DNA from: Candidatus Terrybacteria bacterium RIFCSPHIGHO2_01_FULL_43_35 | GTDB taxonomy: Bacteria > Patescibacteriota > Minisyncoccia > Terrybacterales > GWB1-40-14 | Direction of reading: 5' to 3' | Assembly (NCBI GenBank): GCA_001822815.1 | Contig: MHSR01000016.1 | Location: 1-62,913, forward strand | Length of the DNA stretch: 62,913 bases | Part shown: positions 1 through 62,913 of the stretch, piece after piece | Position numbering within the stretch: position 1 is the stretch's first letter | Layout: every line of letters begins with the position of its first letter | Position numbers and translations under genes: made by a program | The notes under the pieces: model-generated | The model's database searches: none | Told to the model about the DNA's origin: nothing | What the model saw: the letters and a program-made list of their open reading frames with translations, nothing else

Positions 1-1
1 T

Positions 2-781
2 GCGGCCGGAAAACAGCTAAAAATAGTAGCAAATTATGCGGTAGGTTTTGACAATATTGATCTTGCCGCGGCGAAAGAACGCGGCGTCATGGTTAGCAAT
101 ACGCCGGAAGTCTTATCCGAGACCGTCGCCGAACACACCTTTGCTTTAATGTTGGCTATCGCACACCGTATTGTGGAATCAGATAAATTTATGCGTGCTG
201 GCAAATATAAGGGCTGGGGCCCAATGTTGCTTTTGGGTAGAGATCTTGCGCATAAAACCGTAGGCGTTGTGGGCTTGGGCCGCATAGGTTCTTTGGTGGT
301 TAAGCATGCGGTGCGTGGTTTTGACGCCCAAGTAATTTATTATGATGTTAAGCCCAATCCTTCTTTTGAAGCAGAATATAGCGCGCGTTTTGTTCAATTG
401 CCGGAATTATTGCGCAATGCCGACTTTGTATCCATACACGTTCCATTATTGCCGACAACCCGCCATTTAATAAGCGAGAAAGAACTCTCGATGATGAAAA
501 AAACTGCCTATCTTATCAACACTTCGCGAGGACCCATTGTTGATGAAGCGGCATTGGTGAAAGCGCTTAAGAACAATGTTATATCCGGAGCGGCTATAGA
601 TGTTTTTGAAAATGAGCCAAAGATGGCAGATGGTCTCGCAGAACTTGATAATATAATCATCACGCCGCATATCGCCTCGGCCACCATAGAGACACGTGCA
701 AAAATGGCTCAACTTGCGGCAGAAAATATCATTGCCGCCTTGGAAGGCAAAACGCCACCTACTTTGATTCAGATTAAATAA
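2..781 (+). CDS. D-isomer-specific 2-hydroxyacid dehydrogenase (glyoxylate reductase / D-glycerate dehydrogenase-like), 5' truncated by window edge
   Basis: The frame is open from base 2 (AAGKQLKIVANYAVGFDNIDL...). Motifs: NTP, Rossmann GLGRIG, INTSRGPIVDE, DVFENEP, TPHIASAT. Confidence 0.9.
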   Translation, partial: AAGKQLKIVANYAVGFDNIDLAAAKERGVMVSNTPEVLSETVAEHTFALMLAIAHRIVESDKFMRAGKYKGWGPMLLLGRDLAHKTVGVVGLGRIGSLVVKHAVRGFDAQVIYYDVKPNPSFEAEYSARFVQLPELLRNADFVSIHVPLLPTTRHLISEKELSMMKKTAYLINTSRGPIVDEAALVKALKNNVISGAAIDVFENEPKMADGLAELDNIIITPHIASATIETRAKMAQLAAENIIAALEGKTPPTLIQIK

Positions 782-808
782 TCGAAAAAGTTTATTTATA
801 AATGGTTT

Positions 809-837
809 TTGACAAAACGCCTTGTTTTTGGTACGCT
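809..837 (+). promoter_or_regulatory. sigma70-type promoter upstream of rplY
   Basis: TTGACA (809-814), 17 nt spacer, TACGCT (832-837). Confidence 0.5.
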
Positions 838-892
838 TTTTAGGTACGAATAATGCAATCCTCTTTTAAGTTCTGCTAAAGACGAAACAAAT

Positions 893-1588
893 ATGGAAAC
901 GCTCAACGTAAAAACAAGAAACATAACGGGCAAAAAGGTGCGTATTTTACGCAAAAAAGGAGAAATCCCGGCTGTTTTATATGGTTATGGTATAGAGTCG
1001 GAGGCTTTAGTTGTTCCGGTTAAAGATTTTGAGAAGATTTTTAAGAAATCAGGGGAAACCTCTTTGCTTTCTTTGGTTGTGAACGATTCTTCATCGAATA
1101 CACGCACGGTGCTTATTCGCGATGTCCAGCGCGATTCTTTAAGTCGTTTGCCCTTGCACGTCGATTTTCACCAGGTCAATATGAATGAGGAATTGGATTT
1201 GGATGCGCCTTTGGTGTTCACCGGAACCTCTATGGCGGTTTCATCAGAGGGCGGTGTTTTGGTCAAGGCGCTTTATGAATTGCCAATTTCGGCTTTGCCG
1301 GCGAACTTACCACACGAATTATCCATAGATATCACGCCTTTGGAAAAAATAGGCGACGCAATTCATATTAAAGATATTAAGTTGCCTTCTGGTGTGAGAG
1401 TGCGTTTAGACGAAGATGCCACCATAGTTTTTATTGATAAGCCCATCTCCGAGGAAGATTTAGCGGCTCTTGAAACTGCTCCCGAAGTGAAGGTTGAAGA
1501 AATTGAGGTTGTGGGCGAAAAAGAGAAGAAGGAAGCCGAGGAAGCCGAAGCGGTTTTAGCGGCTGCGGAGAAAGAAAAAAAAGAGTAA
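893..1588 (+). CDS. rplY: 50S ribosomal protein L25/CTC
   Basis: R..G.IPAVLYG, IRDVQRD..S..PLHVDF motifs, CTC C-terminal domain and acidic tail. Confidence 0.95.
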   Translation: METLNVKTRNITGKKVRILRKKGEIPAVLYGYGIESEALVVPVKDFEKIFKKSGETSLLSLVVNDSSSNTRTVLIRDVQRDSLSRLPLHVDFHQVNMNEELDLDAPLVFTGTSMAVSSEGGVLVKALYELPISALPANLPHELSIDITPLEKIGDAIHIKDIKLPSGVRVRLDEDATIVFIDKPISEEDLAALETAPEVKVEEIEVVGEKEKKEAEEAEAVLAAAEKEKKE

Positions 1589-1617
1589 TTCTTTCCAGTT
1601 TAAGTTGATATACTGTA

Positions 1618-2955
1618 ATGCAAAAATTTTCGCCCCAAAAATTCATGATTTCAAAATTCCACTCAAATCAGAAATGGCTGGGTGGAATTCTTGTTTTTTT
1701 TGCGATGTTGACGCCACTATTCTTCACGCAGGGTTCACAGGATTCACTGACCGTTTCACAGATAAAACAAACACTTGATGAAAGCCTCGACGCCATTGAA
1801 GCAGAAATGGATCAAATAAATAAGAATTTAGGTAATTTAAAGACTCAACAAGCAACTCTTGCTAGAGAAATTAAGGTTTTTGACGCCAATATTCGCAAGG
1901 TAGAGTTGCAGATACGCCGTACTGATTTATCTATTGCTGATAATGAGCAGGGGATTACGGAAAAAGAAAAACAGATAGCAGAAGTGGAGGTAAAATTGAC
2001 ATTGGCAAGACAGAATTTAAAGAAAATATTGCTGACCATAGATTACAATGATAATGAATCACCGATAGAGATAATACTGGGCGCAGATAATTTTTCTGAA
2101 GTTTTCGGCAAAATTCAGGATATTCAGCTGGTTGAAGCGGATGTTCAGAGGCGCATAGATGAAATTGCAGAAATAAAGTCAACTTTGGCAAAAGAAAAAG
2201 ATGTTTTAGAGGTCAAGAAGGAAGAATTGGTTAGTCTTCGCACCTTGTCGTCTATTGAGAAGCGAGAGCTTGAAGCAAAGAGGCAACAAAGAGCCATGCT
2301 TTTGGCCGAAACAAAGGGCAAAGAAAAGAATTTTAATGCCCAGTTGATAAGAGCCGTTCAAGATGCCGCTATCATACGACAGCAGATATTTGCTTTGGAG
2401 GGTACAAATGTGTCCATGCCGTTTGAGGCAGCCTTGCTTTTGGCTAAAAAAACTTCAGCATACGGAAATATACGGCCTGCATTTTTGCTTGCGGTATTGC
2501 AGAAAGAATCGCATTGGGGCGCATCTGTGGGTACGGGCAATTGGCGTGATGACATGAATCCTAAAGACTGGCCCGCATTTATAAAGATTACGCAGGAATT
2601 GGGCTTGGATCCTGATACCACGCCTGTTTCAAAGGCGCCCGATTACGGTTGGGGTGGAGCTATGGGGCCGGCGCAGTTTTTGCCCAGGACCTGGTTGGCC
2701 TGGCGTGATAAAGTTGCGGCGTTAACCGGTCATAACCCGCCCTCGCCTTGGAATATAGAAGATGCTTTCACTGCTTCGGCACTGAAGTTAGCCGCAGCCG
2801 GTGCAGATCAACAGACGCGTGACGCAGAGTGGAAAGCGGCGATGATATATTTTGCCGGTTCAAACTGGCAAAATCCAGCCTTTTCTTTTTATGCCGACGA
2901 TATTATGGTTCTAGCCGATGATCTACAGGAGAAGATAAATCTTATTGGAGGTTAA
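1618..2955 (+). CDS. coiled-coil protein with C-terminal lytic murein transglycosylase (lysozyme-like) domain
   Basis: N-terminal TM/signal, long heptad coiled coil, then LLAVLQKES and GGAMGPAQFLPRTW lysozyme-fold motifs. Confidence 0.8.
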   Translation: MQKFSPQKFMISKFHSNQKWLGGILVFFAMLTPLFFTQGSQDSLTVSQIKQTLDESLDAIEAEMDQINKNLGNLKTQQATLAREIKVFDANIRKVELQIRRTDLSIADNEQGITEKEKQIAEVEVKLTLARQNLKKILLTIDYNDNESPIEIILGADNFSEVFGKIQDIQLVEADVQRRIDEIAEIKSTLAKEKDVLEVKKEELVSLRTLSSIEKRELEAKRQQRAMLLAETKGKEKNFNAQLIRAVQDAAIIRQQIFALEGTNVSMPFEAALLLAKKTSAYGNIRPAFLLAVLQKESHWGASVGTGNWRDDMNPKDWPAFIKITQELGLDPDTTPVSKAPDYGWGGAMGPAQFLPRTWLAWRDKVAALTGHNPPSPWNIEDAFTASALKLAAAGADQQTRDAEWKAAMIYFAGSNWQNPAFSFYADDIMVLADDLQEKINLIGG

Positions 2956-2961
2956 TAAAAA

Positions 2962-4035
2962 TTATAAATTTATTGCCTGCAGATCCTTTACTATTTCTTC
3001 AATATTTCCTTCCATGATGCTGGCAATATTATGCCAGCTTTTTTTTATACGGTGGTCGGTAACGCGGTCCTGCGGGAAATTATAGGTGCGTATTTTATCT
3101 GATCGGTCTCCGCCTCCGACTTGGGTTTTGTGTATTTCGCTTTTCGCTTTCGCTTCCTCCTCTTCTTTAAGGGCAAGTAGTTTTGAGCGCAAGATAGACA
3201 TAGCCGCTTCCTTATTAGATTGTTGGGTGCGTTCTTTCTGGGAGGTAATGATTATGCCGGTGGGTAAATGTATTAAACGCACGGCTGTTTCTCGTTTGTT
3301 TACGTTTTGTCCACCTGGTCCGGTTGCGCGCTGAACATCTATTCTTATATCTTGTGGTTTTATCTCCAAATCCGTTTCTTGCGCTTCGGGGATAACCATT
3401 ACAGTAACCGTAGAAGTGTGTAGGCGGCCGCTTTTTTCGGTTTCGGGTACGCGTTGAACGCGGTGCACGCCGGATTCCGTTTTTAGTTTTTTGTATGCAT
3501 CTCCCCCCCTTATTATAAAAATCGCTTCTTTTTGTCCGCCAATTGATGTGTTGTTATCTTCAACGAGCTGTGTTTTCCATCCCGATTTTTCAGCGAATTT
3601 GATATACATCCGCGTTATTTCTCCGGCAAACAATGCAGCTTCATCTCCCCCAGCCCCCGGCCTTATTTCCATGACAATCCCTTCTTTTTCTGTTGCGATC
3701 CTTGAGGTCTGTCCATTAACCAACGCGGCAATTTTTTTCTCTATAGTATTTTTTTCCTCCTGCGCCATGGCATTGAGTTCCGCATCCTTTTCTGTAGCTA
3801 TAAGGTTTTTGATATCTTCAAGTTCTTTTTTCAATCTTTCTTCTTCCTCTTTTATTTTTATAGTCTGTCCAAGTTGCTTGAGCCGCCGGCCAAGTTCAGC
3901 CAAATCTTTAGGACGAGAAAGAAGCTCAGGCCTTCGGCTCTGAGAACTTTCAGGCTCGATGAGATCGCTGAGCTTTGTTTCTAAATCGCCGTATTCCGAT
4001 TTTATTTCTTCAAGAGTGCGTTCGTCTTGACTCAT
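2962..4035 (-). CDS. prfA: peptide chain release factor 1
   Basis: GPGGQNVNK (GGQ), PET (RF1 PxT), [27 protein letters not shown]; carries an 11-aa insertion near the N-terminus. Confidence 0.95.
3931..3963. repeat. 33-bp in-frame repeat-derived insertion in prfA
   Basis: 3924-3965 matches intergenic 19009-19050 at 34/42 nt. It encodes [11 protein letters not shown] between SD and PELLS. Confidence 0.75.
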
Positions 4036-4328
4036 ACCTTTTTGCCCTCATTCCGTGCGGCTTGACGGCGCGCTTCGCGCTTAGCCATTTTGTGTTTTTT
4101 GCCGCCACGCATAGAAGCCAAAGACTTCTTTTTGCCCATGCGTTCTTTGAACTTCTCAACTTTACCAGCTGTATCTATAACTTTGGCCTTGCCGCTGAAG
4201 AACGGATGGCAATTGGAACAGACTTCTATGTTTATTTCTTCAAGGGTGGAACCCACGGTGAATTGATTTCCGCAGGCGCATTTAACCTTAGCTTGAGGAA
4301 AATAGGTTGGATGGATAGCGCTTTTCAT
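4032..4328 (-). CDS. rpmE: 50S ribosomal protein L31 (Zn-binding type) with basic C-terminal tail
   Basis: MKSAIHPTY..., CACG and [10 protein letters not shown]; ATG at 4328. Confidence 0.95.
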
Positions 4329-4401
4329 GTTTAGTTTTATAGCAAAAACACTGTGTTTTGGCAATACAGACACAAAAGAAAAAGGCCCTTTTTAAGGAGC
4401 C

Positions 4402-5406
4402 TTATTTATCAGAGTCGTTAGTATCAGATTCTTGATTTGGGTTTTCTGTGGTATGACCGCATCCGTTTCTTCTGGTGTGATAGAATTTCACTGCGGAGCT
4501 TGCGACCAGCATGACGAAAGTGATTACGATAATTTGTGCGGTTGGATCAGAAAAGAAATCATTGGGCATATCATTAACGCGTATACACGGAACTACTATG
4601 CCAAACTGTCTGTAAATTTCTCCGCCAAGCTGGCAGAATGCGCCAAATAATGAACGCATAAGATATAGAGATAAACCAGTAAGCATCACCATTGAGCCTA
4701 CCAATTCACCTCTTTGGTGAGTGTCTATAGAAGCGTTCTTAGCTTTACTGCAGTAATAAATTTCCAGTGCGCGGTTGTGCACTACGTAGGTACCCAGAAT
4801 AGCGATATACATATAATTGAAGTCACGAGGCACCTCGATACCATCGAAGAAATAAATCAGAAAGGATAGAATTTGCAAAGATGCCATAGCGACACTGACG
4901 AGGAAGAAAAGGTTGTTGTGCTTGATGCGCGGTCGGATCTTTTCTTTGTCATGCACCAAGAATTTGATTATTGAATGGCCGACGAGAACAACTATTAAAG
5001 TTTCGGTAAGAAAACCGCTTTGTTCGGGAAAGTGAGGCGCAATCTTAAGTAGGTATAACCAGCCAAGCAGGATTTGGTGAAATAGCAGACCTACCCCGAA
5101 AACTTCGCCATATCGCCACAAAACACTATAGTCGTCATCCTTCGTCTCCTCATCAATGATATCGATGCCAGATTTGTTTACAGCTATTACATAGCCGGAA
5201 TATGCGCCAATAAGCAGAATTACGGTCAGCGTCAGCGAGAAAGATGCTTTTGGTTCTCCTAGGAAGGCTTCCACCGTGGTGGCAACGCCCATAACTATTG
5301 TTGCTGCTGCGCATACAATGAAACCTATGACTACCGTCCGGAACGTGCCTGGCGGCAGATGCGGATGGCGTTCAAATTGATTGCGAAGCCAGTCTAAGAC
5401 TGTCAT
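4402..5406 (-). CDS. hypothetical polytopic membrane protein
   Basis: 334-aa ORF with many hydrophobic segments and a GGAG upstream; no recognised family. Confidence 0.7.
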   Translation of the reverse strand: MTVLDWLRNQFERHPHLPPGTFRTVVIGFIVCAAATIVMGVATTVEAFLGEPKASFSLTLTVILLIGAYSGYVIAVNKSGIDIIDEETKDDDYSVLWRYGEVFGVGLLFHQILLGWLYLLKIAPHFPEQSGFLTETLIVVLVGHSIIKFLVHDKEKIRPRIKHNNLFFLVSVAMASLQILSFLIYFFDGIEVPRDFNYMYIAILGTYVVHNRALEIYYCSKAKNASIDTHQRGELVGSMVMLTGLSLYLMRSLFGAFCQLGGEIYRQFGIVVPCIRVNDMPNDFFSDPTAQIIVITFVMLVASSAVKFYHTRRNGCGHTTENPNQESDTNDSDK

Positions 5407-5569
5407 TTTGCCTTCGCTCCAGTCCTTAAGTTTTCAAGGTTTGTTCAACTTATACCATATCTAAGATAAATGTCCATTGTTATCAGAATCAACCTTATAT
5501 TCAAAAGCCTAATTTAGTTGTAGGGCTTGTCTTTTTTTGTCTATCGGTTATACTGGTCCAGGTGCAATT

Positions 5570-6328
5570 ATGGAAACCTCAAGCGATATAAAATCAGTTT
5601 TATCCCCAGAAGTTCAAGATATGCTTGAAGCTGGCGTGCATTTCGGGCATCGAAAATCCAACCGTCATCCCAAAATGGCGCCTTATATATTTACTGTTAA
5701 AGGCAGCGTGGAAATAATAGATGTCACCAAAACTCAGGAATTCTTGGATAAAGCCTGCGCATATTTAGAAAATAAAGCTAAAGAGGGCGGCTTGATACTT
5801 TTTGCTGGAACGCGTCCGCACGTTAAGGATATTGTGCAGGAGAGCGCCCAAGCCGTTGGTATGCCATACGTTAAAGAACGCTGGTTCGGCGGCACGCTTA
5901 CCAATTTTTCCGTAATGATAAAACGCCTTGAAAACTTTAAAGAACTTGAACGTAAGGCAGCAGCAGGCGAATTGGATAAGTACACCAAGCAGGAACAAGT
6001 GCATTTCAATAGACAAATAGTTAAGCTGAATTCGGCTCTAGGCGGGCTCAAAACCCTAACCCGCAAACCCGATGTGTTGGTTCTTGTTTCTTTAAAACAT
6101 GATACTATTGCCGCAACCGAAGCCCTGAAAATGAAGATTCCGGTGGTGGCTATTGCGGATACTAATGTTGATCCTACAAGTATAATGTTTCCTATTCCGG
6201 CAAATGACGATGCTATTTCTTCTGTAAGATACGTCTTTGCCAAATTGATCGATGCCATACAAAAAGGGAAGGCGGCATACGTGGCTAAAGTCGTCCATAC
6301 GGATAAGACCTCCGAAAGCAAGAGTTAA
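5570..6328 (+). CDS. rpsB: 30S ribosomal protein S2
   Basis: MLEAGVHFGH, HPKMAPYIF, RWFGGTLTNF, IPANDDAI; ATG at 5570 preferred over TTG 5537. Confidence 0.95.
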   Translation: METSSDIKSVLSPEVQDMLEAGVHFGHRKSNRHPKMAPYIFTVKGSVEIIDVTKTQEFLDKACAYLENKAKEGGLILFAGTRPHVKDIVQESAQAVGMPYVKERWFGGTLTNFSVMIKRLENFKELERKAAAGELDKYTKQEQVHFNRQIVKLNSALGGLKTLTRKPDVLVLVSLKHDTIAATEALKMKIPVVAIADTNVDPTSIMFPIPANDDAISSVRYVFAKLIDAIQKGKAAYVAKVVHTDKTSESKS

Positions 6329-6372
6329 GGATATAAGGCATAAATATAGAATTTCTTATTTGTTAAGATTTT

Positions 6373-6957
6373 ATGAATGATTTAGCCAACATTAAATTAT
6401 TGCGAGAAAAAACCGGCGCATCTATGATAGAGGTTAAAAAAGCCCTTGCCGACGCGAAGGGCGATATTGACGAGGCCGGAAAGCTTTTGCGAGCCCGCGG
6501 TCAGGAAGTGGTAGATAAAAAACAGAATCGTACAACTCAGGAAGGGATTATTGGTGTTTATCTCCACGCTAATTCTAAAATTGCAGGTATTATTGAACTA
6601 AAATGCGAAACAGATTTTGTTGCGCGTAACGAAGAATTCAAGCGTCTGGCCCATGATTTGGCCATGCATATTGTTGCTTCCGATCCCAAATATCTAGCTC
6701 CGGAAGATATGCCCAAGGAGATTTTAGATGAAGAAAGACGTCTGGTTGCCCAACAGTTTGCCGATTCTGGTAAACCGCAGAATATCGTCGATAAAATAAT
6801 CGAAGGCAAGTTAAATACCTTGGCTAAAGAAGTATGCTTGCTTACTCAGCCGTTCGTTAAAGAACCAGATAAAACAGTTCAAGAGCTTATAAACGAAGCG
6901 ATTGCAAAATTTGGGGAGAAAATAACTGTAGGAAAGTTTTCGCGATTTAGTGTTTAA
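6373..6957 (+). CDS. tsf: translation elongation factor Ts (short form)
   Basis: IKLLREKTGASM, ELKCETDFVARN, CLLTQPFVK; directly downstream of rpsB. Confidence 0.95.
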   Translation: MNDLANIKLLREKTGASMIEVKKALADAKGDIDEAGKLLRARGQEVVDKKQNRTTQEGIIGVYLHANSKIAGIIELKCETDFVARNEEFKRLAHDLAMHIVASDPKYLAPEDMPKEILDEERRLVAQQFADSGKPQNIVDKIIEGKLNTLAKEVCLLTQPFVKEPDKTVQELINEAIAKFGEKITVGKFSRFSV

Positions 6958-6993
6958 CATTCTGCCATTAAGCATTGATTAGAAATTTTTCTA

Positions 6994-7536
6994 ATGTATT
7001 CCATTCTCGCACCATTGCTTTTCTTGCTAGGCCTTGCAGGGGTTATTTTGATTGTTGCTCGGGCGCTGCCCATATTGTCCGAGCTTCCAGAACAAGAAAA
7101 CGGCAAACAAGGATTGTTTATTGTCAATAAGATACATGAACTTATCCAGAAAATTCCTTGGCAGCGCTGGCTGTTCAACGGCATAGAAATCATTCTTAAA
7201 AAAGTGCGTATAACCTTGTTTGCGGGTCTCAAAAAATCAGAGCGCATGGTTCATTCAGTACAGACGCGTTCACAGAAATTTTCTCCGGAAAAGAGTATAG
7301 ATGTCTTGCCTAAGTTTTTTGACCGCATTAAAAAGAGGAAAGCGTTTCTTGAAGAAGAGCGCAAGCTTCTTGAGTATATAGCTCATCATCATGACGACGG
7401 CGCTTCATACAAGCGTTTGGGAAACCTTTATATAATAGCCGGCAATGTTAAGGATGCGCGAGCCGCGCTTGAGCAGGCCACGCGTCTTTTACCGGACGAT
7501 GAGGATATAATGCAGAAGTTGGAGGAATTATCTTAG
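6994..7536 (+). CDS. hypothetical membrane-anchored protein with C-terminal TPR-like repeat
   Basis: N-terminal TM; YKRLGNLY...ARAALEQATRLLPDD resembles a TPR. Confidence 0.7.
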   Translation: MYSILAPLLFLLGLAGVILIVARALPILSELPEQENGKQGLFIVNKIHELIQKIPWQRWLFNGIEIILKKVRITLFAGLKKSERMVHSVQTRSQKFSPEKSIDVLPKFFDRIKKRKAFLEEERKLLEYIAHHHDDGASYKRLGNLYIIAGNVKDARAALEQATRLLPDDEDIMQKLEELS

Positions 7537-7659
7537 CAATGTTATATTGTTTTTAGCGCATTATCTTGGCGTCAGTGTAGCTCTCCGTCGGCTGGCGGAG
7601 ACAGAGTGGCTGTTTTGTGCTAGTCCCGTTACAAATGCCGAGGTAGCTCAGCGGCAGAG

Positions 7660-7764
7660 TCCCGCCTCTTGCGCCGGAGTAGCTCAGAGGCAGAGCAATT
7701 GTTTTGTAAACAATAGGTCGTGAGTTCGATTCTCACCTCCGGCTCATCGGCGCAAGAGGCGGGA
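7660..7764. repeat. 17-bp perfect inverted repeat pair (inner layer)
   Basis: TCCCGCCTCTTGCGCCG (7660-7676) / CGGCGCAAGAGGCGGGA (7748-7764). Confidence 0.95.
7673..7744 (+). tRNA. tRNA-Thr(UGU), intact
   Basis: Full cloverleaf: GCCGGAG/CTCCGGC, GCTC/GAGC, ATTGT-TT-TGT-AA-ACAAT, GTGAG-TTCGATT-CTCAC, discriminator T; CCA not fully encoded. Confidence 0.95.
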
Positions 7765-7892
7765 TAAACAGCAGGTCGTGAGTTCAAAGCTCACCCTCGG
7801 CTCCACGGCATTTGTAACGGGATAAACAGGTCGCCCCGCAATTGCGGGGCCGCTGGCTCATATTCCTATTTGATTTTTAAAACATTAAGTAG

Positions 7893-8067
7893 TGGTTTAG
7901 TTTTTGCGACTTAGCGGAAGCGTTTGTTGCAAAATATAGCTAAGTACAAGCGAATTTGCGGAAAAGGAAACGCATCCCGAAGAATTAGGGTGCGGCCCGT
8001 TCCGGAAATTCGTGCAGTACGAAGCATATTTTGCCAAACGTTGAAGCGTTAAGCAAAAATTAAACCA
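7893..8067. other. ~175-nt rod-like imperfect hairpin between tRNA-Thr and tRNA-Tyr
   Basis: Nested pairings TGGTTTAGTTTTTGC/GCAAAAATTAAACCA, CGTTTG/CAAACG, GCAAAATAT/ATATTTTGC, CGAATTT/AAATTCG, CGGAA/TTCCG, CGCATCCC/GGGTGCG. Confidence 0.8.
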
Positions 8068-8076
8068 AAGCGTCTC

Positions 8077-8160
8077 GCTGGGGTACCGAAGCGGTCAAAC
8101 GGGACAGACTGTAAATCTGTTGGCATTACGCCTTCGATGGTTCGAGTCCATCCCCCAGCA
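8077..8160 (+). tRNA. tRNA-Tyr(GUA)
   Basis: GCTGGGG/CCCCAGC acceptor, ACAGA-CT-GTA-AA-TCTGT, long variable arm, GATGG-TTCGAGT-CCATC, discriminator A. Confidence 0.95.
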
Positions 8161-8339
8161 CTTTGACAAGCCCAGTGCAGGCACTAGGGCAATTCCGGCG
8201 TCATTTGTCGACGTCGGAATTTTTATTACCGGAAGAACGAGAGTTTCAAATTGGCCCGGATTTTCCACTGCTTATTCATAACTGTTCTAATGGCATAAGA
8301 GAGTTGCATTTTTGCAAAAGAGATGTACGATGAAACTGT

Positions 8340-8726
8340 ATGGATAAAAGGATTATTTTCCTTATACTTGCAGTCATAACAGCCGTGTTTGTATTCGGTG
8401 TATTCACGTTTGCGGCATGCGGTACAGACGGAATGAATTCTCATATGCCGGGCATGAAGAATTGTCCGCAGGCGGTTGCGGCGGCTATGCATCATATCGG
8501 TGCGTTTTTGAACGACTTTGCGGCAATATCCGTCATTGCGGTTATTTGCGCCACTCTTGTTTTGGTTAGTATTATGAAAATTGTTTTTCCCGCGCTTAAG
8601 GTGTTAGATAGGCCTTTCCGTTTTTACTTATTGCGCCATATCAATCTTTTGGTAATTTCCGCGTTTTCTTACCTTTTCAGTAACGGCATTTTACATAGAA
8701 AAGAGGCTCATAGCGTTATCGTATAA
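8340..8726 (+). CDS. hypothetical membrane protein (His/Met/Cys-containing)
   Basis: Hydrophobic segments flanking CGTDGMNSHMPGMKNC; first gene of the cargo region. Confidence 0.65.
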   Translation: MDKRIIFLILAVITAVFVFGVFTFAACGTDGMNSHMPGMKNCPQAVAAAMHHIGAFLNDFAAISVIAVICATLVLVSIMKIVFPALKVLDRPFRFYLLRHINLLVISAFSYLFSNGILHRKEAHSVIV

Positions 8727-8806
8727 CCGCGTTTGCTCTTTCACGCTGAATATTTGTTTCAGTGCGTCGGGCGCGTGGTTTTTTGTTATCCGTTAACGTT
8801 ACGTAT

Positions 8807-9373
8807 ATGAGTCATTGTCACCCTCAACATAAAAAACAAAACGAATCGAGTAGTGTTAATATCTCGGGCAAAATAGCAGTAATAATTGGCGCCATAGTAC
8901 TTATCGCGGCTGGAGGAGTTGGATTGCTGTGGATTTCGGCAAATCAATCCACGAATGCCGAAGATAACAACAGCGGAGGCATACCTAAAACAGTTATAGA
9001 ACCAACCGATATTGATTTTGGAACGATACCCATGTCTGGCGGCGTTGTGGAACGAACATTTACTGTTCGTAATGAAGGGAATGGAATATTGCGCGTAAGC
9101 CGTTTGGTAACTTCTTGTATGTGCACAACCGCACAGCTGGAAGTTGGAACAGAAAAAAGCCCTAAATTCGGTATGGCTGGTCACGGTCTTTCATCGCGCG
9201 CCTGGTCAATGGACATACCAGAAGGAACGGGAGGAATTTTACACGTGTTCTTTGATCCAAATGCTCACGGACCAAGCGGTGTGGGGCCCATCAGTAGAAC
9301 TATTTCATTTGAGACTAATGATCCCGAGAATGAAAATATCGAGGTAGCCTTTAAGGGGTTGGTTGTTCGTTAA
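8807..9373 (+). CDS. DUF1573-like Ig-fold membrane-anchored protein
   Basis: DFGTI....VERTFTVRNEG...L.VSRLVTSCMCT pattern; ATG at 8807. Confidence 0.7.
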   Translation: MSHCHPQHKKQNESSSVNISGKIAVIIGAIVLIAAGGVGLLWISANQSTNAEDNNSGGIPKTVIEPTDIDFGTIPMSGGVVERTFTVRNEGNGILRVSRLVTSCMCTTAQLEVGTEKSPKFGMAGHGLSSRAWSMDIPEGTGGILHVFFDPNAHGPSGVGPISRTISFETNDPENENIEVAFKGLVVR

Positions 9374-9381
9374 TATAATAT

Positions 9382-10239
9382 ATGCTATTTGCCAATTTTT
9401 CTTTGCTTACGGCATTTATCGCTGGCATGCTTGCTCTGTTTGCGCCATGTTGTATCGGATTTCTGCTACCGTCTTATCTTGGAACCGTTTTTAAGGAACG
9501 CACAAGAGTTTTTGCTTTAACCGCTGTTTTTGCCGCAGGCATATTTATTGTGTTCTTGCCGATTGGTCTAGGATCTGGAGCTGTTGGTCTGTGGTTAACT
9601 CGTTTCCACGATCAATTTTTCTATCTCGGTAGTGCGATGCTTGTGGTTTTAGGTATCACGCTTCTTTGTGGCAAACTTCCGATGTTGCATATTCCGATTA
9701 CTACTCATTCCGCTGGTCGCATAACCATAGCGAGCATTTTTACAATGGGAATTTTTTCGGGCATTGGTTCTGCGTGTTGCGCACCGGTTTTTGCCGGCGT
9801 AGTTGCGCTTTCAGCTCTTTCGGGAACGCCTATTGGAGGCGTGTTGTTGGCAGCTGCCTATGTGCTGGGCATGGTAGCGCCTTTATTTTTTCTGTCCTGG
9901 ACAATTGATAGAACAAAAGTGTTACAGCGTTTCTCTTTGCTTCAGCGTAAGATTATCTGGCGAGTGGGATCGTGGCATAGCGAGACGCTGGTCGCGCATG
10001 CCTGTGCCGGAATTATTTTTATCGGCGCCGGTTTATTTGTTGCGTGGCTTACGTTACAAGGAAAAGTGATGAGCGTGGTTACATGGCGCGATAGCGTTCA
10101 AGTTGGTTGGGTTCAAGCATTGGAGCAAAAGCTATCATGGCTCGGCGTCATACCGGATTTGTTTTGGCTTGCCGGATTATTTGTCGCGATAGCCATGATT
10201 GTTATTGCAGTTTTGCGACAACAAAAATCAAAAAATTAA
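9382..10239 (+). CDS. CcdA/DsbD-family transmembrane thiol-exchange protein
   Basis: AFIAGMLALFAPCC...LPSYL and SACCAPVFAGV; LAAAYVLGM..PL. Confidence 0.8.
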   Translation: MLFANFSLLTAFIAGMLALFAPCCIGFLLPSYLGTVFKERTRVFALTAVFAAGIFIVFLPIGLGSGAVGLWLTRFHDQFFYLGSAMLVVLGITLLCGKLPMLHIPITTHSAGRITIASIFTMGIFSGIGSACCAPVFAGVVALSALSGTPIGGVLLAAAYVLGMVAPLFFLSWTIDRTKVLQRFSLLQRKIIWRVGSWHSETLVAHACAGIIFIGAGLFVAWLTLQGKVMSVVTWRDSVQVGWVQALEQKLSWLGVIPDLFWLAGLFVAIAMIVIAVLRQQKSKN

Positions 10240-10242
10240 AAA

Positions 10243-11268
10243 ATGAAAAATATGTTTACACTAAAAAGTTTATTCAAGCGTTTTTTAAAGAGGAAACAGG
10301 TGCGTCAGTCTCCGCTTGAGGAAATTAATACGATGATTACGTCCATAAAATACCATTCTCCCGATAGCGGATCATTGATCCTTATGTTGGCGGTGTCATT
10401 GGTATTCTTCTATCTGGCACAGATCGGCTACATTCCGTTTTCGGGACAAAGGCCGAGCGCCACATCAGTAAATACTCCGGCGTCCGGCATAGATAAAAAT
10501 CTTGAAGCAGTTGTTTTCCCGACGAAAGGTATTACTGTTGCCGCGCGTTGGGGCGATGCGATAGGTAAACTTGTTGACGCTGGCGTTATTGACCAAGACA
10601 AATTCACCGCGACTATGGAACAAGATGGAACTGCATTGACAATAGAAGAGTTGGCAATACTTGGAGGAGACGATGGCATAAAAAATAGGCAATTAGTGTT
10701 CACCGCAGCAAATAGCCGTTTTATGGTTGATGCACTTTGGGCGCTTGGTCTTGCTCAAGAAAGCAAAGTTTTATTAGAGGGGCCGATGAAAGGTACTGAT
10801 ACCGCATCACTGGCCTCAACGGGTGGTTGGACTTTGGGAAAGAAAGACGCTATGTCGTATTACGGCAAATTTAATCTTTTGAATTTAAATGATGCTGATC
10901 AGGAAAGAGTTTTGCAGATCACCTCGCAGATATACAGACCGTGTTGTGGCAACTCAACCGCATTTCCCGATTGTAATCACGGTATGGCAATGCTTGGTTT
11001 AGTTGAACTCATGATTAGTCAGGAAGCAAGTGATAACCAGATTTTTGAAGCGGCGAAAGCGGCCAATGCTTTTTGGTTTCCAGATTCAACGCTTGAACTT
11101 GCCGCTTACTTTCAGACCATTAAGAATATTTCGTGGCAAAAAGTTAGCCCTGTAACGGCAGTCAGCGCTGAATATGCGAGTTCTCAAGGCGCGCAAAAAA
11201 TTAATCAAGCGTTGCAGGAACAAGGAACGCTTCCCCAAGCTCGTGGCGGTGGTTCCTGCGGAGCATAA
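10243..11268 (+). CDS. hypothetical exported protein with Cys/His cluster
   Basis: One TM, then YRPCCGNSTAFPDCNHGMAM and C-terminal GGSCGA. Confidence 0.75.
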   Translation: MKNMFTLKSLFKRFLKRKQVRQSPLEEINTMITSIKYHSPDSGSLILMLAVSLVFFYLAQIGYIPFSGQRPSATSVNTPASGIDKNLEAVVFPTKGITVAARWGDAIGKLVDAGVIDQDKFTATMEQDGTALTIEELAILGGDDGIKNRQLVFTAANSRFMVDALWALGLAQESKVLLEGPMKGTDTASLASTGGWTLGKKDAMSYYGKFNLLNLNDADQERVLQITSQIYRPCCGNSTAFPDCNHGMAMLGLVELMISQEASDNQIFEAAKAANAFWFPDSTLELAAYFQTIKNISWQKVSPVTAVSAEYASSQGAQKINQALQEQGTLPQARGGGSCGA

Positions 11269-11413
11269 TATAATTAAGCATTCATTAAAGGTGTTTTGTT
11301 TAAGCTTTTCAAGAGGCCTCAGAATGCCAAGATGTTTTTGCTCCCTGTTTTTGGTGGGGTTCTTTAAAAGGCGTATAATATGGATATTATTAAATCTAAA
11401 AACTAAAAATCTC

Positions 11414-11905
11414 ATGAAACCAAAACATGTTTTATATAGCTTAGCCGTGGCGGCGATTGCATTCTTCGGAACTGTTCAGTATACAAACGCCCATCAGAGT
11501 ATGACGGATAATTCGTTTATGCGGCAGATGATGGGTCAGCAGACGCTCTATTCTATGGAACAAATGGAAGATCAAATGATGGGCGATGCTAACCACGAGC
11601 GAATGGAAGAGTTGATGGATAAATTGTTTGCCGGTACGTTATCTTCTGAAGAGCAAAGCGAAATGACGGCAATGATGCAAAATCAACAAACAGGAGCCGG
11701 AGCCATGTTAGGAATGATGGGCATGATGACTTCGCGCATGATGCAAAATGCCGGAATCGGCAATTCTTCAATGATGGGCTTTAATTATCCGATGAACGTA
11801 TGGGGCGGTACATGGTTATATAGTCTGTTGCTATTCGTATGGTTGGTTGTGGGCATTCTTGCGGCCATATGGTTATTCAAACAGATTTTAAAGAAGAACC
11901 AATAA
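11414..11905 (+). CDS. Met-rich exported protein with C-terminal TM
   Basis: Signal peptide, many Met/His residues, C-terminal hydrophobic helix; ATG at 11414. Confidence 0.7.
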   Translation: MKPKHVLYSLAVAAIAFFGTVQYTNAHQSMTDNSFMRQMMGQQTLYSMEQMEDQMMGDANHERMEELMDKLFAGTLSSEEQSEMTAMMQNQQTGAGAMLGMMGMMTSRMMQNAGIGNSSMMGFNYPMNVWGGTWLYSLLLFVWLVVGILAAIWLFKQILKKNQ

Positions 11906-11922
11906 AGTTATGAATAGATAAG

Positions 11923-12354
11923 ATGTCGCGAAGCCCGTTCATCGCAGGAACGTTTGGCGCTACTGTCCTTTTGGCGCTGTACTTCATTATAGTTACAGCG
12001 ATTTCGGGATGGGAATTTGCGCAAAGCCAATTCGCGTCCTTTTGGTATTATATTCTTGCGCTTGCAACTGGGTTTGGGATTCAAGTAGGACTCTACCAGT
12101 ATCTTAGACACGCAATTCAGCGCGGGAAAGGCACCGGTAAAGTTCTTGCCGTTACAGGGACGAATTCAACGGTCGCAATGATTTCATGTTGTGCGCATTA
12201 TCTCGCTAATATTCTTCCCGCGCTTGGCGCAACCGGTATTTTGGCGCTCGTCGGTCAGTATCAAATTGAGCTTTTCTGGATCGGGTTGGTATCCAATGCA
12301 TTCGGCATCGCCTACATCACAAGAAAAATACTTCAGTATGAGAAAAATGTCTAA
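11923..12354 (+). CDS. small membrane protein with CCAH motif
   Basis: About 4 TM segments; MISCCAHYL. Confidence 0.7.
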   Translation: MSRSPFIAGTFGATVLLALYFIIVTAISGWEFAQSQFASFWYYILALATGFGIQVGLYQYLRHAIQRGKGTGKVLAVTGTNSTVAMISCCAHYLANILPALGATGILALVGQYQIELFWIGLVSNAFGIAYITRKILQYEKNV

Positions 12355-12772
12355 ACAATTTATCGTCGTAGCAGTCCTTATTTTTATTGCTGGTGGATTT
12401 CTTTACCTACAGGAAGATCGACGGACTGAAGATTTACCACTCTCCCAGCAGTTTGAAGAAAAGACCACATCTATAGATGGCATAACCATCGTGGTGCAGC
12501 CGGAGTTGTTTGATGATGATAATTTGACGTTTTCGATCCAGCTCACTACGCATAGCGGAGATCTTTCGATGTATAGTCCGGGAAGCAACATTCGTTTAAA
12601 GAGCGGAGACGAAGAGCTGGTACCATTGCGCGCCGAGAATGTTTCTGGCTCAGGACCATCGGAACATCACCGCGAACTTATCGTCGTCTTTCCAGGTTCG
12701 CCGAGTAGCTCGTTTGCGCTCGTGCTCCTACAGCTCGCGGGTGCTACTGAGACGACACTTCAGTGGCCTTAA
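12347..12772 (+). CDS. exported beta-rich protein with His motifs
   Basis: ATG at 12347 overlapping the upstream gene end; TM, then THSGDL and HHRE motifs. Confidence 0.7.
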   Translation: MSKQFIVVAVLIFIAGGFLYLQEDRRTEDLPLSQQFEEKTTSIDGITIVVQPELFDDDNLTFSIQLTTHSGDLSMYSPGSNIRLKSGDEELVPLRAENVSGSGPSEHHRELIVVFPGSPSSSFALVLLQLAGATETTLQWP

Positions 12773-12827
12773 TGATATTCGCATTTTAAGTTCAGCAGCC
12801 TATTTAAAAGTAATAAAATAAAAAAGT

Positions 12828-13625
12828 ATGAATACAAATCTACACATACAAGAACTCATTAATCTTAAGGGCAAAACCGCCATCGTTACCGGCGGTGCTA
12901 TGGGCATCGGATTCGGCATCGCGTACCGCCTGGCTGAGGCTGGCACGAATACAGTTATTGCCGATCTCAACGAAGAAGCAGGCAATAAAGCGGCCAAAGA
13001 ATTAAATGACAACGGCTGGAAGGCGGTCTATATCAAAACCGATGTTGCCGACGAACAGCAGGTTAAGGCTACGACCGATTTTACCGTAAAGACGTATGGC
13101 CGCATTGATACTCTTGTAAACAATGCCGGCATCTATCCGATCATTCCGGTGATGCAGATGACGCCCGGGGATTTCGAAAAAATCTTAGCCGTTAATCTCA
13201 AAAGCGCTTTTCTTTTCACAAAAGCAGTCGCAGAAGTCATGATCAAACAAGACAGAGGCGGCAAAATAATCAATATCACATCGATTGATGCGCTCCATCC
13301 TTCCTCCGTGGGATTGGCGGTCTACGATGCTTCCAAGCACGGTCTTTGGGGGTTCACCAAAAATACGGCATTGGAGCTTGCGCCTCACAATATTCAGGTC
13401 AATGCTATTGCTCCAGGCGGCATTGCTACGCCGGGTACCGGAGCTGAAAAACCGGTAACTCCCGACATGGAAGCTATACTGAGAAAGTTTTTGGAAAAGA
13501 TCCCGATGAAACGTATGGGTGATCCGGACGACATCGGCAAGGTTGCCTTATTTCTTGCTTCCGACCTTTCAAGTTACATGACCGGTTCGCAGATTGTGGT
13601 GGATGGGGGTGTGCTACTCTCATAA
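12828..13625 (+). CDS. short-chain dehydrogenase/reductase (SDR)
   Basis: TGGAMGIG, NNAG, catalytic YDASK, VNAIAPG, TGSQIVVDGG. Confidence 0.95.
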   Translation: MNTNLHIQELINLKGKTAIVTGGAMGIGFGIAYRLAEAGTNTVIADLNEEAGNKAAKELNDNGWKAVYIKTDVADEQQVKATTDFTVKTYGRIDTLVNNAGIYPIIPVMQMTPGDFEKILAVNLKSAFLFTKAVAEVMIKQDRGGKIINITSIDALHPSSVGLAVYDASKHGLWGFTKNTALELAPHNIQVNAIAPGGIATPGTGAEKPVTPDMEAILRKFLEKIPMKRMGDPDDIGKVALFLASDLSSYMTGSQIVVDGGVLLS

Positions 13626-13738
13626 TTTGCTTCATTAAATAAATTGCATCAAGCCCTCAAATTCTGATGGGCAGCATATCGCAGTATTTAGAGGCGGGAA
13701 CGATGCTCTCGTTTAACAAAGACTAATTAACCGTTATT

Positions 13739-14227
13739 ATGCGACATTATCAGTATGAAGAAAGCGTCGTGATTCCCGCGAGTCCTGAAGATACATTCGC
13801 GTATGTGGACAACCACACTCGTTTTTCATCGCACATGACTAAGTCATCCTGGATGATGGGCGGCGGGCGTATGAATGTTTCGGTTGATGCCGGGCGCGGT
13901 CAGGAGGTTGGTTCTCATATTCGTCTGAGCGGCAAAGCTTTTGGAATTCCGTTGTCTCTTGATGAGGTAGTCATACGCCACGAGTCGCCGCGCGTGAAAG
14001 TGTGGGAGACTGTTGGGATACCCAAACTTATTGTGGTTGGTCATTATCAAATGAAAATCGAAGTGAGTCCGCAAGACGGAAAATCACTGCTGCGTGTAGC
14101 CATTAATTACGAACTACCAAAGACGAGTGCGTGGTTGGGGAGACTGTTTGGGCGGACATATGCAAAATGGTGCGTCCGACAGATGATTAAGGACGCGCGC
14201 GACCAATCTTTCGCGCGGCAGATATGA
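13739..14227 (+). CDS. SRPBCC/polyketide cyclase-like protein
   Basis: EESVVIPASPEDTFAYVD start and C-terminal helix typical of the START/SRPBCC fold. Confidence 0.75.
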   Translation: MRHYQYEESVVIPASPEDTFAYVDNHTRFSSHMTKSSWMMGGGRMNVSVDAGRGQEVGSHIRLSGKAFGIPLSLDEVVIRHESPRVKVWETVGIPKLIVVGHYQMKIEVSPQDGKSLLRVAINYELPKTSAWLGRLFGRTYAKWCVRQMIKDARDQSFARQI

Positions 14228-14247
14228 AATAGGTAAAGGAGGTGGGT

Positions 14248-14463
14248 ATGATGAAAAAATCAACATTAATGCATGGCGTATCGATTATTGCAGGGATCTG
14301 GGGCGGGCTTGCATTGCTTACGGCATGGATCGCAGGAAAGGGTGGGACGGCATTCAGCTTTTCTCAACAGCATCTTTATAATGACGCAATCGTGCTTCAG
14401 CTTATCGCGATTTCCTCCGGTGTCTGTGCGGCGTATCGCCGACAAGTAGAGCGCGAAGGGTAA
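14248..14463 (+). CDS. small two-TM membrane protein
   Basis: SD AGGAGG 5 nt before ATG 14248; two hydrophobic segments. Confidence 0.6.
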   Translation: MMKKSTLMHGVSIIAGIWGGLALLTAWIAGKGGTAFSFSQQHLYNDAIVLQLIAISSGVCAAYRRQVEREG

Positions 14464-14491
14464 GAGATTATTATTCAATCTCTAAAAATAG

Positions 14492-16597
14492 ATGGATCAA
14501 TACTACACATGTCCAATGCATCCGAATGTCCAGCAGAAAACTCCCGGACGTTGTTTAGAATGCGGAATGGAACTCGTTCTGGAAAAGGCTAAGTTGCGAA
14601 GAGGTGAACACGCAGTACATCTGGAGCCCGATAAGCACGAAGGTCATAGCCTTGTGATGTTCGCAAGGAAATTTTGGGTGAGTACATTGCTTACTATTCC
14701 TGTTGTTCTCTATTCGGATATTCTCGATGAGCTTTTTGAATGGCAAGCGCCAGCTTTTCCGGGTTCACTGCCTTTGCCAGCGATCTTAGGATCGGCCATC
14801 TTTTTCTACGGCGGCTGGATATTTCTTATTGGTGCTTGGCGCGAGATCCGCGGACGGCTTCCCGGCATGATGACGCTGATCGCTCTGGCAATAGGAACAG
14901 CCTATCTTTACAGCATCGCCGTTGTCCTTGGAGTCCCAGGGAAACCTCTTTTTTGGGAGCTCTCAACGTTAATTACTGTAATGTTACTTGGTCACTGGAT
15001 GGAAATGCGAGCAGTACAAGGAGCTCAGGGGGCGCTCAAGGAACTTTCTAAACTTTTGCCCGATACAGCCGAAATTATACGGGATGGGAAGCCCCAGATT
15101 ATTCCACTATTGGAGCTTCGCGTGGACGATCATATCCTTGTGCGGCCCGGCGCCCGCATTCCTGCAGACGGCGTTGTTGAAGATGGAGTTGCGGACGTGA
15201 ACGAGGCAATCGTGACCGGTGAATCGCGGCCGGTGCGCAAAGAACCTGGTAGCGACGTTATCGCGGGAATAACGAATGGGGATGGCGCGTTGACCGTGCG
15301 GATCACAAAAATCGGAGAGGAAACGTTTCTCTCTGGTGTTATGCGCCTAGTACGCGAGGCGCAAGCATCTAAATCACGACTACAGACGCTTTCTGATCGT
15401 GCGGCACGCTATCTTACAGTCATCGCGGTCGGCACTGCTCTTATCACGTTTATTGCCTGGCTTATCGTAGGAGCGGAGTTTGGGTTTACTATCGAGCGCG
15501 TTGTAGCGGTTCTTGTGATTGCGTGTCCGCACGCATTGGGACTTGCCGTTCCGCTGGTTGTTGCGATTTCAACGACCATGGCCGTTCACAACGGATTTCT
15601 CGTACGCAATCGTCTTGCCCTTGAAGCAGCTCGGACGATCGATACGGTACTTTTTGACAAGACCGGTACGCTTACAAAGGGAGAGTATGGTGTAACGGAT
15701 ATCATCACCGGTGGTCATGAGGACGTTTTAGAGATACTTCGTATCGCTGCAGCAGTTGATGCTCCATCTGAACATCCGGTCGCACGAGCGATCGTGAAAC
15801 AAGCTGAAATCGAAGGAATTTTGATCACTCCCGTGCAAGGGTTCGAGAGGCTTGCGGGCAAAGGGAGTAAGGGTATTTTTAAAGGAGCAGAGGTATTCAT
15901 TGGCGGCACCGCAATTCTCGAACACGCCCGCATAGATGTTTCAGCCGCGTTGAAACAGCGCATTGAAGAGGAGAAGATAAAAGGGAAGACCGTGGTTTAT
16001 GTTTTGCGGAACGGAAATCCTATCGGCGCAATCGCTCTCGCCGATCTTATTCGCGACGAATCTCGCGATGCGATAAAATCGTTGAAAGAGCTTGGAGTTT
16101 CGGTTGGGATGATCACGGGAGATGCTGAAGCCGTTGCAAAACGGGTGGCTTTAGAGCTAGGAATCGACGAGTATTTTTCTGAAGTGCGGCCAGAGGAAAA
16201 ATCCGAAAAAGTAAAGATTCTTCAAAAGAAAGGAAAAAAAGTAGTGATGGTTGGTGATGGAGTCAATGACGCGCCAGCGCTGACGCAAGCGGATGTTGGT
16301 ATCGCGATTGGTGCAGGTACGAACATTGCCATTGAGTCAGCCGGTATTATTCTTGTTCGCAACGATCCGCGTGATATTCCAAGGATTATCCGTCTTTCGC
16401 GTATAACATATACGAAAATGGTCCAGAATCTCTTTTGGGCGACTGGTTATAATGTCGTAGCAATTCCTCTTGCCGCAGGAGTTCTAGCTTCCAAGGGAAT
16501 ATTGTTACAACCCGCCTTGGCGGCACTTTTCATGTCGTTTTCTACGGTGATTGTTGCAGTAAACGCGGTACTTCTCCGGCGCAAAACACTTATTTGA
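14492..16597 (+). CDS. copper-translocating P1B-type ATPase (CPH, CopB/P1B-3-like) with N-terminal heavy-metal-binding domain
   Basis: YTCPMHP...[39 protein letters not shown] and MSFS membrane motifs. Confidence 0.92.
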
Positions 16598-16645
16598 TAT
16601 AACAATAGTTAATAAGGGAATATTTTTTATAAATTAGTGCATGTT

Positions 16646-16906
16646 ATGAAAAACATCTTTGCCATGATTCTTATATCCTTAAGCTTTCTAGTGATTATAT
16701 TCGGAATAAATATTCAAAGAACGATGCTGGGCGGGTGGATATTCCCTCTCACCTTTAATGCTCCGTATAATCAAATGATGAATGGTGGAATATTCGATTT
16801 TATTGTTTGGATTTTTATGATTTTGTGGTGGGTTGTTATTTTTCTGGCTATTATCGCTTTGTTAAAATGGTTTGCAGGTCCTGATGGCAAACAAGATATC
16901 AAATAA
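16646..16906 (+). CDS. small membrane protein
   Basis: Two hydrophobic segments with a QMMNGG linker; alternative GTG start at 16637. Confidence 0.55.
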   Translation: MKNIFAMILISLSFLVIIFGINIQRTMLGGWIFPLTFNAPYNQMMNGGIFDFIVWIFMILWWVVIFLAIIALLKWFAGPDGKQDIK

Positions 16907-17020
16907 AGGAGTAAAATCAAGGTAAGGCCGCATTAGTCGTTCTTGGCAAGCAATATATCCGAGGCGGAATAGTCGGAAAGTGTTATAATATAAGCAACAT
17001 TAATTTTAAAAATTAATTAT

Positions 17021-17599
17021 ATGATCAAGCTAAAAAATATATTTCAATCACGACAAATAGAAATAAAAGATCCGCCCATTGTGCACAAGTTATTTTCCGA
17101 AGTAGGGCCGTGGAGTTTTGTGTGGTTGGCATTAAGAATTTATCTTGGGTGGGGATGGTTGAGTGCCGGCTGGGAGAAAATTATTGGAGAGGGCGCTCAT
17201 CCATGGGGAGCGCAAGCAATTTTAGGTTTTTGGAATAAAGCAGTTGTAATACCCGCTGCTCCAGCGCGTCCGGCAATTGCTTATGATTGGTATCGTTCTT
17301 TCCTTGATTTTTTAATTAATATTCATGCTGAATCTTGGATGGCACCGCTTGTTGCCTGGGGTGAATTTTTGGTTGGCGTGGGGCTTATTGTCGGCGCGTT
17401 TGTCGGCATTACGGCGTTTTTCGGAGCTTTATTGAATATGAATTTTATGCTTGCCGGAGCCGCATCTACAAATCCTGTTATGCTGCTTCTTGCTATCCTT
17501 CTAATGCTTGCATGGAAAAATGCCGGGTGGTGGGGTTTAGACCGTTGGCTGCTTCCGAAATTAGGAACGCCGTGGTCGCGCGTTAATATTGTAGGCTAA
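17021..17599 (+). CDS. DoxX/DoxD-family membrane protein
   Basis: LRIYLGWGWLSAGWEK, WGEFLVGVGLIVG, MNFMLAG..STNP, AGWWGLDRW. Confidence 0.85.
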   Translation: MIKLKNIFQSRQIEIKDPPIVHKLFSEVGPWSFVWLALRIYLGWGWLSAGWEKIIGEGAHPWGAQAILGFWNKAVVIPAAPARPAIAYDWYRSFLDFLINIHAESWMAPLVAWGEFLVGVGLIVGAFVGITAFFGALLNMNFMLAGAASTNPVMLLLAILLMLAWKNAGWWGLDRWLLPKLGTPWSRVNIVG

Positions 17600-17607
17600 A
17601 TTGGTTT

Positions 17608-18027
17608 ATGTTCTTCAATAAAAAAAAATCCAGCTATCAACAAGGCATACTTCCATATATTGTCGTTCCTATTCTTATAGTCGGTGTTTTTTTGGTGTGG
17701 AAAAATATATATAGTCCCACATCTCCCAAAGCTGAGGCAAAACAATTGTTGGCGGAATGTTTAACCGCAAAAGGCGTAAAAATGTACGGCGCATTTTGGT
17801 GTTCGCACTGCGCTCAACAAAAGAAAGAATTCGGTGATGCTTGGAGAAAAATCTCCTATATTGAATGTTCGCCTAATGGCGACAGGAATGCTTTTGCTCA
17901 AGAATGCAAAGACGCTGATATTAAAGGTTATCCAACGTGGGTTTTTCCAGACGACTCGCGCCTGCAAGGAGAGCAGACCATGGCCAAACTGGCTCAAAAA
18001 TCCGGGTGTACGTTTGAAACACAATGA
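17608..18027 (+). CDS. thioredoxin-like protein (VKOR partner type)
   Basis: MYGAFWCSHC..QK, YIEC, IKGYPTW; overlaps the VKOR start. Confidence 0.85.
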   Translation: MFFNKKKSSYQQGILPYIVVPILIVGVFLVWKNIYSPTSPKAEAKQLLAECLTAKGVKMYGAFWCSHCAQQKKEFGDAWRKISYIECSPNGDRNAFAQECKDADIKGYPTWVFPDDSRLQGEQTMAKLAQKSGCTFETQ

Positions 18028-18431
18028 AAATTAGAACCCTTGTTTCGTTTTTATCGGCGCTGGGGGTCGTAATATCTGTATACGCTCTGTATCAGCACTA
18101 TGGTCCGGTTGGGACAGCGTTTTGCAATATTTCAGACAAATTTTCTTGTGATCTTGTAAACAAAAGTTCGTGGTCGGAAATAGGGGGGATGCCAGTCGCA
18201 TTATTTGGTATTATTGGTTATGCCGCCATTTTTATTCTTACGTTGCACCGCCCGGCATCATGGGAGAAATTGCTGGTTATTTTTACTATCTTAGGCTTTT
18301 TGTTTTCGTTGTATCTTACATATCTTGAAGCTTTTGTAATATTAGTTTGGTGTATTATTTGTCTTGCGTCGATTATAATTATGACCGCGCTTACCTTGTT
18401 GAGCGTGCGGATTTGGCAATCAGCCAAATAG
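18024..18431 (+). CDS. vitamin K epoxide reductase (VKOR) family protein
   Basis: FCNISDKFSCDLVNKSSWS, PVALFG, YLEAFVI..WCIIC. Confidence 0.9.
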   Translation: MKIRTLVSFLSALGVVISVYALYQHYGPVGTAFCNISDKFSCDLVNKSSWSEIGGMPVALFGIIGYAAIFILTLHRPASWEKLLVIFTILGFLFSLYLTYLEAFVILVWCIICLASIIIMTALTLLSVRIWQSAK

Positions 18432-18446
18432 GCTTGTAAGTAATTC

Positions 18447-18629
18447 ATGTCCTCCAGCAGAAAGGCACTTTTGGTATTCATTATTTGTGGCATAATTCTT
18501 GCCACTCTTTTTGTATTGAATTGGTTTTTTATTGTGTGCCCAAAATATAATAATCGGTCTCAATTAGCTGAAGGTCTGGAGGGCGATATTTCAATCAAAA
18601 CTTCGGTAAGCCATTGCCCCAAGTTTTAG
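18447..18629 (+). CDS. small hypothetical membrane protein
   Basis: 60-aa ORF with one TM and two Cys, co-oriented with the cluster. Confidence 0.4.
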   Translation: MSSSRKALLVFIICGIILATLFVLNWFFIVCPKYNNRSQLAEGLEGDISIKTSVSHCPKF

Positions 18630-18683
18630 AGCTTGATTTGCCCTTAGACATAAAATCTGGTACATTTATTTAGTGAATTTATT

Positions 18684-18718
18684 GCCAACGTAGCTCAGTG
18701 ATATAGTCCTGCGGGGAT
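18684..18718 (+). pseudogene. 5' tRNA-Thr-like fragment followed by a collapsed TAGTCC...GGGAT motif
   Basis: GCCAACG-TA-GCTC-AGTG mirrors the start of tRNA-Thr(GGU) 67 bp downstream; followed by TAGTCCTGCGGGGAT. Confidence 0.5.
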
Positions 18719-18750
18719 TTCGTTCTTATGCTAAATTTTGAACTTATCAA

Positions 18751-18822
18751 GCCGATGTAGCTCAGTGGTAGAGCAACTCCATGGTAAGGAGTAGGTCGTC
18801 AGTTCAATCCTGACCATCGGCT
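18751..18822 (+). tRNA. tRNA-Thr(GGU)
   Basis: GCCGATG/CATCGGC, ACTCC-AT-GGT-AA-GGAGT, GTCAG-TTCAATC-CTGAC. Confidence 0.95.
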
Positions 18823-18877
18823 CAAATTTGCAAAGCAAATTTGCCCTGAATTGATTGAAGGGCTACATAAATTAAAA

Positions 18878-19066
18878 TAATCCCTCGTCGCTCCGCTCCT
18901 CGGGTCGTTCAGACTCTGAAGAGTCTTCAGACTCAAAGAGATGCAAGTTGTTGCAACCGCGAGCAGGCTCGCGAGCAAATTTAATAAATAAAGGTAATCC
19001 TTCGCTTTGCTCAGGTCTTCGACTCCGAAAAGTCTCAGACTCGAGGAGATGCAACGTGGTTGTATC
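18878..19066. repeat. two imperfect tandem copies of a composite palindromic element upstream of rpmG
   Basis: Unit 1 (18878-18958) and unit 2 (18995-19066) share TAATCC.TCG...GCTC..GG followed by TTC.GACTC.GAA.AGTC.TCAGACTC.A.GAGATGCAA. Confidence 0.75.
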
Positions 19067-19097
19067 CTCTCGCACGGCTCAAGGACAACCACGGCAT

Positions 19098-19256
19098 ATG
19101 CCTCAAGAAAATCTAATTAAAATGCAGTGTACGGTTTGTAAGCGTTTCAACTATTATACTTACAAGAACCGCAAAAAAGTTGAAAGAAAGCTTGAATACA
19201 AAAAGTTTTGTAAATCTTGCCGCAAACACACCAAACATAAAGAAGCTAAACGGTAG
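19098..19256 (+). CDS. rpmG: 50S ribosomal protein L33
   Basis: MPQENLIKMQCTVC...NYYTYKNRKK...LEYKKFCKSCRKHTKHKE; ATG at 19098. Confidence 0.95.
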   Translation: MPQENLIKMQCTVCKRFNYYTYKNRKKVERKLEYKKFCKSCRKHTKHKEAKR

Positions 19257-19299
19257 AATTTAACTTTTTGTATATATACAAATTGCCTATTTTCTTAAC

Positions 19300-19370
19300 G
19301 GGAGTTTAGTTAAATGGTATAACTGCGGTCTCCAAAACCGCGATTGGGGGTTCGATTCCCTCAACTCCCG
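19300..19370 (+). tRNA. tRNA-Trp(CCA)
   Basis: GGGAGTT/AACTCCC, GCGGT-CT-CCA-AA-ACCGC, GGGGG-TTCGATT-CCCTC, G73; canonical position after rpmG. Confidence 0.92.
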
Positions 19371-19598
19371 CCTTCTTTTAATAAGTCAAGGGTTATTTGG
19401 ACTATGGTGAGCAATGCCCGCCAATTTATGAAAACTTTATCGAAGGAGAGATTCGCCCGCGAAGGCGAGTTTTTCGTTATCATTTCCGTCCAAAACACGG
19501 AATTTTATTTTTAGGTCTTGACGAATTTATTGTATTCATGGTATGGTGAAACCAAACTAATCCTTGAAAAACAAAGCGATGACACAAAAGGAGACTTC

Positions 19599-21818
19599 AT
19601 GGCTGGTAAAACGCAGTTCTGGACCGATGAACGCAAGAGCGCTTTGGCTCTGGCCACATCTGATGAACAGATGACAACCTTGTTCCCGAATAAATCAATC
19701 GCAAATCTTCGAAACCGGCGTAGTATTTTCCGTAAGCAACTTGGTTTGACTCCAGCCAAAGTCAAAATTACGGTGGACAATCTGGAGAAGCGCCAGAAAC
19801 TTCTTGAGATTCTCAAGAAGGGTCCGGCGCGCGATAAGGATCTTTCCGAAGCCTTGGGCGTCAGTACTGCTGGCGTTTGGGACCTTGCGGATGCCTTACA
19901 GCGTTCTGGTTACGTTATTCGTATAGAAGATAATGTTCTGCACTTTATGGGGCAGCAGAAGACCTCGCGGCGTACTATCGTACCCTCGTTTCATCCCAAA
20001 CACCGTATTATTAAGATCGCGGTTGTTTCTGACACGCGTATTGGTTCTAGATACTACCAAGGAGATCTTCACGCTACGGTTATCGCCAAATGCGAGGCTG
20101 AAGACGTAGACATTATGTTGCATGCCGGCAATGTGTTTGGCGGTAAGGTTACGACAAAATACAAGGATGATAACTTCTGTCAGCTTGCTGAAGAGCAGGT
20201 AGAAGAAGCTGTGGCCTACTGGCCGCATTCGTCCAAATTCCGACAGTACTTGCTTGCCGGTCAGACTGACTTGTCATTCTCTACGGGTAAAGATGCCGGA
20301 CGAGACATGCTTACTATGCTCGTGCAGCAAGCTTCAGAAGCTGATTCTAAGGACGAAGGCGACCTTGTTGTTGCCGGCGCGCTTAAACAAGACTTCCAGT
20401 TTCGTAATGTCCGCGTGCGTCTTATGCATCCAATGACTGATCGACCTATCTACGCTAAGAGCTACCGGCCACAGAGCATTTTGCGGAGTATTGCGACATC
20501 CGTCCAGCAGTTTGGCAGCGCCAAACGCGAAAAGCCGGATATCGTTATCATGGGTGGTTTCGGCGTAGGCGCGGCACTGCGCAAGCGTTACGGAATCAGG
20601 ACATTCCTGGTTCCCTCGTTGCAGTCGCCGACAACCCGTCAGTCTGAACATGAAATTGCTCCGGAAATAGGCTTTGCGATATTCACGCTTAAGTTCAACA
20701 AAGATGGAAATCTGGATGAAGTAATTCCAGAGTTCTTCAACCTGAACCCGCATCATACGCCTCAAGACAATCATTTGGTTGGTGTTAACGATCTCAAATG
20801 CGATTTGTCCGAGCAGGAGCAGGCGCTTGTCGCTGAACTTATGTCCGGTACATTCACCAGCGAAGGCCAGCTTTCCCGGCGTCTCAACGTGAGCCACAAG
20901 GATGTTCGTAGCTTACTTGAACGCATTTCCGCTTGCGGACTCTCTCCGCAAACGGTGGCCGGTTCTACGAATATCATTTTGAACAGAGCGCATCGCGATT
21001 CTTACAAAGCTCTTCCTTTGAGTATTTTTGACGGCATAACCCTTAAGGCTGCATTCGCTTCCGACACGCATCTTTGCAGTAAGTGGGAACGCTTGCCCGC
21101 GCTCCGTGAAGCGTATTGCATCATGGATAACGAAGATGTTGTGGGTCCATATCACGCTGGTGACTTTGGCGACGGAGCTGGTTTTACCGGCTACCGCGGT
21201 CATAGAGATGACGTGGAACCCGCAGGTATTACTGATCAGCAGAAGAAGATGGTTGAGGAATATCCGCGTCGTAAGAAGATAGACTCCCTTACTGGCAAGC
21301 CAGAGATGACCAGGGTCATCATGGGCAACCACGATGCCTGGGCCCTTACGGCTTCTGGGTATCACGTGCTCCACGCGCTTGAAGAACTTCGTCCAGACAT
21401 CAAGTTTGTTGGTGGTCCGGAGGAGACAAGCGGTATTGTTGACGAATACGGGTTTAACATCCGGCTGTATCATCCGGCGGGTGGCGGTTCGTATGCCGAT
21501 AGCTTCAAGCTCCAGCGTGGTCTGGAAGACGAACTAAACTATGAGTCCAATATCTTAGATGAACATCTCAACGATATTGCGGATAAAGCCTCATCGTTTG
21601 ATGTGTTCGCGGTGGGCCATTACCACTTCTTCACAGCAATGTTCACCATGGGCGTTGCCGCGATGATGCTTCCTTCGTTCAAGGGCAAGGACCGTTTCCA
21701 CAAGGAACATTGGCTTACGCCCGATATCGGTTTTGTTATCGCCGAACTGACCAAAGATGCGCAAGGGAACCTAATTCGGTTTGCCCCGCGTTTCTTCGAT
21801 CTTTCGCACATTAAATAG
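19599..21818 (+). CDS. tandem HTH + calcineurin-like metallophosphoesterase fusion (N-terminal copy degenerate)
   Basis: Second domain has SDTH, HAGDFGDG, GNHD, HP, GHYH. First has SDTR, HAGNVFGG, GQTD, HP, GGF. Each is preceded by an HTH-like segment. SD AAGGAG before ATG 19599. Confidence 0.8.
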   Translation: MAGKTQFWTDERKSALALATSDEQMTTLFPNKSIANLRNRRSIFRKQLGLTPAKVKITVDNLEKRQKLLEILKKGPARDKDLSEALGVSTAGVWDLADALQRSGYVIRIEDNVLHFMGQQKTSRRTIVPSFHPKHRIIKIAVVSDTRIGSRYYQGDLHATVIAKCEAEDVDIMLHAGNVFGGKVTTKYKDDNFCQLAEEQVEEAVAYWPHSSKFRQYLLAGQTDLSFSTGKDAGRDMLTMLVQQASEADSKDEGDLVVAGALKQDFQFRNVRVRLMHPMTDRPIYAKSYRPQSILRSIATSVQQFGSAKREKPDIVIMGGFGVGAALRKRYGIRTFLVPSLQSPTTRQSEHEIAPEIGFAIFTLKFNKDGNLDEVIPEFFNLNPHHTPQDNHLVGVNDLKCDLSEQEQALVAELMSGTFTSEGQLSRRLNVSHKDVRSLLERISACGLSPQTVAGSTNIILNRAHRDSYKALPLSIFDGITLKAAFASDTHLCSKWERLPALREAYCIMDNEDVVGPYHAGDFGDGAGFTGYRGHRDDVEPAGITDQQKKMVEEYPRRKKIDSLTGKPEMTRVIMGNHDAWALTASGYHVLHALEELRPDIKFVGGPEETSGIVDEYGFNIRLYHPAGGGSYADSFKLQRGLEDELNYESNILDEHLNDIADKASSFDVFAVGHYHFFTAMFTMGVAAMMLPSFKGKDRFHKEHWLTPDIGFVIAELTKDAQGNLIRFAPRFFDLSHIK

Positions 21819-21827
21819 TTAATATTA

Positions 21828-21858
21828 GCCGTTCCGACATACATCGGAACGGTTTTTC
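21828..21858 (+). terminator. intrinsic terminator
   Basis: CCGTTCCGA/TCGGAACGG stem followed by a T-tract. Confidence 0.75.
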
Positions 21859-21925
21859 ATTTTAATAAAAGTACGCTTGTAATTTTTTGGCCGAATTGTT
21901 AGGCTAATATTAAATATCTAGAGCC

Positions 21926-22321
21926 TTGAAAATAAAAGGCGGCGTAGTGTCCAAGATAAAAATGCGCCATCATGTTGTGCCATCCTCGCGCGGCGGTCCG
22001 AATGAAGAATGGAACTTATATTTTTTCCACAAAGGCATCGAAATTCATATTGAACGCCATAAAGCTTATCACTTTCTTTTTGAGAATCATTTGCCGTCGG
22101 AGGCGATTACTGACGTACAGAATAAATATTCCAATAAGGATGGTTCTCTAAACAAGCGCCGTGTTTCCGGAAATAATCTTAAGGCATGGGTTACGGTGTT
22201 TGGGGAGAATGCCGACCCTAAGGAAGCCATAGATTTCATTGAGCGTGAATTCCTGCCCATAGAACAAAAGTGGGAACCTAAAGGAAAGGAGGTGAGGAAA
22301 AACCGTGGCAAGCGAAGATAA
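21926..22321 (+). CDS. hypothetical protein with HNH-like motif
   Basis: RHHVVPSSRGG...NL...HKAYHFLFEN; start uncertain (TTG 21926 or ATG 21962). Confidence 0.55.
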   Translation: MKIKGGVVSKIKMRHHVVPSSRGGPNEEWNLYFFHKGIEIHIERHKAYHFLFENHLPSEAITDVQNKYSNKDGSLNKRRVSGNNLKAWVTVFGENADPKEAIDFIEREFLPIEQKWEPKGKEVRKNRGKRR

Positions 22322-23771
22322 GGATTACGAAAAAACCGAAAGCGGACTTTTAATCATACATAATCCAGCCTTTCCCAATCTTTCTTCGGGCGAATGGTTT
22401 GAACTTGAAGAAGGCGAAGAATCTTCTTCGGTTAAGGATTTGCGCGCATTACTTTCAAGTAGAATTCGCGGTCAGCCTAGAGCGATTGAAGCTGTATGCA
22501 AAGCTTTTGAAGATTATCACCAGGGTAATTTGAGTGAAGACAAGCCGATTGTTGTAATCTTGTTTCTAGGACCAAGCCGCCACGGCAAAACAGAAATAGT
22601 TAAGGTCTTTGCAGAATTTCTTCATGGCGACAGAAACGCTATTTTCAAGATAGATTGTTCGGATTATCAAAATCCAAGCGACGTCAACTTGCTTAAAGGC
22701 GCGCCGCCGGCTTTTATCCGATCGGATGAAGAACCAGGGCTTTCGCAGGAAAAATTGGAAGAAGCGGCGCGCAAAAATAACAAGGCGTTCAACGCAGCTG
22801 AGGAACTCGTTCATCAATACAATCAGTTGGAAGATCTTAAAAAAGAGAAGAAGCGCGAACTCGCTGATATTCGTGAGCAATTGAAGCGGTCTGATCTTAC
22901 GAGCGAGGATCATTCTCAGCTTGTAATAAACCTTCGTGAGCTTAAAGATAGCATTGCTGTTATTGAAGAGGAAAAAGAAAATATATTGGAGCGTTGGCGA
23001 GAGCTGAAGAAGCAAATGCCAAAATTTTTTCCAAGCATTATGCTGTTGGATGAAATAGAAGAAGCCGATCGTTCGCTTATAGGCATACTTCTTCAGGTAA
23101 TGGATGAGGCACGGTTGACTGTTTCAACACCAAAGAAAGGCCGTACCGTAACCCGCTTCCACCGTACGTTCATTTTTATGACTTCCAACGTGGGCATGCG
23201 GGAAATCTAGAATCTGCTTACCGAAAAATCCATAGGCTTTCGTTCGAGGGAGTCTGGAGACAAAAAGGCTCCCAGGGATATCTATAACGCGGCCATGCGA
23301 GCGGCGCGTAAGCAATTCCCGCTTAAATTCCTCAATCGTATAGACTCCATCGTTGTTTTTCAACCGTTTACCCACGAAACGCTTAGGCAAATCTGCGCTG
23401 ATAATCTTGATTATGTGCATAATGAAATAAAAAAGAATTTCAGCGCCTTAGTGGCTTTTTCTGACAAGGCGATTGAATTCTTGGTTGCCGAAGCCGAAGA
23501 ACATCCCGAAGAGGGTGCGGCTATTCTAAAACATAAGATAGAAACTCGTGTGCTGAAACCTCTTCTTCGCGCGGGCATGCGAGGCAAAATAGATAAACTC
23601 GATATCATTTTTGTTGACGTAACCGAGACTGGTAACGGTAAAAAAATAAGCTTCTTTTACGATAAGCGTGAACGTACAGCTATAAACCTGCTTTTGGGGC
23701 CAGGCGATATTGTAGATAAACCAAATATAGAAAATAATGCAATAGAAGATTCATTAGATACGCAAATTTAA
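22305..23771 (+). pseudogene. ClpB/ClpC D2-like AAA+ ATPase interrupted by a single in-frame TAG (23208-23210)
   Basis: Walker A GPSRHGKT, GAPP pore loop, Walker B LLDEIE, MTSNVG. The frame continues after TAG into SIGF...FLNRIDSIVVFQPF. ORFs 22305 and 23295 are in the same frame. Confidence 0.8.
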
Positions 23772-23775
23772 ATAC

Positions 23776-23804
23776 AAAAACGGAAGCAAAACCTTCCGTT
23801 TTTT
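23776..23804. terminator. intrinsic terminator (possibly bidirectional)
   Basis: AAAAACGGAAG-CAAAAC-CTTCCGTTTTT. Confidence 0.7.
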
Positions 23805-23829
23805 CTTATTTCAGTGTTAAGCTTTAATT

Positions 23830-24462
23830 ATGATCGAAGGAGATAAACTATTAGATAATTTAGTAGAAGACGGATGGCTAAAAAGCCCCAACATTATTGA
23901 CGCTTTTCATGCTATACATCGCAATGATTTTGTGCCCAAAGACGCGCAGAAAGATGCATTTTTGAATACGGCCTTGTCTATCGGTTGGGATCAGACCATT
24001 TCTCAGCCTTTGACTGTCGCCTTTATGCTGGAGCTTCTTGAACCAAAATCGGACCAAAAAATACTTGAGATAGGGTATGGATCCGGTTGGCAAACTTGCT
24101 TGCTAGCACATATTGTAGGAAAACACGGCAAGGTTTTTGCAATTGAAATTGTTCCTGAACTTTGTAAGTTCGGTTCAGAAAATATTGCTAAATATAATTT
24201 TATTAAAGAGGGGATTGTAGAATGTTTTTGCCAGGATGCAACTGAAGGACTTGAAGATCAAGCTCCCTTTGAAAGAATAATTGCTGCGGCATCGGCCTTT
24301 TCAGGAATCCCAGATACATGGAAGGATCAGCTTGGTATCGGCGGCCGAATAGTTGCGCCAGTGGGACAAAGTATTTTTTTATTCATAAAAAATCCAGATG
24401 GTTCTTTTGAGGAGAAAGAATTTCCTGGTTTTATATTCGTCCCTTTAATAAAAGGGAAATAG
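23830..24462 (+). CDS. pcm: protein-L-isoaspartate O-methyltransferase
   Basis: QTISQP..VAFMLELL, ILEIGYGSGW, APFERII..A, GGRIVAPV. Confidence 0.92.
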   Translation: MIEGDKLLDNLVEDGWLKSPNIIDAFHAIHRNDFVPKDAQKDAFLNTALSIGWDQTISQPLTVAFMLELLEPKSDQKILEIGYGSGWQTCLLAHIVGKHGKVFAIEIVPELCKFGSENIAKYNFIKEGIVECFCQDATEGLEDQAPFERIIAAASAFSGIPDTWKDQLGIGGRIVAPVGQSIFLFIKNPDGSFEEKEFPGFIFVPLIKGK

Positions 24463-24521
24463 CAAAAGGTTAGAGGCAGAATAACCTCTTCTTTTTCACT
24501 TTTATATATGGGAAAATATGT

Positions 24522-25712
24522 ATGATGCAGGATATTAAACCAATTCAGAATACTTCAATGCTGGCAAATAACGAGCTGGTATCGCCAGCTTCGTCCAAAA
24601 CCGAAGTCGTGCATAACAACCCGCCGGCTTTGACTAAGAAACGCATTGGTCATAAAAAAGCTGCGGGCATCATCGTATTCATTGCCGTTTTATCGGCGAT
24701 AACCTTTTTTGTTTTATATGTCATATGGTCTTTGCAATCCCGCGATGCCGGGGCAGATAAAAAAGCGTTTTTAATATCAAAAGGTGAAAATGCTATTTCC
24801 GTGGCTAAGCGTCTTGAAGATGAGGGGCTCATACGCAACGCAAAAGTTTTCAGAACCCTTCTTTTAATAACAGAGAAAGCAGACGATATAAAAGCCGGTG
24901 AGTTTGATATTTCCTCGGCCATGACGCCGCAAGAGATAATCTCCGTTTTAACCGCTAAAGCGCCGCCGGAACGGGACGTTAATGTTGTTATTCCTGAGGG
25001 CTTCACTTTGGCTCAAATAGATGCTAGGTTTGCCAACGCCGGAATAATCAAGGAAGGCGATTTATTGAATGGTTCGGGAGCGATATATGCTTATGAATTT
25101 CTTCCAGAATGCCCTGCGCGTCATCAAAATGATGACGGTCAATATGTTTGTAATGTTGAATATATGTCGCTTGAAGGATATCTTTTCCCGGACACCTATC
25201 GGTTCAAGCGCGATTCAACAACAGATATAATAGTAGGAAAAATGCTGGATAATTTCGATAAAAAACTTTCTCTACCCTTACGTTCGGATATCGCTATCCA
25301 AAATAAATCCATAAAAGATATTGTTATTATGGCTTCTATCCTTGAAAAAGAAGTGCGTTCCGATGTGGACAAAACTCTTGTAGCTGGGATTTTATGGAAG
25401 CGTCTCAATCAATTGTATCCATTACAGGTTGACGCTACGGTTCTTTATGCGCTTGAACTCGCCGGCAGAGCTAAACTTAAAGGTCAGACTTTAACCCTAG
25501 AAGATTTACAGGTAGATTCTGCATACAACACCTATAAATATAAGGGCCTGCCCCCAGGCGCTATAAGCAATCCGGGTCTGGCAAGTATTGATTCGGCTAT
25601 TGACCTGGAAAATTCCAATTACTTCTACTATTTATCTGCACCAGACGGTACAACTATTTTTTCAAGAACATTGACGGAGCATAATCGAGCAAAGACCCGT
25701 TATTTAAGGTAA
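24522..25712 (+). CDS. mltG: endolytic transglycosylase
   Basis: IPEG, LEGYLFPDTY, MASILEKE, LQVDATV, YNTY...GLPPGAISNPG, YFYY. Confidence 0.95.
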   Translation: MMQDIKPIQNTSMLANNELVSPASSKTEVVHNNPPALTKKRIGHKKAAGIIVFIAVLSAITFFVLYVIWSLQSRDAGADKKAFLISKGENAISVAKRLEDEGLIRNAKVFRTLLLITEKADDIKAGEFDISSAMTPQEIISVLTAKAPPERDVNVVIPEGFTLAQIDARFANAGIIKEGDLLNGSGAIYAYEFLPECPARHQNDDGQYVCNVEYMSLEGYLFPDTYRFKRDSTTDIIVGKMLDNFDKKLSLPLRSDIAIQNKSIKDIVIMASILEKEVRSDVDKTLVAGILWKRLNQLYPLQVDATVLYALELAGRAKLKGQTLTLEDLQVDSAYNTYKYKGLPPGAISNPGLASIDSAIDLENSNYFYYLSAPDGTTIFSRTLTEHNRAKTRYLR

Positions 25713-25718
25713 AAATTT

Positions 25719-26399
25719 ATGGCCAAGAACAAAATAGCCGTATTTGATATAGATGGAACAATATTCAGGAGTAGCTGGCTTATTGAACTTGATTTAAAGC
25801 TTATAGAACAGGGCATTTTCCCGGTTAGGGCTCTGAAAGACGTTGATAAATCTTATCATAATTGGCTGGATCGTAAGGGTTCTTATGAAGATTATTTGCG
25901 AGGCATGGTAGATATCTATAAAAAGAATATACGGGGGCATAAAGAAAAGGATGTCCGAAGAATTATCCGTCAAATTATGCAAAGGCAGAAAGAACGTGTA
26001 TATATTTATACCCGCGATTTGTTGAATAAACTGCATAAGGATTATTTTTTACTGGCAATTTCCGGTTCGCCGCTAGAAGTCATTGAAGATTTCGCTCGTT
26101 TCTGGGGATTCGATTTGTTTTACGGACAGGTTTATGAAGTAAGAAATGGACGATATACAGGTGAAATTCTCAAATCGCCATACGATAACAAAAAGGAAGC
26201 CTTATTCGCGTGCCTTTCTCAAATTAATATAGGACTTAAAGGTTCAATAGGCGTGGGGGATACAGAATCAGACATTAGTTTTCTTGAGGAGGTAGATCAT
26301 CCCATTTGCTTCAATCCTAACCAGAAATTGCTTAAAGTCGCGTGCCGCCGCGGTTGGAAAGTTGTCGTTGAACGCAAGGATGTAGTGCATGTTTTGTAA
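25719..26399 (+). CDS. HAD-superfamily phosphatase (IB/SerB-like)
   Basis: FDIDGT, ISGS, K, GDTESD motifs. Confidence 0.88.
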   Translation: MAKNKIAVFDIDGTIFRSSWLIELDLKLIEQGIFPVRALKDVDKSYHNWLDRKGSYEDYLRGMVDIYKKNIRGHKEKDVRRIIRQIMQRQKERVYIYTRDLLNKLHKDYFLLAISGSPLEVIEDFARFWGFDLFYGQVYEVRNGRYTGEILKSPYDNKKEALFACLSQINIGLKGSIGVGDTESDISFLEEVDHPICFNPNQKLLKVACRRGWKVVVERKDVVHVL

Positions 26400-26439
26400 T
26401 AGCCGCGTTTTCTAGCCCGAAATGAATAAGAGTCGTTTT

Positions 26440-27408
26440 TTACGCTTTTTTATCCTTGATTATTTTATTGAGTATTTTTTCAACCATTTTAATACTTTCC
26501 CAGTCGTGTATGGAGATAGGCAAGGCGGCTATCTTTGATTTTTTAAGCACGCCGATCTTTTTTTTGAGTTCGGCGGTGGATATCAGATCGCTTTTAGACA
26601 AAAAAGCATATTCCTTTTTTCCCAGCAACACTTCGCTGTAATTTTTGAGTTCGACGCGTATGGCTTTATAATCACGAAGGGGATTTTCAGATTCTACTGA
26701 AATCAAATGGAATAATACACGTGTTCGTTCAATATGTCGCAAGAACTTAATACCCAAGCCCCGGCCCCTGGATGCGCCTTCTATAAGGCCAGGAATGTCG
26801 GCAAGTATAAGTTCGTAATATGAGCCCAGATTTGGTTCAAGCGTGGTGAATGGGTAATTGGCAACGCGGCTTTTGGCGTTGGTCAATTCATTAAGCAGGC
26901 TGGATTTGCCGACATTGGGCAGGCCAATAAGGCCAACGTCAGCTATAAGCTTAAGTTCCAAACGCAATGTATAACTTTGGCCTGACAGGCCGCGTTGGAA
27001 TTGTTTGGGGCTAGTATTGTGTGAAGAACGGAACAAGAAATTACCCTTGCCTCCATGCCCTCCCTTGGCCATCAGGAGCTTTTCTCCGATTTTGGTTATC
27101 TCATAATCTTTGTCCAGGGTCTTATTGTGAATGACCGTTCCGACCGGGATCTTTAAAGTTATATCTTTGCCGGTTGCGCCATCGTTAAGTCGATGGCCGC
27201 CCCTGCCGCCGTCTTGTGCCACGAACTCTTTTTTATATCGGAAAGGCCTCAATGCCTCCAGGTCAGTAATGCCCTCAAGGTATATCCTTCCACCGTCTCC
27301 GCCGCTTGCGCCTGAAGGGCCCAAGCTCATTTTGTTCTTGGTAAAAGCAACTGCGCCATCGCCTCCACGTCCAGCAGAAACTTTTATAGTTATATCATCA
27401 ATTAGCAT
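26440..27408 (-). CDS. obgE: Obg family GTPase
   Basis: Gly-rich Obg domain, GLPNVGKS, YPFTT, DIPG, SKSD. Confidence 0.95.
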   Translation of the reverse strand: MLIDDITIKVSAGRGGDGAVAFTKNKMSLGPSGASGGDGGRIYLEGITDLEALRPFRYKKEFVAQDGGRGGHRLNDGATGKDITLKIPVGTVIHNKTLDKDYEITKIGEKLLMAKGGHGGKGNFLFRSSHNTSPKQFQRGLSGQSYTLRLELKLIADVGLIGLPNVGKSSLLNELTNAKSRVANYPFTTLEPNLGSYYELILADIPGLIEGASRGRGLGIKFLRHIERTRVLFHLISVESENPLRDYKAIRVELKNYSEVLLGKKEYAFLSKSDLISTAELKKKIGVLKKSKIAALPISIHDWESIKMVEKILNKIIKDKKA

Positions 27409-27409
27409 A

Positions 27410-27549
27410 CCCGGTAGTAGAAGTTCGACTATTTGTTTATCGAATTTTTTGTTAGTTGTCGAAAATTATAAAGTCAATGGTTAAAGCTAAGATACGAAGA
27501 GGTTTTCGTTGTTCGCCTTTGGGCGAACAGTCGAACTTTCACTACCGGG
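27410..27549. mobile_element. MITE-like element with imperfect 21-bp terminal inverted repeats, abutting the obg start codon
   Basis: CCCGGTAGTAGAAGTTCGACT ... AGTCGAACTTTCACTACCGGG (2 mismatches); internal hairpin GTTCGCC-TTTG-GGCGAAC; no ORF. Confidence 0.6.
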
Positions 27550-27557
27550 CATAATTT

Positions 27558-28790
27558 TTATTTAGCCAGGTTCGGTGACGGCTTAAGAACGACATTTTCT
27601 CCGCGCGCATAAAACTCTAACTCTTTTTCGTTGATAGTATAAATTTCGTCAGGATCCCAGCCATATAGGTTCCATATGGTGAAACAGTCTTGAGATCCAT
27701 TATTGCAAATGGTTTCATGTTTTTGGACATTTTCATCTATTTCGTAAATAGACGAATCGCTTTGTGCTAATTTTATCCAACGCGATACTGCAAAATCTTT
27801 TAGATAACCATCGGGCACGATTTTTAGTTTGCTGTTGAATGGCGCAAGATGCGAGTACCATTTTTCTATATCCGCAGTTAGAACGTGTCTTTTAAATTTT
27901 TTATTGCTCACTTGCTTTATGAGATATACGGAATTATCAGAAATTTCCCGTACAATGTCTCCGTCGTTGACCACCGGTTCTGGAACGGATAGAACCGCTA
28001 AGGCTGAAGAATGTATTATTACCGGCGTTCCTACATCGGCCCAGTCATATAATTCTTTGTCTTGGCCGTCAAAGAGTCTAACGCATCCTAAGGAATATGC
28101 GACTTTAATTTTTTCGCCGTTGGGCCAGTATGGCCAGCCGTGTATATAATATCCGGCACTGCTGAAATTTAAGCTCCATGGCATCCACACTCCGGAAAGT
28201 CTTGATTTGTGTTTCGGTTCTTTTCTAAGAACTCGAAAATGGCCTTCGGGTGTTGGTCCACGCGAAGGTTTGCCTTTTCCAGCAATCGGGAATGTTTTTA
28301 CCATTTGGCCATTTTCAAATAAAGTTAGAATCATCGTTTTCAAATTTATATCTATATATTTGCCCGTAGTGATTTGTGCCGAATAAACCGAAGTATCGGC
28401 TTTAATATCTATATTGTTTTTCACAGCAAAAGTATATTTTTTATTCAGCGGAGCTATTGCGGCAAACAGTGGATTGTTGAGAGTGACTTTGGTCAGATAA
28501 TCTATTCCGGATTCGAATCCATATTTTGGAATAAATATTAATGCGTGTTGATCGTTTGACCACAAAGTTTGTCCTTCGGTGTTGGGATAGATACTGAAAG
28601 ATTTTCGCGCCGTTTCTTCAGATGTCCAAACGGGATATTTCACCAGTATTATATCGCCGATTTCTACCAATTCTTCACGGGAAATGGAAACCGTGTATCT
28701 GGGCGCTTTGGAAAATACAGCAAAAAGTCCCAGACCGATGCTAATGCCTACTATTACCAATAAAAATAATTTAAATATAGATTTAAGCAT
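27558..28790 (-). CDS. L,D-transpeptidase (YkuD) domain protein with N-terminal anchor and Ig-like region
   Basis: IDINLKT, TPEGHF, YYIHG...SLGCVRL catalytic His/Cys motif. Confidence 0.88.
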   Translation of the reverse strand: MLKSIFKLFLLVIVGISIGLGLFAVFSKAPRYTVSISREELVEIGDIILVKYPVWTSEETARKSFSIYPNTEGQTLWSNDQHALIFIPKYGFESGIDYLTKVTLNNPLFAAIAPLNKKYTFAVKNNIDIKADTSVYSAQITTGKYIDINLKTMILTLFENGQMVKTFPIAGKGKPSRGPTPEGHFRVLRKEPKHKSRLSGVWMPWSLNFSSAGYYIHGWPYWPNGEKIKVAYSLGCVRLFDGQDKELYDWADVGTPVIIHSSALAVLSVPEPVVNDGDIVREISDNSVYLIKQVSNKKFKRHVLTADIEKWYSHLAPFNSKLKIVPDGYLKDFAVSRWIKLAQSDSSIYEIDENVQKHETICNNGSQDCFTIWNLYGWDPDEIYTINEKELEFYARGENVVLKPSPNLAK

Positions 28791-28892
28791 ATCCTGTTGT
28801 ATATTAGTATTATAACATTACAAGATGCCTTATTTGAAATAAAACCGCTTGTTGCCGAAGCATAAGCGGGTCTCATGAATAAATTAGTGCTT

Positions 28893-29180
28893 TTAATTTT
28901 GATGCTTTGTTTTGTGGTGCAAATATTCAGCTTCTTCTTTGTGCGTGTTGCATACTAGTATGTAGTCCCACTCATTAGGGCCCTGGGTCCAGAGCGCATA
29001 TGCGATTTTGTCGCCGCAATTTTTTAAGTAGCAGGTTGCCGTTCTGTTTTTTAAGCTTTGTAAGTATTCTGATCTAAAATATCGCCCGTATTCCAAGATG
29101 AAAGTTTCGATATCTTGTATTAAGAGGCCAGGAGTATTTTGCGAATCAAGGTTGGGACCTATCAACGCTTTCCCCTTCAA
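28893..29180 (-). CDS. hypothetical protein, possible Cys/His zinc site
   Basis: 95-aa ORF with TTG start; CYLKNC and CNTH. Confidence 0.4.
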   Translation of the reverse strand: MKGKALIGPNLDSQNTPGLLIQDIETFILEYGRYFRSEYLQSLKNRTATCYLKNCGDKIAYALWTQGPNEWDYILVCNTHKEEAEYLHHKTKHQN

Positions 29181-29320
29181 GATCCACTGTTAATGAGTTA
29201 ATGATCTATCGACTTGTTTATATAGCAGATATGACGGGAGCACAAGGCGAGGATGGGTTGCATTATAAGCCACTTCTTATTATATTGGTTAAGATGCTTT
29301 TATTTTTAATTGTTTAATTT

Positions 29321-31471
29321 ATGAAGAATCAACTTAAAAAGGACGGTTTTACGCTTAGCGAGATAGTTTTGGCTATAGCTGTGGGTTTAGTAATTTTGGT
29401 TGGCATTGGCTACCAGGTTGGTACAAAGGGAAAGATTCATGTTTCCAATATTGAAAACGATACTACCATAAGCGGTGATTATGTCGTCAAGGCGAAATCA
29501 AAGACCGTAGTTCATAACGGCGTAACGTTGACTATAGAAGGTAATCTTATGCTTGATGGTGATATGGCTTGTGATGGAGGACCCCTGAATATCAACGTTA
29601 AAGGCAATGCCGTAATCAATAAAAATATCGAATGCAACCGAGCTGATAATTTGACGCAAGGTAATCCGGCTCTAGGTATTTCTTTGGTGATATCCGGCTC
29701 GATAATTTTCGGAAAAGACGCTTCTATTGTTTCTAATGGCCAAGTTCAAATAGTTGATGCTTCAGATAAATTGGCTACTACCCAAGAGGCTTTGGGTAAG
29801 CTCTTTGAAGAAGCCGCGCAACCAACCGGTGTTGGACCACGCATAGGGCCATTCCTTGAGAATGCCGCCAGCAAATCTAATAATTCCTCATCGGTTTACA
29901 ATAAAAATATGTTTACTGGCAACGACGAAGGTCATAGCGCTTTCCACGCTACAAATTTTATTAAAACTGCGTTTGCCAAAGGTGGCCCTGAACCATGCGT
30001 TGATGCAAACGGCAATCTTGTGAATGATTGTATAAGGTTAAGCGGTAAATGGTATGTCGGCCAAGGGCAAGCCACTCCAGGCGGTGTGAATGTTCCTACC
30101 CCGCCTAAAGGCGTAAACAATATTATTCTTAATTTCAATTTCGGTCCAGGGAAACAAGTACAATTGGCCGATTTTACGCTTTCCGGTCCAGACGGCCGCA
30201 AGGGCGAGGACGATGTTAATAAAAGCTGTAATGCTATTGGCGGCAAAGGCGAGAATGCTTTCCGGCTTATGGTTCTGGCCTCGCATATAACCATAAATAA
30301 TTTTGATTTGTTTTTGGGTAATGGCGGTAATGGCGGCGATGCCGAAACCATAAAAGATTGCGATCCGGGTAAGGCTAGGGGCGGTAAAGGCGGAGCAGCT
30401 GGTAACTTTAAGATGGTTGCCACCGATGATTTTTCAATATCCGGAGCTTTTAACATCCATCCTGGCAAGGGCGGCAAGGGAGGACAAGCGACTGCTAAAG
30501 GTAAAGACGGTGTTGATAGCTGTCCAGGCAAGAAAGGTGGCGATGCCACATCGACTGGCGGTGAAGGCGGGGATAATAAAAAAGAATTGGATGTCCAAGG
30601 CGGCGTTTCTGGAACCGAAAATATAAATATTGGTGAAGTAATTGGTGGCGAAGGTGGACTCGCGGTAACTCAGCCGGGTAAAGGCGGGAACGGTACTGGT
30701 TGTAAGTGTGATGGCGGCAAAGGCGGTAACGGTACGTCAAATGGCGGCAAAGGCGGTAATTCTTCAGTGAAAGTATTGGGTGCTCCTGGCACAGCTACCG
30801 GAGGTAAGGGTGGTGATGCCGATTCTCGCGGTGGCACAGGAGGAAATGGCGGTTCGTGTAATCCGACGGGCCCAGGAGGGAATGGCGGTAGTGGCGGAGA
30901 TGCAAAATCAAAAATTGGGAATGGTGGATCTAGCACAACTACAGATGGCGCGCCAGGCACTATTTTAAATGAAAAAGGCGGTGATGGCGGCAACGGCGGT
31001 GATGGTTGCAATGAAGGCGCCGGCGGCAAAGGCGGCAGCGGTAATCCTCTAGGCAATGACGGTTCGCCAGGTAAAAACTTGTGTCTTCCACCGTCCGGGG
31101 GCGATTCTTCAACTCACGATTGTCCGATAGGAAGTTTCTTTGATGTTTTCATGGAGATCTGTGTGCCTAACAGTAATCAAAGTCCGCCCCCGACTAATAC
31201 GACTCCGCCGCCATCAGATACTCCGCCGCCTGCTTCTAACATGACCCAGATAAGTGCCATTCAATATCAAAATAAATATCTTCCGGTTGACCAGTTGATA
31301 CAAGAAAACGAAGCTGGTTGCGGGCAAGTTCACTGGCACGCGGCTCAAGGATTTGTTCGGGCGACAGATTGCAGTATTGTTCAGGACCCGGGTCCTTTGT
31401 GCGGCTATGGTCCAGTAAGTCAGTATCCAGTAATGGAAATCGACGTCAGTACAGAAAACACTTGCAACTAA
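29321..31471 (+). CDS. Gly-rich, Cys-rich surface protein with prepilin-like N-terminus
   Basis: KKDG|FTLSE class III signal motif; about 300 aa of GGxGGxG repeats; Pro-rich linker; Cys-rich C-terminus. Confidence 0.8.
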   Translation: MKNQLKKDGFTLSEIVLAIAVGLVILVGIGYQVGTKGKIHVSNIENDTTISGDYVVKAKSKTVVHNGVTLTIEGNLMLDGDMACDGGPLNINVKGNAVINKNIECNRADNLTQGNPALGISLVISGSIIFGKDASIVSNGQVQIVDASDKLATTQEALGKLFEEAAQPTGVGPRIGPFLENAASKSNNSSSVYNKNMFTGNDEGHSAFHATNFIKTAFAKGGPEPCVDANGNLVNDCIRLSGKWYVGQGQATPGGVNVPTPPKGVNNIILNFNFGPGKQVQLADFTLSGPDGRKGEDDVNKSCNAIGGKGENAFRLMVLASHITINNFDLFLGNGGNGGDAETIKDCDPGKARGGKGGAAGNFKMVATDDFSISGAFNIHPGKGGKGGQATAKGKDGVDSCPGKKGGDATSTGGEGGDNKKELDVQGGVSGTENINIGEVIGGEGGLAVTQPGKGGNGTGCKCDGGKGGNGTSNGGKGGNSSVKVLGAPGTATGGKGGDADSRGGTGGNGGSCNPTGPGGNGGSGGDAKSKIGNGGSSTTTDGAPGTILNEKGGDGGNGGDGCNEGAGGKGGSGNPLGNDGSPGKNLCLPPSGGDSSTHDCPIGSFFDVFMEICVPNSNQSPPPTNTTPPPSDTPPPASNMTQISAIQYQNKYLPVDQLIQENEAGCGQVHWHAAQGFVRATDCSIVQDPGPLCGYGPVSQYPVMEIDVSTENTCN

Positions 31472-31481
31472 AATAAAAGTT

Positions 31482-31513
31482 AAAACGCTCTCTATACACC
31501 AGAGGGCGTTTTT
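31482..31513. terminator. intrinsic terminator
   Basis: AAAACGCTCTCT/AGAGGGCGTTTT stem with T-tract. Confidence 0.7.
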
Positions 31514-31528
31514 AACAGCCAGGTTTTA

Positions 31529-31557
31529 TTGACAAATATATAAAAATATGTTAACAT
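31529..31557 (+). promoter_or_regulatory. sigma70-type promoter of the NADAR-like gene
   Basis: TTGACA, 17 nt spacer, TAACAT; SD AGGAGGAG downstream. Confidence 0.55.
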
Positions 31558-31598
31558 TTATAAAACTTAGTACCTTCTAAAAAATAACAGGAGGAGAG

Positions 31599-32120
31599 AT
31601 GCTGGCATTGAATATCGGCAGCCAATCTGAGGATTGGCGGGCGCGTCTCTTGAGCAATTTCGCCGGCACACCCTTCATCATCGATGACCATCACATGGCT
31701 TCGGTTGAAGGTTTCATTCAGGGTATTAAATATCCTGAAGATCATCCTAATCGCGCCCGCGCTTTCGCATCTGATGGTTATGAAGCGAAAAGATACGGTT
31801 TCAAATGGAGCCTCGTCAAGATCCAGAAGACTTCGCTTGCCGGCAGATCCATGTTGGGCAAAGTACAGCGACAAACCAAGTTCGTGTGGTGGAATGGCGT
31901 AGCGATTCCGTACGGTTCCGCAGAACATCACGCACTTATTGAGCGCGCAACACGCGAAAAGTTTAACCAGAATCCAGAAGCCACGGAAGCTCTTCTGGCG
32001 ACAGGCACGTTGACCATCACTCACGACTTGGGCCGGCCAGAATCGCCGCATACGTCTCTTCCAGCCGCGATATTCTGTGACATCCTAACCAAGATCCGTC
32101 AGGAAGCCGCCGGCTCATAA
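31599..32120 (+). CDS. NADAR superfamily protein (YbiA / phage gp30.3-like)
   Basis: LLSNFA.TPF......SVEGFIQGIK, KFNQNPE...LLATG, IL.KIR. Confidence 0.75.
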   Translation: MLALNIGSQSEDWRARLLSNFAGTPFIIDDHHMASVEGFIQGIKYPEDHPNRARAFASDGYEAKRYGFKWSLVKIQKTSLAGRSMLGKVQRQTKFVWWNGVAIPYGSAEHHALIERATREKFNQNPEATEALLATGTLTITHDLGRPESPHTSLPAAIFCDILTKIRQEAAGS

Positions 32121-32127
32121 GCAATAC

Positions 32128-32157
32128 AAGCCCGCAGTAAAGTTTACTGCGGGTTTT
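32128..32157 (+). terminator. intrinsic terminator
   Basis: CCCGCAGTAAA-G-TTTACTGCGGG followed by TTTT. Confidence 0.75.
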
Positions 32158-32290
32158 AACTTAAAAAGTCCGTAAAACATTGACAAACTGCTAATTTTGT
32201 TGTATCATTATAACGGCTGGCTAAAAGCGAATTAATTTAAGTTTGATGGATATAAATGTTATAATAATTCTGTAATAAGTGCATTTTTTC

Positions 32291-33361
32291 ATGAATTTAA
32301 GCTTTAAAGCTATTTTTAAAGACCTTTTTTATCCTTCGGCAAAGAATAGTTTTGTCCCAGGTTTATTAAACGCGCGCGCGTTTTTTTATTATGGTTTGCT
32401 GGTTTTTATTGTCACAGTGATCATATTTTCTCCGTTAACCAAAACTCTTCCTTATAGAGTTTTTCTTGCTAACCTCTCGGGTCAATTGATTTTAGATGAT
32501 GTGAATCCTCAGAGAACTTCGGTTTCTTTGGCGCCGCTTCGAGTAGACCCCTTGCTTTCAGATGCCGCTCGCATGAAGGCTGAGGATATGATCGCGCGCA
32601 ATTATTTTTCTCATTTGGGTCCAAATGGAGAATTGCCGTGGGTTTGGTTTGACCGTCTTGGTTACAAATATTCAGCCGCAGGCGAAAATCTAGCTATAGA
32701 TTTCTCTGATCCCAACGCCCTGGTTAGTGCTTGGATGGCTTCACCCACTCACGCCGCTAATATACGCAACGGCACATTCAGTGATGTTGGCATAGGCTTA
32801 GCCGACGGTGTTTTCCAGGGCCGGAAAACAACTATTGTCGTTATGTTTTTGGGCCAAAAAGCCATCATCAAAACACAAGCTGTAACCAATACGGAAAACG
32901 TCGTTCCGCCCACCACAATAAACAGCAACGTATCAAATACTACTAATGTTTCGGTACCCGCACCTGCGGTTTCTGGCGCAACTGTTGCGGTGGAGCAAGT
33001 GCCTGTTGCAACAAATCATTTTTCAGAAACAATAGATAACAAGGTTTCTGAATTAGAAAAATCTGAAACCGAGGTTTTATTGGAAAAACCACTAATGGTA
33101 AGAACTCTTCTTGAAGCAGAACCTGCGCAGGTTGCTTCGGAAGACACTTCATTACAAGCGGCACACACCGATACCTTATCATTATTCTTCGTTAAGGGGC
33201 CCGCTCTTTTGCGTATTTTATTAAGCAGTTTGTTTACATCCATGCTTTTATTGGCCATAGTTGCATTTATGGTCGGCAAGCATTGGGCTCCGCTTCTAAT
33301 TTCACGGGCCAGTGCCCTGGTCTTATTTGGTTTAATTATGTGGCTGCCGAGGATATTTTAA
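32291..33361 (+). CDS. CAP/SCP-domain membrane protein
   Basis: KAEDMIARNYFSH, AGENLA, WMASPTHAANI, DVGIG; TMs at both ends. Confidence 0.9.
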   Translation: MNLSFKAIFKDLFYPSAKNSFVPGLLNARAFFYYGLLVFIVTVIIFSPLTKTLPYRVFLANLSGQLILDDVNPQRTSVSLAPLRVDPLLSDAARMKAEDMIARNYFSHLGPNGELPWVWFDRLGYKYSAAGENLAIDFSDPNALVSAWMASPTHAANIRNGTFSDVGIGLADGVFQGRKTTIVVMFLGQKAIIKTQAVTNTENVVPPTTINSNVSNTTNVSVPAPAVSGATVAVEQVPVATNHFSETIDNKVSELEKSETEVLLEKPLMVRTLLEAEPAQVASEDTSLQAAHTDTLSLFFVKGPALLRILLSSLFTSMLLLAIVAFMVGKHWAPLLISRASALVLFGLIMWLPRIF

Positions 33362-33483
33362 TCATAAGGTTTGCAAAGCAAAAGAAAGCCGCGCCAGGCG
33401 CGGTTTTAATTTAACAAATATTAAAGATATGATATAAAGTTTACACTTGCATCTTGATTTTCTAAAATAAAGGAGAACTGGAC

Positions 33484-33936
33484 ATGTCGCATGAAGCAAG
33501 TATCAGGAATATCATTTTTACCGAGTTGCTTGGCGCAACTGTGGACGCCGTTATCGAGTGGCAAGCCGCTCCAAATGGTTCATATGTTGCATTTATCAGC
33601 GGTGTTCGCTACGAGTTTTCTCGCCGTTATGACTACGACAATCCGTCGCTAGGCGAAAAAGAACAGTATGTACTTGTTGTTAGCGATGTGCATGGTAGTT
33701 CTACGGTTGAGATAATTTGGAATGGCGAATGGGATCATAGCAACGATGCGCGTAATCTTTTCATGTACCTAAATGGCACTGTTGGCGGGTACAAATTGTC
33801 ACGTAATGTTAATCAAACGCATCCGACGCTTCTTAATGCCTTTGGTTCGTTGCACGCCAAACGCACATATCCGCATTGGTGCGGTCAAAGGAGCGATTCT
33901 GATCCGGACACGGAACAATTGCTGGAACTTTCCTGA
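33484..33936 (+). CDS. hypothetical protein
   Basis: 150-aa ORF with SD AAGGAG and a downstream terminator-like hairpin. Confidence 0.6.
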   Translation: MSHEASIRNIIFTELLGATVDAVIEWQAAPNGSYVAFISGVRYEFSRRYDYDNPSLGEKEQYVLVVSDVHGSSTVEIIWNGEWDHSNDARNLFMYLNGTVGGYKLSRNVNQTHPTLLNAFGSLHAKRTYPHWCGQRSDSDPDTEQLLELS

Positions 33937-33971
33937 AACACTTTCCGCTCGCGATAAACGCGGGCTTTTAT

Positions 33972-33999
33972 TTGACAAAATCAATAATTGTGCTATAAT
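33972..33999 (+). promoter_or_regulatory. consensus sigma70 promoter
   Basis: TTGACA (33972-77), 16 nt spacer, TATAAT (33994-99). Confidence 0.7.
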
Positions 34000-34065
34000 G
34001 TAGTAGTCAATTCTGGATGCCCAGTTCTTATTGCTTAAGAACTGGACAAGTGAAGGAGAACAGTC

Positions 34066-34329
34066 ATGTCCGACCAGATCAGGAAGAACCGCGGCAACCG
34101 TCAGACCACCAACAAGCGAGTCGGAGCAGCGGCGCGCCAGGCCAAAGGCGATACTCGCCGCCTTGTCATGAACCGCGCCGAGCGCGCCGACACGCGCCAA
34201 GAAGTGCGCGCAACGCGCAGTCCGCAAGAACAGCTTGTCCTTCTGGACAAGCGTCCTGGAAAGGCTGCCAAAGAACGAGCTCGCCTCCGCAAGAAGATCG
34301 CTGCCTTCAAGCGGATAAAGTCCGCATAA
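34066..34329 (+). CDS. small, highly basic hypothetical protein
   Basis: 87 aa, Arg/Lys-rich; consensus promoter, SD GAAGGAG and terminator (GGCCGGTTG/CAACCGGCC) bracket it. Confidence 0.75.
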   Translation: MSDQIRKNRGNRQTTNKRVGAAARQAKGDTRRLVMNRAERADTRQEVRATRSPQEQLVLLDKRPGKAAKERARLRKKIAAFKRIKSA

Positions 34330-34466
34330 GGGTTTCGGCCGGTTGTCCCAAACAACCGGCCCATTTTTATATTAAAAAGATATAATCCTAAAGCCAAGAA
34401 ATCGGCTTTTTTGTTTTGTAAAAAGGCGTATAATGTTATTAGAATTGATTATTAATATTCAAAAAT

Positions 34467-34916
34467 ATGAAATTTCTATCGGTATTTTTACGAACTTTGG
34501 ATAAAATTAACCCGCCGAGTAAAGTTTACGCCCATTGCGATGTGCCATGCGGCATTTACGATATTGCTCCGGCTAAGATCGCCGCGAGCACCGTAGCCAA
34601 AATGGTTGAAAAAATAGAAGCCTTAAACTTTGAAGAATTGGACAAGCCAACCAGAAATTCTTTTGTCCGTATGGTTATGACCAAAGAACAGCACGCCGAG
34701 CTTTGCAAGCGCGAGCTTCTGATTTTGTGGACCGATTTTTTCAAGCCCGAACATTTAGCTATGTTTCCGGACCTGCACGATGCTTTTTGGCAAGCTACCA
34801 AGCTCTGTTCAAAAAATAAGCAGGGGATTGATCCGCAAGTCGCTCAAGAATTGCAGGATGCCGTGGCTAAAATAGGTGATATGTTAATGGAGGCCAAGGC
34901 TAAGGCCCAGAAATAG
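34467..34916 (+). CDS. sodN: nickel superoxide dismutase
   Basis: Ni-hook A|HCDVPCGIYD after a leader; KEQHAELCK, LWTDFFK. Confidence 0.95.
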   Translation: MKFLSVFLRTLDKINPPSKVYAHCDVPCGIYDIAPAKIAASTVAKMVEKIEALNFEELDKPTRNSFVRMVMTKEQHAELCKRELLILWTDFFKPEHLAMFPDLHDAFWQATKLCSKNKQGIDPQVAQELQDAVAKIGDMLMEAKAKAQK

Positions 34917-34924
34917 TTTCTATA

Positions 34925-35224
34925 ATGCGGTTTTCTATATTCGGACGTTTCATAGTTGAAGGAGATAGTATGGCGCCCGCCTTTTTAAAAGGCGAGCGAC
35001 TTGTTATAAGTTTTCTGCCTTATTTTTTTGGTGGCCCAAAAATCGGTGATGTTGTCGTTTTGCGACATCCGCAACAAAAGAATCTTTTACTACTTAAGCG
35101 CATAAACGATATTAAAGATAATAAATATACTGTTATTGGCGATAATTTAAATGGTACCGACAGCAGAACTTTTGGCCTTATTGACCGTAAGAATATAGTC
35201 GGCAAATTTGTAGCCAAGTATTAA
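34925..35224 (+). CDS. sodX: Ni-SOD maturation protease (S26-like)
   Basis: VEGDSMAP, GDVVV, LKR, GDN...DSR.FG; adjacent to sodN. Confidence 0.85.
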   Translation: MRFSIFGRFIVEGDSMAPAFLKGERLVISFLPYFFGGPKIGDVVVLRHPQQKNLLLLKRINDIKDNKYTVIGDNLNGTDSRTFGLIDRKNIVGKFVAKY

Positions 35225-35239
35225 AAAACAGCCCGATAT

Positions 35240-36319
35240 TTAATCGGAGCTGTTATTTGATTCTTCGTCCCAGTCATCTTTATATGCGTCTGGTCGCGGC
35301 ACAGTATCAACAACAAGCTCTATAGCTTTTTCTGACATTTCGGTTGTTGTAAGGCCTCTTTTAAGCGTTTCATGTCGGTAGTTTGGAGTAGTACGATGAG
35401 CGAGAACAGGAACCGCCAGATCCCGGATCATACTTGGAGTAACATAACGGATTTCTTGAATGAAAGCATAGGCGAGAGCGGCGTCTACGAGTCTTAACGA
35501 ACCGCGGGGCGAGGCTCCATATTCAAGGAGTCTTGTTGCTTTGGGGCCTAGAGCTTCCTTGCGTGTTGCATCAACTATATCGATAATGTATTCCTCGATC
35601 AATTTATCCATGTAAACAAGGCCGCCTTCACGGGGGCTTAAACGTAATGCCTGCCGCAGTTGCATAATTTGTTCACCAGAAATAACTGGCTGAACATTCT
35701 TTATCGGATGTCCTGTTTTTTGGCTTCTAATGATTTCCAGTTCGGCTTCTTTATCAGGATAGCCGATAGAAATGCGCATCATGAAACGGTCAAGCTGCGC
35801 GTTGCCAAGATTGAACGTGCCTTCCTGTTCAACGGGGTTTTGAGTAGCAATAGCTAAGAAAGGAGCCGGAAGATCTCTGGTTATGCCGTCAATCGTTACG
35901 GTGAGATTGCTCATACCCTCAAGAAAAGCCGAGCCAGTTTTGGCCGTTGTTCGGTTGAGTTCGTCGGCCAAGACAATGTTGGCAAATATAGGACCAGGCT
36001 GATAGTTAAATTCCTTGGTTTTTTCGTTATAGATAGAAAGACCGGTGACATCCGCAGGCATAAGGTCCGGCGTTGACTGAATTCGTTTATATTCAAGACT
36101 GGTTGACCGCGCTACAGTTTCGGCAAGTATGGACTTGCCAACGCCAGGCATGTCTTCCATAAGAATATGACCGTGTCTATTCAGTAAGCCTACAAGTGCA
36201 AGTTTAAGCGCATCCGACTTACCTTTTATGACCTTAGCCCATTCATCCAACAGCCTTGACTTTAGTTTATAGGCTTCTTCGAAATAGTTGGGTTCGATGA
36301 TAACGGGCGGTCCGCTCAT
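35240..36319 (-). CDS. MoxR-family AAA+ ATPase
   Basis: EDMPGVGKS, TPDLMPADVTG, LADELNR, ATQNPVEQEGT, LDRF, GASPRG; SD AAGGAG supports ATG 36319. Confidence 0.92.
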   Translation of the reverse strand: MSGPPVIIEPNYFEEAYKLKSRLLDEWAKVIKGKSDALKLALVGLLNRHGHILMEDMPGVGKSILAETVARSTSLEYKRIQSTPDLMPADVTGLSIYNEKTKEFNYQPGPIFANIVLADELNRTTAKTGSAFLEGMSNLTVTIDGITRDLPAPFLAIATQNPVEQEGTFNLGNAQLDRFMMRISIGYPDKEAELEIIRSQKTGHPIKNVQPVISGEQIMQLRQALRLSPREGGLVYMDKLIEEYIIDIVDATRKEALGPKATRLLEYGASPRGSLRLVDAALAYAFIQEIRYVTPSMIRDLAVPVLAHRTTPNYRHETLKRGLTTTEMSEKAIELVVDTVPRPDAYKDDWDEESNNSSD

Positions 36320-36465
36320 CTCTAACTCCTTTTTATCTATCAAGGTGCAGTTTTAAAGATAATATAATAGTACCAGCAATATGTCAATAGCTCGTGGTAG
36401 CGTATAGGGATTATAATAAAAGTAAAAGCGCTTCTTTGACAGAAAGCGCTATTTTTTTATCTTGT

Positions 36466-37227
36466 TTAAGCCGTGTTTTTCTTGGTAATTCGCTTTTTTA
36501 ACCCTTGCCACCCAGTTGCAGTACGGAAAACTCTATTTTTAATAACTTCGGTTATTTTTGGCTTGGAAATTACCAATGAATGTGGCTCTTCTACGTCTTT
36601 AAGGACGGTTGTGCCTGCGGCAATAGCCGTTTCTCGGGCCAGCTCAATAGGCGCAACTATATTAGCATTAACTCCGATGAAAGAATCATCACCGACTACG
36701 CTTTTGTTGTGGTTTTGACCATCATAGTTAGCAATTATGGCGCCCGCGGCAAAATTGGTTCCTGCGCCTATTTCTGCGTCCCCAACGTATGCGCAATGCG
36801 ACACTTTAACGTTCTTCCCAAGATACGAAGATTTTATTTCGGCGTGGGCGACATAAGCACCTTCATCAATTACAGAATCTTTTCTTATGTGAGCATAGGG
36901 ACCCACTTGCACATTGTTTTTAAGTTCGGATGAATCTACATAAGCAAATGGTTCTATCTTCACGTTGTCGCCCAGTTTAGATTTTACAATTATGGCGTAA
37001 GGCCCTATGCGTGCGAAACGGCCTATGGTTGTTGAGCCGACAATTATAGTGCCGGGACCTATTATGGTGTCCGGGCCGATATCCGCATTTGGGTCAATGA
37101 TTGTTGAAATGGGGTCTAGAATAATAACTCCTCGACTCAACCATATTTCTCGCATGCGCTCGGCATAAGCCATTCGTTCAAGAAAGCGATAGCCGGTCAG
37201 TCTAGGGAAACTTTCAAGTAAAGACAT
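36466..37227 (-). CDS. stand-alone GlmU-type acetyltransferase (left-handed beta-helix) without the uridyltransferase domain
   Basis: GVIILDP..TIID, VGPYAHIR, SHCAYVGDAEIG, NYDG, FIGVN..IVAP; ATG at 37227. Confidence 0.8.
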   Translation of the reverse strand: MSLLESFPRLTGYRFLERMAYAERMREIWLSRGVIILDPISTIIDPNADIGPDTIIGPGTIIVGSTTIGRFARIGPYAIIVKSKLGDNVKIEPFAYVDSSELKNNVQVGPYAHIRKDSVIDEGAYVAHAEIKSSYLGKNVKVSHCAYVGDAEIGAGTNFAAGAIIANYDGQNHNKSVVGDDSFIGVNANIVAPIELARETAIAAGTTVLKDVEEPHSLVISKPKITEVIKNRVFRTATGWQGLKKRITKKNTA

Positions 37228-37342
37228 TGTTGACACCTTTTTAATGAACCTCGCTCTTGCTCTCGTATTTAACACGAAACGAATGCATATTCAATGTTTT
37301 GGTGTTTCTTGTGTAGGCAGTTTGTGTTATAATAAAAATGTT

Positions 37343-37624
37343 ATGGATATAACCGGATTGTCCCTCATTATTTTTGTGGCCTTTTTGTTTATGTTGGGCG
37401 CGTTTTTATTCCCAGTACTTTTCAGATTAAACCGCATTTTGGGGCGTGTAGATGAGATATCGGCGGATTTGGTTCACCCCATGAAGCATCTAGCTAAAGC
37501 ACTGGCGGTTTTGAAAGAAAGTGCAATTACGGCCGGCATAGCCTATTTCATGAAAAAAGTAAACGAGTTTAAACAAGAAAGCGAAGAAGAAACGCACCAT
37601 TCAAAAATCCATCATAAAGAATAA
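37343..37624 (+). CDS. small membrane protein, DUF948/YoxC-like
   Basis: TM followed by amphipathic helix; upstream of a YtxH-like gene; ATG at 37343. Confidence 0.55.
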   Translation: MDITGLSLIIFVAFLFMLGAFLFPVLFRLNRILGRVDEISADLVHPMKHLAKALAVLKESAITAGIAYFMKKVNEFKQESEEETHHSKIHHKE

Positions 37625-37642
37625 ATTTAAAAGAACAAAAAT

Positions 37643-38029
37643 ATGTCAAACAATTATAAATATCAAAGCGATGCAATGAAAAAAGCAAAGATGGCTGCCG
37701 CAGCTGCAAGTTCGGTGGCTGCTATTGCCGGGGCAGCGGCCGGTTTTGCATCAGTGCTATTTTCGTCTCGCTACGGACGGGAATTGAGATCCGAACTTCG
37801 CTTGACAGCGGACGTTGTGAAAGCCAAGATTGCCGCTGAAGCCGCAATGAAATTACATGAGGCCAAAACCATGTCAAGGCCCATTTGGGATGTAATAGTT
37901 CAGGAGGTCATGGCCGAATATTTAAAGAGCGCAAAGATGGCAGAGCGAGACACTAGAGAAATTGAAAAGGATTTAAACAAGCGCTGGAAGCATATACTTA
38001 AAGTCGCAAAATCAGGTCAGAGCAAATAA
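37643..38029 (+). CDS. YtxH-like protein
   Basis: AIAGAAAGFASVLFSSRYGRELR.EL resembles the YtxH GAAAGLLFAPKSGKETR motif. Confidence 0.6.
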   Translation: MSNNYKYQSDAMKKAKMAAAAASSVAAIAGAAAGFASVLFSSRYGRELRSELRLTADVVKAKIAAEAAMKLHEAKTMSRPIWDVIVQEVMAEYLKSAKMAERDTREIEKDLNKRWKHILKVAKSGQSK

Positions 38030-38062
38030 AGTTCCAGAAGATAATTTGGCCAAAGTAAATTT

Positions 38063-38092
38063 AAAGCCCTTCGTTTAAAGCGAAGGGTTTTT
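38063..38092. terminator. bidirectional terminator between convergent genes
   Basis: AAAGCCCTTCG-TTTAAAG-CGAAGGGTTTTT. Confidence 0.7.
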
Positions 38093-38096
38093 GTAT

Positions 38097-39254
38097 TTAA
38101 CGATCTTTAAGTTGGACGTACGACCTTAAGGGAGAGCCCGTGTAGACATTTAGCGGCCGTATTATCCTGCCGTTTTCATATTCTTCCATACATTGCGCCA
38201 CAAGACCCGGGGTACGCGCCAAGGCAAACATACACGGAAAGAAATCAGGATCTATGCCCAAAGCGCCAAAAAGTGGAGCAGAGTAGAAATCGACATTGCA
38301 CTGCAAGTCTTCCTTGCCGCGCTTGCGGAAAAGAGTTAATGCCTGTTTTTCAACTTCTAAGGCAATATCAAACCACGGCAATCTTTTTTGGTGGCAAATT
38401 TCTTTAGCCAAGGGCTTTAATATTTGAGCACGTGGGTCTTTGGTTTTGTATATGCGGTGGCCAAAACCTGGGATGCGCCATTTTGGATTTTGTTCAAGTT
38501 GAGAAGAAAAATATCCTTCAACCTTTTTTGGATCACGTATTTCCTGCAGCATCCGGAAAACATTTACGTTGGCTCCACCGTGCCTGGGACCCTTTAGCGC
38601 GCCTATGGCTGCACAGATACAAGAAAATATGTCGCTGCCAGTTGAAGCACAGACTCTGGCCGTAAAAGTGCTGGCGTTGTAGCCATGATCGGCATGAAGT
38701 ATTAAGGCGATGTCCAGCGCCCTGACTTCTTCATCAGATGGCACTGTGCCAGTTAACATCCACAAAAAGTTAGCGGCGTGGCCTATTTCTGGGAGAGGTC
38801 CGACCGGCGGTTGATTCCGATGTATGCGATGATAAGCCGCGACTAATGTAGGGTGTTGCGATATCAATGTTATACCGTGGGCGATTAAAGAAAGTTGCGA
38901 CGTGTTGTCTATATTCATTTGCCTTAGCGCTAAATCAGATAAAGCCGTTCGTAAAACATCCATCGGAGTTGCCGGTTCATGGAAAAGCTTTATGTTCCAG
39001 AGCAAGCGTTCGCTTTCTGGTTCAAGTTTGCGCGTTGCGGCGAGTAGAGTTTTCCAGTCGTACAACTCATCTTGACTGGGAAGCTTGCCGCAAAGCAGAA
39101 GATACGACACTTCGTCAAAAGACGAGTATTTTGCAAGCTCTTTGATCGAGTAGCCTCGGTAAAGCAGCTCACCCGCTTGCCCGTCAACAAAGGACACTTG
39201 GGTGGAGCCGGCCACAGTATTGGTCAGGCTATAGTCTGCTTGATGTTCTGACAA
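38097..39254 (-). CDS. citrate synthase / 2-methylcitrate synthase family
   Basis: LLYRGY, ILHADHG.NASTF.AR, GPRHGGAN, GFGHRIYK..DPR, NVDFY, RIIRP. Confidence 0.92.
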   Translation of the reverse strand: MSEHQADYSLTNTVAGSTQVSFVDGQAGELLYRGYSIKELAKYSSFDEVSYLLLCGKLPSQDELYDWKTLLAATRKLEPESERLLWNIKLFHEPATPMDVLRTALSDLALRQMNIDNTSQLSLIAHGITLISQHPTLVAAYHRIHRNQPPVGPLPEIGHAANFLWMLTGTVPSDEEVRALDIALILHADHGYNASTFTARVCASTGSDIFSCICAAIGALKGPRHGGANVNVFRMLQEIRDPKKVEGYFSSQLEQNPKWRIPGFGHRIYKTKDPRAQILKPLAKEICHQKRLPWFDIALEVEKQALTLFRKRGKEDLQCNVDFYSAPLFGALGIDPDFFPCMFALARTPGLVAQCMEEYENGRIIRPLNVYTGSPLRSYVQLKDR

Positions 39255-39383
39255 GTTGAGACCCCTTTTTCAAGGCGCACTTAAGGTGCAATTATTCTAT
39301 ATACGAAATCTAATTTTGTCAATCTGTTTATTGCATTTTGCGGCGCGTGCTATAATGAAGGTACAAGATTAACCCCAAGTTTT

Positions 39384-40184
39384 ATGGAACACGATAATAA
39401 AATTACAGATCCTTTTTTCAGACCAAAATATGTCGTTGCCGGTTCAATTTTCGTTTTTCTGATTGTTTTTTCTATGAATAAATTGATGGATATGTACATA
39501 AGTTTTGCAGAATTTAAGGCGAGTTCACCGGAAAGATCAATAACCATATCTGCCGAAGGTAAGGTAGAGGCGGTTCCTGATATAGCTACAACTAATTTTT
39601 CAGTCGTTAGTGAGGGAAAAGATGCTAAAACCGTACAAAAAAATAATTCAGATAAAATAAATGCTGTTCTTGCCTTCTTGAAAAGTGAGGGCGTAGCAGA
39701 AAAAGATGTCAAGACGACAAATTACGATCTGTATCCCGAATATGATTATAGGAATTACCCTACTCCAAGCGGTTCCGGGCTTCCAAACCCCATAATCGGT
39801 TATAGATTAACTCAAACTTTAACTGTTAAAATACGCGATTTGAATAAAGTCGGTGAAATTCTCGAGGGTGTAGTATCTAGGGGCATTAATCAGACGGGAG
39901 GGGTTTCGTTTGATATAGATGACCCCGATAATCTAAAAGACCAAGCTAGAACCGAAGCCTTCGCCAAGGCAAGAGAGAAAGCTGCGGCGTTAGTTGGTCA
40001 AAGCGGTGCGCATATCGGGCGTATAGTGAATATCATTGAAAGCGATTTTTCGGTACCACCGATACCTTACTACGGCTTGGACGGTCTTGGAGGCGGAGCA
40101 GAAGTAAAGACATCAGCGCCTCAAATACAGCCCGGCACTCAAGAGGTCAGGGTTTCGGTTACCGTGGTCTTTGAACTCTTGTAG
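39384..40184 (+). CDS. SIMPL (DUF541) domain protein
   Basis: ITISAEGKVEAVPDIA, DVKTTNY, A..KA..KA, IQPG..EV.VSVTVVFEL. Confidence 0.9.
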   Translation: MEHDNKITDPFFRPKYVVAGSIFVFLIVFSMNKLMDMYISFAEFKASSPERSITISAEGKVEAVPDIATTNFSVVSEGKDAKTVQKNNSDKINAVLAFLKSEGVAEKDVKTTNYDLYPEYDYRNYPTPSGSGLPNPIIGYRLTQTLTVKIRDLNKVGEILEGVVSRGINQTGGVSFDIDDPDNLKDQARTEAFAKAREKAAALVGQSGAHIGRIVNIIESDFSVPPIPYYGLDGLGGGAEVKTSAPQIQPGTQEVRVSVTVVFELL

Positions 40185-40248
40185 AAGTACTTACAAACGT
40201 ATAGGTCCCCGCCCCCACACCTATACGTAGGTGTGGGGGTTTGTAAAT

Positions 40249-40611
40249 ATGAGAACTTTGATTTTTACAATTTTCCTTTCTTTCATCGCTACCTTTGGCC
40301 TTGCGGCGCTTTTTAGCGGACGCACATTTTATATGTCAGCTTATAGTGTTGCAGATAAGAATGTTTTTAATAGACAAGAAAGCTTTTTTTCTGCAGCGGT
40401 AGGCAGCAATTTGCCAGAAATAGTTTCCTCGTTTTTTGGAACCATTCTAATTATCAGTGGTGGAGAGATCGCTGTGCGCCTGGTTCAAAGGAGAAGACGC
40501 CAGCTCACGAAATTAAATATGCGCAAGATAAAGCGTTTAGCTTCAGTTCACAGCATAGATAAAATAATCCCATCTAAACATCTGCATGCGCGTCTCCCAC
40601 ACAAAACTTGA
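40249..40611 (+). CDS. hypothetical membrane protein
   Basis: Two hydrophobic segments, basic C-terminus; ATG at 40249. Confidence 0.5.
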   Translation: MRTLIFTIFLSFIATFGLAALFSGRTFYMSAYSVADKNVFNRQESFFSAAVGSNLPEIVSSFFGTILIISGGEIAVRLVQRRRRQLTKLNMRKIKRLASVHSIDKIIPSKHLHARLPHKT

Positions 40612-41746
40612 TACTTATAAGCAGTGTCCAAGAAAATATAAATTTTACGTAGATAAAGCGCCTCAAGATCCTTCACGAACCCTGGCACTACGGTTCGGGA
40701 GCGCGGTACACAAGGCGCTTGAATTCGCTTACGCCAAGCGCTACAAATATCCACCGCAGGAGCGCGTTATAGAATATTACAAAGGTTTAATGCGTCAGGA
40801 AACAGATCCCGAAGTTCTGAAACTTTTTGAGAAGGGTATTGCGGCGCTAAAAAATTATCTCGGCAAAAACGAAGCCGCGCATATGAGTATAGTTGAGATA
40901 GAAAAGAAATTTCTGATAGAACTTGGGAACGGTCACGAGATAGAGGGAATTATAGATCGTCTGGATATGCTGCCGGATGGCTCCTTTGAAATAATAGATT
41001 ATAAAACCGGCCAGATACCCGACGCTGAAAAATTGGGAGAAAATTGGCAATTGGCTATTTATCAGTTTGCTAAGCAGCGCAAACTTCAAACCAATCGCAT
41101 AAAAGCCAGCTTAGTTTATATAATGTTTGACGGCCACAAATTGACGTACCAATTCGGCAAAGATGAACTTGAACGCGTACGCACCGAAATATTATCTTTG
41201 GTCGCCAAGATAGAAGCCGATACCGTATTTGCTCCAAAAACAAGTGCTTGGTGCAATACATGCGCCTATCAGCCAATTTGCCCGGCTTGGGTTCATAAAT
41301 ATAACGTTAAGGATCAAGTTCTCGTAGGCAAAATTAAAGACAAGGACATGATAGATATCCAAAGCAAGATTGATCGTCTGCTTACCGTGACAGCCGTAAT
41401 AAAAAAATTGGACGATGAGACCCAACAATTAAAAGAAATAATTGCTATTTTTGGGAAAGAAAATAATATGACGCGACTTTTTTCCGATTTGGGTACGGTT
41501 TCTATCTCTTTCCAGAAAAAACGCGCTTATGATGCCGCAAAATTGGCCGAGGTTTTACGCGAGAACCTATTACGTAAAATCGTCAAAACCATTGATACTA
41601 AAAAACTGGAAAAAGCTATGCCTTACCTTACGGAAGAAGAACGACAGCAAATAGCGGCTTTTACAAAAGAAAAAGAATCAAGTTCTGTCATGGTAAGACC
41701 GGCAATTGAAGAAAGAGAAGATATCGATGACCTGATAAGCACGTAA
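40586..41746 (+). CDS. PD-(D/E)XK nuclease (RecB/AddB/Cas4-like) with Fe-S Cys pattern and C-terminal extension
   Basis: YKQCP, GIIDRLD, IIDYKTG, QLAIY, WCNTCAYQPICP. Confidence 0.88.
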   Translation: MRVSHTKLDTYKQCPRKYKFYVDKAPQDPSRTLALRFGSAVHKALEFAYAKRYKYPPQERVIEYYKGLMRQETDPEVLKLFEKGIAALKNYLGKNEAAHMSIVEIEKKFLIELGNGHEIEGIIDRLDMLPDGSFEIIDYKTGQIPDAEKLGENWQLAIYQFAKQRKLQTNRIKASLVYIMFDGHKLTYQFGKDELERVRTEILSLVAKIEADTVFAPKTSAWCNTCAYQPICPAWVHKYNVKDQVLVGKIKDKDMIDIQSKIDRLLTVTAVIKKLDDETQQLKEIIAIFGKENNMTRLFSDLGTVSISFQKKRAYDAAKLAEVLRENLLRKIVKTIDTKKLEKAMPYLTEEERQQIAAFTKEKESSSVMVRPAIEEREDIDDLIST

Positions 41747-41757
41747 AAAGCCGATAT

Positions 41758-42420
41758 ATGGTTCATAAGAAAACAATTTATCGGTTTATTTCTTTTTTTG
41801 TAGTTTTAGCGCTTTTTGTTGCCGCTATACTATGGTTGCGCTCCGAAAATATCCGTAAGCAGAAAGAATTTGAAGCACTCATTTTGGGTTCAAAACCGAA
41901 TGTAAATCAAGAACAAGCCGTTAAAATACATGCACTGGCTTTGAAGTATGAGGACGCATCCACATTACTTTTTGATTATGCCGATCAACCCCTTTTAACT
42001 ATCGAGGGGATGAGTAATAGTTTTGATGGCAATTACGAATCTTTGGCATCTATAAAAAGCACATGGCAAAATATATTTACCCGCGGAGACTTTAAGAAAG
42101 TGACATTGGGCGATGTTAAGAAAAATGATTCAGGCGTGGTCATTGTGAATTTAGAAAATTTTGACATGGTAATTGGTGGAAGCAGAGTCGACAATCTTAT
42201 GCTGGCAACAGATGTTGACGTAAACGGTAAAATTAAGAAAGATATTTTGACGGCTTCTTTAAAACCACTGCCTCAACCTCCGTCTGAAGCAATTGGCGGC
42301 GACACAAGTTGCGCCCCGCAAGGCATATGTATTAACGGTGAATTATGCCCACGGGGCATGGTTTGCAGCGGTCTACCAAATTACAAGTGTTATCCGGTAG
42401 GTTGTCCTTATCCTATTTGA
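41758..42420 (+). CDS. hypothetical membrane-anchored protein with Cys-rich C-terminus
   Basis: N-terminal TM; six Cys in the last ~40 aa. Confidence 0.65.
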   Translation: MVHKKTIYRFISFFVVLALFVAAILWLRSENIRKQKEFEALILGSKPNVNQEQAVKIHALALKYEDASTLLFDYADQPLLTIEGMSNSFDGNYESLASIKSTWQNIFTRGDFKKVTLGDVKKNDSGVVIVNLENFDMVIGGSRVDNLMLATDVDVNGKIKKDILTASLKPLPQPPSEAIGGDTSCAPQGICINGELCPRGMVCSGLPNYKCYPVGCPYPI

Positions 42421-42460
42421 TTATATAAATAGAGGAAACTTTTTTGAGATTTTTTAAATT

Positions 42461-43804
42461 TCACTCAAACAGCATAGCCTTTTTGTGCAATTTGCTATGG
42501 TATGATTTAGCGAAACGATGCGATTCATCGCGCACGCACATAAACATTAACAGTACGGAATTATTTTTGTTTAGCGCATAGGGCTTCTTTACCGTGGTTA
42601 AGTACAGTTCTTCATTGCGCTTTGCTAACCCGATAATAATAGGTAGTTTTTGCTTGCCCCGCGGAGCTTCGATGTCTGTCGAAGCGAAGTGGGACCATTC
42701 AAACAGAGCATTATTTACAGCGTTTATCTGTGGCCGCCCGCCGTCAATCAAGAAAATATCCGGGAGAGGCCATTCTTTATAGTGGTTTAAACGGCGGCCT
42801 ATTATCTCACGCATCATAGCGACATCATTTGCGCCTTTAACTGTTTTTATACGGAATTTTTTGTACAAATTCTTTAGCGGTTTTGAACCCGCAAAAGAAA
42901 CCAAAGAACCAGTTGCTTCTTGTCCCTGTATATTTGAGATGTCATAACCTTCAATACGCCATTCCCTAGGATCTTTTCTGGGTAGATATTTGAGAAGACC
43001 CTCTGGCAAGTCATAAAGAGAATGTTGTTTGAAGTTAACATATTGTTCTTGATTCAATACGTTTTGGTGGGCGTATATGTTTTTTAATGCAGTCATTTGA
43101 TCGCGTAATTTTGTCGCACCCTCAAAATTTTCTTCTTTAGCTAATTTTGTCATTTCTTTTTCCAAGCGACGGACAAGATTCTTATTATTACCGCGTAAAA
43201 TATCCCTTATTGCTTCTATATTTTTACGGCAAGCGGCCGCTTCTTCTGAAGTGGAATTTGCACTTAACGGACAAAGGCCCAAGGCATACCAGAGACAGTT
43301 TTTAGGCAATCCTTTGTGCGTGCAGTAGGGGAATATATGCCTTAACATTTTTAAGGTGGATTTTATTGTATGGCCTTCGGTAAACGGCCCTATATACTCG
43401 ATGGAATTTTGAATTTGGCCTGCTCGCCCGGGAAATTTAGAATTTGGATTCTGTGGTTGATGAGTTAAAAAAACACGCGGACATTCTTCTTTGGTAAATC
43501 CGACATAAAAATATTGTTTGTCGTCACGCAGAGCCACATTGAACTGCGGTTTGTGTTTTTTAATCAGTAGTGATTCAAGAACTAAGGCTTCTATTGACGA
43601 AGATGTGCGCCGCCAAGTTATTTTGTTAGCAATCTGAATCATTGATGTTTTGCGGCTATCGATATTGCTTTTATTGAAGTAAGAACTCAAGCGGCTTTTT
43701 AGATTAGCGGCCTTGCCCACATAAATTATTTTGTTTTTCTGCCAAAAGAAATAAACGCCGGAAGTTGTAGGCGTCTTATTTATTTTTTTGGGAGCCATTG
43801 ACAT
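42461..43804 (-). CDS. uvrC: excinuclease ABC subunit C (no C-terminal HhH domain)
   Basis: GIY-YIG (GVYFF, IYVGKA.NL..R), RIEGYDISN, LIDGG..Q, GLAK, RDESHRFA. Confidence 0.92.
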   Translation of the reverse strand: MSMAPKKINKTPTTSGVYFFWQKNKIIYVGKAANLKSRLSSYFNKSNIDSRKTSMIQIANKITWRRTSSSIEALVLESLLIKKHKPQFNVALRDDKQYFYVGFTKEECPRVFLTHQPQNPNSKFPGRAGQIQNSIEYIGPFTEGHTIKSTLKMLRHIFPYCTHKGLPKNCLWYALGLCPLSANSTSEEAAACRKNIEAIRDILRGNNKNLVRRLEKEMTKLAKEENFEGATKLRDQMTALKNIYAHQNVLNQEQYVNFKQHSLYDLPEGLLKYLPRKDPREWRIEGYDISNIQGQEATGSLVSFAGSKPLKNLYKKFRIKTVKGANDVAMMREIIGRRLNHYKEWPLPDIFLIDGGRPQINAVNNALFEWSHFASTDIEAPRGKQKLPIIIGLAKRNEELYLTTVKKPYALNKNNSVLLMFMCVRDESHRFAKSYHSKLHKKAMLFE

Positions 43805-43863
43805 ATTCTAATATTTAATATATACTATAAGTGATCGAACTTTTACAATAGAGAGGTACAAAC

Positions 43864-44058
43864 GTGGCTATAAGGATAATGTCAGGCCTTTTTTGCGGCC
43901 TTTCATCGGGTTATGCGATAAGTACCATCATTGCCGGCATTTTAGGTGTTCCAGCCAACAAGTTATGGCTGCAAAACGCAGAGGCTTTCATTATTTTAGC
44001 TATAATCGGCAGCGCTTTGCTTATTTGCGGTGTAATTTCAGAGAAACTCTCGCGATAA
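43864..44058 (+). CDS. small membrane protein
   Basis: 64 aa, two TMs, GAGAGG upstream of the GTG start. Confidence 0.45.
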   Translation: MAIRIMSGLFCGLSSGYAISTIIAGILGVPANKLWLQNAEAFIILAIIGSALLICGVISEKLSR

Positions 44059-44221
44059 AAGAATTAAGCACAAGGCAAGAATAATAGAACCATTTTTAGT
44101 TGAGCGGCGTCACCCACGCCGTTTTTTCGTGTACTCTTCATCGAATCACCAAAAGAGTACCGATGGTTTACCAGTTTCCCATAAAAACTGACTTTTTCTT
44201 TTATTCTACATTTTTTATCTT

Positions 44222-44276
44222 GTCCAGCACCAGAGCCAGGCACTTCGACGGGCTCAGCGCTGGCACGGTGCTGGAC
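44222..44276. repeat. palindromic element with CTTCGAC..GCTCAG core
   Basis: GTCCAGCACC/GGTGCTGGAC and GCCAG/CTGGC stems around CT-TC-G...C-TC-AG. Confidence 0.7.
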
Positions 44277-44398
44277 TGCGCCAAATTATAGAGGAGAGTA
44301 TTTATCAGACCAGAGCTTTATAGTCGCAAATGGGCGTTTTTCTTGTTTTCGTCTTTGGCTTGCTTATAGCACCAAAAATATATATAATAAATAGTTTT

Positions 44399-47353
44399 AT
44401 GCCTGCCAACAAAAAAATTACAAAAAATGTTATTTCCATTCGCGGCGCCCGAGTGCATAACCTGAAGAATATAGACGTAGATATCCCGCGCAATAAACTT
44501 ACGGTCATAACCGGGCTTTCGGGTTCGGGCAAGTCGTCTTTGGCGTTTGATACGCTCTATGCTGATGGTCAAAGGCGTTATGTGGAGTCATTATCTGCTT
44601 ACGCACGGCAATTTTTAGGTGTCATGGAAAAGCCGGATGTAGATAATATTGAGGGTATTTCTCCGGCTATTTCCATAGATCAAAAAAGTGTTTCCAAAAA
44701 CCCGCGTTCAACAGTCGGCACGATAACTGAAATTTATGATTATTTGCGTCTTCTTTTTGCGCGCGTGGGTATCCCACATTGTCCAAAATGCGGTCGTGAA
44801 GTTAAGCGGCAAAGCGCCGCACAAATCATGAATCAAATTTTGGCTTTGCCCGCAAAAACGCCGATAGTCATTTTGGCTCCTGTTATCCGTGGCAAAAAAG
44901 GCGAGCACAAAAGCGTTATTGAAGAAATTGCCCGCGCGGGTTTTAGTCGCGTGCGAATTAATGGAGAAATATTACGCGTTGAAGATGCTCAAAATAAATC
45001 GTTAGCCAGGTATAAAATTCACGATATAGAAGTTGTGGTAGATAGATTTGAAGTTGGACGTTCCGCCGATGACCGCATGCGCTTGGCTTCTTCGGTTGAA
45101 ACAGCTCTTAAAATGGGCAACGGCATAATTATTGTGAATATCCAGCAGGATATTCATCCCGAGCGCAGGCGAGGGATTACACTTAATAACACAAAGGAAA
45201 AAACCGACATGATTTTTTCGGAGATGTTTGCCTGCGAGCATTGCGGGATAAATTTACCCGAGTTGGAACCGCGTACCTTTTCTTTCAACAGCCCACATGG
45301 CGCATGTCCAAAATGCACCGGTATTGGTTATCAGCTTGATGTTGATTCTGAGCTTGTTGTGCCCAACCCCAGACTTACTATTGCCGAAGGAGCTATACGC
45401 CCGTGGATGGCGGCATCGCACAGGTTAGGCAGGCAATCATGGTACTGGTGGATGCTTTCGGAATTCTCCGATAGAAAAGGTTTTTCCTTGAACGATCCGT
45501 GGTTAAAACTACCCAAGGGGATACAGCAAGAAATTTTATTTGGCGAAAAGCAAGAAGAAAAAAAAGAAGGTCTGCTTGCCCTTCGAAGTCTTGACGAAGA
45601 AGGGGCTAAATTTGAAGGCGTGGTACCAAATCTTCTGCGCCGTTATCAGGCCAGCGATTCTGACTGGACCAGAGCTGAGATAGAGAAATATATGGTTATT
45701 AAGGAGTGCTCGGTGTGTAAAGGTAAACGCCTACGCCTAGAGGCACTTGCGGTTACGGTTGGAGGAAGGTCAATTGATGTGGTGACAGCTTTGAGTATTA
45801 AAGATGCGCAGCGTTTTTTTGGCGATTTATCCTCAAGGCTTTCGAAAAATCATAAAATAATCGCGCGCATGATAGTAAAAGAAGTCATTAACCGTCTGCA
45901 ATTTTTGATTGATGTCGGCTTGGATTATCTAACTTTAGATCGTTCGGCACAAACTTTATCCGGCGGGGAGGGCCAGAGAATACGTTTGGCTACTCAAATA
46001 GGTACGCGTTTGACCGGTGTACTTTATATACTTGATGAGCCTTCGGTTGGTTTGCATCCACGCGATCAGGCTAGGCTTATTAAAACGCTTAAAGACTTGC
46101 GCGACTTAGGCAATACGGTCGTTGTGGTGGAACACGATCCGCAGACCATTCTTGCGGCCGATTGGGTTATAGATGTTGGTCCAGCGGCAGGTAAACACGG
46201 CGGAAGAATAGTTTTCACCGGAACGGCAAAAGAACTGCTTAAGGCTAAAACATTGACCGGAGAGTATCTCGCCGGCAAAAAACATGTCGGTAGAGCGGAA
46301 AGCAAGATAGTTGAACAAGCGATTTACCGTAATCCCTCGGCCAAAAAAGACAACGAAAACAAAAGCCTCATTATTTATGGCGCCAAGGAACATAATCTCA
46401 AGAATATTGACGTGAAGATTCCTATCGGAAAATTTGTCTGTTTAACCGGCGTTTCTGGTTCTGGAAAATCAACTCTTCTTAATGACATTTTAGCCCGCGC
46501 ATTGCTGAAACATTTCTGGAATGCAAAAGAAATGCCCGGCAAACATAGCCGCATCTTGGGCATAGAAAATATTGATAAGGCTATAGTTATTGATCAGTCG
46601 CCCATAGGCCGCACGCCTCGTTCAAATCCCGCGACATATACAGGTGCTTTTACCATCATCCGTACTCTTTTTGCCGCAACCAAAGAAGCCAAAGTAAGGG
46701 GCTATGGGCCAGGCAGGTTTTCTTTTAACGTTAAGGGCGGACGATGCGAGAATTGTCAGGGTGAAGGCATGCGTAAAATAGAGATGCAGTTTTTGGCTGA
46801 AGTTTGGGTTGAATGCGAAGAATGTCATGGCACGCGCTATAATAAAGATGCTTTAGAAATAACATGGCGGGGCAAAAATATAGCCCAAATATTAGAAATG
46901 ACCGTTGAAGAAGCCTTTAAATTCTTTGCCGGCATCCCCACCATTACCGCAAAACTGCGCACCTTAAACGATGTTGGCTTGGGCTATATAAACTTTGGCC
47001 AGTCGGCAACAACTTTATCTGGCGGGGAGGCACAACGCATAAAGTTATCTACTGAGCTGGCAAGACGCACTACCGGCAAAACTCTTTATATATTGGACGA
47101 GCCCACTACCGGCTTGCATTTCGCCGATATAGATAAATTACTGGGCATCCTGCGCGGTTTGGTAAATTTAGGCAATACAGTTTTGGTGATAGAACACAAT
47201 ATGGATGTCATCAAATGCGCCGATTGGGTTATTGACTTGGGACCTGAAGGTGGAGATCAAGGCGGCAGAATTATTGCCGAAGGCACGGTAAAAGAGATCG
47301 CCAAAAATAAGAATAGTTATACGGGACAATATCTCAAGAATTTGGAATTTTGA
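44399..47353 (+). CDS. uvrA: excinuclease ABC subunit A
   Basis: [12 protein letters not shown], Zn fingers, [31 protein letters not shown]; ATG at 44399. Confidence 0.97.
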
Positions 47354-47398
47354 ATTTAGCTAAAATCAAAAAATAAAAGCGGAGATATTTACTCCGCA

Positions 47399-47971
47399 TT
47401 ATGTAGTAGATGTATTATTGCTACGTGTTAAACGTTGTAAGATAGGACGTACAATAAAGTTAATCATCCTTATCCAAAATGGAATTACTGTTTTCCAAGA
47501 AACTATTCTAGGCAATGTGCTCATTTCTTTTATCCTATAGCTTCCTGGTTTTTTGACCCAACTTTCCTCAGGTACGTTATTGATAGCCACAATAATGTCA
47601 GCTTCAGACGTTTCTTCAAAAAGCGTTACGCCGAGTGCCCTGGCGGTATTATTAAATCTTTTTTCAATGTCTGAATTAGCGGCCATTTGTCGATATAAAT
47701 ACAATAATTGATCATAGTCACGTTCAACTGATGTCTTGTCGAGATCAACTTCTAGCAGTATTGTATTGCGCGTAGTAATAGCTGGATTAATCTCGAGTAT
47801 AGCTAAAATACCAATTAACTTTATTACTTTATTACTCCAGAGATATATATAGTTTGGATCGCCGCTTCCTAATAAATATTCATTATGATTGCCGGTTTCG
47901 ATACCAGGTTTTAGACCTTCAGTTAAGATCCTGGAGACGTGTTGTGGATATGTAAAGTGATAAAATTTCAC
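47399..47971 (-). CDS. putative ADP-ribosyltransferase-fold protein
   Basis: N-terminal YHFT...V.RIL.EGLKP, then YIYLW and ILLEVD strands; own promoter-like TTGACA/TACAAT and SD GAGGAG. Confidence 0.55.
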   Translation of the reverse strand: MKFYHFTYPQHVSRILTEGLKPGIETGNHNEYLLGSGDPNYIYLWSNKVIKLIGILAILEINPAITTRNTILLEVDLDKTSVERDYDQLLYLYRQMAANSDIEKRFNNTARALGVTLFEETSEADIIVAINNVPEESWVKKPGSYRIKEMSTLPRIVSWKTVIPFWIRMINFIVRPILQRLTRSNNTSTT

Positions 47972-48056
47972 CAGAGTATCTCCTCATCTCAATGAACCAG
48001 TTTGTTTAAATATTGTACAGATAAATAATAATTTGTCAAATAAAAAGGCAATTTTT

Positions 48057-48989
48057 ATGTCCGAGTTAGAAAAATATATTTTGCGCACGGTAGTTTACTA
48101 TGACGTTTTGGATATGGCACCTACAACCTACGAAATTTGGCGCAATCTTTTAAACGCGAGAAATAACGAACAAATATTTTTGGGCTCAATAATAGTATCT
48201 CTTGATGATCTGGCGACTCAAAAAATAATAGAACAGAAATGGGGGTTCAATTTTTTGCCGGGCAGAGAAAATCTTTGCGTTGAACGATTAGATAAATTGA
48301 ATTTGACCGATGAAAAATGGAAAAAGGCTCGCCGCGCTTTCAGCATGTTGGCCCTTGTTCCATATTTAAGAATGGTTTTTGCCTCGGGTTCATTTGCGCT
48401 TGGCAATACAGAACGCGCCAGCGACATAGATATTTTGGTTGTATTGAAGAGGGAGAGAATATGGACTGGACGTTTAATCATAACAATATTGCTGCATATT
48501 TTGGGTATGCGGAGGCACGGTACCAAAATAAGCAACAGGATATGCTTAAACCATTTTATAACCGATGCGTCACTACAGATTCCTTTTCGCAGTCTGTATA
48601 ACGCACATATCTATGCTAATTTAGTACCTATAATGACCGTTCACGGTGCCGAAGCCGAAGGTTTTTTTAAAGCAAACAAATGGATCAATGATTTTGTCGG
48701 CGTTAATGACCGTCTACCCCCTTCTTCCAGACGTACTATTAAACCGAATAAAATTTTGCTTAAGATTGCATCTGTTTCAGAAGTGCTGCTTAATACCCCA
48801 ATAGGGGGTTGGCTTGAGGGTCTATTGAAAAATATTCAACAAAGACGTATTTCGTCCAATCCAGTTACGCATAATAATATAGGGCATGTTTTAGCAAATG
48901 ATGACATGCTGGCATTTCACCCAGATTCACCCGAACACGAAATAATCAATAAATTCAATAAAAAGTTGGTAGAATTGGGGTTGGGTTGA
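48057..48989 (+). CDS. nucleotidyltransferase-domain protein (Pol beta superfamily)
   Basis: ASGSFALGN...SDIDILVV, ICLNHF; ATG at 48057. Confidence 0.75.
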   Translation: MSELEKYILRTVVYYDVLDMAPTTYEIWRNLLNARNNEQIFLGSIIVSLDDLATQKIIEQKWGFNFLPGRENLCVERLDKLNLTDEKWKKARRAFSMLALVPYLRMVFASGSFALGNTERASDIDILVVLKRERIWTGRLIITILLHILGMRRHGTKISNRICLNHFITDASLQIPFRSLYNAHIYANLVPIMTVHGAEAEGFFKANKWINDFVGVNDRLPPSSRRTIKPNKILLKIASVSEVLLNTPIGGWLEGLLKNIQQRRISSNPVTHNNIGHVLANDDMLAFHPDSPEHEIINKFNKKLVELGLG

Positions 48990-49020
48990 GGGCTAAGTCC
49001 AAAAAAGCTAAAATGTAGAT

Positions 49021-49350
49021 ATGAGAAAAGGCGTTGCTATAGCATTGGGCAATTTAATATTCGTTTCGGGTACGGGTACGATAGCCTACCACTTTTTGGA
49101 AGGCTGGTCTTGGGTAGATTCTTTTTATTTCGTTGGCATGCATATAACGACTGTCGGTACAGCCGCTTTGGAGCCGACTCGAGATATAACTAAAATACTG
49201 GCGGTATTCATAGATTTCGCCGGCATTATTCTCGGTTTCTACAGCCTGACGATTATGGCTATTTTTTATTTCAAAAACAGCGATCTTGGCCTTTGGCGTA
49301 TGCTTAGTTTTGGCTCATCAGAGAAGAAAAAAGACCAAAAAACCCAGTAA
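49021..49350 (+). CDS. two-TM potassium-channel-family (KcsA-like) protein with atypical filter
   Basis: EGWSWVDSFYF...TTVG pore helix, but TVGTA instead of TVGYG. Confidence 0.75.
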   Translation: MRKGVAIALGNLIFVSGTGTIAYHFLEGWSWVDSFYFVGMHITTVGTAALEPTRDITKILAVFIDFAGIILGFYSLTIMAIFYFKNSDLGLWRMLSFGSSEKKKDQKTQ

Positions 49351-49451
49351 TGCAACTTCCAGACACACATTGGATTTGGTAATTATTTAAATAAAAACGT
49401 TAATAAACGCTACGCGTTTATTACTGGAAGATGATATACTGGGAATCATTC

Positions 49452-50420
49452 ATGAATGCCATTATCATTATACTTTTAATATTTACGGCCGTTGTTTCTG
49501 CCGGCGTTTTTTTGCTTTTGTGGGGGAGCAGAAGTAAAAAATCGAGCGAAAGCGAATTGATGAAATCAATGCTGGAACGGATGGACGGTTTGAAAGGAGA
49601 TTTAGGTGATCGCCTTCGGGATGTTAAGGAGGAGGCAAATAAGTCGGGTGAAGCAACCACTCGTTTGCTAACACAAATAGGCCGTCAGGAAGAGGCGGTT
49701 AAAATGGTTCTTGAACAAACCAGAGATTTAAAAACGTTTCAGGATCTGCTTCGTCCGTCAAAAAGCAGAGGAATAGTAGGGGAAATCATTTTGGAAAACA
49801 TTTTGAAGGATAAGCTTGTTGAAAATAAGAATTATAAACGACAATATTCTTTCAAAAGCGGCGAAGTTGTAGATTTCGCGCTTTTTATTAATGATTATAT
49901 TGTCCCGCTTGATTCAAAATTTCCGATGGAAAGCTACGAGCGATTGGTTGCGGCCTCTCCTGAAGAGAAAGATACGACAGAAAAAGCTTTTGCTGCTTCA
50001 GTTAAACAGAAGGTTGAAGATATACGCAAAAAATACATTTTGCCCCAAGAAAAGACAACAGATTTTGCTTTGATGTATATTCCTTCAGAGGGCATGTACG
50101 CGACGATACTCTCCATCCCGTCATTAATGGATTACGCATCTGCTTCGCGCGTTATTCCCGTTTCGCCCTCGACTCTTTTTGCCTATTTGGTAACTATTGA
50201 AATGGGTTTTCGTGGCATGCAAATTGCGGAAAGCGCCAAAGAAATACGGAGTGCGTTGTTTGCGTTTGAAAAAGATATATCTGAGTTGGATAAGAAGATA
50301 AAGTTGATAGGCGGGCATATGAAGAACGCTACCAACGCCGTAGATGAAGTAGATAAAAATATTGGGAAAATAGAGGAAAAATTACGGTTGGTTACTTCTC
50401 AAGCCAAAAACGAAGAATAA
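49452..50420 (+). CDS. rmuC: DNA recombination protein RmuC
   Basis: RGIVGEIILE.IL, PLDSKFP, KKYI.P...TDFALMYIPSEG, PVSPSTL. Confidence 0.9.
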   Translation: MNAIIIILLIFTAVVSAGVFLLLWGSRSKKSSESELMKSMLERMDGLKGDLGDRLRDVKEEANKSGEATTRLLTQIGRQEEAVKMVLEQTRDLKTFQDLLRPSKSRGIVGEIILENILKDKLVENKNYKRQYSFKSGEVVDFALFINDYIVPLDSKFPMESYERLVAASPEEKDTTEKAFAASVKQKVEDIRKKYILPQEKTTDFALMYIPSEGMYATILSIPSLMDYASASRVIPVSPSTLFAYLVTIEMGFRGMQIAESAKEIRSALFAFEKDISELDKKIKLIGGHMKNATNAVDEVDKNIGKIEEKLRLVTSQAKNEE

Positions 50421-50425
50421 TTGTT

Positions 50426-50704
50426 ATGGAAAAAGATAATAAAAAACGTTTATTGGAATTTTACGGTACCGAATGCCCGCATTGCGTGACCATGAAACCG
50501 CTTATTGACCGTTTGGAACGCGAGCTTAATATAACTTTAGAGAAATATGAGGTGTGGCATAATGACGAGAACGCTAAATTGATGGAGCAGTACGACCGCG
50601 GTTTTTGCGGCGGCGTGCCGTTTTTCTACAATACGGCTACAAATAACTATATTTGCGGCTCAGTGCCCTACGAACACTTTAAAGCTTGGGCGATGGAAGA
50701 GTAA
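50426..50704 (+). CDS. thioredoxin/glutaredoxin-like protein
   Basis: FYGTECPHC, GVPFF..., ICGS. Confidence 0.85.
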   Translation: MEKDNKKRLLEFYGTECPHCVTMKPLIDRLERELNITLEKYEVWHNDENAKLMEQYDRGFCGGVPFFYNTATNNYICGSVPYEHFKAWAMEE

Positions 50705-50806
50705 GTCGGCAGGCTTACTCGCGGCTTGCTGGAGTCCTCTTTATATTAATGCCGTTCATGGCAATATAGTCCTTCTCCAGAGGCCGCTCGCAAGCCAGCC
50801 GACTTA
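50702..50806. other. ~105-nt rod-like imperfect hairpin
   Basis: TAAGTCGGC/GCCGACTTA, GGCTT/AAGCC, GCGGC/GCCGC, CTGGAG/CTCCAG, TATATT/AATATA. Confidence 0.75.
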
Positions 50807-50835
50807 TAAATATAAAATTAGAAATTAAGCACCAT

Positions 50836-51510
50836 ATGTTTACTCGTTCTCGCATTTTAATTGCGCTCGGTGGAGCTATAACCGCCATCATTATTCTTAT
50901 CGCTGGCGGCTATTTGTATTGGCAAAGCACGCAGAACGAACAAGCGTTATTGCAAAAAGCCAATCAGGATCAAGCGTTAGCACAGCAAAAAGCAAATAAA
51001 AATCAGAAAAAAGCATTAACCGAACAGACGGATAGTTCGGGATGGAGAATATATCTTGACGATACATACGGTTTTGAATTTCGATATCCAAACGAAATGT
51101 CCATTACGCAATTGGGCGAAGGAAATATTTGTTTATACCCCGCATCTAATTCAATCCCAACAAGTCAAGACTGTCACAACAATTTTATCAGAATAGAAAG
51201 TTTCTTCTTTGATGACGGTTTGATAGAAGAATGGCGTGCAAAAAATTATCCTGAATTATATGCTAGATTATATGCGAATCCGTCTCCTCAACCTTACGAT
51301 AAAAAGGAACAGATTGGTCCAAATAGCTGGCTTTTCGGACACGTCGAGACTTCACAATATCACCAAGGATGGAAAATATATGAATTTTTGCATCCAATAA
51401 GGCCTCTAAATTTAACTATTTCCGAATATGAACCATACGGTATGATTGACATTATTCAAATTCTCTCCACCTTTAAATTTATTGATGTAATACCCTCCGC
51501 GGGCGACTAG
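50836..51510 (+). CDS. membrane-anchored PsbP-like hypothetical protein
   Basis: TM, W..Y....GFEFRYP, C-terminal QILSTFKF. Confidence 0.7.
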   Translation: MFTRSRILIALGGAITAIIILIAGGYLYWQSTQNEQALLQKANQDQALAQQKANKNQKKALTEQTDSSGWRIYLDDTYGFEFRYPNEMSITQLGEGNICLYPASNSIPTSQDCHNNFIRIESFFFDDGLIEEWRAKNYPELYARLYANPSPQPYDKKEQIGPNSWLFGHVETSQYHQGWKIYEFLHPIRPLNLTISEYEPYGMIDIIQILSTFKFIDVIPSAGD

Positions 51511-51548
51511 CTAAATTTTTAGCTTTTCGTTTTGCATTTTACGTTTTT

Positions 51549-52304
51549 ATGTACGACGTCAGTTCGCTTTTTATACCTGCATTTATATCTGGTCTCATCA
51601 CTTTTTTCGCCCCATGCACCTTCCCTTTGATACCGGCATATTTGGGCTTGATATCCGGAGCAACCGCCGATGAGCTATCGGATCATCTTAAGCGCAAAGA
51701 ATTACGATGGAAGATAGTTGCTAATGGCCTTCTATTCATTTTGGGTTTTGCCGCAGTCTTTATATCTTTGGGTGCTGGTTTTGGCTTAATTGGCTCCTCG
51801 ATTTCGGGTTTCCGTCTTTGGCTGACTAAAATAGCAGGAATCCTGGTTTTTGTTGCTGGTTTGTCTATGCTTGGCGCAATAAAAATAAGAGGATTTAATT
51901 TGATACGTCTAAAAAACATAAACCGCTTTGATCCAAAAACACGAGCTTTTGTTTTAGGTATTGCTTTGGGTGCCGGTTGGACTCCTTGCGTCGGACCGAT
52001 TTTGGGAGCGGTTTTAACACTGGCAAGCGCATCGGCAACAATATGGACCGGAGCGCAATTATTGACAGCATTTTCTTTAGGTCTGGCCATACCGTTTATA
52101 ATCGTGGCTTTTTTGTTTGGTTCGGCGCAAAAATATTTTTCAATTATCAACAGATACTTACCGGCCCTGTCCGCAGTATCGGGCGTCGTACTTATGCTTT
52201 TTGGTTATTTGATATTTACTTCGCAACTAGGAATTTTGATGGGTTTTGGGTTCAAATTACTGCGTTTTATTCCCTATCAGGATTTTATATATAATTTTAT
52301 TTGA
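51549..52304 (+). CDS. ccdA: CcdA cytochrome c biogenesis / DsbD TM-domain protein
   Basis: FFAPCTFPLIPAYL and WTPCVGPILG, FSLGLAIPF. Confidence 0.85.
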   Translation: MYDVSSLFIPAFISGLITFFAPCTFPLIPAYLGLISGATADELSDHLKRKELRWKIVANGLLFILGFAAVFISLGAGFGLIGSSISGFRLWLTKIAGILVFVAGLSMLGAIKIRGFNLIRLKNINRFDPKTRAFVLGIALGAGWTPCVGPILGAVLTLASASATIWTGAQLLTAFSLGLAIPFIIVAFLFGSAQKYFSIINRYLPALSAVSGVVLMLFGYLIFTSQLGILMGFGFKLLRFIPYQDFIYNFI

Positions 52305-52372
52305 TTCTTTCTGCTTATTTAAAAAATAAGGTCTTTTTGTTTTGGAGCGATTTTATGATATAATAATATAAC

Positions 52373-52810
52373 ATGAGTAAATTGACTAAAGTAGTTGGAA
52401 GCCACGATCTTATAAACTTGCTTGGTGCAGCCTTGTTGGTTATTTTGAGTAGCGGCATGTTTTTTTATGTAGTTCAAGAACAAAACACAGAAGCGGTTTT
52501 GTGGCAGGCAGGTAAATATAGAAGTGAAGCCATACATAGACACTTACAGCAGCTGCAAAAAACGCAAAATTTGCCTCCAAAAAACACCTCTCTTGAAACG
52601 ACTTTTGACTATTCTGAAGGAAATTGTACGTATGATAGTCAGTGCACGTGGGCGGGTGAAGGTTGTGGCGGCGGGCACGGTATGTGTACTAATCAGCCGG
52701 AAAAATACGGCGATATCTCAACTTGCGATTATAATTTTAATTTTCCGTCCAATAACGGATACACCTGCGGCTGTATAAGCACGTTGGGTAAATGCGGATG
52801 GAGAAAGTAA
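52373..52810 (+). CDS. hypothetical membrane-anchored Cys-rich protein
   Basis: TM, then a domain with 8 Cys; start uncertain. Confidence 0.6.
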   Translation: MSKLTKVVGSHDLINLLGAALLVILSSGMFFYVVQEQNTEAVLWQAGKYRSEAIHRHLQQLQKTQNLPPKNTSLETTFDYSEGNCTYDSQCTWAGEGCGGGHGMCTNQPEKYGDISTCDYNFNFPSNNGYTCGCISTLGKCGWRK

Positions 52811-52819
52811 TTTTCTAAA

Positions 52820-53626
52820 ATGTTCAACCACGAAAACGCATTTAAATCTGCCGAAATGGAAAGGGTTTCGGGAGCGACTCAAGAACGCGTCCTGGAACAG
52901 GAAGCCGAAGGCGGCGTTTTGCCTTATCTGAAGAAAGAATTTGGCGATAATGTTTGGACCGATACGGTAGATCGTCTACGCACTCACTATGAAGGCCCTC
53001 TGCGCGAGGCCGCTTTTGATGTTGTTCTTGGGGAAGGCGCAAAAACTGGTAAAAACCGGCGAAAAGAAATAGCATCTACTTTTCGTGATAGTACAGTCAT
53101 GAATTCAATAGATTTGGGGATTAAAAAATTGGTTGGTGGAGAATTAAATGACCGTTTTTATTTCTCAAAAGCAGAATATGCTTATTTATATGCCATAGCT
53201 TCGGGTGATAGACGTATGGATAAAAGATTTGAACCAATGATTCAGGAAATACTACGTATAGCCATTGAAGATCAACTAGCAATAATCCATGATCCCAAGC
53301 GCGCAAAAGAAGCCGATGGCGCGCTGAACAGAGCTGCCGATTTTGCAGCACAATACCGGGTTTTGTTTGGAGATAAAAATCCGCTAATGTCTCAAGAAGA
53401 TCGCGTATTGTTATTATCTGTCTTGCGGCAAAAGATATCCGAAGGCTTATCAAATAGGGAAGAATTAAAACCGACAATAGATGACGACCGTCACATGATT
53501 CAAAGTTATTACGATCCTAAAACCTTAGCAATTTATCGCATACTCAACGCCCACCGATTAAATTTCGGTGAAGGAGGATTGGAAGTAATCGATAGGCCGC
53601 CAGCGCCTTCGCAAGAGATGCGGTAA
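52820..53626 (+). CDS. hypothetical protein
   Basis: 268-aa ORF, no recognised motif. Confidence 0.65.
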   Translation: MFNHENAFKSAEMERVSGATQERVLEQEAEGGVLPYLKKEFGDNVWTDTVDRLRTHYEGPLREAAFDVVLGEGAKTGKNRRKEIASTFRDSTVMNSIDLGIKKLVGGELNDRFYFSKAEYAYLYAIASGDRRMDKRFEPMIQEILRIAIEDQLAIIHDPKRAKEADGALNRAADFAAQYRVLFGDKNPLMSQEDRVLLLSVLRQKISEGLSNREELKPTIDDDRHMIQSYYDPKTLAIYRILNAHRLNFGEGGLEVIDRPPAPSQEMR

Positions 53627-53647
53627 AAAGTATTCTAATTCGTATCT

Positions 53648-53677
53648 AAAAAACACCCCGCATATGCGGGGTGTTTT
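53648..53677. terminator. bidirectional terminator
   Basis: AAAACACCCCGC-AT-ATGCGGGGTGTTTT between convergent genes. Confidence 0.8.
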
Positions 53678-53687
53678 ATTATCAAGA

Positions 53688-54647
53688 TTATTTTTTTGTA
53701 GTTTTCTTCACGCGCGAAACTCTGAATAATCCCGAACAAGACACAATCTCAACGCCGCGTTTTTCAAGTTCGTCTAGGAAGAGATTCATACCTATTGAAT
53801 CTGAAGACATATGACCGGCAACAATCGCGTTGATATGTGCTTTTTGAGCCGCATCTTTGTGTTTCTCGGATAAATGCATTGCAACTATTGTGCCAATACC
53901 GGCATGGGCCAGGCGTTCATATATTTCTGTAGAGCCTTCGGTGCCGCCGGTTATTTCGGTTAATGCGATCTTGCCGCACCTTCTTTCTTCGGAGCCGGCA
54001 AAAAGCGCGGGGCCTGCGCCTACTTTCATGGCGGCTTGATATTCAGGAATATTTTTTAATAATTTCATTAATTCGCTGACATATTCTGGTTTGGCTTTAT
54101 CTATTATTGTGCGCAAGAAGATTGCGGCCATGTTGTCGGCTATGGTGTGAGTGCACATCAGAGATATTTTCAAGAGTCCGGCTATTTGTACAGCTCTTTC
54201 GTGGTTTGATGGTGAGAGTCCGCGCGCTACTTCGGATATCCGCACATGCATAAGTGATTCAGCCACATTTATAGGCACACCATATTGAGCCAAAACATCA
54301 GCTTGGAGGTGCATTACGTCATCCAGACGTGCAAGAGCCTTACCTTCGGGGTGATGGCCTATAACTAGGTTAATATCTCCTAAACGGTCTGCAAGTAAAA
54401 TTTCTGAAGCTTCCGCGTCTATTCCAGCCAGAACTTTTTTGACAGGCTTTCCGCTGTCATATAAAATTCTTGTGTCGGAATAAGGGTTAGTTAAGCGTTC
54501 TTCGTCAAAGAATTTCTTATCATCATCAGAAAGCTTATTATATTTATCTTTTTCGCGCTTAAGAAGATTGCTGATTTCTTTTGTGGATCTGAAGTCCGCC
54601 TTTCGGCCCAGTTCAACGGCTAAATTGTAGATTTGTTTAACAGTCAT
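53688..54647 (-). CDS. NIF3/NGG1p-interacting-factor-like protein
   Basis: AGID, GHHPEG, HT.ADN, GIGTIVAMH, AGHMSSDSIG. Confidence 0.8.
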   Translation of the reverse strand: MTVKQIYNLAVELGRKADFRSTKEISNLLKREKDKYNKLSDDDKKFFDEERLTNPYSDTRILYDSGKPVKKVLAGIDAEASEILLADRLGDINLVIGHHPEGKALARLDDVMHLQADVLAQYGVPINVAESLMHVRISEVARGLSPSNHERAVQIAGLLKISLMCTHTIADNMAAIFLRTIIDKAKPEYVSELMKLLKNIPEYQAAMKVGAGPALFAGSEERRCGKIALTEITGGTEGSTEIYERLAHAGIGTIVAMHLSEKHKDAAQKAHINAIVAGHMSSDSIGMNLFLDELEKRGVEIVSCSGLFRVSRVKKTTKK

Positions 54648-54721
54648 ATGCCAACAGTTTTGTTGAAGGATTACATTTTGTGTAAGATATTGAATTTGCT
54701 TAATGTATTATAGGTTATTAT

Positions 54722-54955
54722 ATGGACGAGAACAAGATGGACAATAATAAGGTTTTTTATTCGGCTTTTTCTTTGGGCTGGCAACTGGGTTATACTATAG
54801 TTATACCGTTGGTGTTAATGGCTATTATTGGTCGTTTGGCGGATAAGTTTTTAGACACTTCGCCGCTTTTCTTGTTAGGCGGTATTATTTTGTCTATTTT
54901 TCTTTCCGTCGCGCTTTTATACCGAAAAATAAGAGAGATTATTAAAGGAATATAA
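54722..54955 (+). CDS. AtpZ/AtpI-family F0F1 assembly protein
   Basis: LGWQLGYTIVIP...GRLADKFL.TSP; first gene of the atp operon. Confidence 0.8.
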   Translation: MDENKMDNNKVFYSAFSLGWQLGYTIVIPLVLMAIIGRLADKFLDTSPLFLLGGIILSIFLSVALLYRKIREIIKGI

Positions 54956-54960
54956 GTATT

Positions 54961-55686
54961 ATGCATATTTCTATAGCAGCCGAAAAATTATTCTCAGTTT
55001 TGGGATTTCCTGTAACCAACAGCTTGCTCATGTCGTGGTTGGCAATGGCTATTTTAATTTCTGTTGCACTGGTTTTTAATCGTCAGGCCTCCAATATTCC
55101 CGGGAAACTTCAAGCTTTATTGGAAATAATTTTTGAAAGGTTATTAAATTTTATGGATAGCGTAACGCAAGATCGTAAGAAATCAGAACTGTTTTTGCCG
55201 CTGGTGGCCACAATTTTTATATTTATCATTACCGCCAACTGGATGGGCCTTATACCAGGCCTGGCCAGCGTAGGTATTAAAGAAAACGGCGAGTTTATAC
55301 CTATTTTGCGGCCCATGAACACTGATCTGAATAACACTTTGGCTATTGCCCTTATAGCCGTTGTAGCGTCTCATACCTTCGGTTTTCTCGTACTTGGTTT
55401 TAGAGCGCACATAGGCAAATTTATTTCGTTTAAAAGCCCCATAGCCTTCTTTGTGGGCATCTTGGAAAGCATAAGCGAATTTTCAAAGATAATATCTTTT
55501 TCTTTTAGATTATTCGGTAACATATTCGCCGGTGAAGTGCTTTTACTGGTTATAGGAGGGTTGATACCCTTTTTAGTACCAATTCCGTTTTTGGGCCTTG
55601 AACTATTCGTGGGCTTTATTCAAGCCTTAGTTTTTGCTATGTTAACATTGGTATTTTTAACCATATCCACAGCAGAACATCATTAA
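54961..55686 (+). CDS. atpB: ATP synthase F0 subunit a
   Basis: ANWMGLIPG, LRP.NTDLN, SFRLFGNIFAGE, LE.FVGFIQALVF. Confidence 0.95.
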   Translation: MHISIAAEKLFSVLGFPVTNSLLMSWLAMAILISVALVFNRQASNIPGKLQALLEIIFERLLNFMDSVTQDRKKSELFLPLVATIFIFIITANWMGLIPGLASVGIKENGEFIPILRPMNTDLNNTLAIALIAVVASHTFGFLVLGFRAHIGKFISFKSPIAFFVGILESISEFSKIISFSFRLFGNIFAGEVLLLVIGGLIPFLVPIPFLGLELFVGFIQALVFAMLTLVFLTISTAEHH

Positions 55687-55691
55687 TCACA

Positions 55692-56013
<322 letters not shown>

Positions 56014-56016
56014 ATT

Positions 56017-56114
56017 TTTGGGCGGCAACTCCGTTCGCGAAGCATCGCCTCGTCTCGCACGAGACTCGGCGCTCCCACCCACCCTCCATTTCGCTCACGG
56101 AATCGCCGCCCAAA
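56017..56114. repeat. branched palindromic element between atpE and atpF
   Basis: TTTGGGCGGC/GCCGCCCAAA; CCGT-TC-GCGAA/TTCGC-TC-ACGG; CGCC-TC-GTCTCG/CGAGAC-TC-GGCG. Confidence 0.8.
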
Positions 56115-56129
56115 GGACTGTTTTATTTA

Positions 56130-56633
56130 ATGACTGAATTATTCACAAAATTAGGAATAGACTGGCGTCTTCTTTTGGCGCAAACGGTTAATTTTGCAAT
56201 ACTTGCCTTTGTTTTGACTAAGTTTTTGTATAAACCCCTGCTGAAGATAATTTCTGATAGGCAAGTATTGGCCAAGCATACCATAAAGAGCGCGGAAGAG
56301 CTTGCAGAAGCCAAAAGAAATTTGGGAAAAGAAATAGAAGAAGAAAAGATCCGTGTGCGCAAAGAAGCCGATGATTTGTTGGTGGAGGCGATAAAAAAAG
56401 CAGATGCTCTTCGGGTTGAGGCAACCGCGCAACTTGAACAAGACTTAATGTCCATGAAGAACAAGGCGCTTGCGGGAATAGAAAAAGAACGAATGCTTGC
56501 TATGGCTAAAACGAAAGAAGATATTGCTGGCCTTGCCATTCTTGCTGCAGAAAAAGTTCTTGCCCGCGAAGTAACAAATAAAGACAGCGTGCGTTTGGCG
56601 CACGAAGCCCTTGAAATAATGAAGAACACATAA
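56130..56633 (+). CDS. atpF: ATP synthase F0 subunit b
   Basis: GIDW..LLAQ.VNF.IL..VL.KFLYKP, coiled coil. Confidence 0.93.
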   Translation: MTELFTKLGIDWRLLLAQTVNFAILAFVLTKFLYKPLLKIISDRQVLAKHTIKSAEELAEAKRNLGKEIEEEKIRVRKEADDLLVEAIKKADALRVEATAQLEQDLMSMKNKALAGIEKERMLAMAKTKEDIAGLAILAAEKVLAREVTNKDSVRLAHEALEIMKNT

Positions 56634-56636
56634 GAT

Positions 56637-57023
56637 ATGCGTAAAGAAGTTGATGTAAAAGCGATTGCCGCCGCCTTTCTTGATTCAATAGAGAAAATTC
56701 CGATTTCCGAACAGCCGAAGGCCATAAAAAAATTTGTCGGTTTCCTTTTGGCGAATAATTTATTGTCGCAAGCCGGTAATCTGCTTGTGGCAATTAAGGA
56801 AGAAGCAATGAAACGTAAGGGTATTACAGCGATGACATTTCAGAGTGCAGGTGACCTTTCCGATGCAGATATAGCAAAAATGGCAGGTTCCCTTGCCGGA
56901 GATCTAGAGCACATAAAAGACAATAGTTTGCTTGGAGGTTTAAAAATGAAGATAGGTGATAAAGTGGTTGATGCAACGGTTCGAAGAATGTTTGAGCAGC
57001 TGTTCAAAGGTATAAATAATTGA
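56637..57023 (+). CDS. atpH: ATP synthase F1 subunit delta (short)
   Basis: Operon position; D.SLLGGLKMKIGDKVVDATV. Confidence 0.85.
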   Translation: MRKEVDVKAIAAAFLDSIEKIPISEQPKAIKKFVGFLLANNLLSQAGNLLVAIKEEAMKRKGITAMTFQSAGDLSDADIAKMAGSLAGDLEHIKDNSLLGGLKMKIGDKVVDATVRRMFEQLFKGINN

Positions 57024-57033
57024 AATATCGTGG

Positions 57034-57170
57034 ATCCCGTTAGAAACACATAGCGGGCAATAGAAAATTTACGAGATATAATAAGTGATTAATCTTTAAA
57101 ACAGGTTTTGCGAATTATTACGGAAGCGCTTTAGTGTCTTTCGTAAAGCGCTTCCTGTTTCTAACGGGAT
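57034..57170. mobile_element. 137-bp MITE-like element with perfect 15-bp TIRs, overlapping the atpA start codon
   Basis: ATCCCGTTAGAAACA (57034-48) / TGTTTCTAACGGGAT (57156-70); internal hairpin GGAAGCGCTTTA/TAAAGCGCTTCC; ATG at 57169. Confidence 0.75.
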
Positions 57171-58674
57171 GGATACCAAAAAGCTTATTGATGAACTGAA
57201 AAAAGAAATTGCTGGCGCAAAACTAAAAGTTCGTGCCGAAGAGACTGGCCGCGTCCTTTTGGTTAAGGACGGCGTGATCCGCATATCCGGACTTTATTCC
57301 ACAGGCGCTTTGGAAATGCTTATTGTTCGAGCGCATGAAGGCGAGGTATCGGCAATGGCCCTTAATCTTGATGCCGATCAGGTTGGAGCAATCGTTTTGG
57401 GCGATTGGGAGAAAATAAATGAAGGAGACGAGGTTGTTGGTACCGGCAAGATATTATCAGTTCCTGTTGGCGATACGTTTTTGGGACGAGTAGTTAATCC
57501 TTTGGGCGAACCATTGGACGGCAAGGGTCCAATAAAAGCTAGTAAATATAATCCGCTTGAAAGAATTGCGCCCGGCGTTGTCACAAGAAAATCTGTGGAT
57601 ACTTCTTTAGCAACGGGCATTAAAGCAATAGATGCCATGATTCCAATAGGTCGCGGTCAACGCGAACTTATAATTGGTGACAGACAGACTGGCAAAACGG
57701 CAATAGCCGTAGATGCGGTATTAAATCAAAAAAATACTGGAGTTAAATCAATCTATGTTGCCATAGGCCAGAAAATGTCACGCGTGGTGAAAATAGTTAC
57801 AGAACTTGAAAAACGCGGAGCTTTGGATAATACAATTGTTGTTGTGGCCTCCGCCTCTGATCCAGCCGCATTTTCATACATTGCGCCATATGCTGGATGC
57901 GCTATGGGTGAATATTTTATGGATCAAGGGAAAGACGCTTTGGTTGTTTATGACGATTTATCCCGCCACGCATGGGCATATAGGCAGGTAAGTTTGCTGC
58001 TTGAACGTTCTCCGGGTCGGGAGGCATATCCGGGTGATGTATTTTATCTGCATTCACGTTTGCTTGAGCGCGCCGCGCGTATGTCTAAAGAATACGGCGG
58101 TGGTTCTTTAACCGCTTTGCCCATAATAGAAACACAAACCGGTGATATTTCCGCGTATATTCCCACAAACGTTATTTCAATAACCGATGGTCAAATTTAC
58201 CTTGAGAGCGAGCTTTTTTATCAAGGTATTAGGCCGGCTTTAAACGTGGGTTTATCCGTTTCTCGCGTGGGTTCTGCGGCGCAAACCAAAGCAATGAAAA
58301 AAGTTGCCGGCAAATTGCGTCTTGATTTGGCGCAATATCGCGAACTTGCAGTATTCGCACAGTTTGCACAGGATTTGGATGAAGCAACTAAGAAACAGCT
58401 TGAGCGCGGCAAACGCTTAACCGAACTCCTGAAGCAGGGTCAATATGCGCCAGCGTCAATGGAAGAACAAGTTGTAGTACTTTATGCGGGAGTTAATGGA
58501 CATTTGGACACCATTGCGCCAGATAAAGTGCGTGATTGGGAAAGCGGATTTATTGAATATTTAAAACGACAAAACGAAAAAATTCTGACAAATATACGAG
58601 ACACCAAAAATTTAGATGACGAAACAGAGAGTGCCGTGAAGCAAGCTATTGAAGATTACAATAAAATTATATGA
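57169..58674 (+). CDS. atpA: ATP synthase F1 subunit alpha
   Basis: [47 protein letters not shown]. Confidence 0.97.
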
Positions 58675-59330
58675 TCGCGTTTAAAGCCCCTCTTAAAAGG
58701 GTAATTGTTATTATAGGCGCAATACTTATTTCATCCGAGCTTTTTATACTTTGGCAAGAAACCGTATTAACAGAAATTAGGGTCAACAATGCGCATATAA
58801 AACTTAACGAAGCCCGTCAACATTATATGGAGCGCACCGAAGCCATTATTAAAGCAGCGAAAGCAAAAGAGCAGCTAAGTTCTGGTGAGATAGATACCGC
58901 AAACTGGAAAACGTATCGCAACGATAAATGCGGCTATAATATAAAATATCCGGAAGATTGGACAATAGAGTTTTCTGGTTCGGGACTCATCGCTCAATTA
59001 ACCAACGTTTTTCTTAACGGACCAGACAGTAGTAATGTCTATGAGCAGGTCACAATATTTTGTGAGAAAAATGAATCTGGAAAAACGTTGAACGATTTCC
59101 GCGCCCCAAGCGGGTTTGTTTTTGAGGTTAAAGATTACATCCTTGATAACGTTACCTCGTTAGAAAGACTCGTATGGTCGGGTGACGGAGCAACAACCCA
59201 AATCATCGCTTTTAAAGGCCGATATTTATACGATATATCTTTCTATGAGAATCAGACTAGTGGTCCCAGAACCGATAAAACCGCCCAACTTATTGGGCAA
59301 ATCCTTTCCACCTTTAAATTTATTGAATAA
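58671..59330 (+). CDS. PsbP-like membrane-anchored hypothetical protein inserted in the atp operon
   Basis: TM, WKTYRN...[15 protein letters not shown]; overlaps the atpA stop. Confidence 0.7.
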
Positions 59331-59401
59331 TTTTATTAAGATAATCCCTCGCTGCGCTTGGTATGCACATCGTTGCAATCTCGCAGTGGCGAGAAGCAAC
59401 G

Positions 59402-60334
59402 ATGGCACAAAACACTCGCGAATTAAGAAGAAGGATCAAAGCGACTAAATCCATTCGGCAGATAACCAAAGCCATGGAGATGATTGCCGCAAGCAAGATG
59501 CGCAAGGCGCAACTGGCCGCTTTGGCATCTCGACCGTATGCGGATTTGGCTTGGGAAATACTTTCTTCGCTTTATGGCAAGGATAAAAGTTTATCTGAAG
59601 AACAGGTCGGTTCGTATATTAAATTTTTGGGTTCCTATACAGAAAATGAAAACCAAACAAAACAGCTTATTATTTTGATAACCTCAAATAGGGGATTGTG
59701 CGGCTCCCTTAATTCGCAATTAGTGAACGAGGCTTTAAATTTAGCTAAGAGCGATAAGAATAATTATTCTTTTGTTGCCGTTGGTCGTAAAGGCTTGCGC
59801 TCCTTATTGCGTCAAGGATTTAATGTTCTGGCTTCTTTTGACAGTTTTGAAAATCAGCCAGATTTTAATGCGATACGGCCCATAGCTAAAATAGTTATGG
59901 ATAAATTTTTGGCCAGTGAAGTTTCACGCGTTATCGTTGTTTATGCCGATTTCATATCAACGCTTCAATACAAAATACGTTCAAAACAACTTTTACCGCT
60001 GACGCCATATAATGTTGTATTAAGCGGCGGAGTTAAACTTGATATAAATACCAAAGACAGTGAGAGAAACAATAAAACGGAAATTTTGTTTGAGCCTTCG
60101 CCCGAAGAGATTTTGAGTTCTCTTTTACCGCGCTTGATAGAACTGCAGGTTTATCAATCAATAGTTGAAAATCTGGCATCAGAGCACTCGGCGCGCATGG
60201 TGAACATGAAAAACGCTTCTGATTCAGCGCGCGACATCATTAATGATCTTACCCTTACTTATAATTCATTGCGCCAGGCTTCAATTACCGCCGATTTGGC
60301 GGATATAATTGGCGGCAGGATGGCAGTGAAATAA
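59402..60334 (+). CDS. atpG: ATP synthase F1 subunit gamma
   Basis: RRIKATKSIRQITKAMEMIAASK, NRGLCG, ASEHSARM..MKNA, RQASIT; ATG at 59402. Confidence 0.96.
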   Translation: MAQNTRELRRRIKATKSIRQITKAMEMIAASKMRKAQLAALASRPYADLAWEILSSLYGKDKSLSEEQVGSYIKFLGSYTENENQTKQLIILITSNRGLCGSLNSQLVNEALNLAKSDKNNYSFVAVGRKGLRSLLRQGFNVLASFDSFENQPDFNAIRPIAKIVMDKFLASEVSRVIVVYADFISTLQYKIRSKQLLPLTPYNVVLSGGVKLDINTKDSERNNKTEILFEPSPEEILSSLLPRLIELQVYQSIVENLASEHSARMVNMKNASDSARDIINDLTLTYNSLRQASITADLADIIGGRMAVK

Positions 60335-60348
60335 ATGCTAATTTTTAA

Positions 60349-61730
<1,382 letters not shown>

Positions 61731-61731
<1 letters not shown>

Positions 61732-62186
61732 TGACCAAAATACATTTCGAAATTACAACGCCGGAAAAAACGGCTTTAAAAGACGAGATTGATTCCATAA
61801 CCGTTCAAACCAAAGACGGTGAAATTACAATTTTGCCCGGGCATATTCCTATTGTTTCCGCGTTATCAAGCGGAGAGTTAATTGTGCGTAGAGAAGGTCA
61901 AGTAATCCCAATGGCCGTAAGCGGGGGATTCGTTGAAGTTAAACCGTCTTTGCCCGGCGAAAACAAAACCCGCGTTATTATTCTGGCTGATGCGGCAGAA
62001 CGAGTTGAAGAAATAGATATGAAACAAGCGCAAGAAGCCCACGAACGCGCGCGCAAGGCTATGGAGGAATATAAAAATACTGATGAGGTTAAATTTGCCG
62101 ATGCCACAGCCGCATTTGAACGCGCGCTTTCGCGCATAAAAGTGGCGCGCAAACATGCCCGAGGCAAAAGCTCGTTTGAAGAATAA
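61731..62186 (+). CDS. atpC: ATP synthase F1 subunit epsilon
   Basis: FEITTPE, GEITILPGHIP, VSGGFVEV, ILADAAE. Confidence 0.95.
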
Positions 62187-62192
62187 GGATTG

Positions 62193-62264
62193 ATCCCGTT
62201 AGAGACAGCCCGCCCCGCAGACACTTTGTGCGCGCTTACGCGCGGGCGCGGTCTCTAACAGAAT
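62193..62264. repeat. second, shorter ATCCCGTTAGA-family element after the atp operon
   Basis: ATCCCGTTAGAGAC ... GTCTCTAACAGAAT (2 mismatches to a perfect TIR); GC-rich internal stem. Confidence 0.65.
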
Positions 62265-62325
62265 TGACTCTTAGTATAATAACCATATAATCAATAAACA
62301 AAAAAGCTCATTATTACGAGGCCAT

Positions 62326-62739
62326 ATGAACACAAGCGGACAACACAACAAATGCGATGTACTCGTTTTAATGTGTATTGATTTTCGTTTCCGTGAAAAT
62401 GTTCAGAATAGCCTTAAAAAAATAGGTCTAAAATCATATGATCTCGTGGTCTATCCAGGCGCTTCATCGAGTCTATCTTCTGAGAAACATTCGGCATTTA
62501 GGCCACTTCTTGATGCCATAAATATTTCTCAGAATCTTCACGGCATCAAAAAAGTTGTGATTGTGGACCATGAAGATTGCGGCGTATATGGAGGTTCTTC
62601 GTCATTTGAATCATTTGACGACGAAAAAACAGCTCACCGCGAAAAAATAGCGCTAGCCCGTAAAGCCATTGAAGCCGAAACCGGTCTACCCGTTGAAGGA
62701 TATCTGGCCAAGCTAGACGGCAAACTCGAAACTATATAA
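62326..62739 (+). CDS. beta-carbonic anhydrase-like protein
   Basis: CIDFRF and HEDCG Zn-ligand motifs (CxDxR ... HxxC). Confidence 0.8.
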   Translation: MNTSGQHNKCDVLVLMCIDFRFRENVQNSLKKIGLKSYDLVVYPGASSSLSSEKHSAFRPLLDAINISQNLHGIKKVVIVDHEDCGVYGGSSSFESFDDEKTAHREKIALARKAIEAETGLPVEGYLAKLDGKLETI

Positions 62740-62913
62740 GACAAACACCTCGCGCAAACTACGCGAGTTTTTGTTTATAAGTCTATATCGCAACTTACGT
62801 ATTGCGATTTTTACAAACAAACATCATTTTAAAGATGGAATTTTTGTAAGCTACAAGATCATATCTGACACTTTTCTAGTTTTTCCATAGGCGTAAGCCC
62901 CTCGATCCCCAGA

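Follow-up and report, generated by a model that had tools for sequence, protein, structure and literature searches.

The prfA gene of a groundwater bacterium with a Parcubacteria/CPR genome encodes a peptide chain release factor 1 (RF1) with 11 residues that its relatives do not have. An earlier note on this DNA proposed that an intergenic repeat had been inserted in frame into the gene, and we asked where these residues came from, whether they are shared with other proteins, and by what route they could have entered an essential translation factor. The analysis covered the whole 62,913-nt stretch of DNA (termed the window) and metagenomes, whose matching loci are denoted by L numbers.

The identity of the host gene is clear. 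Its open reading frame matches the NCBIfam models PRK00591 (E = 3.9e-117, 391 bits, curated cut-off 400) and TIGR00019 (E = 2e-110, 369 bits, curated cut-off 423), and scores below the cut-offs are in keeping with a divergent CPR sequence that carries an insert. The protein is full-length, with the PCRF and RF-1 domains of Pfam, and the top PDB matches of the product are RF1 chains. Both the PET tripeptide, which occupies the PxT position for stop-codon recognition, and the GGQ motif are intact and lie in invariant alignment columns. Additionally, the rpmE-prfA gene order is conserved among relatives, L31 being encoded upstream of prfA in L138-L141.

A clean 33-nt insertion in prfA

Protein alignments, together with a DNA alignment with two relatives, showed a clean insertion of 33 nt or 11 amino acids, consistent with the split in the prfA product described earlier. 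Read on the minus strand, the inserted DNA encodes residues 25-35 of RF1; the interval 3931-3963 originally given for it is equally well placed at 3930-3962 because of a 1-nt G ambiguity. RF1s of relatives that are 63-70% identical lack the insert, and an equally long loop is not general: the loop comprises 18 residues in 108 of 118 Patescibacteria RF1s, compared to 29 in the RF1 of the window. The GCTCAG flank was already part of the gene, as had been suggested, since the uninterrupted prfA of relatives reads GCTCAG/GATCACTGAG (the slash marks the junction). The coordinates of these features are collected in the table.

Features of the prfA locus and of the intergenic repeat copies in the window
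Feature	Positions	Strand	Evidence or remark
Degenerate, longer module relative, GTCGTTCAGACTCTGAAGAGTCTTCAGACTCAAAGA	18908..18946	+	Same spacer as 19015-19047, second carrier-like context
Intergenic module copy, subtype v1, diverged loop, GTCTTCGACTCCGAAAAGTCTCAGACTCGAGGA	19015..19047	+	nhmmer E = 4e-10, full model (partly circular, see text)
prfA (peptide chain release factor 1, 357 aa)	2962..4035	minus	NCBIfam, Pfam and PDB matches
Left arm of pre-insertion target hairpin, AAGCTCAG	3922..3929	+	Last five bases CTCAG
33-nt hairpin module, subtype v2, GCCTTCGGCTCTGAGAACTTTCAGGCTCGATGA	3930..3962	+	Exact 33-nt gap versus prfA of relatives
Loop GATCG and right arm CTGAGCTT of target hairpin	3963..3975	+	Coding strand gives codons of (K)LSD
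rpmE (ribosomal protein L31)	4032..4373	minus	ORF list; directly upstream of prfA

An assembly artefact was considered as the source of the insert and rejected, as contigs from three independent sequencing runs span positions 3800-4100 with no differences. The identical RF1 protein is encoded on 15 contigs.

The structure model that the earlier note had called for puts the inserted residues in a coil of low confidence that separates the first and second helices of domain 1: AlphaFold predicts a helix at residues 8-24, a coil at 25-41 and a second helix at 42-81, with pLDDT below 50 at residues 26-39. As the PxT and GGQ motifs lie at a distance from this loop, the model suggests that the insert is probably a tolerated passenger, and we infer that it is translated and that it is neutral. 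The share of words was 0.00 in three tiny metatranscriptomes.

The dispersed 33-nt repeat family

The similarity between prfA and an intergenic region on which the original proposal was built was borne out: positions 3924-3965 and 19009-19050 are identical at 34 of 42 positions in the same orientation. When the window was compared with itself by all-against-all BLAST (+1/-1 scoring), this pair reached E = 6e-4 and came seventh among the non-self pairs, after paralogues, tRNAs and self-palindromes. The +1/-1 scheme was adopted because blastn-short scoring, which returned E = 3.8-13 for the same pair, understates the match. While the repeat relation holds, the unit had been drawn too wide: the repeat is the 33-mer at 3930-3962, and the 42-mer also includes target sequence, namely GCTCAG on the left and GAT on the right, both outside the repeat unit.

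The intergenic copy lies between tRNA-Thr(GGU) and rpmG, within a carrier repeat whose flanks read ...TCCTTCGCTTTGCTCAG/GATGC..., and its GCTCAG/GAT flanks are common to carriers in the metagenomes (for example L053, L071 and L133). The degenerate relative in the same spacer forms part of a region with 55 nt at 78% identity to 19021-19074 and contains the motif TCAGACTCAAAGAG with two mismatches; as the module model matches it only at E = 0.28 (nhmmer), its sequence makes it at best a weak candidate for family membership. The window therefore holds two solid copies and one degenerate one, all on the + strand. Rfam detected four tRNAs in the window, with no match at the prfA insert or at the intergenic copy.

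Metagenomes were scanned with a pattern built from the two window copies, in which 13 positions were left as N. At least 118 loci were found, representing 105 distinct contexts among the matches listed, whereas by our own estimate about 2 would be expected by chance in the ~1e12 bases searched. The 33-mer is identical in 62 of these 105 contexts among the matches listed, the 13 N positions are almost invariant across them, and the flanks diverge at once outside the 33-mer, the next G excepted. Two main subtypes were recognized, v1 (consensus GTCTTCGACTCCGAGGTCGCTCAGACTCGAGGA) and v2 (consensus GCCTTCGGCTCTGAGGCCGCTCAGGCTCGAAGA). Among the matches listed, the free diagnostic positions 2, 8, 25, 12 and 31 read T,A,A,C,G in 82 contexts and C,G,G,T,A/T in 16, with five rarer combinations in another 7. 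The hairpin covariation signal is limited to a single T-A to C-G change at positions 2/25, with essentially two haplotypes.

The prfA insert matches the v2 consensus at 28 of 33 positions. All five v2 diagnostic bases are present at positions that the pattern had left free (C,G,G,T,T, exactly the haplotype of L049 and L087), and the boundaries of the module are the boundaries of the protein indel in RF1. Compared to the full-length model, the insert scored E = 1e-8 to 3e-10 with nhmmer, values that are partly circular because the search pattern came from the two window copies. Independently of the pattern, other contigs in three metagenome runs match only the span 3922/3929-3963/3967 and then diverge, and summed depth rises 10-25 fold across that span. 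The RF1 insert is thus one member of a dispersed family of 33-nt repeats.

Copies of the module are scattered among the ultra-small CPR bacteria and abundant in metagenomes from CPR/groundwater, mostly outside long open frames. A scan of viral contigs with the module pattern gave no matches, and we found no description of such elements in the literature on CPR/Patescibacteria. When single copies were folded as DNA, their energies fell within the range of shuffled sequences (z -0.6 to +0.6), so the thermodynamic stability of one copy is no evidence.

Copies in frame within other genes were also observed. The hosts, genuine genes by their Pfam matches, encode RpoC, IF-2, PGK, DinB, TsaD, enolase, RsmH, a GT1 glycosyltransferase, a pseudouridine synthase and a protein resembling class II aaRSs. 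In 9 of these 10 proteins the module insert is spanned or bracketed by the Pfam match; the RpoC copy lies ~100 residues past the last Pfam domain. The PGK insert, LFEPEPQSRRPE, uses the same reading frame as the one in RF1. Four to five of the six frames of the module are open, and with a length of 33 nt this keeps prfA in frame. The process of turning repeats into peptides that had been suggested is thus supported by in-frame copies in CPR housekeeping genes, while its attribution to 'this lineage' extends to the window and the metagenomes only.

Target sites and the route into prfA

The empty prfA site, comprising the KLSDPEL codons, reads AAGCTCAG-GATCG-CTGAGCTT and forms a perfect 8-bp stem that abuts the junction. 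The filled site reads AAGCTCAG/module/GATCGCTGAGCTT and differs from the empty one by 33 nt, with no target duplication beyond the 1-nt G ambiguity. Across the family, among the matches listed, CTCAG is the commonest upstream 5-mer (29/105 contexts, 28%), ~70% of contexts are without it, and the base after the module is G in 102 of 105. Stems of at least 8 bp were found at 9.7% of empty sites compared to 0.4% of random positions. Some copies are nested, one lying behind the CTCAG inside another (as in L097 and L125), and where a locus holds two genuine copies these are co-oriented (8 of 8 distinct loci among the matches listed). Since many of the contexts are carrier repeats, which may have been amplified along with the module inside them, independent insertions number fewer than 105.

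When ORFs up to 2 kb from the 105 contexts were clustered, no transposase-like or RAYT-like family recurred. Small GIY-YIG genes lie near 3 of the 105 contexts among the matches listed, one of which (L035) has three in tandem; this association is too weak to claim, and no ORF with a GIY-YIG motif was found in the window.

Taken together, we consider it very probable that the 11 extra residues of RF1 derive from a gene-less, imperfectly palindromic 33-nt module, a copy of which entered prfA within this lineage. Entry would postdate the split from the sampled relatives, whose RF1s are at most 70% identical, and the module would have landed between CTCAG and G without target-site duplication. By chance, the KLSDPEL codons form a hairpin like the usual targets of the module, which are hairpins, carrier repeats and its own internal CTCAG. 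Translated in place, the module would lengthen the loop that joins helices 1 and 2 of domain 1 by a hydrophilic and probably disordered stretch, and the central loop of the insert has drifted since. We further infer that insertion is an active, strand-specific reaction directed by single strands or hairpins, either IS200/IS605-like or driven by a nuclease, and carried out by a putative enzyme. A more specific proposal, which we put forward tentatively and at somewhat less than even chances, is that the 33-mer, a single hairpin compatible with coding because its length is a multiple of three and its frames are mostly open, is among the smallest site-specific mobile DNAs known, and that an enzyme, possibly a small GIY-YIG or HUH nuclease encoded by CPR bacteria, pastes it 3' of CTCAG at hairpin tips, on one strand.

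Alternatively, a carrier copy with the same microhomologous flanks (GCTCAG...GAT) could have donated the repeat to prfA through template switching or short-patch gene conversion, with no dedicated enzyme taking part. The empty RF1 site, GCTCAG/GAT, indeed has nine flanking bases in common with the intergenic carrier copy (GCTCAG/GATGC) and with carriers L021, L053, L059, L071, L087, L104 and L133; no transposase was found in the neighbourhood of copies; and the rare loop states A16, A17 and T19 are common to the RF1 and intergenic copies. However, these two copies, v2 and v1 respectively, differ at all five subtype-diagnostic positions. Many other copies, in unrelated contexts, lack CTCAG or GAT and sit precisely at hairpin tips elsewhere (CCTGCCTGCCG/GCAGGCAGG and CCCCGCAGCAA/GCTGCGGGG, for example), and the sharp boundaries of an identical 33-mer in 62 contexts among the matches listed suggest precise cutting and joining. 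We therefore regard conversion as unlikely, although not negligible.

It is still less probable, and in our judgement doubtful, that the insert was recruited for a function, as an extra domain 1 loop that contacts the L11/L7-L12 stalk or RF3, for example, or that regulates through mRNA structure. Fixation in all assemblies seen (the 15 contigs with identical protein and the three runs without differences) speaks for recruitment, as does the divergence of the central loop from the consensus with the frame kept. Against this, the loop is short and length-invariant in 108 of 118 relatives, the region is predicted to be disordered (pLDDT <50), equivalent peptides occur in many unrelated proteins, and there is no sign of conservation beyond a single lineage. 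Finally, the 34/42 similarity could be due to chance, or the insert to local slippage or duplication of prfA codons, with no connection to the repeat family. The blastn-short E-value of only 3.8-13 would allow for chance, and PESSQSRR weakly resembles the following PELLSRPK when judged by eye, yet the ungapped DNA identity of these two segments is only 10/24, and a local tandem duplication was rejected as the insert matches an external family. The insert agrees at 28 of 33 positions with the consensus of more than 100 external copies, shares their length, boundaries and five diagnostic bases, and has repeat-type partial matches that accumulate in independent metagenomes. From these sequence comparisons, a chance or local origin appears effectively refuted and is hardly credible.

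Relation to known elements

The closest parallel is provided by the Rickettsia palindromic elements RPE-1 to RPE-10 (Ogata et al., 2000), which are ~150 bp long (PMC10969869). RPEs are described as gene-less palindromic repeats of a reduced-genome bacterium that occur in intergenic regions and in frame in housekeeping genes, and as being translated into extra surface peptides that the proteins tolerate; the module resembles them in these respects, including, as predicted from the sequences, in-frame translation with a conserved peptide. The two differ in size, ~150 bp versus 33 nt (11 aa), and in host, Rickettsia versus a different phylum, Patescibacteria/CPR. Unlike RPEs, the CPR module displays a sharp site preference (CTCAG^G, hairpin tips), lacks target duplication and nests within itself and within carriers.

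Tagged REP elements, which make up the GTAG and CGTC super-families, are palindromes of 20-40 bp, a size that the module fits, and one of their ends bears the unpaired tetranucleotide (PMC3733652). Similar to the module, REP/REPIN repeats, which are mobilised by RAYT (Y1) transposases (Di Nocera et al., 2013, PMC3733652), are many-copy imperfect palindromes of 20-40 nt, lie mainly outside genes with some intragenic copies, and are thought to move as single-stranded hairpins (PMC3733652). In contrast to tagged REPs, neither strand of v1 or v2 has GTAG or CGTC; copies are usually solitary or nested rather than in the inverted doublets of REPINs; and no RAYT-like gene recurs within 2 kb of the 105 contexts. 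Elements of the IS200/IS605 family (IS608; PMC5027513, PMC3201880) and their miniature derivatives insert immediately 3' of a short fixed sequence (4-5 nt) without target duplication and depend on hairpins; the module may share these traits, and the co-orientation of its copies would be expected for insertion into one strand (the lagging-strand template). However, IS608 has two different subterminal hairpins at its ends and encodes TnpA, whereas a single hairpin of 33 nt makes up the entire module, no Y1 transposase turned up near copies, and CTCAG flanks it in only 28% of the contexts listed.

NTS/Ssn-related motifs comprise hundreds of short hairpin repeats associated with a small GIY-YIG nuclease that cuts ssDNA site-specifically (Chenal et al., 2025, PMC11893778), and short hairpin repeats with small GIY-YIG genes near a few copies are reminiscent of this system. 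The SRM consensus HGTCWY...RNCYNB (PMC11893778) matches none of the 105 module contexts and neither window copy, and in-frame insertions, as seen for the CPR module, are not described for Ssn/NTS. Classical MITEs differ in their target-site duplication, as the module adds 33 nt only; its ends are inverted-repeat-like because the unit is itself a palindrome.

Selfish palindromic repeats that colonise essential genes in frame have been known mainly from Rickettsia, and the module, at 33 nt a much smaller unit, extends this phenomenon to the CPR. A concrete landing rule emerges from the data: CTCAG^G in a hairpin. The data also account for one 'CPR-specific' loop, of the many in conserved proteins that lack an explanation, in a form recognisable at the DNA level, and show that small insertions in core markers of MAGs can be real rather than assembly errors. 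Should the enzyme behind insertion be found, it would represent a compact integrase or nuclease for single-stranded DNA, specific for both sequence and structure. If the 33-mer is indeed mobile, insertion would strike any coding sequence that mimics its hairpin target, the RF1 codons for KLSDPEL among them, and disordered loops would be added steadily to essential proteins across the whole CPR radiation.

A lineage-specific insertion in release factor 1

The 357-aa open reading frame on the minus strand encodes release factor 1 (RF1, gene prfA; PRK00591, 3.9e-117; TIGR00019, 2e-110, NCBIfam), contains the Pfam domains PCRF and RF-1, and has RF1 chains as its top PDB matches; the organism belongs to the Parcubacteria (Patescibacteria/CPR), with source metagenomes from groundwater and soil. 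In a 20-sequence alignment, 11 residues were present only in this protein and in one truncated copy of it, and relatives at 63-70% identity read KQLSD-PELFSRP. The equivalent of residues 18-46 comprises 18 residues in 108 of 118 Patescibacteria RF1s, compared to 29 here, so the relatives' loop is not equally long, and only one other RF1 among the 118 (P0023) has a large insertion in this segment. Aligning the DNA with two relatives left a single clean 33-nt gap in prfA, bordered on the coding strand by the conserved CTCAG(C/T)GAT and CCTGAGCTT; protein and DNA thus agree on the clean 11-aa indel postulated in an earlier note on this DNA. Three different runs yielded 5.8-kb contigs that cover 3800-4100 with zero differences, and 15 recorded contigs encode the identical protein, ruling out an assembly artefact as the source of the insert. 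Judged by these comparisons, the indel is real and lineage-specific.

An AlphaFold2 model built from the 20-sequence alignment (mean pLDDT 76.5) shows a helix at residues 8-24, coil at 25-41 (pLDDT <50 at 26-39), and a helix at 42-81. The insert (residues 25-35) is therefore predicted to lengthen the loop joining the first two helices in domain 1, a location about which the earlier note had asked. Domain 1, the helical bundle at the N-terminus, lies far from the loops for codon recognition (PxT) and catalysis (GGQ), and both motifs are intact in the alignment. Most economically, the insert can be read as a surface loop that the protein tolerates and that is probably disordered. P0023, from another Parcubacteria genome, carries a second, independent insertion in the same loop, one or two residues upstream; its 10 amino acids (SFAKATADKQ) stem from a GC-rich stretch resembling a hairpin (TTGTCC TCCTTTGCCAAGGCTACGGC GGACAA) within an AT-rich gene and probably derive from another small palindromic repeat family.

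A dispersed 33-nt module

Two same-strand stretches of the window, 3924-3965 and 19009-19050, share 34 of 42 bases. When the whole window was compared with itself by BLAST (+1/-1 scoring), this was the seventh-best non-self pair (E = 6e-4), behind paralogous genes, tRNAs and self-palindromes, and blastn-short scoring gave E-values of only 3.8-13; taken alone, the pairwise match is therefore suggestive, not decisive. A pattern of only the 20 positions common to both window copies (GNCTTCGNCTCNNNNNNNNNTCAGNCTCGANGA) was searched for in the metagenome collection, where it matched at least 118 loci, compared to a chance yield that we estimate at about 2 for ~1e12 bases; the viral collection returned 0 matches. 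Removal of duplicates from the loci listed left 105 contexts (module copies with their flanks), which are not 105 independent insertions, as many are carriers, longer repeats enclosing a copy, that may have spread with their module. The 13 pattern-free positions are nearly invariant, and an identical 33-mer, GTCTTCGACTCCGAGGTCGCTCAGACTCGAGGA (subtype v1), occurs in 62 of the 105; the second subtype, v2, is GCCTTCGGCTCTGAGGCCGCTCAGGCTCGAAGA. At positions 2, 8, 25, 12 and 31, the haplotype is T,A,A,C,G in 82 contexts and C,G,G,T,A/T in 16, with five kinds of rarer combination in the other 7.

The RF1 insert, GCCTTCGGCTCTGAGAACTTTCAGGCTCGATGA, carries the v2 haplotype at all five of these free diagnostic positions and matches 28 of 33 positions of the v2 consensus; of the five mismatches, four fall within its central loop (16, 17, 19, 20), and the remaining one, T31, is shared with two metagenome loci, L049 and L087. 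The indel boundaries in both alignments coincide with the module boundaries, defined by the end of flank likeness among the 105 contexts. A profile of the metagenome copies matches 3930-3963 (E = 1e-8; 3e-10 with a v2-only profile) and 19015-19048 (E = 4e-10) at full length, values that are partly circular because the scan pattern came from the two window copies. Elsewhere in the window no score was convincing, the degenerate relative included (E = 0.28). Evidence independent of the pattern scan comes from three metagenome runs: each holds several further contigs whose match (85-90% identity) is limited to 3922/3929-3963/3967, with unrelated sequence beyond, and summed depth there rises 10-25 fold. 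Taken together, these findings identify the RF1 insert as a member of a dispersed family of 33-nt modules. The two window copies, although of different subtypes (v2 in RF1, v1 intergenic), have in common the loop states A16, A17 and T19, which are rare (13, 4 and 8 of 105, respectively) and hint that copies in this genome have exchanged sequence or been homogenised.

Stop-free frames of at least 150 codons hold 27% of module copies, compared to 66% of random positions in the same loci, an under-representation indicating that the family resides chiefly between genes. Copies that do fall in long frames occur in genuine genes, with a Pfam match spanning or bracketing the insert in 9 of 10; that in RpoC lies ~100 residues past the last Pfam domain. 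Besides RpoC, the hosts are IF-2 and phosphoglycerate kinase (PGK), with two copies each, DinB, TsaD, enolase, a class II aaRS-like protein, RsmH, a pseudouridine synthase and a GT1 glycosyltransferase. Five of six frames are open in v1 and four of six in v2, and the recurrent peptides are VFDSEVAQTRG, LRLRGRSDSR, SSSLSDLGVED and LESERPRSRR. In RF1's frame v2 encodes FEPERPQSRR; the PGK copy, set beside RF1's insert peptide, is LFEPEPQSRRPE. Both PGK copies, and likewise both IF-2 copies, fall within a single gene, and one of the latter is nested in a larger repeat-derived G-domain insert (...RGTLRQAQ^VFDSEVAQTRG^GDTASNGR..., ^ marking junctions). The earlier note had seen an intergenic repeat inserted in frame into prfA and proposed a repeat-to-peptide process, like that in Rickettsia, reaching an essential translation factor; the observation is confirmed, and its interpretation is supported by the indel relative to other RF1s, the module family and these other hosts.

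The window also holds repeats of other kinds. Its tRNA-like partial repeats suggest nested or duplicated tRNA fragments, and the spacer around the intergenic copy lacks the tuf gene that many bacteria have between thrT and rpmG.

Coordinates of the module copies and other features (window unless a metagenome locus is named)
Feature	Position	Remarks
RF1 gene	2962-4035	minus strand
RF1 insert	3930-3962 (or 3931-3963)	v2
Intergenic copy	19015-19047	v1
Degenerate relative	18912-18940
Spacer, tRNA-Thr(GGU) to rpmG	18824-19098	275 nt; two carrier-like units (TAATCC[C/T]TCG...), each with a module-like insert
tRNA-like partial repeats	7673-7830; 18751-18823	downstream of tRNA-Thr(UGU); 7765-7829 vs 7707-7771, 75% over 65 nt; 18785-18823 vs 7765-7803, 79%
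Tandem diverged paralogous segments	44444-47295	46970-47295 vs 45911-46233, 61% over 326 nt; 46379-46470 vs 44444-44535, 65% over 92 nt
Self-complementary palindrome	53650-53677	perfect, 28 nt; sequence unrelated to the module
Self-complementary palindrome	19790-19830	imperfect, 41 nt; sequence unrelated to the module
Self-complementary palindrome	32128-32156	imperfect, 29 nt; sequence unrelated to the module
PGK gene	L056:6898-8199	two in-frame copies
IF-2 gene	L107:690-2396	two in-frame copies
P0023	L138:1501-2571	RF1 with another insertion
GIY-YIG nuclease genes	L035:590-1895	three small genes in tandem; module copy at 1468-1500, between second and third

Target site and possible routes of insertion

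The 5-mer CTCAG lies directly upstream in 29 of 105 contexts (~0.1 by chance), and the downstream base is G in 102. Some copies are self-nested: the CTCAG that they directly follow is the internal one (positions 20-24) in another copy (e.g. at loci L097 and L125). Others split unrelated hairpins precisely in the middle, for example CCTGCCTGCCG^GCAGGCAGG and CCCCGCAGCAA^GCTGCGGGG. In empty sites made by computational removal of the module, a perfect stem of at least 8 bp brackets the junction in 9.7%, compared to 0.4% of random positions in the same loci. The RF1 empty site, AAGCTCAG^GATCG CTGAGCTT, has a fully paired 8-bp stem, and the insertion falls immediately 3' of CTCAG; this palindrome is the other strand of the codons AAG CTC AGC GAT CCT GAG CTT (KLSDPEL). 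As the relatives' uninterrupted prfA reads GCTCAG^GATCACTGAG, the CTCAG flank pre-existed in the gene, in line with the earlier proposal. Comparison of filled and empty prfA sites revealed no target duplication, only a 1-nt G ambiguity in junction placement.

Module additions are precise (33 nt) and prefer CTCAG^G and hairpins; the near-identity of most copies implies recent spread, and copies are co-oriented in all 8 distinct multi-copy loci and among the three window copies. We infer an active, one-strand, hairpin-dependent insertion that would resemble the 'peel and paste' of IS200/IS605 elements, which leave no duplication on integrating 3' of a short target and prefer the lagging-strand template (PMC5027513). 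Alternatively, insertion may be initiated by a nuclease. Clustering of the ORFs around the 105 contexts revealed no mobilising enzyme, only small GIY-YIG genes at three loci, a weak lead to such an enzyme; no GIY-YIG gene was found in the window. The intergenic copy sits in a carrier with the same immediate flanks as the RF1 insert (...TTGCTCAG^GATGC...), as do copies in several metagenome carriers. Transposase-free, microhomology-templated copying into prfA from a carrier with these GCTCAG...GAT flanks seems to us improbable, and we favor active, hairpin-dependent insertion.

Relation to known repeats

The closest functional analogues are the Rickettsia palindromic elements (RPEs), palindromic repeats that are read in frame as part of housekeeping genes; RPEs are ~150 bp long (PMC10969869), and the 33-nt module is therefore not a member. 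REPs (PMC3733652) share its size range, but their GTAG and CGTC tags are absent from the module. The published consensus of the Ssn-related motif (SRM; PMC11893778) matches 0 of 105 module contexts, and a classical MITE was rejected because the module lacks target duplication. Our literature search turned up no account of elements of this kind in CPR bacteria. The phenomenon is RPE-like, occurs in a phylum new for it and involves a far smaller unit with site preference; the RF1 case illustrates how coding DNA becomes an insertion target when it resembles the target hairpin.

Follow-up and report, generated by a model that had tools for sequence, protein, structure and literature searches.

Anticodon loops of tRNA genes are classic targets of integrases. 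Integrative elements with tyrosine integrases of the P4/HP1 type take tRNA genes as their attachment sites and bring a replacement for the 3′ part that they displace; Williams is said to have described in 2002 how P4-type integrases target the tRNA anticodon loop in this way. Long-range helices are known around stable RNAs as well, namely the processing stems of rRNA operons, which flank a stable RNA and are cut by RNase III. Correia/NEMIS are examples of bacterial MITEs. MITEs are non-autonomous elements with terminal inverted repeats (PMC11602168). The GIY-YIG enzyme SegB of phage T4 represents a free-standing homing endonuclease cassette located in a tRNA cluster (PMC2330249). In archaea, disrupted tRNA genes include those with mobile bulge-helix-bulge introns and those of split and tri-split tRNAs (PMC4033280; PMC10714607). 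In bacteria, the sole published type of tRNA gene interruption is the group I intron, located in the anticodon loop (PMC4033280).

Here, we analysed a stretch of DNA of 62,913 nt (the window) from what is taken to be an uncultured groundwater Parcubacterium, with Candidatus Terrybacteria as the closest named kin. The locus resembles each of the above systems in some respects and departs from each in others. It likely arose by two successive cassette invasions of a tRNA-Thr(UGU) gene, each bringing a replacement tRNA, so that the innermost gene alone would work. A full-text literature search found no earlier description of such a mobile element, as the original prediction had supposed.

Organization of the Nested tRNA-Thr Locus

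Three tRNA-Thr bodies are nested concentrically in the window. The intact tRNA-Thr(UGU) is the innermost one, and two layers surround it; a perfect 17-bp inverted repeat closes each of them, and the halves of an older tRNA-Thr gene lie on either side. The nested bodies, arms and acceptor stems were all found where the original prediction had placed them. All features described below lie on the + strand.

The 5′ part of the outer shell (7571..7617) covers tRNA positions 1-35 of a GTCAGTG-type gene, the original resident tRNA-Thr(UGU), and its 3′ end reads ...GGCTGTTTTG. The intact homologue of this part, GCCAGTGTAGCTCAGCGGCAGAGCAGCTGTTTTGTAAACAGCAG, was found in the close relative L139. A 16-nt hairpin in the D-loop of the outer shell, TCCGTCGGCTGGCGGA (7584..7599), is a secondary hairpin insertion into dead DNA; related hairpins of the form CTCCGNC...GNCGGAG occupy the same spot in L010 and L055, again in the outer shell. 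The conserved linker TGCTAG (7618..7623) connects G35 of the outer shell with the left arm of layer 1, and its counterparts in relatives read CGCCAG, CGTCAG, CACCAG or CCAG. Two origins of the linker, from an intermediate layer that collapsed or from the GCCAG strand of the outer acceptor, were considered and set aside as inconsistent among loci.

The left arm of layer 1, TCCCGTTACAAATGCCG (7624..7640), is followed, with an overlap of 4 nt, by the 5′ part of the middle shell (7637..7659), which comprises positions 1-24 and reads GCCGAGGTAGCTCAGCGGCAGAG. Next comes the left arm of layer 2, TCCCGCCTCTTGCGCCG (7660..7676), which overlaps in the same way with the live tRNA-Thr(UGU) gene (7673..7744), a gene of GCCGGAG type with no encoded CCA. 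Both left arms thus end in GCCG, the first four nucleotides of the enclosed tRNA, as had been predicted. On the other side, the right arm of layer 2, CGGCGCAAGAGGCGGGA (7748..7764), is complementary to 7660-7676 at 17/17 positions. It is followed by the 3′ part of the middle shell, TAAACAGCAGGTCGTGAGTTCAAAGCTCACCCTCGGCTCCA (7765..7805), which runs from position 36 to the discriminator and then CCA. The right arm of layer 1, CGGCATTTGTAACGGGA (7806..7822), is likewise complementary to 7624-7640 at 17/17 positions. The predicted perfect repeats were therefore confirmed in both layers, and the layer 1 repeat can be extended to 20 nt at 95% complementarity. The 3′ part of the outer shell (7823..7858) has the structure TAAACAGGTCG-CCCCGCAATTGCGGGG-CCGCTGGCT, in which the palindrome CCCCGCAATTGCGGGG, forming a CCCCG...CGGGG mini-hairpin (7834-7849), stands in place of the T arm. 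Three nucleotides of its variable region are missing. The T arm is still intact in the homologous outer shell of L129. All three predicted acceptor pairs were recovered: GTCAGTG/CGCTGGC with two G-T pairs, GCCGAGG/CCTCGGC and GCCGGAG/CTCCGGC.

The inserts have lengths of 105 and 205 nt and no coding capacity. The motif TCCCG-N8-GCCG occurs four times in the window, always in the nest, with an expected number of 0.28. The 301-nt region folds with an energy of -151.5 kcal/mol (z = -8.4), and none of 100 shuffled sequences was equally stable.

State of the Shells and the Functional Gene

A single intact tRNA-Thr(UGU) was called in the nest, at 7673-7744/5, by both ARAGORN and the Rfam tRNA model (72.7 bits, E = 8.7e-16). 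This innermost gene is predicted to be the only functional gene of the nest. The original prediction described both shells as interrupted. They are indeed split by the inserts, but this is not the whole of the damage: the middle shell also lacks positions 25-35, with its junction AGAG|TCCCG lying within the D stem, and the outer shell lacks its T arm. Insertion into the anticodon loop of the outer shell was likewise borne out; the site, predicted at 36/37, is placed by the relatives at 35/36, the T being ambiguous in the window.

It had also been proposed that the hairpin-bounded insert is an excisable, intron-like unit whose removal restores the outer tRNAs. In an extended form of this reading, the inner tRNA would be released and the shells re-ligated into further functional tRNA-Thr molecules. 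The long arm helices would bring the shell halves together, like the leaders of archaeal split tRNAs (PMC4033280). The arm pairing covaries, with G-U in two of the four non-Watson-Crick cells, and in L131 and L132, whose middle shells are young, exact excision of the inserts would turn these shells into good tRNAs. The window, however, speaks against it. In-silico removal of either insert gave no tRNA from any shell, even with relaxed ARAGORN thresholds, in keeping with the missing positions 25-35 of the middle shell and with the absent T arm and the D-loop hairpin of the outer one. The shells are therefore not regarded as exons of an intron system. For the middle shells of L131 and L132, tRNA scores are still obtained after excision, but all outer shells of the relatives fail as well; a recent insertion would leave shells intact, as in these two loci.

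The known splicing machineries do not fit either. A cmscan of 7300-8300 with E up to 10 returned tRNA and chance matches alone and no group I core, and the 62.9-kb window contains no gene for a splicing endonuclease (EndA). On inspection, the arms give a continuous 17-bp helix, and the junctions are internal loops of 8x3 or 6x1 beside this perfect helix, not the 3-nt/4-bp/3-nt arrangement of a bulge-helix-bulge. The helix and the anticodon stem are separated by 10 nt (5′) versus 3 nt (3′) in the window; in L131, the figures are 8 and 3 nt. Given the dead shells, the lack of a group I core and the lack of bulge-helix-bulge junctions, restoration of the outer tRNAs is not supported in the window, and the RNA-level reading as a whole is very unlikely. 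The nest is a DNA-level scar and not an intron system. Both shells appear to be structurally dead, and the four flanking half-genes would be decaying pseudogene shells. Judged from their scores, shell decay probably increases with age, the middle shells of L131 and L132 being young.

When the 5′ and 3′ parts of the middle shell are joined through outer positions 25-35, the resulting chimera scores as a tRNA. This is no sign of a shuffle: the two older genes simply have similar anticodon stems.

Layer Series in Related Genomes

If tRNA-Thr anticodon loops are invaded time and again by a small element with a replacement tRNA, as originally proposed, loci with fewer layers are expected among the relatives, and states with zero, one and two layers were all found. 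In L139, whose EF-Ts is 80% identical to that of the window, a GCCAGTG-type gene runs uninterrupted and represents the intact form of the window's outer shell; the L139 sequence stops just past the anticodon arm, so the 5′ two-thirds of this empty site are visible. In L136, a GCCGAGG-type gene that is 92% identical to the window's middle shell is also uninterrupted. More generally, the middle shell shares 92-93% identity with the live genes of L136 and L129. One layer is present in L137/138, L010, L055, L129, L124 and L142, and two layers in L131/133 and L132. The closest pair is L136 and L137/138, which have identical EF-Ts proteins: the gene is intact in the former, while in the latter a tRNA-Thr cassette with 10-bp arms interrupts the same gene at the loop position seen elsewhere. 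In the one-layer forms of L129, L010 and L055, the linker and the arm family are those of the window.

The TCCCGTTACA cassette is present in lineages at 36-47% EF-Ts identity to the window and absent from relatives at 79-80%, and on these sequences its distribution appears patchy. The window, L124 and L142 have the same 24|36 junction although their arms are unrelated, and the shell halves of L055 and L142 are mismatched hybrids. Every cassette has the same orientation as its shell. Most cassette-bearing loci came from a cassette-motif search, so their frequencies are biased; in an unbiased synteny sample, a cassette was present at two of six distinct loci. A pattern scan of contigs was dominated by GC-rich chance matches, and among the matches listed, 2/119 were real after the arm-complementarity filter. 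The junction motif had no match in viral contigs.

Arm Pairing and the Origin of the Layers

Across nine cassettes, the arms pair in 98.7% of cells, a level that none of 500 shuffles reached; slid controls gave 38-42%. Nine of the 17 arm pairs are altered on both sides, and G-U accounts for two of the four non-Watson-Crick cells. Arm pairing is maintained through compensatory changes while the shells decay, although the perfection of the arms might be preserved at the level of DNA instead of RNA.

The layers create tandem direct repeats with a unit of 36 nt to the left and of 58 nt to the right, at 72% identity, which raises the possibility that they arose through tandem duplication or slippage of these units with no mobile element involved. 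The L156 assembly is short by exactly one 36-nt unit, which either slippage or the assembler could cause. The arms argue against such an origin. The arm cores of the two layers, TTACAAAT and CCTCTTGC (the arm of the inner cassette being TCCCGCCTCTTGC), share one of eight positions, and each is perfectly complementary to its own partner, while the adjoining tRNA parts are still ~84% identical; two independent duplications would have required eight coordinated double changes. The layers are therefore regarded as independent arrivals. Moreover, the outer arm, linker and junction are seen again in distant lineages, and close relatives have uninterrupted genes. Local duplication is accordingly a highly improbable source of the nest.

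Related Elements and Search for Enzymes

The terminal motif YCCCG(T/C) is common to the nine cassettes and to three copies at non-tRNA sites. One of the latter is a hairpin-ended element in the window (57035..57169) with 14-bp ends TCCCGTTAGAAACA / TGTTTCTAACGGGA and no tRNA inside. It sits at the start codon of atpA and is flanked by a 4-bp target duplication, TGGA. An AtpA search revealed the corresponding empty site (...TAAGTATGGATTC) in the relatives L147/L148; a search for the same empty site through atpH homologues returned the query alone. Each of the three non-tRNA copies has a 4-nt direct repeat (TGGA, TGAA and TTGA). The end family is thus mobile DNA, one insertion being confirmed by the empty site, and the cassette ends (YCCCGTTA... 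or TCCCGC...) belong to a family of protein-less, hairpin-ended elements. No target duplication was found at the tRNA cassettes, where the left flank ends in CAG, TAG or GAG and the right flank is TAAAC. TGTA, TAAA and longer repeats were inspected by eye as a hidden duplication at these sites, and none fits the left flank. Since the 4-bp duplication accompanies only the non-tRNA copies, the two kinds may move differently.

The window contains a further fragment at its second Thr gene (18684..18717), composed of positions 1-24 of a tRNA-Thr, GCCAACGTAGCTCAGTGATATAG, and a collapsed TCC-TGCG-GGGA hairpin. It ends 33 nt upstream of the live tRNA-Thr(GGU) at 18751-18823, and its D-stem junction (..AG|TCC) matches those of the window's middle shell, L124 and L132. 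It is probably a relic of the process that formed the nest.

No gene for a transposase (including Y1), integrase, reverse transcriptase, HNH nuclease or small GIY-YIG nuclease was found in the 62.9-kb window. A weak tblastn match to a small GIY-YIG protein proved to be UvrC, which has the sole GIY-YIG domain in the window. In L124 and L142, i.e., at two of about 12 loci, a small GIY-YIG gene sits next to the tRNA cluster; the two genes are homologous (41% identical) and lie outside the arms. The idea that a nuclease is carried within the arms was dropped, as these genes are free-standing, and the link between the cassettes and the GIY-YIG nuclease is weak. In L055, an HNH match beside the tRNA cluster scored 20.7 bits, under the cut-off.

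These searches bear on the question of whether the nest consists of scars left by tyrosine-integrase islands or phages that entered tRNA-Thr and left displaced fragments behind. Such a history would agree with the preference of integrases for anticodon loops and with the supply of a replacement by the element, and tRNA-Tyr and tRNA-Thr(GGU) enclose a cargo-like region of 10.5 kb. Integration, however, leaves an intact chimeric gene and 3′ fragments downstream alone, whereas here 5′ and 3′ halves are arranged concentrically around a complete gene. There is no direct-repeat core common to the insert ends, the inserts are short and non-coding, and no integrase is encoded in the window. This topology largely excludes scars of classical integrative elements, which are a scarcely credible source of the nest.

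Support for the Assembly

Logan contigs of four runs match 7300-7721 and 7693-8113 with no mismatches, and the left and right contigs have equal depth in all four. A region of 804 nt (7537-8340) is 100% identical in four independent assemblies. In runs X11-X15, where the organism has a low share, the same organism was found at low depth, with no alternative joints and no strain variants with fewer layers. The least plausible explanation, a chimera of mis-joined reads from the tRNA-Thr genes of several organisms, could draw on the breakage of de Bruijn contigs in the live tRNA, whose k-mers also occur in other organisms, on N gaps and an inverted piece precisely at the nest in a GenBank MAG copy (L152) and on a 36-nt collapse at the nest in L156, but it fails against the equally deep contigs, the identical assemblies, the same architecture in other lineages and the perfect complementarity of left-contig arms to right-contig arms, which chance joins would not yield.

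Proposed Mechanism and Significance

In the favoured reading of two successive invasions, a resident gene of GCCAGTG type would have been split between anticodon positions 35 and 36 by a first cassette, consisting of a promoter-less, full GCCGAGG-type tRNA-Thr(UGU) gene flanked by two complementary arms. The GCCGAGG-type gene would then have become the working copy until a second cassette, of GCCGGAG type and with other arms, replaced its positions 25-35. The shells presumably go on gathering small hairpin insertions, and elements of the end family would transpose at non-tRNA sites with a 4-bp target duplication. No promoter-like site was found inside the nest, and the resident promoter would drive its transcription. 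In the precursor RNA, each arm pair may form a helix that separates the shell halves from the live tRNA and may offer a processing site of the RNase III type. RNase P and a 3′ processing enzyme would free the single live tRNA.

For the route of entry, we give about even odds to recombination: in a gene conversion akin to homing, the shell halves on either side of a donor cassette would recombine with the target tRNA, possibly set off by a nuclease acting in trans. This route is favoured because the tRNA cassettes lack a target duplication, because the 24|36 junction recurs with unrelated arms, because shell halves are sometimes mismatched hybrids and because homologous GIY-YIG genes adjoin the tRNA clusters of L124 and L142. 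Direct transposition by a trans-acting enzyme is possible but less probable, and some other route is rather unlikely.

Going beyond this locus, we lean slightly towards the view that CPR bacteria harbour a class of minimal selfish elements. Such elements would be promoter-less, protein-less and hairpin-armed, with a complete tRNA gene as their sole cargo. They would home into the loop DNA of the cognate tRNA gene, borrow its promoter and replace the resident, spread across distant lineages by recombination between conserved tRNA sequences, perhaps with a small GIY-YIG or similar nuclease acting in trans, and, over repeated rounds, stack up in the manner of Russian dolls and keep tRNA genes in constant turnover. 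If this is true, tRNA genes of bacteria with ultra-small genomes are overwritten time after time by very small mobile cassettes, each supplying a spare copy of the very gene that it destroys, a logic apart from that of transposons, integrative islands, homing-endonuclease genes and introns. It would provide a concrete route to horizontal replacement of core translation genes, account for half-tRNA fragments and hairpins near CPR tRNA genes, and supply a bacterial counterpart for the debate on the origin of archaeal split and intron-bearing tRNA genes. The arms, together with the moving enzyme, could serve as tools for precise insertion at tRNA genes. On the practical side, nested loci break assemblies, as in the GenBank MAG copy, and can mislead tRNA annotation.

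Comparison with Known Systems

The cassettes come close to MITEs in their small size, their lack of proteins and the inverted repeats of 13-18 bp at their ends. MITE repeats measure at least 10-15 bp, and the arms of the nest are perfect over 17 bp. Like MITEs, the inserts of 105 and 205 nt carry no transposase of their own, and none is encoded elsewhere in the 62.9-kb window. End-family copies at non-tRNA sites also behave as MITEs do: a 4-bp target duplication accompanies them, and relatives have an empty site. The tRNA cassettes differ in that the 2-10 bp target duplication of MITEs is confined to the non-tRNA copies, in that they carry a full, functional tRNA gene whose identity matches that of the gene they split, and in that their inner arm sequence is free to vary while pairing is kept, with no internal sequence common to the copies. 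IS200/IS605 or REP/RAYT elements have end hairpins, lack a target duplication and integrate 3′ of a short fixed motif. The tRNA cassettes have no duplication and a left flank that always ends in AG, but their ends pair mutually instead of forming separate subterminal hairpins.

With SegB-type cassettes, the nest shares the targeting of tRNA genes and the lack of a target duplication, SegB spreading by break repair from a donor allele, and small GIY-YIG genes lie beside two related loci. In contrast to these cassettes, there is no nuclease gene in or beside the window's cassette (tblastn gave no HNH or small GIY-YIG homologue). SegB-type homing replaces sequence, and no half-genes nested about a hairpin-bounded insert result from it.

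As in integrative elements at tRNA sites, the invader targets the anticodon loop and supplies what its invasion disrupts. Here, however, the whole gene is replaced and not a 3′ segment, and the 105-205 nt inserts have no integrase (window), no att repeats and a concentric topology. The interruption in the anticodon loop recalls the bacterial group I introns, but no catalytic core was detected with Rfam, and the insert is too short and is mainly tRNA. With rRNA processing stems, the arms seem to share a long-range helix around a stable RNA whose pairing is kept by compensatory change; unlike those stems, the arms of the nest came with a mobile cassette.

The archaeal disrupted tRNA genes also offer parallels: complementary flanks draw the halves together, inserts occupy anticodon-loop and D-arm positions, and they act as mobile units in organisms with ultra-small genomes. 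The junctions of the window have no bulge-helix-bulge motif. The archaeal systems operate at the RNA level, where a splicing endonuclease ligates exons into a functional tRNA; here, it is the exon-like shells that are dead, and the insert is the functional tRNA.

Structure of the Nested Locus

The locus is very likely a scar left by two rounds of invasion by replacement-tRNA cassettes (tRNA genes between two complementary arms), in which the interrupted genes, or shells, are dead. From the outside, it consists of the 5′ part of an outer tRNA (7571-7617, GTCAGTG...GGCTGTTTTG), the linker TGCTAG, the left arm of layer 1 (7624-7640, TCCCGTTACAAATGCCG), the 5′ part of a middle tRNA (7637-7659, GCCGAGGTAGCTCAGCGGCAGAG), the left arm of layer 2 (7660-7676, TCCCGCCTCTTGCGCCG) and, innermost, a complete tRNA-Thr(UGU) (7673-7744). 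Then follow the spacer CAT, the right arm of layer 2 (7748-7764, CGGCGCAAGAGGCGGGA), the 3′ part of the middle tRNA with CCA (7765-7805), the right arm of layer 1 (7806-7822, CGGCATTTGTAACGGGA) and the 3′ part of the outer tRNA (7823-7858). Each arm pair is a perfect 17-bp inverted repeat, and the innermost gene is the sole tRNA called in the nest by ARAGORN and Rfam (72.7 bits). The concentric tRNA-Thr nest with perfect 17-bp repeats proposed for 7571-7860 was confirmed. Within the window, TCCCG-N8-GCCG occurs only here (0.28 expected), and the nest folds far more stably than shuffled sequences (z = -8.4). The gene order is rpsB, tsf, a TPR gene, the nest and tRNA-Tyr; the closest named EF-Ts, 79% identical, belongs to Candidatus Terrybacteria. 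A rod-like hairpin of ~175 nt between the nest and tRNA-Tyr (7893-8067; -83.1 kcal/mol, z = -10, 0/200 shuffles equally stable) is probably transcribed together with the neighbouring tRNAs.

An assembly artefact was rejected, as in four runs Logan contigs match 7300-7721 and 7693-8113 without mismatches and at equal depth, each arm on the left contig is the exact complement of its partner on the right, and 804 nt are 100% identical in four independent assemblies that carry this organism's exact EF-Ts. The contigs are interrupted solely within the live tRNA, whose k-mers also occur in other organisms. The nest is identical in the strain variant L155. In the deposited MAG copy (L152, GenBank MHSV01000011.1), the nest is precisely where two N runs and an inverted fragment lie (3232-3400); evidently, such loci break or scramble short-read scaffolding. 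Assembly L156 (3165-3495) differs from the window by C>G at window 7740 and by the absence of exactly one 36-nt left unit (7660-7695), through either assembler collapse or slippage between the direct repeats that successive layers form. Runs X1-X4 and X11-X15 also contain a tRNA-Thr(CGU) across the joint 7659>7775, with 23-nt ends common to the middle shell and intervening letters CACTGCTTTCGTAAAGCAGGT. This signal must come partly from other organisms because its depth in some runs is well above that of this organism.

State of the Shells

The original prediction had offered, as an alternative, that the inserts are excised to restore the outer tRNAs. For this locus, it is ruled out: in-silico removal of either insert yielded no tRNA with ARAGORN, even at relaxed thresholds, Rfam found no group I core at the nest, and the junctions do not form a bulge-helix-bulge motif. 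The middle shell lacks positions 25-35, with the junction AGAG|TCCCG within the D stem. In the outer shell, the D loop holds a 16-nt hairpin, 3 nt of the variable region are lost and CCCCGCAATTGCGGGG stands in place of the T arm. After excision, a tRNA is still recognised in the young middle shells of two-layer relatives (L131 and L132), and in no outer shell, nor in either shell of the window. Such an age gradient is expected if insertions came one after another and the shells then decayed as pseudogenes. A family of small hairpins, (C)TCCG(A/T)C-loop-G(T/A)CGGAG, recurs in dead-shell D loops and in spacers around the tRNA cluster of several lineages (window 7582-7601; L010, L055, L137, L142).

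Loci with Zero, One and Two Layers

Orthologous Thr-Tyr loci were collected from many lineages by two pattern scans and protein-anchored look-ups. Loci with zero, one and two layers were all found, which supports the predicted repeated entry of a replacement tRNA. Among zero-layer loci, L139 (EF-Ts 80% identical to that of the window) has the outer shell uninterrupted as far as the contig extends (GCCAGTGTAGCTCAGCGGCAGAGCAGCTGTTTTGTAAACAGCAG), L136 carries a GCCGAGG-type gene without interruption, at 92% identity to the window's middle shell, and L144 and L146 have an intact gene. In L137/L138, whose EF-Ts protein is the same as in L136, the insert TTCCGCCAGA[tRNA-Thr]TCTGGCGGAA divides the L136-type gene at the same loop position. 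One layer is also present in L010, L055 and L129 (...TTTTG|CGCCAG|TCCCGTTACA..GCCG[tRNA]CGGC..TGTAACGGGA|TAAA). L129, whose outer shell is of the window's type (GCCAGTG/CGCTGGC) and whose live gene matches the window's middle shell at 93% identity, looks, by sequence, like the window locus before the second invasion. The one-layer loci L124 and L142 share the 24|36 junction of the window's middle shell, with different arms; of the two-layer loci, L131/L133 have both inserts at 35/36, and L132 is a further case. A cassette was present in two of six distinct loci of an unbiased, synteny-derived sample.

Local duplication of the layers was rejected in favour of independent arrivals, because their arm cores agree at 1/8 positions, against ~84% identity in the tRNA parts next to them. 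The TCCCGTTACA cassette and its linker are common to lineages with EF-Ts only 36-47% identical to that of the window, where similarity of the locus is bounded at both ends by the shell tRNA; the cassette is absent from relatives at 79-80% EF-Ts identity, a distribution read as horizontal spread.

Cassette Ends and Route of Entry

Hairpin elements with CCCGTTAGA ends in this genome were tested for an empty site and target duplication. Elements with YCCCGTTA(C/G)A ends and unrelated, tRNA-free cargo occur in the window (57035-57169, 135 nt, arms TCCCGTTAGAAACA / TGTTTCTAACGGGA), L010 and L129, each flanked by a 4-nt direct repeat (TGGA in the window; TGAA and TTGA). The window copy sits exactly on the atpA start codon, with ATG rebuilt from its last A and the duplicated TG, and L147/L148 have the empty site (...TAAGTATGGATTC). 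Judged from these sequences, the cassette ends belong to a family of mobile DNA. In L149/L150, the same spacer holds a hairpin insert of another kind, 75 nt long.

Mini-hairpins with end-family termini lie at the T-arm position of the outer shell, at 18707-18717 ahead of tRNA-Thr(GGU), in the D stem of the L132 middle gene and in a dead tRNA-Tyr fragment of L124. At 18684-18717, positions 1-24 of a tRNA-Thr form a 5′ fragment joined to a collapsed TCC-TGCG-GGGA hairpin; the live tRNA-Thr(GGU) follows after 33 nt, and the D-stem junction of the fragment is of the middle shell's type. A second cassette type (TTGCTNNTTGT AGC... / ...ACAAANAGGGAA) was observed in two relatives. In L132 ((+) about 1245-1500), it brings a tRNA-Thr(CGU) into the D stem (24/25) of a further tRNA-Thr(CGU), beside an empty TCCCG...CGGGA hairpin; in L010 (reverse complement, about 5255-5300), an empty version lies within the outer shell.

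Insertion is serial, precise and co-oriented, at 35/36 or in place of positions 25-35, and the cassette brings a complete replacement gene and no other gene of its own. No promoter-like site was found within the nest; a resident promoter would drive its transcription, and ordinary processing enzymes would free the live tRNA. As the route of entry, we favour a homing-like process in which the target gene would recombine with the shell halves on either side of a donor cassette, and which a nuclease acting in trans may set off. The sequence features behind this preference are that the 4-bp duplication is missing at the tRNA cassettes, that the 24|36 junction is found again with unrelated arms and that mismatched hybrids occur among the shells. 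Alternatively, the enzyme responsible for moving the non-tRNA copies could transpose the cassettes directly. Position 35 is the centre of a 15-bp palindrome in the anticodon-arm DNA (CTGTTT-TGT-AAACAG), a symmetry that would fit a dimeric enzyme.

The window has no gene for a transposase, an integrase, a reverse transcriptase, a splicing endonuclease, an HNH protein or a small GIY-YIG protein; UvrA, UvrC, RmuC and a PD-(D/E)XK protein were the only nucleases found in it. In L124 and L142, mutually homologous small GIY-YIG genes lie next to the tRNA cluster, where L055 has a weak HNH-like ORF. In L124 (1825-2240), a 91-aa GIY-YIG gene (63 bits) directly abuts the live tRNA-Tyr; this tRNA appears to have been replaced too, since a dead tRNA-Tyr 3′ fragment with the mini-hairpin TCCCGCTATAAGCGGGA lies behind it. 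In L142 (4334-4432 and 5608-5964), the 20-nt hairpin unit ACCGAGTCAAACTCGGTTTT is repeated five times in tandem between tRNA-Tyr and a 95-aa GIY-YIG gene, with a 23S_rRNA_IVP-family gene nearby.

Pairing of the Arms

In a comparison of nine cassettes, pairing extends to 98.7% of the arm cells (38-42% in slid controls), and two-sided changes in 9/17 arm pairs amount to 23 cells, a number reached by none of 500 shuffles. The pairing is either selected or continually regenerated, because the outer arms of the window are perfect whereas the equally old outer shell is badly decayed. We infer that the arms would act in RNA by insulating the live tRNA from the look-alike shell halves, and they are possibly an RNase III-type site; a DNA-level requirement may instead account for them. 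Both the RNA role of the arms and the entry mechanism are proposed as hypotheses.

Comparison with Known Systems

A full-text literature search retrieved neither tRNA genes nested in tRNA genes nor bacterial tRNA-carrying hairpin cassettes, in agreement with the original statement that no tRNA-in-tRNA-in-tRNA arrangement was known to have been described. As far as the literature was searched, the replacement-tRNA cassette is an undescribed kind of element. Reviews list group I introns alone as interruptions of bacterial tRNA genes (PMC4033280). The closest published analogues are archaeal mobile tRNA introns and split tRNAs, T4 SegB (PMC2330249) and MITEs (PMC11602168).

Follow-up and report, generated by a model that had tools for sequence, protein, structure and literature searches.

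The closest described counterparts of the repeats reported here are the GTAG REPs and REPtrons (E. coli group 2, with TnpA_REP/RAYT). E. coli REPs carry a conserved 2x2 AA/GC mismatch halfway along the stem, and restoring the pairing at this place abolishes the activity of TnpA_REP, which recognizes its target in a strand-specific manner on folded single-stranded DNA (PMC8266576). An unpaired GA is also present in the GTAG-24 units of P. aeruginosa, and REP families include intragenic copies located in repair genes (PMC3733652). The repeats that we describe in a 62,913-nucleotide stretch (the window) from the genome of a Candidatus Terrybacteria bacterium, a tiny CPR organism of groundwater, resemble these REPs in being tagged short palindromes present in tens of copies, in having a conserved 2x2 mismatch halfway along the stem and in including intragenic, in-frame copies, some of them in repair genes. 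However, neither this genome nor its congener has a RAYT gene, GTAA is the usual form of the tag, and the mismatch consists of TC opposite TC (TC/TC). The repeats here are also organized as directional cassettes which end at start codons, whereas REPs are located downstream of genes or form BIME/REPIN dimers.

Two other groups of repeats offer partial parallels. Pneumococcal BOX elements (boxA, n x boxB, boxC) are modular, folded and situated beside genes, and they share with our cassettes the variable number of middle modules, the folded structure and the gene-adjacent location. However, there is no sequence relation between the two, and BOX elements have neither a fixed position relative to the start codon nor a conserved tandem mismatch. 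In-frame hairpin repeats are tolerated in essential genes both in the case of Rickettsia palindromic elements and in-frame MITEs and in our genome (uvrA, RF1 and an ORF on contig C22), but the sequence family is different and the conserved mismatch is a feature of the repeats described here. A match with IS200/IS605-derived PATEs, whose subterminal hairpins are processed by a TnpA (Y1) supplied in trans, is not supported, as Y1_Tnp is absent from the genome.

A structural parallel is provided by DNA hairpins in which a pyrimidine-GA-purine arrangement gives 'CGAG blocks', formed by successive C:G, sheared G:A, sheared A:G and G:C pairs (PMC10085684). The complement of the TC/TC loops reads in the same way, with C-GA-R opposite Y-GA-G. 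The likeness to the CGAG block and to the d(GCGAAGC) mini-hairpin is here one of sequence, and the motif occurs as part of genomic repeats instead of in a simple CGAG repeat. In the literature that we searched, no description of REP-like elements of this kind in CPR bacteria was found. What the present analysis contributes is the signature of the mismatch, the extent to which it is conserved and the rule for its sequence context.

Two tandem cassettes between tRNA-Thr and rpmG

The genome measures 827 kb in 25 contigs, of which the window is C16; it is 98% complete and shows the canonical features of small genomes. The gene for tRNA-Thr(GGU), located at 18751–18823 on the + strand by ARAGORN and Rfam, marks the upstream edge of an intergenic block, and rpmG (ribosomal protein L33; 19098–19256, + strand, identified from its sequence and ORF) follows on the other side. 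Between them, positions 18877–19097 contain two tandem copies, a and b, of a modular cassette, and the ATG of rpmG stands directly 3' of the second copy. The hairpins at 18877–19097 form the leader of rpmG, up to its start codon, a point overlooked in the first-pass annotation.

Each cassette begins with an A/T-rich stretch and a tag (consensus GTAAT/GTAGT), followed by the hairpin H1 with the consensus YCC-N-TCGC-N3-4-GCTC-N'-GGR. The H1 unit is 17–23 nt long plus the tag and is also found as stand-alone H1-like units. The next module, F2 (GGTCTTCGACTC...GAGTCTCAGACTCGARGAG; 33–39 nt), is optional and is present once, more than once or not at all in a given cassette. It is followed by GATGCA and by the stem P2, which is 9–12 bp long, encloses a further hairpin H3 (consensus CCNC-TC-GC-loop-GC-TC-GNGG) and ends in GGCAY, after which the ATG of the next gene comes at once.

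All modules of the two copies lie on the + strand. The tag of copy a, ATAAT (18877–18881), overlaps the -10-like hexamer TAAAAT of a promoter-like element (TTGATT-16-TAAAAT), which ends at 18878. Its H1 (18882–18904), as read from the sequence, is a long variant, CCC-TC-G-TC-GC-(TCC)-GC-TC-C-TC-GGG, with a double TC/TC mismatch in which 18885–18886 face 18900–18901 and 18888–18889 face 18897–18898; the same variant recurs at C13:117060, C8:33934 and C13:53697. The F2 of this copy (18905–18939) contains a perfect hairpin, AGACTCT/AGAGTCT (18911–18926), placed between TC at 18909–18910 and TC at 18927–18928. GATGCA, the 5' arm of P2 (GTTGTTGC) and H3 occupy 18940–18979, and the region 18876–18988 gives a weak match to the covariance model described below. 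H3 is fully paired in this copy (CGCGAGC-AG-GCTCGCG), GA being opposite TC. Copy a (18877–18979) is truncated, because the 3' arm of its P2 has decayed.

Copy b (18993–19097) is complete and ends at the start of rpmG. Its tag GGTAAT (18993–18998, from the sequence) is followed by the H1 hairpin CCT-TC-GC-(TTT)-GC-TC-AGG (18999–19015), with TC at 19002–19003 and 19011–19012, and then by an F2 module (19016–19049) of the form GTCT-TC-GACT-(CCGAAA)-AGTC-TC-AGAC, in which 19019–19020 face 19035–19036, continued by TCGAGGAG. P2 (19050–19097; TGC.ACGTGGTTGT with ACAACCACG.GCA) encloses an H3 of the form CCTC-TC-GC-(ACG)-GC-TC-AAGG, with TC at 19070–19071 and 19079–19080. The assignment of this last part comes from folds and from a match to model R1 over 18993–19100 (56 bits). 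The interval as a whole folds better than shuffled sequences on both strands (z -4.0 to -5.2), which fits DNA and RNA models alike. In the majority of cassette copies the tag is overlapped by a TAANGT hexamer; a conserved -35 box was sought upstream of H1 across the copies and was not found.

Further TC/TC sites are distributed over the window. A cassette (59340–59411, + strand; model match of 67.5 bits) is present before atpG, where H1 is a degenerate TC/TT form (59346–59361), H3 is fully paired (TCTCGC/GCGAGA) and the start codon lies within the 3' arm of P2. An H1-like unit, GTAATCCC-TC-GC-CTGC-GC-TC-GGGAT, is located on the - strand at 45131–45181, in frame inside uvrA (model match with E 0.009), so that the uvrA mRNA carries the GA strand; the motif itself (45156–45177) reads GA/GA on the + strand, and the unit coincides with an 18-aa segment that is extra with respect to the ortholog in genome G003. 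The GA strand is likewise the sense strand of an F2 copy in RF1 (3924–3965).

Three long palindromes are also present on the + strand. The first, between a uvrC-like gene and uvrA (44222–44276), has a weak candidate TC/TC at its tip, since the minimum-energy fold pairs the tip (44243–44257) in another way. The second (50703–50805) is unique, lies downstream of a thioredoxin-like gene and opposes TC at 50719–50720 to TC at 50788–50789. The third, between atpE and atpF (56021–56112), has two TC/TC mismatches (56035–56036 with 56095–56096, and 56050–56051 with 56066–56067) and an architecture like that of C8:80263, C13:44125 and C13:66266. For the long palindromes at 44215, 50695 and 56015, a blastn-short search of the genome returned no related sequence.

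Five of the seven TC/TC sites proposed in the first-pass annotation of the window are as described there, the other two being the degenerate TC/TT form at 59346–59361 and the weak tip at 44243–44257. The same annotation took the hairpins to be otherwise unrelated. This description suits a minority of cases, namely the long palindromes at 44215, 50695 and 56015, which alone are without relatives, whereas one family with a sequence consensus includes the hairpins at 18882, 18999, 59344 and 45156 as homologous modules. Its proposal that the consensus is structural rather than one of sequence is not supported, as a common sequence core is present in most copies, which fall into a small number of modular families.

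Enrichment, distribution and conservation of the mismatch

Gapless palindromes were scanned over the whole genome, the 2x2 mismatches were sorted by type, and their numbers were compared with those in shuffles that preserve dinucleotides. Of the 144 non-Watson-Crick 2x2 types, none is as strongly over-represented as TC/TC. It was observed 20 times with 4+4 flanking pairs, against 3.1 ± 1.1 in the shuffles, with 5+4 pairs 14 times against an expectation of 0.7, and with 5+5 pairs 3 times against 0. Among small hairpins (loop of 3–8 nt, inner stem of 2–5 bp), the top z-score belongs to GA/GA (40 against 18.6 ± 4.0), which is the TC/TC motif read on the other strand, with TC/TC adding 29. A fixed template (3 outer pairs, XY, GC, N3-4, GC, X'Y', 3 outer pairs) gave 183 matches, 27 of them TC/TC; this is above every fully Watson-Crick type, the next being CC/GG with 11. 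The outcome that the first-pass annotation had named as refuting its view, TC/TC being no commoner than other 2x2 mismatches, was thus not observed.

In the control genome G021 (400 kb scanned), which belongs to the same class but to a different family, there is no enrichment in the general scan and 1 TC/TC among 105 matches to the template, so the signal is not produced by the scanning method. G003 has no TC/TC enrichment in the strict 4+4 test either, and together these two genomes indicate that the signal is tied to repeat families and is not a class-wide property. After masking of all cassette loci, TC/TC and GA/GA together still form the top class at 5+4 flanks (17 against about 1.4 expected), the matches being free F2 copies and long palindromes (56021, C8:80263, C13:44125 and C13:66266). 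When the families are removed, the isolated leftovers are hardly more numerous than expected by chance (about 6 at 4+4 flanks). As a whole, the TC/TC mismatches are a real feature and lie far above chance.

A covariance model built from 11 copies of the cassette gave 37 matches in this genome, where the cassette is present in about 30 copies. These precede rpmG, atpG, groEL, rplU, greA, rpmF, rplT, rpsL, rpmA, aspS, glmS, recR, htrA and other genes. Matches to the model were obtained in 17 of 61 related genomes, the congener (G001) having 20 copies and two further members of the order 9 and 19, with others scattered elsewhere in the class. No Rfam family matches at its gathering score, and matches up to E=10 look like chance. 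The tag is GTAA in 16 and GTAG in 4 of 24 copies in this genome; the corresponding counts in relatives are 25 and 9 of 65. The earlier suggestion of a dispersed REP-like hairpin system with a conserved mismatch is supported, and the mismatch of E. coli REPs offers a precedent.

Conservation was assessed on 60 loci from 12 other genomes, giving 65 copies aligned to the model. TC/TC is retained in 43 of the 65 copies in H1 and in 45 in H3. The main alternatives are a fully paired GA/TC form (6 copies in H1, 2 in H3) and TC/TT (1 in H1, 4 in H3); since fully paired variants exist, the mismatch is not essential for persistence of the element. All 22 modelled stem pairs vary on both sides, and standard pairs fill 97.3% of the stem cells, compared with 72.7% in shuffles and 40–49% in slid controls. 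The outer stem of H3 alone adopts more than 20 different Watson-Crick forms around a constant TC/TC. The mean consensus frequency of the four mismatch columns is 0.80 against 0.72 for stem columns. These figures on conservation carry a mild ascertainment bias, since the model used for the alignment itself had TC in the mismatch columns, and they derive from copies related by descent. The paired GA/TC variants are two adjacent transversions away from TC/TC, with almost no intermediates. This suggests that they arose not by point mutation but by templated correction of a quasi-palindrome. The H1 copies of one genome resemble each other more than those of different genomes do, and this points to recent amplification or conversion.

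Possible strand asymmetry and level of action of the hairpins

The core of the motif is CTCG opposite CTCG, and the general context 5'-Y-TC-G...C-TC-R-3' is found in every family. The mismatch is closed on its inner side by a G-C pair in H1, H3, F2 and the long palindromes alike, and its outer 5' neighbour, read on the TC strand, is C or T; the exceptions to the pyrimidine rule are four H3 copies with CCAA. It follows from this context that the complementary strand reads C-GA-R opposite Y-GA-G. As judged from its sequence, the GA strand fits the CGAG block rule, 5'-pyrimidine-GA-purine-3' being present on both arms, and in this respect the tandem G:A context which the first-pass annotation had assigned to the complement is confirmed at the sequence level.

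In the Turner model, GA/GA shares first place in stability among the 2x2 loops possible in this context, and UC/UC ranks 82 of 100, with a gap of 2.1 kcal/mol per loop. The GA strand is calculated to be stabler than the TC strand in each hairpin tested; with DNA parameters the gap between them is mostly 0.3–0.8 kcal/mol and reaches 1.2. It is known that mini-hairpins of the d(GCGAAGC) type are exceptionally stable. About half of the H1 loops are CTTCG, which is C-GAA-G on the GA strand, and others (CTGCG, CTCCG or CTACG) give GNA triloops on the same strand. For H3 loops the strand polarity is not consistent, and in G001 GCGAAGC lies on the TC strand. Loop polarity as an indicator of the strand therefore holds for H1, with its TNC loops, but fails for H3.

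The results above show an enriched mismatch which is retained amid covarying flanking stems and which lies in a CGAG-block context on the complement. The best explanation for these observations, which we favour tentatively and with less than even confidence, is that the TC/TC hairpins are REP-like modules acting at the DNA level, in which the mismatch makes stability strand-asymmetric and probably serves as a recognition mark. TC/TC loops would then be the conserved core of small DNA modules which form hairpins and which, as modular repeats, spread and undergo turnover in this genome and in its order. The modules would comprise H1, as a REP-like unit with its GTAA/GTAG tag, the related H3 nested in P2, the separate F2 of 33–39 nt and a few long palindromes. 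The mismatch would render the two strands unequal: the GA strand, often capped in H1 by a GAA or GNA triloop, may fold as a stable hairpin of single-stranded DNA, and the TC strand, which is mRNA-sense in the leader cassettes, may fold less stably, by about 2 kcal/mol for each loop. Either this difference between the strands or the open pyrimidine loop as such could act as a strand-discriminating mark for a putative enzyme that copies or maintains the modules, by analogy with the 2x2 AA/GC mismatch which TnpA_REP needs on E. coli REPs. As a side benefit, leader mRNAs might remain meltable.

Three points speak against a role of the GA strand in particular. One is the inconsistent polarity of the H3 loops. 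In the leaders, moreover, the GA strand serves as template, and in genes co-oriented with replication it is the leading-strand template, which is least exposed as single-stranded DNA. REP systems recognize the tagged strand; therefore, if the present system is REP-like, the active strand would be the TC strand.

The main rival reading, less probable but serious, is that the motif acts at the RNA level, the cassettes being putatively transcribed 5' leaders whose UC/UC internal loops would function in the mRNA. The loops might tune the stability of the hairpins so that the ribosome could open the structure near the start codon, or they might form a site for protein binding or cleavage (by an RNase III-type enzyme or an initiation helper). 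The position of the cassettes agrees with this, as about 30 copies end 0–5 nt before the start codons of housekeeping genes and the TC strand is always sense. The stem covariation is very strong, P2 and H3 together fold into a helix of about 20 bp broken by internal loops, and no canonical Shine-Dalgarno sequence is seen between H1 and the ATG, though the 16S tail is canonical. The intergenic long palindromes are mostly TC-sense as well, about 9–10 against 4, and these orientation counts, like those inside genes, are approximate because ORF-based gene calls over-extend 5' ends.

However, the kinds of pair in the stems lean towards DNA. In functional RNAs, G.U is as a rule much better tolerated than A.C. 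Among 1382 stem cells, 1317 (95%) are Watson-Crick, 27 are G.T and 21 are A.C; this near symmetry is unusual for RNA and fits a DNA palindrome better. For the same reason, the counts of G.U and A.C, when tried as a pointer to the functional strand, offered no choice between the strands. Units in reverse orientation, which occur inside coding sequences and at some intergenic sites, also speak against action in the mRNA. In the in-gene units of uvrA and C22 the purine-rich GA strand is sense, and the C22 ORF carries the H1-like unit in four tandem 27-nt copies in this reverse orientation. The lack of an Rfam match is a further point against the RNA-level reading, and a weak one is that the -10-like TAANGT overlapping the tag would set the start of transcription inside H1.

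Comparison with related sequences leans towards the DNA-level reading, with signs of modularity and turnover. In metagenome contigs of a relative, the end of tRNA-Thr (18823) is joined to 19097 by only 18 other letters and the cassettes are missing. This joint is suggestive and not proven as a cassette-free state, because the aligned sides are short (30–37 nt), and a target-site duplication is not definable there. Other metagenome contigs, which represent paralogous copies, lack exactly the 38–39 nt of F2, skipping 18901–18939 or 19016–19053. The orthologous leaders of rpmF in this genome and its congener differ at three compensated pairs of P2, the coding sequence being almost identical, and both retain TC/TC. 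The P2 of the congener's rpmF leader is that of another cassette in the same genome, and this pattern indicates turnover or conversion among copies.

Inheritance, candidate enzymes and significance

We consider it unlikely that the mismatch is an inherited quirk without function, which came from founder copies and persists through shared ancestry and copy-and-paste amplification. Such an origin would agree with the restriction of most TC/TC hairpins to a few families, with the greater uniformity of H1 within than between genomes, with the near-chance number of leftovers (about 6 at 4+4 flanks) once the families are removed and with the lack of enrichment in G003 in the strict 4+4 test. However, conservation is higher in the four mismatch columns than in the adjacent, covarying stem columns. 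More than 20 different stems and at least five distinct modules carry the mismatch, in every case as Y-TC-G/C-TC-R, and repaired variants arise yet stay a minority.

A more far-reaching proposal, which we regard as distinctly unlikely, is that the CTCG/CTCG core is the signature of an undescribed hairpin-recognizing system of CPR bacteria, or of a template-strand switch at promoters or leaders. One strand would fold into a purine-zipper DNA hairpin with sheared G:A pairs and a GNA triloop, and a non-HUH enzyme, possibly a small stand-alone GIY-YIG nuclease, would copy the modules to gene starts. In the alternative form of this proposal, a template-strand hairpin at the start of transcription would act as a supercoil-dependent switch for highly expressed genes.

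A GIY-YIG enzyme had already been named as a possible mobilizing factor in the first-pass annotation, and the evidence on this is divided. Over the 61 genomes, GIY-YIG and cassette counts show a weak correlation (rho 0.43, p 5e-4, with neither phylogeny nor genome size corrected for), and cassette carriers have on average 5.6 GIY-YIG domains against 3.0 in non-carriers. The small GIY-YIG proteins of this genus are 84–105 aa long. However, no TC/TC hairpins flank their genes. The four in this genome lie in or beside repeats of their own, one of them in a split tRNA (C1:44018), and no TC/TC loops were found in the repeats at these four genes. Only one of them, at C22:5945, is near a TC/TC array, about 400 nt from C22:5417–5515. 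The link between GIY-YIG enzymes and the cassettes is thus a weak lead.

It is highly unlikely that the motif is a protein site in double-stranded DNA, in the form of a CTCG-N7-8-CTCG direct repeat bound as duplex at the promoter or leader, to which the flanking complementarity would be secondary. The near invariance of the 3' arm (GCTCGNGGRCAAC), compared with a 5' arm that varies and carries CTCG or CGAG, would suit such a site, and H1 directly adjoins the -10-like hexamer. However, the outer stems covary freely, which is not required of a duplex binding site, and the motif occurs in modules of very different sequence and spacing, such as F2 and the long palindromes.

Mobilization as classical REPs by a resident HUH (RAYT/IS200-like) transposase, which the first-pass annotation had put forward on the likeness to REPs, is most improbable and close to refuted for this genome: the GTAG-like tag, the short palindrome and the 2x2 mismatch do resemble group 2 REPs, and Y1_Tnp-like genes are present in 33 of the 61 related genomes, but a six-frame search for Y1_Tnp (PF01797), which registers matches in control genomes, gave 0 matches in this genome and its congener, the two richest carriers of the cassette, while cassette and Y1 counts are uncorrelated over the 61 genomes (rho -0.04) and the tag is mostly GTAA, not GTAG.

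For annotation, the cassettes matter in two ways. They replace the usual ribosome-binding region before genes of ribosomal proteins, chaperones and ATP synthase, and they cause start codons to be miscalled, as in the case of rpmG, which the longest-ORF rule extends to 18948. TC/TC modules shape the gene starts of these ultra-small bacteria. If the mismatch is a mark for recognition or strand choice, then Y-TC-G...C-TC-R in a short stem would be a searchable signature for repeat modules that have so far not been catalogued, and recognition of this kind would point to a non-RAYT class of enzymes that handle folded DNA.

The tRNA-Thr/rpmG spacer and the start of rpmG

Contigs of three metagenome runs (X1, X3 and X7) join window position 18823, the end of tRNA-Thr, to position 19097, the base preceding the rpmG ATG, through 18 other letters, TTAAATAAATTTCAAGAC. 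With aligned sides of only 30–37 nt, these contigs probably represent a relative in which the tRNA-Thr/rpmG spacer carries neither cassette. When the longest-ORF rule is applied to rpmG, the gene is extended by 150 nt upstream through the second cassette, copy b, from a TTG at 18948 (window 18948–19256), and other cassette-led genes are likewise over-extended by this rule. The true start of rpmG is the ATG at 19098 and not the TTG at 18948.

Alternative folds and abundance of the F2 module

When the interval is folded as a whole, the minimum-energy structure pairs hairpin H1 of copy a, through its 3′ arm (CTCCTCGGGTC, 18896–18906), with GACTCGAGGAG of copy b (19039–19049); this long-range pairing may be a coincidental alternative. 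A second fold is also possible for the optional F2 module (window 19016–19049; contig C21 of the source genome, 1602–1640 and 4141–4180), in which a TCTGAG/CTCAGA hairpin would lie inside a stem formed by the 5′ TCTTCGA and the 3′ TCGARGA, so that the left TC of F2, otherwise 'mismatched', would become paired. Contigs of three metagenomes, from groundwater and soil, cover the F2 modules (window 18890–18937 and 19010–19057) at a summed depth 50–100 times that of the unique flanks; F2-like sequence is thus highly abundant throughout the community.

Candidate mobility genes and possible cassette exchange

Y1_Tnp-like ORFs are present in 33 of the 61 related genomes screened (1–8 per genome, about 215–260 aa); they match the Pfam model over its C-terminal two thirds only, and none was found in this genus. 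A small GIY-YIG gene of the source genome (contig C22:5918–6202), flanked by the two arms of a 14-nt inverted repeat (CCCGTTAGAGACAG / CTGTCTCTAACGGG), lies about 400 nt downstream of four exact tandem 27-nt repeats (C22:5417–5515), which are in frame within an ORF and each form a TCC-TTCGC-ATTC-GCTC-AGGA hairpin. Another, of 95 aa (contig C8:2790–3095), lies between the arms TTACCCAGCCCCAGTTTTGTATCT and AGATACAAAACTGGAGCTGGGTAA of a 24-nt inverted repeat that contains one mismatch, and the gene thus resembles the loop in a hairpin element.

Between the orthologous rpmF leaders of the source genome (contig C14:12848–12921) and its congener (locus L046), the long stem P2 differs by three compensated base pairs, and the first 28 coding bases of rpmF by one position. 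The P2 stem of the congener leader is identical to that of another cassette in the same genome (locus L037), suggesting that cassette copies convert or replace one another.

Follow-up and report, generated by a model that had tools for sequence, protein, structure and literature searches.

Bacterial MITEs that are co-transcribed with genes include the Correia elements (CREE) of Neisseria, ERIC, RUP and Nezha (reviewed in PMC3184786). Hairpin repeats are also known in company with a nuclease: SsnA of N. meningitidis is an Ssn nuclease associated with NTS/SRM hairpin repeats (Chenal et al. 2025, PMC11893778). Ssn proteins make up the CDD clade cd10448 and cut only single-stranded DNA beside their own hairpin, and the NTS-ssnA-NTS arrangement was called 'identical to' an IS by the authors (PMC11893778). 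Our literature search, which took in a minority of the subscription journals, found no description of a repeat-bounded GIY-YIG transposon or of a MITE in Patescibacteria. Here we describe the atpH-atpA junction of Candidatus Terrybacteria bacterium RIFCSPHIGHO2_01_FULL_43_35, analysed within a window of 62,913 nucleotides (contig MHSR01000016.1, positions 1 to 62,913). Our best explanation, to which we assign a probability of about 0.8, is that the spacer between the two genes is a gene-less copy of a tiny GIY-YIG-bearing mobile element, found in the ultra-small CPR bacteria, that inserted on the atpA start.

The atpH-atpA junction

The atpH-atpA spacer is closed by a perfect 15-bp inverted repeat, ATCCCGTTAGAAACA at 57034-57048 and TGTTTCTAACGGGAT at 57156-57170, whose arms are complementary at 15/15 positions and which can be extended to 22 nt (86%). 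As a preliminary description of this DNA had noted, the right arm, ending at 57170, runs into the atpA start codon, which is the ATG at 57169-57171. No second in-frame atpA start was found between the upstream stop at 57097-99 and the ATG at 57169, and the AtpA N-terminus agrees with the orthologue MDSKKIIEELRKEI. The features of the junction and of the two related loci in the window are listed in Table 1.

Table 1. Features of the atpH-atpA junction and related repeats, in window coordinates
Feature	Position	Strand	Details
atpH (delta/OSCP)	56637..57023	+	stop TGA 57021-23, 10 nt ahead of helix base
Relic of old atpA start (GTG GAT, 57030-35) and 7-codon mini-ORF VDPVRNT*	57030..57053	+	ORF crosses left arm
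Left target-site duplication TGGA	57031..57034	+	single ATGGAT at G001 empty site
Left arm	57034..57048	+	core CCCGTTAGA at 57036-44
Non-autonomous element, subfamily A	57035..57169	+	135 bp, terminal T to terminal A
Internal 12-bp perfect hairpin GGAAGCGCTTTA / TAAAGCGCTTCC	57122..57155	+	inverted-repeat search and alignment to parent elements
Right arm	57156..57170	+	last two bases are A and T of atpA ATG
atpA (F1 alpha subunit)	57169..58674	+	501 aa; Pfam ATP-synt_ab 3.7e-82
Right target-site duplication TGGA	57170..57173	+	TG portion completes atpA ATG
Second family member in window, after atpC, GC-rich ~68-bp subfamily	62194..62263	+	TTGA duplications 62190-93, 62264-67
Outer inverted repeat of nested tRNA-Thr cassette, TCCCGTTACAAATGCC / GGCATTTGTAACGGGA	7624..7822	+	no flanking duplication

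Comparison with relatives, which the preliminary description had proposed as a source of empty sites, did provide one. The same-genus comparison rests on one genome (G001, AtpA 87% identical), in which the junction reads TAA-GT-ATGGAT and carries no element. In other relatives, too, the atpH-atpA junctions are short and the element is absent from them. A search of further genomes' contigs with AtpA recovered relatives that were all at most 67% identical. The target of insertion was A|TGGA at the atpA start, with duplication of TGGA. The previous start in this way became the relic GTGGAT at 57030, and the final A of the element together with the duplicated TG became the working ATG.

The resident atpA start was duplicated by the element and not newly supplied, since the relative has ATGGAT at the same place and the former start can still be seen here, as GTGGAT, at 57030-35. 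The preliminary claim that the element supplies the start codon is thus correct for the terminal A, which joins the TG of the duplication, and incorrect in treating the start as new. Across the family, the place of the old start is still ATG or GTG in 10 of 13 start-codon copies. A mobile insertion is tolerated at the essential atp junction because the start codon is rebuilt in the process, and this makes atpH-atpA a concrete case of a transposon that is "harmless by design", in a tightly coupled operon of a streamlined 0.83-Mb genome.

Copies, targets and look-alikes of the element

The 827-kb source genome (G000) holds approximately 46 paired elements with the termini YCCCGTTAGA...TCTAACGGGR, and the 9-mer CCCGTTAGA occurs 83 times in it versus about 5 expected. 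The pairs fall into size classes of ~57-71, 78-92, 117-138, 200 (nested) and 273-275 bp. Identical 4-bp flanks border 32 of the 46 pairs, and three of the four bases match in six more; at the atpA copy the duplication is TGGA on both sides. Similarity among copies is 80-98.6%, with C4:841-988 the closest to the atpH-atpA element (81.8%). Repeat positions 2-10 vary little or not at all, the conservation of each being 90% or higher across 41 distinct copies, and at least eight multi-copy interior groups have only the ends in common. The atpH-atpA element shows the attributes by which MITEs are recognised (PMC3184786), namely terminal repeats around a core of less than about 400 bp, a flanking duplication, and dispersed copies together with empty sites. 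The spacer as a MITE-type element of a genome-wide family with common ends and varied interiors, suggested in outline by the preliminary description, is therefore supported. Chance or a terminator hairpin was ruled out by the copy number, the flanking duplications and the absence of any terminator-like or promoter-like site inside the atpH-atpA element.

Mobility of the family was seen both within and between genomes. Nested and un-nested copies form an internal filled/empty pair, CAGTAAAAAT versus CAGTAAA[C...G]TAAAAAT. Between G000 and G001, flank orthology was established with tblastx, nucleotide-level comparison being too insensitive. Twenty-nine sites had colinear flanks in G001; 9 were clean empties, 14 held unrelated sequence and 6 held a family element, so that the element is missing at 23 of the 29 comparable sites. 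In at least one of the six filled sites a different subfamily sits on the same start codon. Among 301 sampled Patescibacteria genomes, 20 have at least 10 termini (maximum 145), and the distribution of the family in this group is patchy but widespread.

Insertion sites are far from random. Thirteen of the 19 copies with T..A ends adjoin the ATG of an ORF of at least 76 aa (P ~8e-13 relative to random TGRA sites). Host-gene starts are likewise adjoined by 6 of the 8 ORF-bearing copies, the host genes being unrelated except for one 28%-identical pair. Most copies with C..G ends are placed on TTGAC -35 boxes. So is the T..A-ended copy downstream of atpC; its right TTGA duplication is the beginning of the -35 box of a promoter-like TTGACT-16-TATAAT (11/12, 62264-62291). 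This copy had been recognised in the preliminary description as the third of its kind, and its right arm, CTCTAACAGAA, is degenerate. Eleven copies have TTGA or TCAA duplications, and in at least 7 of these the pattern TTGAYN-16..18-TANNNT lies on the TTGA side. Each subfamily keeps a single orientation with respect to the asymmetric duplication (9/9 in A and 5/5 in B). We infer that insertion is strand-specific, with a preference for ATGRA by T..A-ended and for TTGAC by C..G-ended forms. The start-codon bias could in part reflect survival of harmless insertions only, in a genome that is ~90% coding, but it remains above a rough intergenic-only null that we estimate ourselves at ~14% per insertion.

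The nested tRNA-Thr cassette in the window had been linked to the atp operon through a single repeat family. The start of the atpH-atpA repeat does match the outer tRNA repeat (7624-7636) at 11/13 positions (TCCCGTTAGAAAC versus TCCCGTTACAAAT), and the tRNA-locus repeat and the family have TCCCGTTA in common. However, the tRNA-locus repeat falls outside the family because it has C/G at position 9, which is G in 41/41 distinct family copies, and because it lacks a flanking duplication. Judged by these characters it is a sister repeat type, with a family resemblance only.

Several other assignments were considered. An integron attC site is an imperfect palindrome beside cassette ORFs with RYYYAAC at its 5' end and GTTRRRY at its 3' end; in the present elements the motif order is reversed (GTTAGA 5', TCTAAC 3') and flanking duplications are present. 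Whole gene-less elements do not behave as read-through coding inserts, their lengths being not consistently 2 mod 3 and their mini-ORFs ending inside the elements. A solo CCCGTTACAAAT at C1:26860, an apparent coding-region end, is partnerless and probably a chance occurrence. A search of Rfam 15 gave nothing at the gathering score, the sole match being a chance one to mir-290 (18.5 bits versus a threshold of 51).

The GIY-YIG gene and the movement of the elements

The interior of two elements of 273-275 bp is a 94-aa GIY-YIG (UPF0213/Slx1-like) ORF, the first and last codons of which lie in the inverted repeats. At C22:5918-6202, for example, MNPVRD is encoded by ATGAAT-CCCGTTAGAGAC and SLTG* by TCTCTAACGGGA-TGA. 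Eight subfamily-A copies, including that at atpH-atpA, align (MAFFT) with both ends of these two elements, over ~115 nt at the start and ~38 nt at the finish, and all eight have in common one deletion of ~140 nt of the ORF interior. In the atpH-atpA copy, which has no intact ORF, the internal hairpin derives from two inverted coding segments of the parent ORF (LRKRF and LKRFL) joined by this deletion. From the alignment, then, the atpH-atpA element is evidently an internally deleted derivative of a GIY-YIG-bearing element. The variable cargo of the preliminary description is borne out by the varied interiors of the family as a whole; the interior of subfamily A, as a GIY-YIG remnant, is not arbitrary.

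The full form of the element measures 273-282 bp and contains solely a single-domain GIY-YIG gene of 83-95 codons. The ORF matches PF01541 (1.6e-17), with no other domain detected in the ORFs of 83-96 aa, and the closest solved structure is UPF0213 BH0048 (1zg2, 2e-10). Across these ORFs the catalytic residues Y, Y-x-G, R, H and E do not vary, with Y13, Y24 and E58 invariant in 12/12. The same ends with an intact or decayed ORF were found in seven genomes of different families. The longer elements that have the ends of the atpH-atpA copy encode a GIY-YIG nuclease, for which a transposase role is putative.

The association of repeat and gene extends beyond this family. Bounding inverted repeats with a score of at least 13 were present at 12 of 24 small GIY-YIG loci versus 0 of 96 control windows, and the small GIY-YIG genes of relatives are surrounded by at least six repeat types. 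Two of the other types were searched for gene-less copies. CCCAGTAAGAC has 53 termini (~26 gene-less pairs) and CCCCAACACTAATC has 6, in each case only in the genome with the GIY-YIG gene of that type. Extra copies found only in the genome of their own GIY-YIG are expected of an enzyme-site pair and not of cargo.

It is close to an even question whether the GIY-YIG protein from an intact copy moves the elements in trans, as these sequence associations would suggest. The invariant CCCGTTAGA ends, folded together as a single-stranded DNA hairpin, would be what the protein recognises, and the cut would fall at the base of that hairpin. The published Ssn GIY-YIG nucleases act in this way on their own hairpins. 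To our knowledge, GIY-YIG enzymes are not an established transposase class, and this counts against the nuclease as mover. So do the 4-bp duplication, which for a single-stranded route is unlike the products of IS200/IS605, and the ORF-bearing copy C24:32009-32281, which has no duplication. Also counting against it are the end-rich assemblies G001 (74 termini) and G012 (91 termini), in which no close repeat-bounded GIY-YIG was found (best identities 51% and 42%).

The same two assemblies are in keeping with ordinary MITEs moved in trans by a conventional transposase (for example a DDE enzyme making 4-bp duplications) that the drafts lack or failed to assemble, the GIY-YIG gene being a passenger. 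Cut-and-paste IS families typically have symmetric inverted repeats and produce a 4-bp duplication, and both are found here; the very diverse interiors with only ends in common also fit, and repeated IS copies are often lost from draft MAGs. We nevertheless consider a conventional mover rather unlikely. In G000 no pair of family ends spans more than 330 bp, and a search of its assembly for multicopy IS, rather than for each transposase Pfam family, found none. The range of repeat types bounding GIY-YIG genes relative to the control windows, the multiplication of two other types only in company with their own GIY-YIG, and the orientation-specific insertion all speak for the nuclease instead.

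Another possibility is that the GIY-YIG protein acts as a nuclease of the homing or site-specific kind, cutting at start codons and -35 sites, and the element is copied in by repair. Alternatively, it is a domesticated nuclease, as has been proposed for Neisseria SsnA, which employs the repeats for some other end such as controlling incoming DNA, and the repeats spread by other means. Classic homing endonucleases are of the GIY-YIG type, TIGR01453, a model of group I intron endonucleases, is matched weakly by the ORF (2.5e-5, below cut-off), and the same start codon is taken by different subfamilies in G000 and G001. Ssn nucleases, for their part, have partner hairpin repeats throughout the genome and modulate transformation (PMC11893778). 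Homing, however, needs flanking homology, which the largely unrelated host genes do not offer, and repair-copying would not make the variable-sequence duplications that flank the copies of one subfamily. A further point against this explanation is the published SRM hairpin motif, HGTCWY..YYVSBRH..WNVSBRG..RNCYNB, which is not enriched in G000 (2 matches versus 1-8 in shuffles). Either form of this explanation is improbable.

Returning to the nuclease as mover, we tentatively suggest that the 273-282-bp repeat/GIY-YIG/repeat unit may be a self-sufficient transposon of a new enzymatic class, with an Ssn-like nuclease of 83-95 aa that recognises the ends of its own element as a single-strand hairpin, and with strand-specific, start-rebuilding insertion at ATGRA. 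The element ORF would borrow the host start, and the host would receive a rebuilt ATG through an ATGA stop-start overlap; C..G-ended variants would likewise rebuild TTGAC -35 boxes. Gene-less derivatives would keep host expression, the relic start letting ribosomes unzip the hairpin. If such a unit is real, cellular genomes may contain no smaller autonomous mobile element. If the nuclease is the mover, a further transposase chemistry would join those of the DDE, HUH, serine, tyrosine and Cas1 enzymes, and a minimal DNA tool that is both sequence- and structure-specific would be on offer. The family ties small GIY-YIG proteins, a large and uncharacterised class, to swarms of cognate repeats, and extends the one published precedent, Ssn/NTS, from nuclease-adjacent repeats to elements that have defined targets as well as duplications and empty sites. 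For annotation, it accounts for many odd long "leaders" and tiny ORFs adjoining starts in CPR genomes.

Transcript folding and comparison with known systems

The RNA of the spacer is predicted to fold with an MFE of -48 kcal/mol (z -3.24), and the repeat helix is present in both the MFE and the centroid structures. Arm positions 1 and 11-13 covary, with mispairs at position 11 in 0/41 copies, and the atpH-atpA copy has a private compensated A.T at position 11; arm covariation can also come from common descent within subfamilies. In the operon mRNA the arms would pair to form a hairpin, the base of which would hold the A and U of the atpA AUG. Ribosomes leaving atpH, the stop of which is 6 nt upstream of the relic GTG, could begin again on the relic ORF of seven codons, open the left arm in passing and so expose the AUG. 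Unmasking would depend on this putative restart because a ribosome terminating on atpH gets roughly as far as the helix base and no further. Coupling of atpH and atpA as in the ancestor would thereby survive and not be lost. That arm pairing acts on atpA translation in this manner, with coupling kept via the relic ORF, is conceivable from the model but doubtful.

A stable fold with the AUG in the helix base is also what would be predicted if the spacer were mainly a host-selected regulatory RNA, concerned with coupling or with RNase III processing and atp subunit ratios, and its repetition were the re-use of a leader. Rex and colleagues reportedly found (J Biol Chem, 1994) that in the E. coli atpHA mRNA the atpA initiation region is masked by structure and opened by upstream translation, a coupling via structure that would suit such a leader. 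Repeated leaders with a ribosome-binding site and ATG are known in Neisseria (REP2) and Borrelia (IR) (PMC3184786). Against this, G001 and the other relatives have short junctions without the element, the interior is a decayed nuclease gene, the spacer has no Rfam match, and the family shows the duplications, nesting, tandem copies and lineage-specific sites that are characteristic of mobile DNA. A primarily regulatory origin is very improbable.

As a mobile element, the spacer resembles the bacterial MITEs. Family members are 57-275 bp long with terminal inverted repeats, short duplications and many dispersed intergenic copies; they form a long RNA hairpin (here predicted) and differ in presence between related genomes. 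Their ends and duplications are not those of the Correia elements, which have a TA duplication and 26-bp repeats. Known MITEs derive from IS with recognised transposases, whereas the sole longer relatives here carry a bare GIY-YIG gene. Unlike known MITEs, the family inserts exactly on starts or -35 boxes, with the signal regenerated and with strict orientation.

Dispersed repeats that lie directly upstream of genes and contribute the ATG are also seen in the Neisseria REP2 and Borrelia IR-A leaders (PMC3184786). Those leaders bring their own promoter and ribosome-binding site and lack a boundary of inverted repeats and duplications; in the present case the element contributes no more of the ATG than its A. 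The E. coli atpHA case concerns the same gene pair and a native operon structure, whereas here the structure is a mobile insertion and is predicted only.

With IS200/IS605 and REP/RAYT the family has in common its very small elements, strand- and orientation-specific insertion directed by a short target word, and gene-less palindromic swarms. The ends of IS200/IS605 are recognised as hairpins, which is here a proposal. Those elements use an HUH Y1 tyrosine enzyme, make no target duplication and have sub-terminal hairpins, in contrast to the GIY-YIG protein, duplications and terminal inverted repeats found here; the duplications and the associated GIY-YIG protein place the family outside that group.

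The Ssn system is similar in its single-domain GIY-YIG protein of ~94 aa with catalytic Tyr, Tyr and Glu, its gene being flanked on both sides by the cognate repeat. It also has hundreds of repeat copies per genome, with enzyme-repeat pairs that co-vary between lineages. By eye, the NTS stem ATTCCCGCG...CGCGGGAAT after GTCAT resembles ATCCCG...CGGGAT after TTCAT/GTCAA in the present elements. Differences are that the protein described here is nearest by sequence to UPF0213 (1zg2), and that NTS/SRM are self-contained hairpins of 20-50 nt, whereas the flanks here are the two arms of one long-range repeat with the gene, or some other sequence, between them. The family found at the atpH-atpA junction also has flanking duplications, empty sites and a preference for start codons, none of which is described for Ssn.

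An inverted repeat at the atpA start codon

The atpH and atpA genes are separated by 145 nt, within which lies an inverted repeat whose arms (ATCCCGTTAGAAACA and TGTTTCTAACGGGAT) pair perfectly over 15 nt and at 86% of positions over 22 nt. The preliminary description placed the end of the right arm in the AT of the atpA ATG, and this observation is confirmed. No other in-frame start was found upstream of this ATG, and the alignment of AtpA with its orthologues begins at residue 1.

Coordinates of features in the window
Feature	Position	Strand	Remark
atpH	56637-57023	+	OSCP domain
Relic start (old atpA start)	57030		now GTG, 6 nt past atpH stop
Flanking duplication of the atpH-atpA copy	57031-34 and 57170-73		TGGA
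Left arm, ATCCCGTTAGAAACA	57034-48	+	complementary to right arm
Internal hairpin	57122-55		12 bp
Right arm, TGTTTCTAACGGGAT	57156-70	+	ends in A and T of atpA ATG
atpA	57169-58674	+	ATG at 57169-71
219-aa ORF	58671-59330		between atpA and atpG
Post-atpC copy	62194-62263		T..A-ended
Nested tRNA-Thr cassette, outer repeat	7624-39 / 7807-22		TCCCGTTA in common with the family

Comparison of the junction with those of relatives, as had been proposed, revealed an empty site. In G001, the one same-genus genome compared, with an AtpA 87% identical to that of the window's genome (G000), the junction reads ...AAACAA-TAA-GT-ATGGATTCT, which is the atpH stop, 2 nt and then ATG, with no element. Inserting the element at A|TGGA of such a site and duplicating TGGA reproduces the G000 sequence exactly, apart from an A-to-G change that later altered the old start. 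The atpH-atpA spacers of other relatives are 0-25 nt long. The class-level relative G018 has a spacer of ~170 nt upstream of atpA (locus L003, about 1330-1500) that consists of AT-rich inverted repeats unrelated to the family (GAATTTGGAATTTTGAATT ... AATTCAAAATTCAAAATT); another element family may have inserted at this junction. Within the G000 atp operon, the 219-aa ORF overlaps the atpA stop as ATGA and has a weak PsbP_2-like match (1.5e-4, below the cut-off); an extra gene at this position is unusual for an F1 gene cluster.

A 191-nt RNA around the spacer has a predicted fold of -48 kcal/mol (z -3.24), in which the element is closed by the repeat helix, with the A and U of the atpA AUG base-paired in it. 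No promoter-like, terminator-like or Rfam feature was detected inside the element. A 7-codon ORF starts at the relic GTG and runs through the left arm; 10 of 13 start-codon copies of the family retain a relic start of this kind. On one proposal, ribosomes restarting at the relic GTG would unzip the repeat helix and expose the atpA AUG, a putative translational effect of the element on atpA.

A family of mobile elements and its insertion targets

The G000 assembly (827 kb, 25 contigs, the window being contig 16) contains CCCGTTAGA 83 times against ~5 expected. Matching plus and minus occurrences on arm complementarity gave 46 paired elements in size classes of ~57-71, 78-92, 117-138, 200 and 273-275 bp, the 200-bp class being one element nested in another; no pairs of family ends lie farther apart than the 273-275-bp class in G000. 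The interiors form at least eight multi-copy subfamilies with the ends alone in common. With ends defined as (T/C)CCCGTTAGA...TCTAACGGG(A/G), identical 4-nt flanks were scored in 32 of the 46 copies and a 3/4 match in 6 more. Such a search had been suggested in the preliminary description, whose further copy after atpC is present. In the three ~200-bp composites a 78-bp element sits at CAGTAAA[C...G]TAAAAAT, and two copies without the interruption read CAGTAAAAAT, providing an internal filled/empty pair. Subfamily-B and subfamily-A elements stand in tandem at C1:25248-25592 and C8:38192-38533, spaced solely by one common 4-nt duplication (TAAA or TTCA), and the B copy itself holds a nested 78-bp element. 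Three such composites are 90-98.6% identical and hence moved as units after nesting. Identity among copies is 80-98.6%; the atpH-atpA copy, a member of subfamily A, is old, with 81.8% identity to its nearest relative. Its identification as a MITE is strongly supported, and it fits the definition of PMC3184786 in all but one respect: no recognised transposase is encoded in its presumed parent. No multicopy IS was found in G000.

Among 41 distinct copies, positions 2-10 of the arms (CCCGTTAGA) are invariant or almost invariant (at least 90% conservation at each), and positions 1 and 11-13 are variable yet complementary. At position 1, 23 copies have C.G and 16 have T.A; at position 11, 23 have A.T and 18 have G.C, and none is mispaired. 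The atpH-atpA copy alone within subfamily A carries A.T at position 11, a compensated change private to it. Part of this covariation is due to shared descent. YCCCGTTAGAR termini number 16-91 per genome in 8 of 30 class-level relatives and at least 10 in 20 of 301 evenly sampled Patescibacteria genomes (maximum 145; at most 11 for a reversed-pattern control in the same sample). The distribution is patchy and burst-like.

Thirteen of the 19 T..A-ended copies adjoin the ATG of an ORF of at least 76 aa, the ATG being built from the terminal A and the TG of a TGAA or TGGA duplication (P about 8e-13 against all TGRA sites). The bias is also far above chance against our own rough estimate of an intergenic-only null, ~14%. 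Duplications of C..G-ended copies are mostly TTGA or TCAA, and TTGAYN-16..18-TANNNT occurs on the TTGA side in at least 7 of the 11 copies with such duplications, which include three T-ended at left. The post-atpC copy has such a promoter-like -35 box for the next gene (TTGACT-16-TATAAT, 11/12). Orientation relative to non-palindromic duplications is uniform within subfamilies (A 9/9, B 5/5), which we take as a sign of strand-specific insertion.

Comparison of the element flanks with the whole of G001 by tblastx yielded 29 sites with colinear orthologous flanks, comprising 9 clean empties (atpH-atpA included), 14 with unrelated sequence, often other inverted-repeat families, and 6 with a CCCGTTAGA-type element. 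As 23 of the 29 carry no family element in G001, most insertions are younger than the split of the two species. One filled site has a different subfamily on the same start codon, ATGAATTACG (subfamily A at G000 C1:22655-22790; one with GAAAATTGC arms at G001 C24:23949-24098), suggesting that this site was hit independently or that one element replaced another. At G001 C25:14625-14775 and C15:7693-7924, orthologous to the G000 C13:17106 and C22:5924 start-codon sites, another repeat family with CAAGATACAAG ... CTTGTATCTTG arms takes the place of the CCCGTTAGA element, and two more G001 sites are occupied by inverted-repeat families different again. DNA near start codons resembles a general landing zone.

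A GIY-YIG nuclease as candidate parent

The interior of the two largest family members, C22:5924-6198 and C24:32009-32281, is an ORF matching Pfam GIY-YIG (1.6e-17). It is nearest to UPF0213 BH0048 (PDB 1zg2; 2e-10), with a weak match to Slx1, and one copy reads MNPVRDSKFFYTYILESKKDKRWYTGFTLDLRKRFNEHN...KRFLSLTG (stop). In C22 the ORF begins ATGAAT-CCC-GTT-AGA-GAC (MNPVRD) and finishes TCT-CTA-ACG-GGA-TGA (SLTG-stop); the inverted repeats are therefore the ends of the ORF, whose TGA overlaps the host-gene ATG as ATGA. The C24 copy (minus strand) has C..G ends, has no flanking duplication and sits inside a 251-aa open frame, and the nuclease ORF may therefore run on into adjoining sequence. MAFFT aligned all 8 subfamily-A copies, the atpH-atpA copy included, to both ORF-bearing elements over the first ~115 and last ~38 nt, with one ~140-nt deletion in common. 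Judged from this alignment, the atpH-atpA interior is a decayed nuclease gene, and its internal hairpin is the remnant of a pair of inverted coding segments (LRKRF and LKRFL).

The same ends and nuclease ORF recur in 268-282-bp elements of G010, G020, G004, G011, G003 and G030, genomes of different families; the G030 ORF is a pseudogene. Six of eight ORF-bearing copies in seven genomes adjoin host-gene starts, the host genes being unrelated except for one 28%-identical pair. Of the 24 small GIY-YIG loci compared across 31 relatives, 12 have a bounding inverted repeat (score at least 13); none of 96 control windows taken from these loci does. These repeats are of at least six sequence types, all beginning YCCC or CCAGG, and residues Y13, Y24-x-G26, R34, H38 and E58 of the catalytic site are invariant in 12 of these ORFs. 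Searches for extra copies of two further types found 53 CCCAGTAAGAC termini, confined to G004 and mostly in ~130-145-bp pairs, and 6 CCCCAACACTAATC termini, confined to G006; the GIY-YIG gene that goes with CCCAGTAAGAC is in G004. Counting against the link, no close repeat-bounded GIY-YIG gene was found in the drafts of G001 (74 termini) and G012 (91 termini). From the association we infer that the nuclease is the putative mover of the element. A more distant small GIY-YIG gene of G000 (C1:44018-44242, 36% identical), without CCCGTTAGA ends, stops 6 nt short of a tRNA-Met gene (44248-44319).

The proposal that one repeat family links the atp operon and the tRNA locus stands in part. The 11/13 match between the spacer repeat and the tRNA-Thr outer repeat holds, as does the common core. 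However, the tRNA repeat has a compensated C/G at position 9, where the family has an invariant G, and lacks a flanking duplication (CTAG vs TAAA). Other G000 tRNA cassettes have TCCCGCC... and CCCCGCCCCAAAA ends, the latter resembling the ACCCGCCAAAA ends of a GIY-YIG element in G026 (locus L034). These resemblances hint that tRNA cassettes and nuclease elements use common end types, and YCCC...GGGR ends may be read as a superfamily, not one family. At C9:3087-3199 a tRNA-Ile lies between CCCCGCCCCAAAA and TTTTGGGGCGGGG. Several G000 tRNA genes are enclosed by 21-bp helices extending the acceptor stem outward (C8:92313-92410, C11:1768-1881 and C13:167743-167840), for example TTTATAGCCAGCGCTGCGGGA ... 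TCCCGCAGCGCTGGCTATAAA around tRNA-Gln.

A literature search found no description of repeat-bounded GIY-YIG or nuclease-derived elements such as these. The nearest published system is Ssn/NTS, in which a 94-aa single-domain GIY-YIG protein binds ssDNA at a hairpin repeat and makes its cut immediately upstream; its gene is flanked by repeats, an arrangement that the authors call identical to an IS (PMC11893778). The SRM motif published for that system (PMC11893778) is not enriched in G000. The family elements have one long-range inverted repeat whereas Ssn/NTS has two hairpins, and they differ further in showing flanking duplications, empty sites and defined targets.
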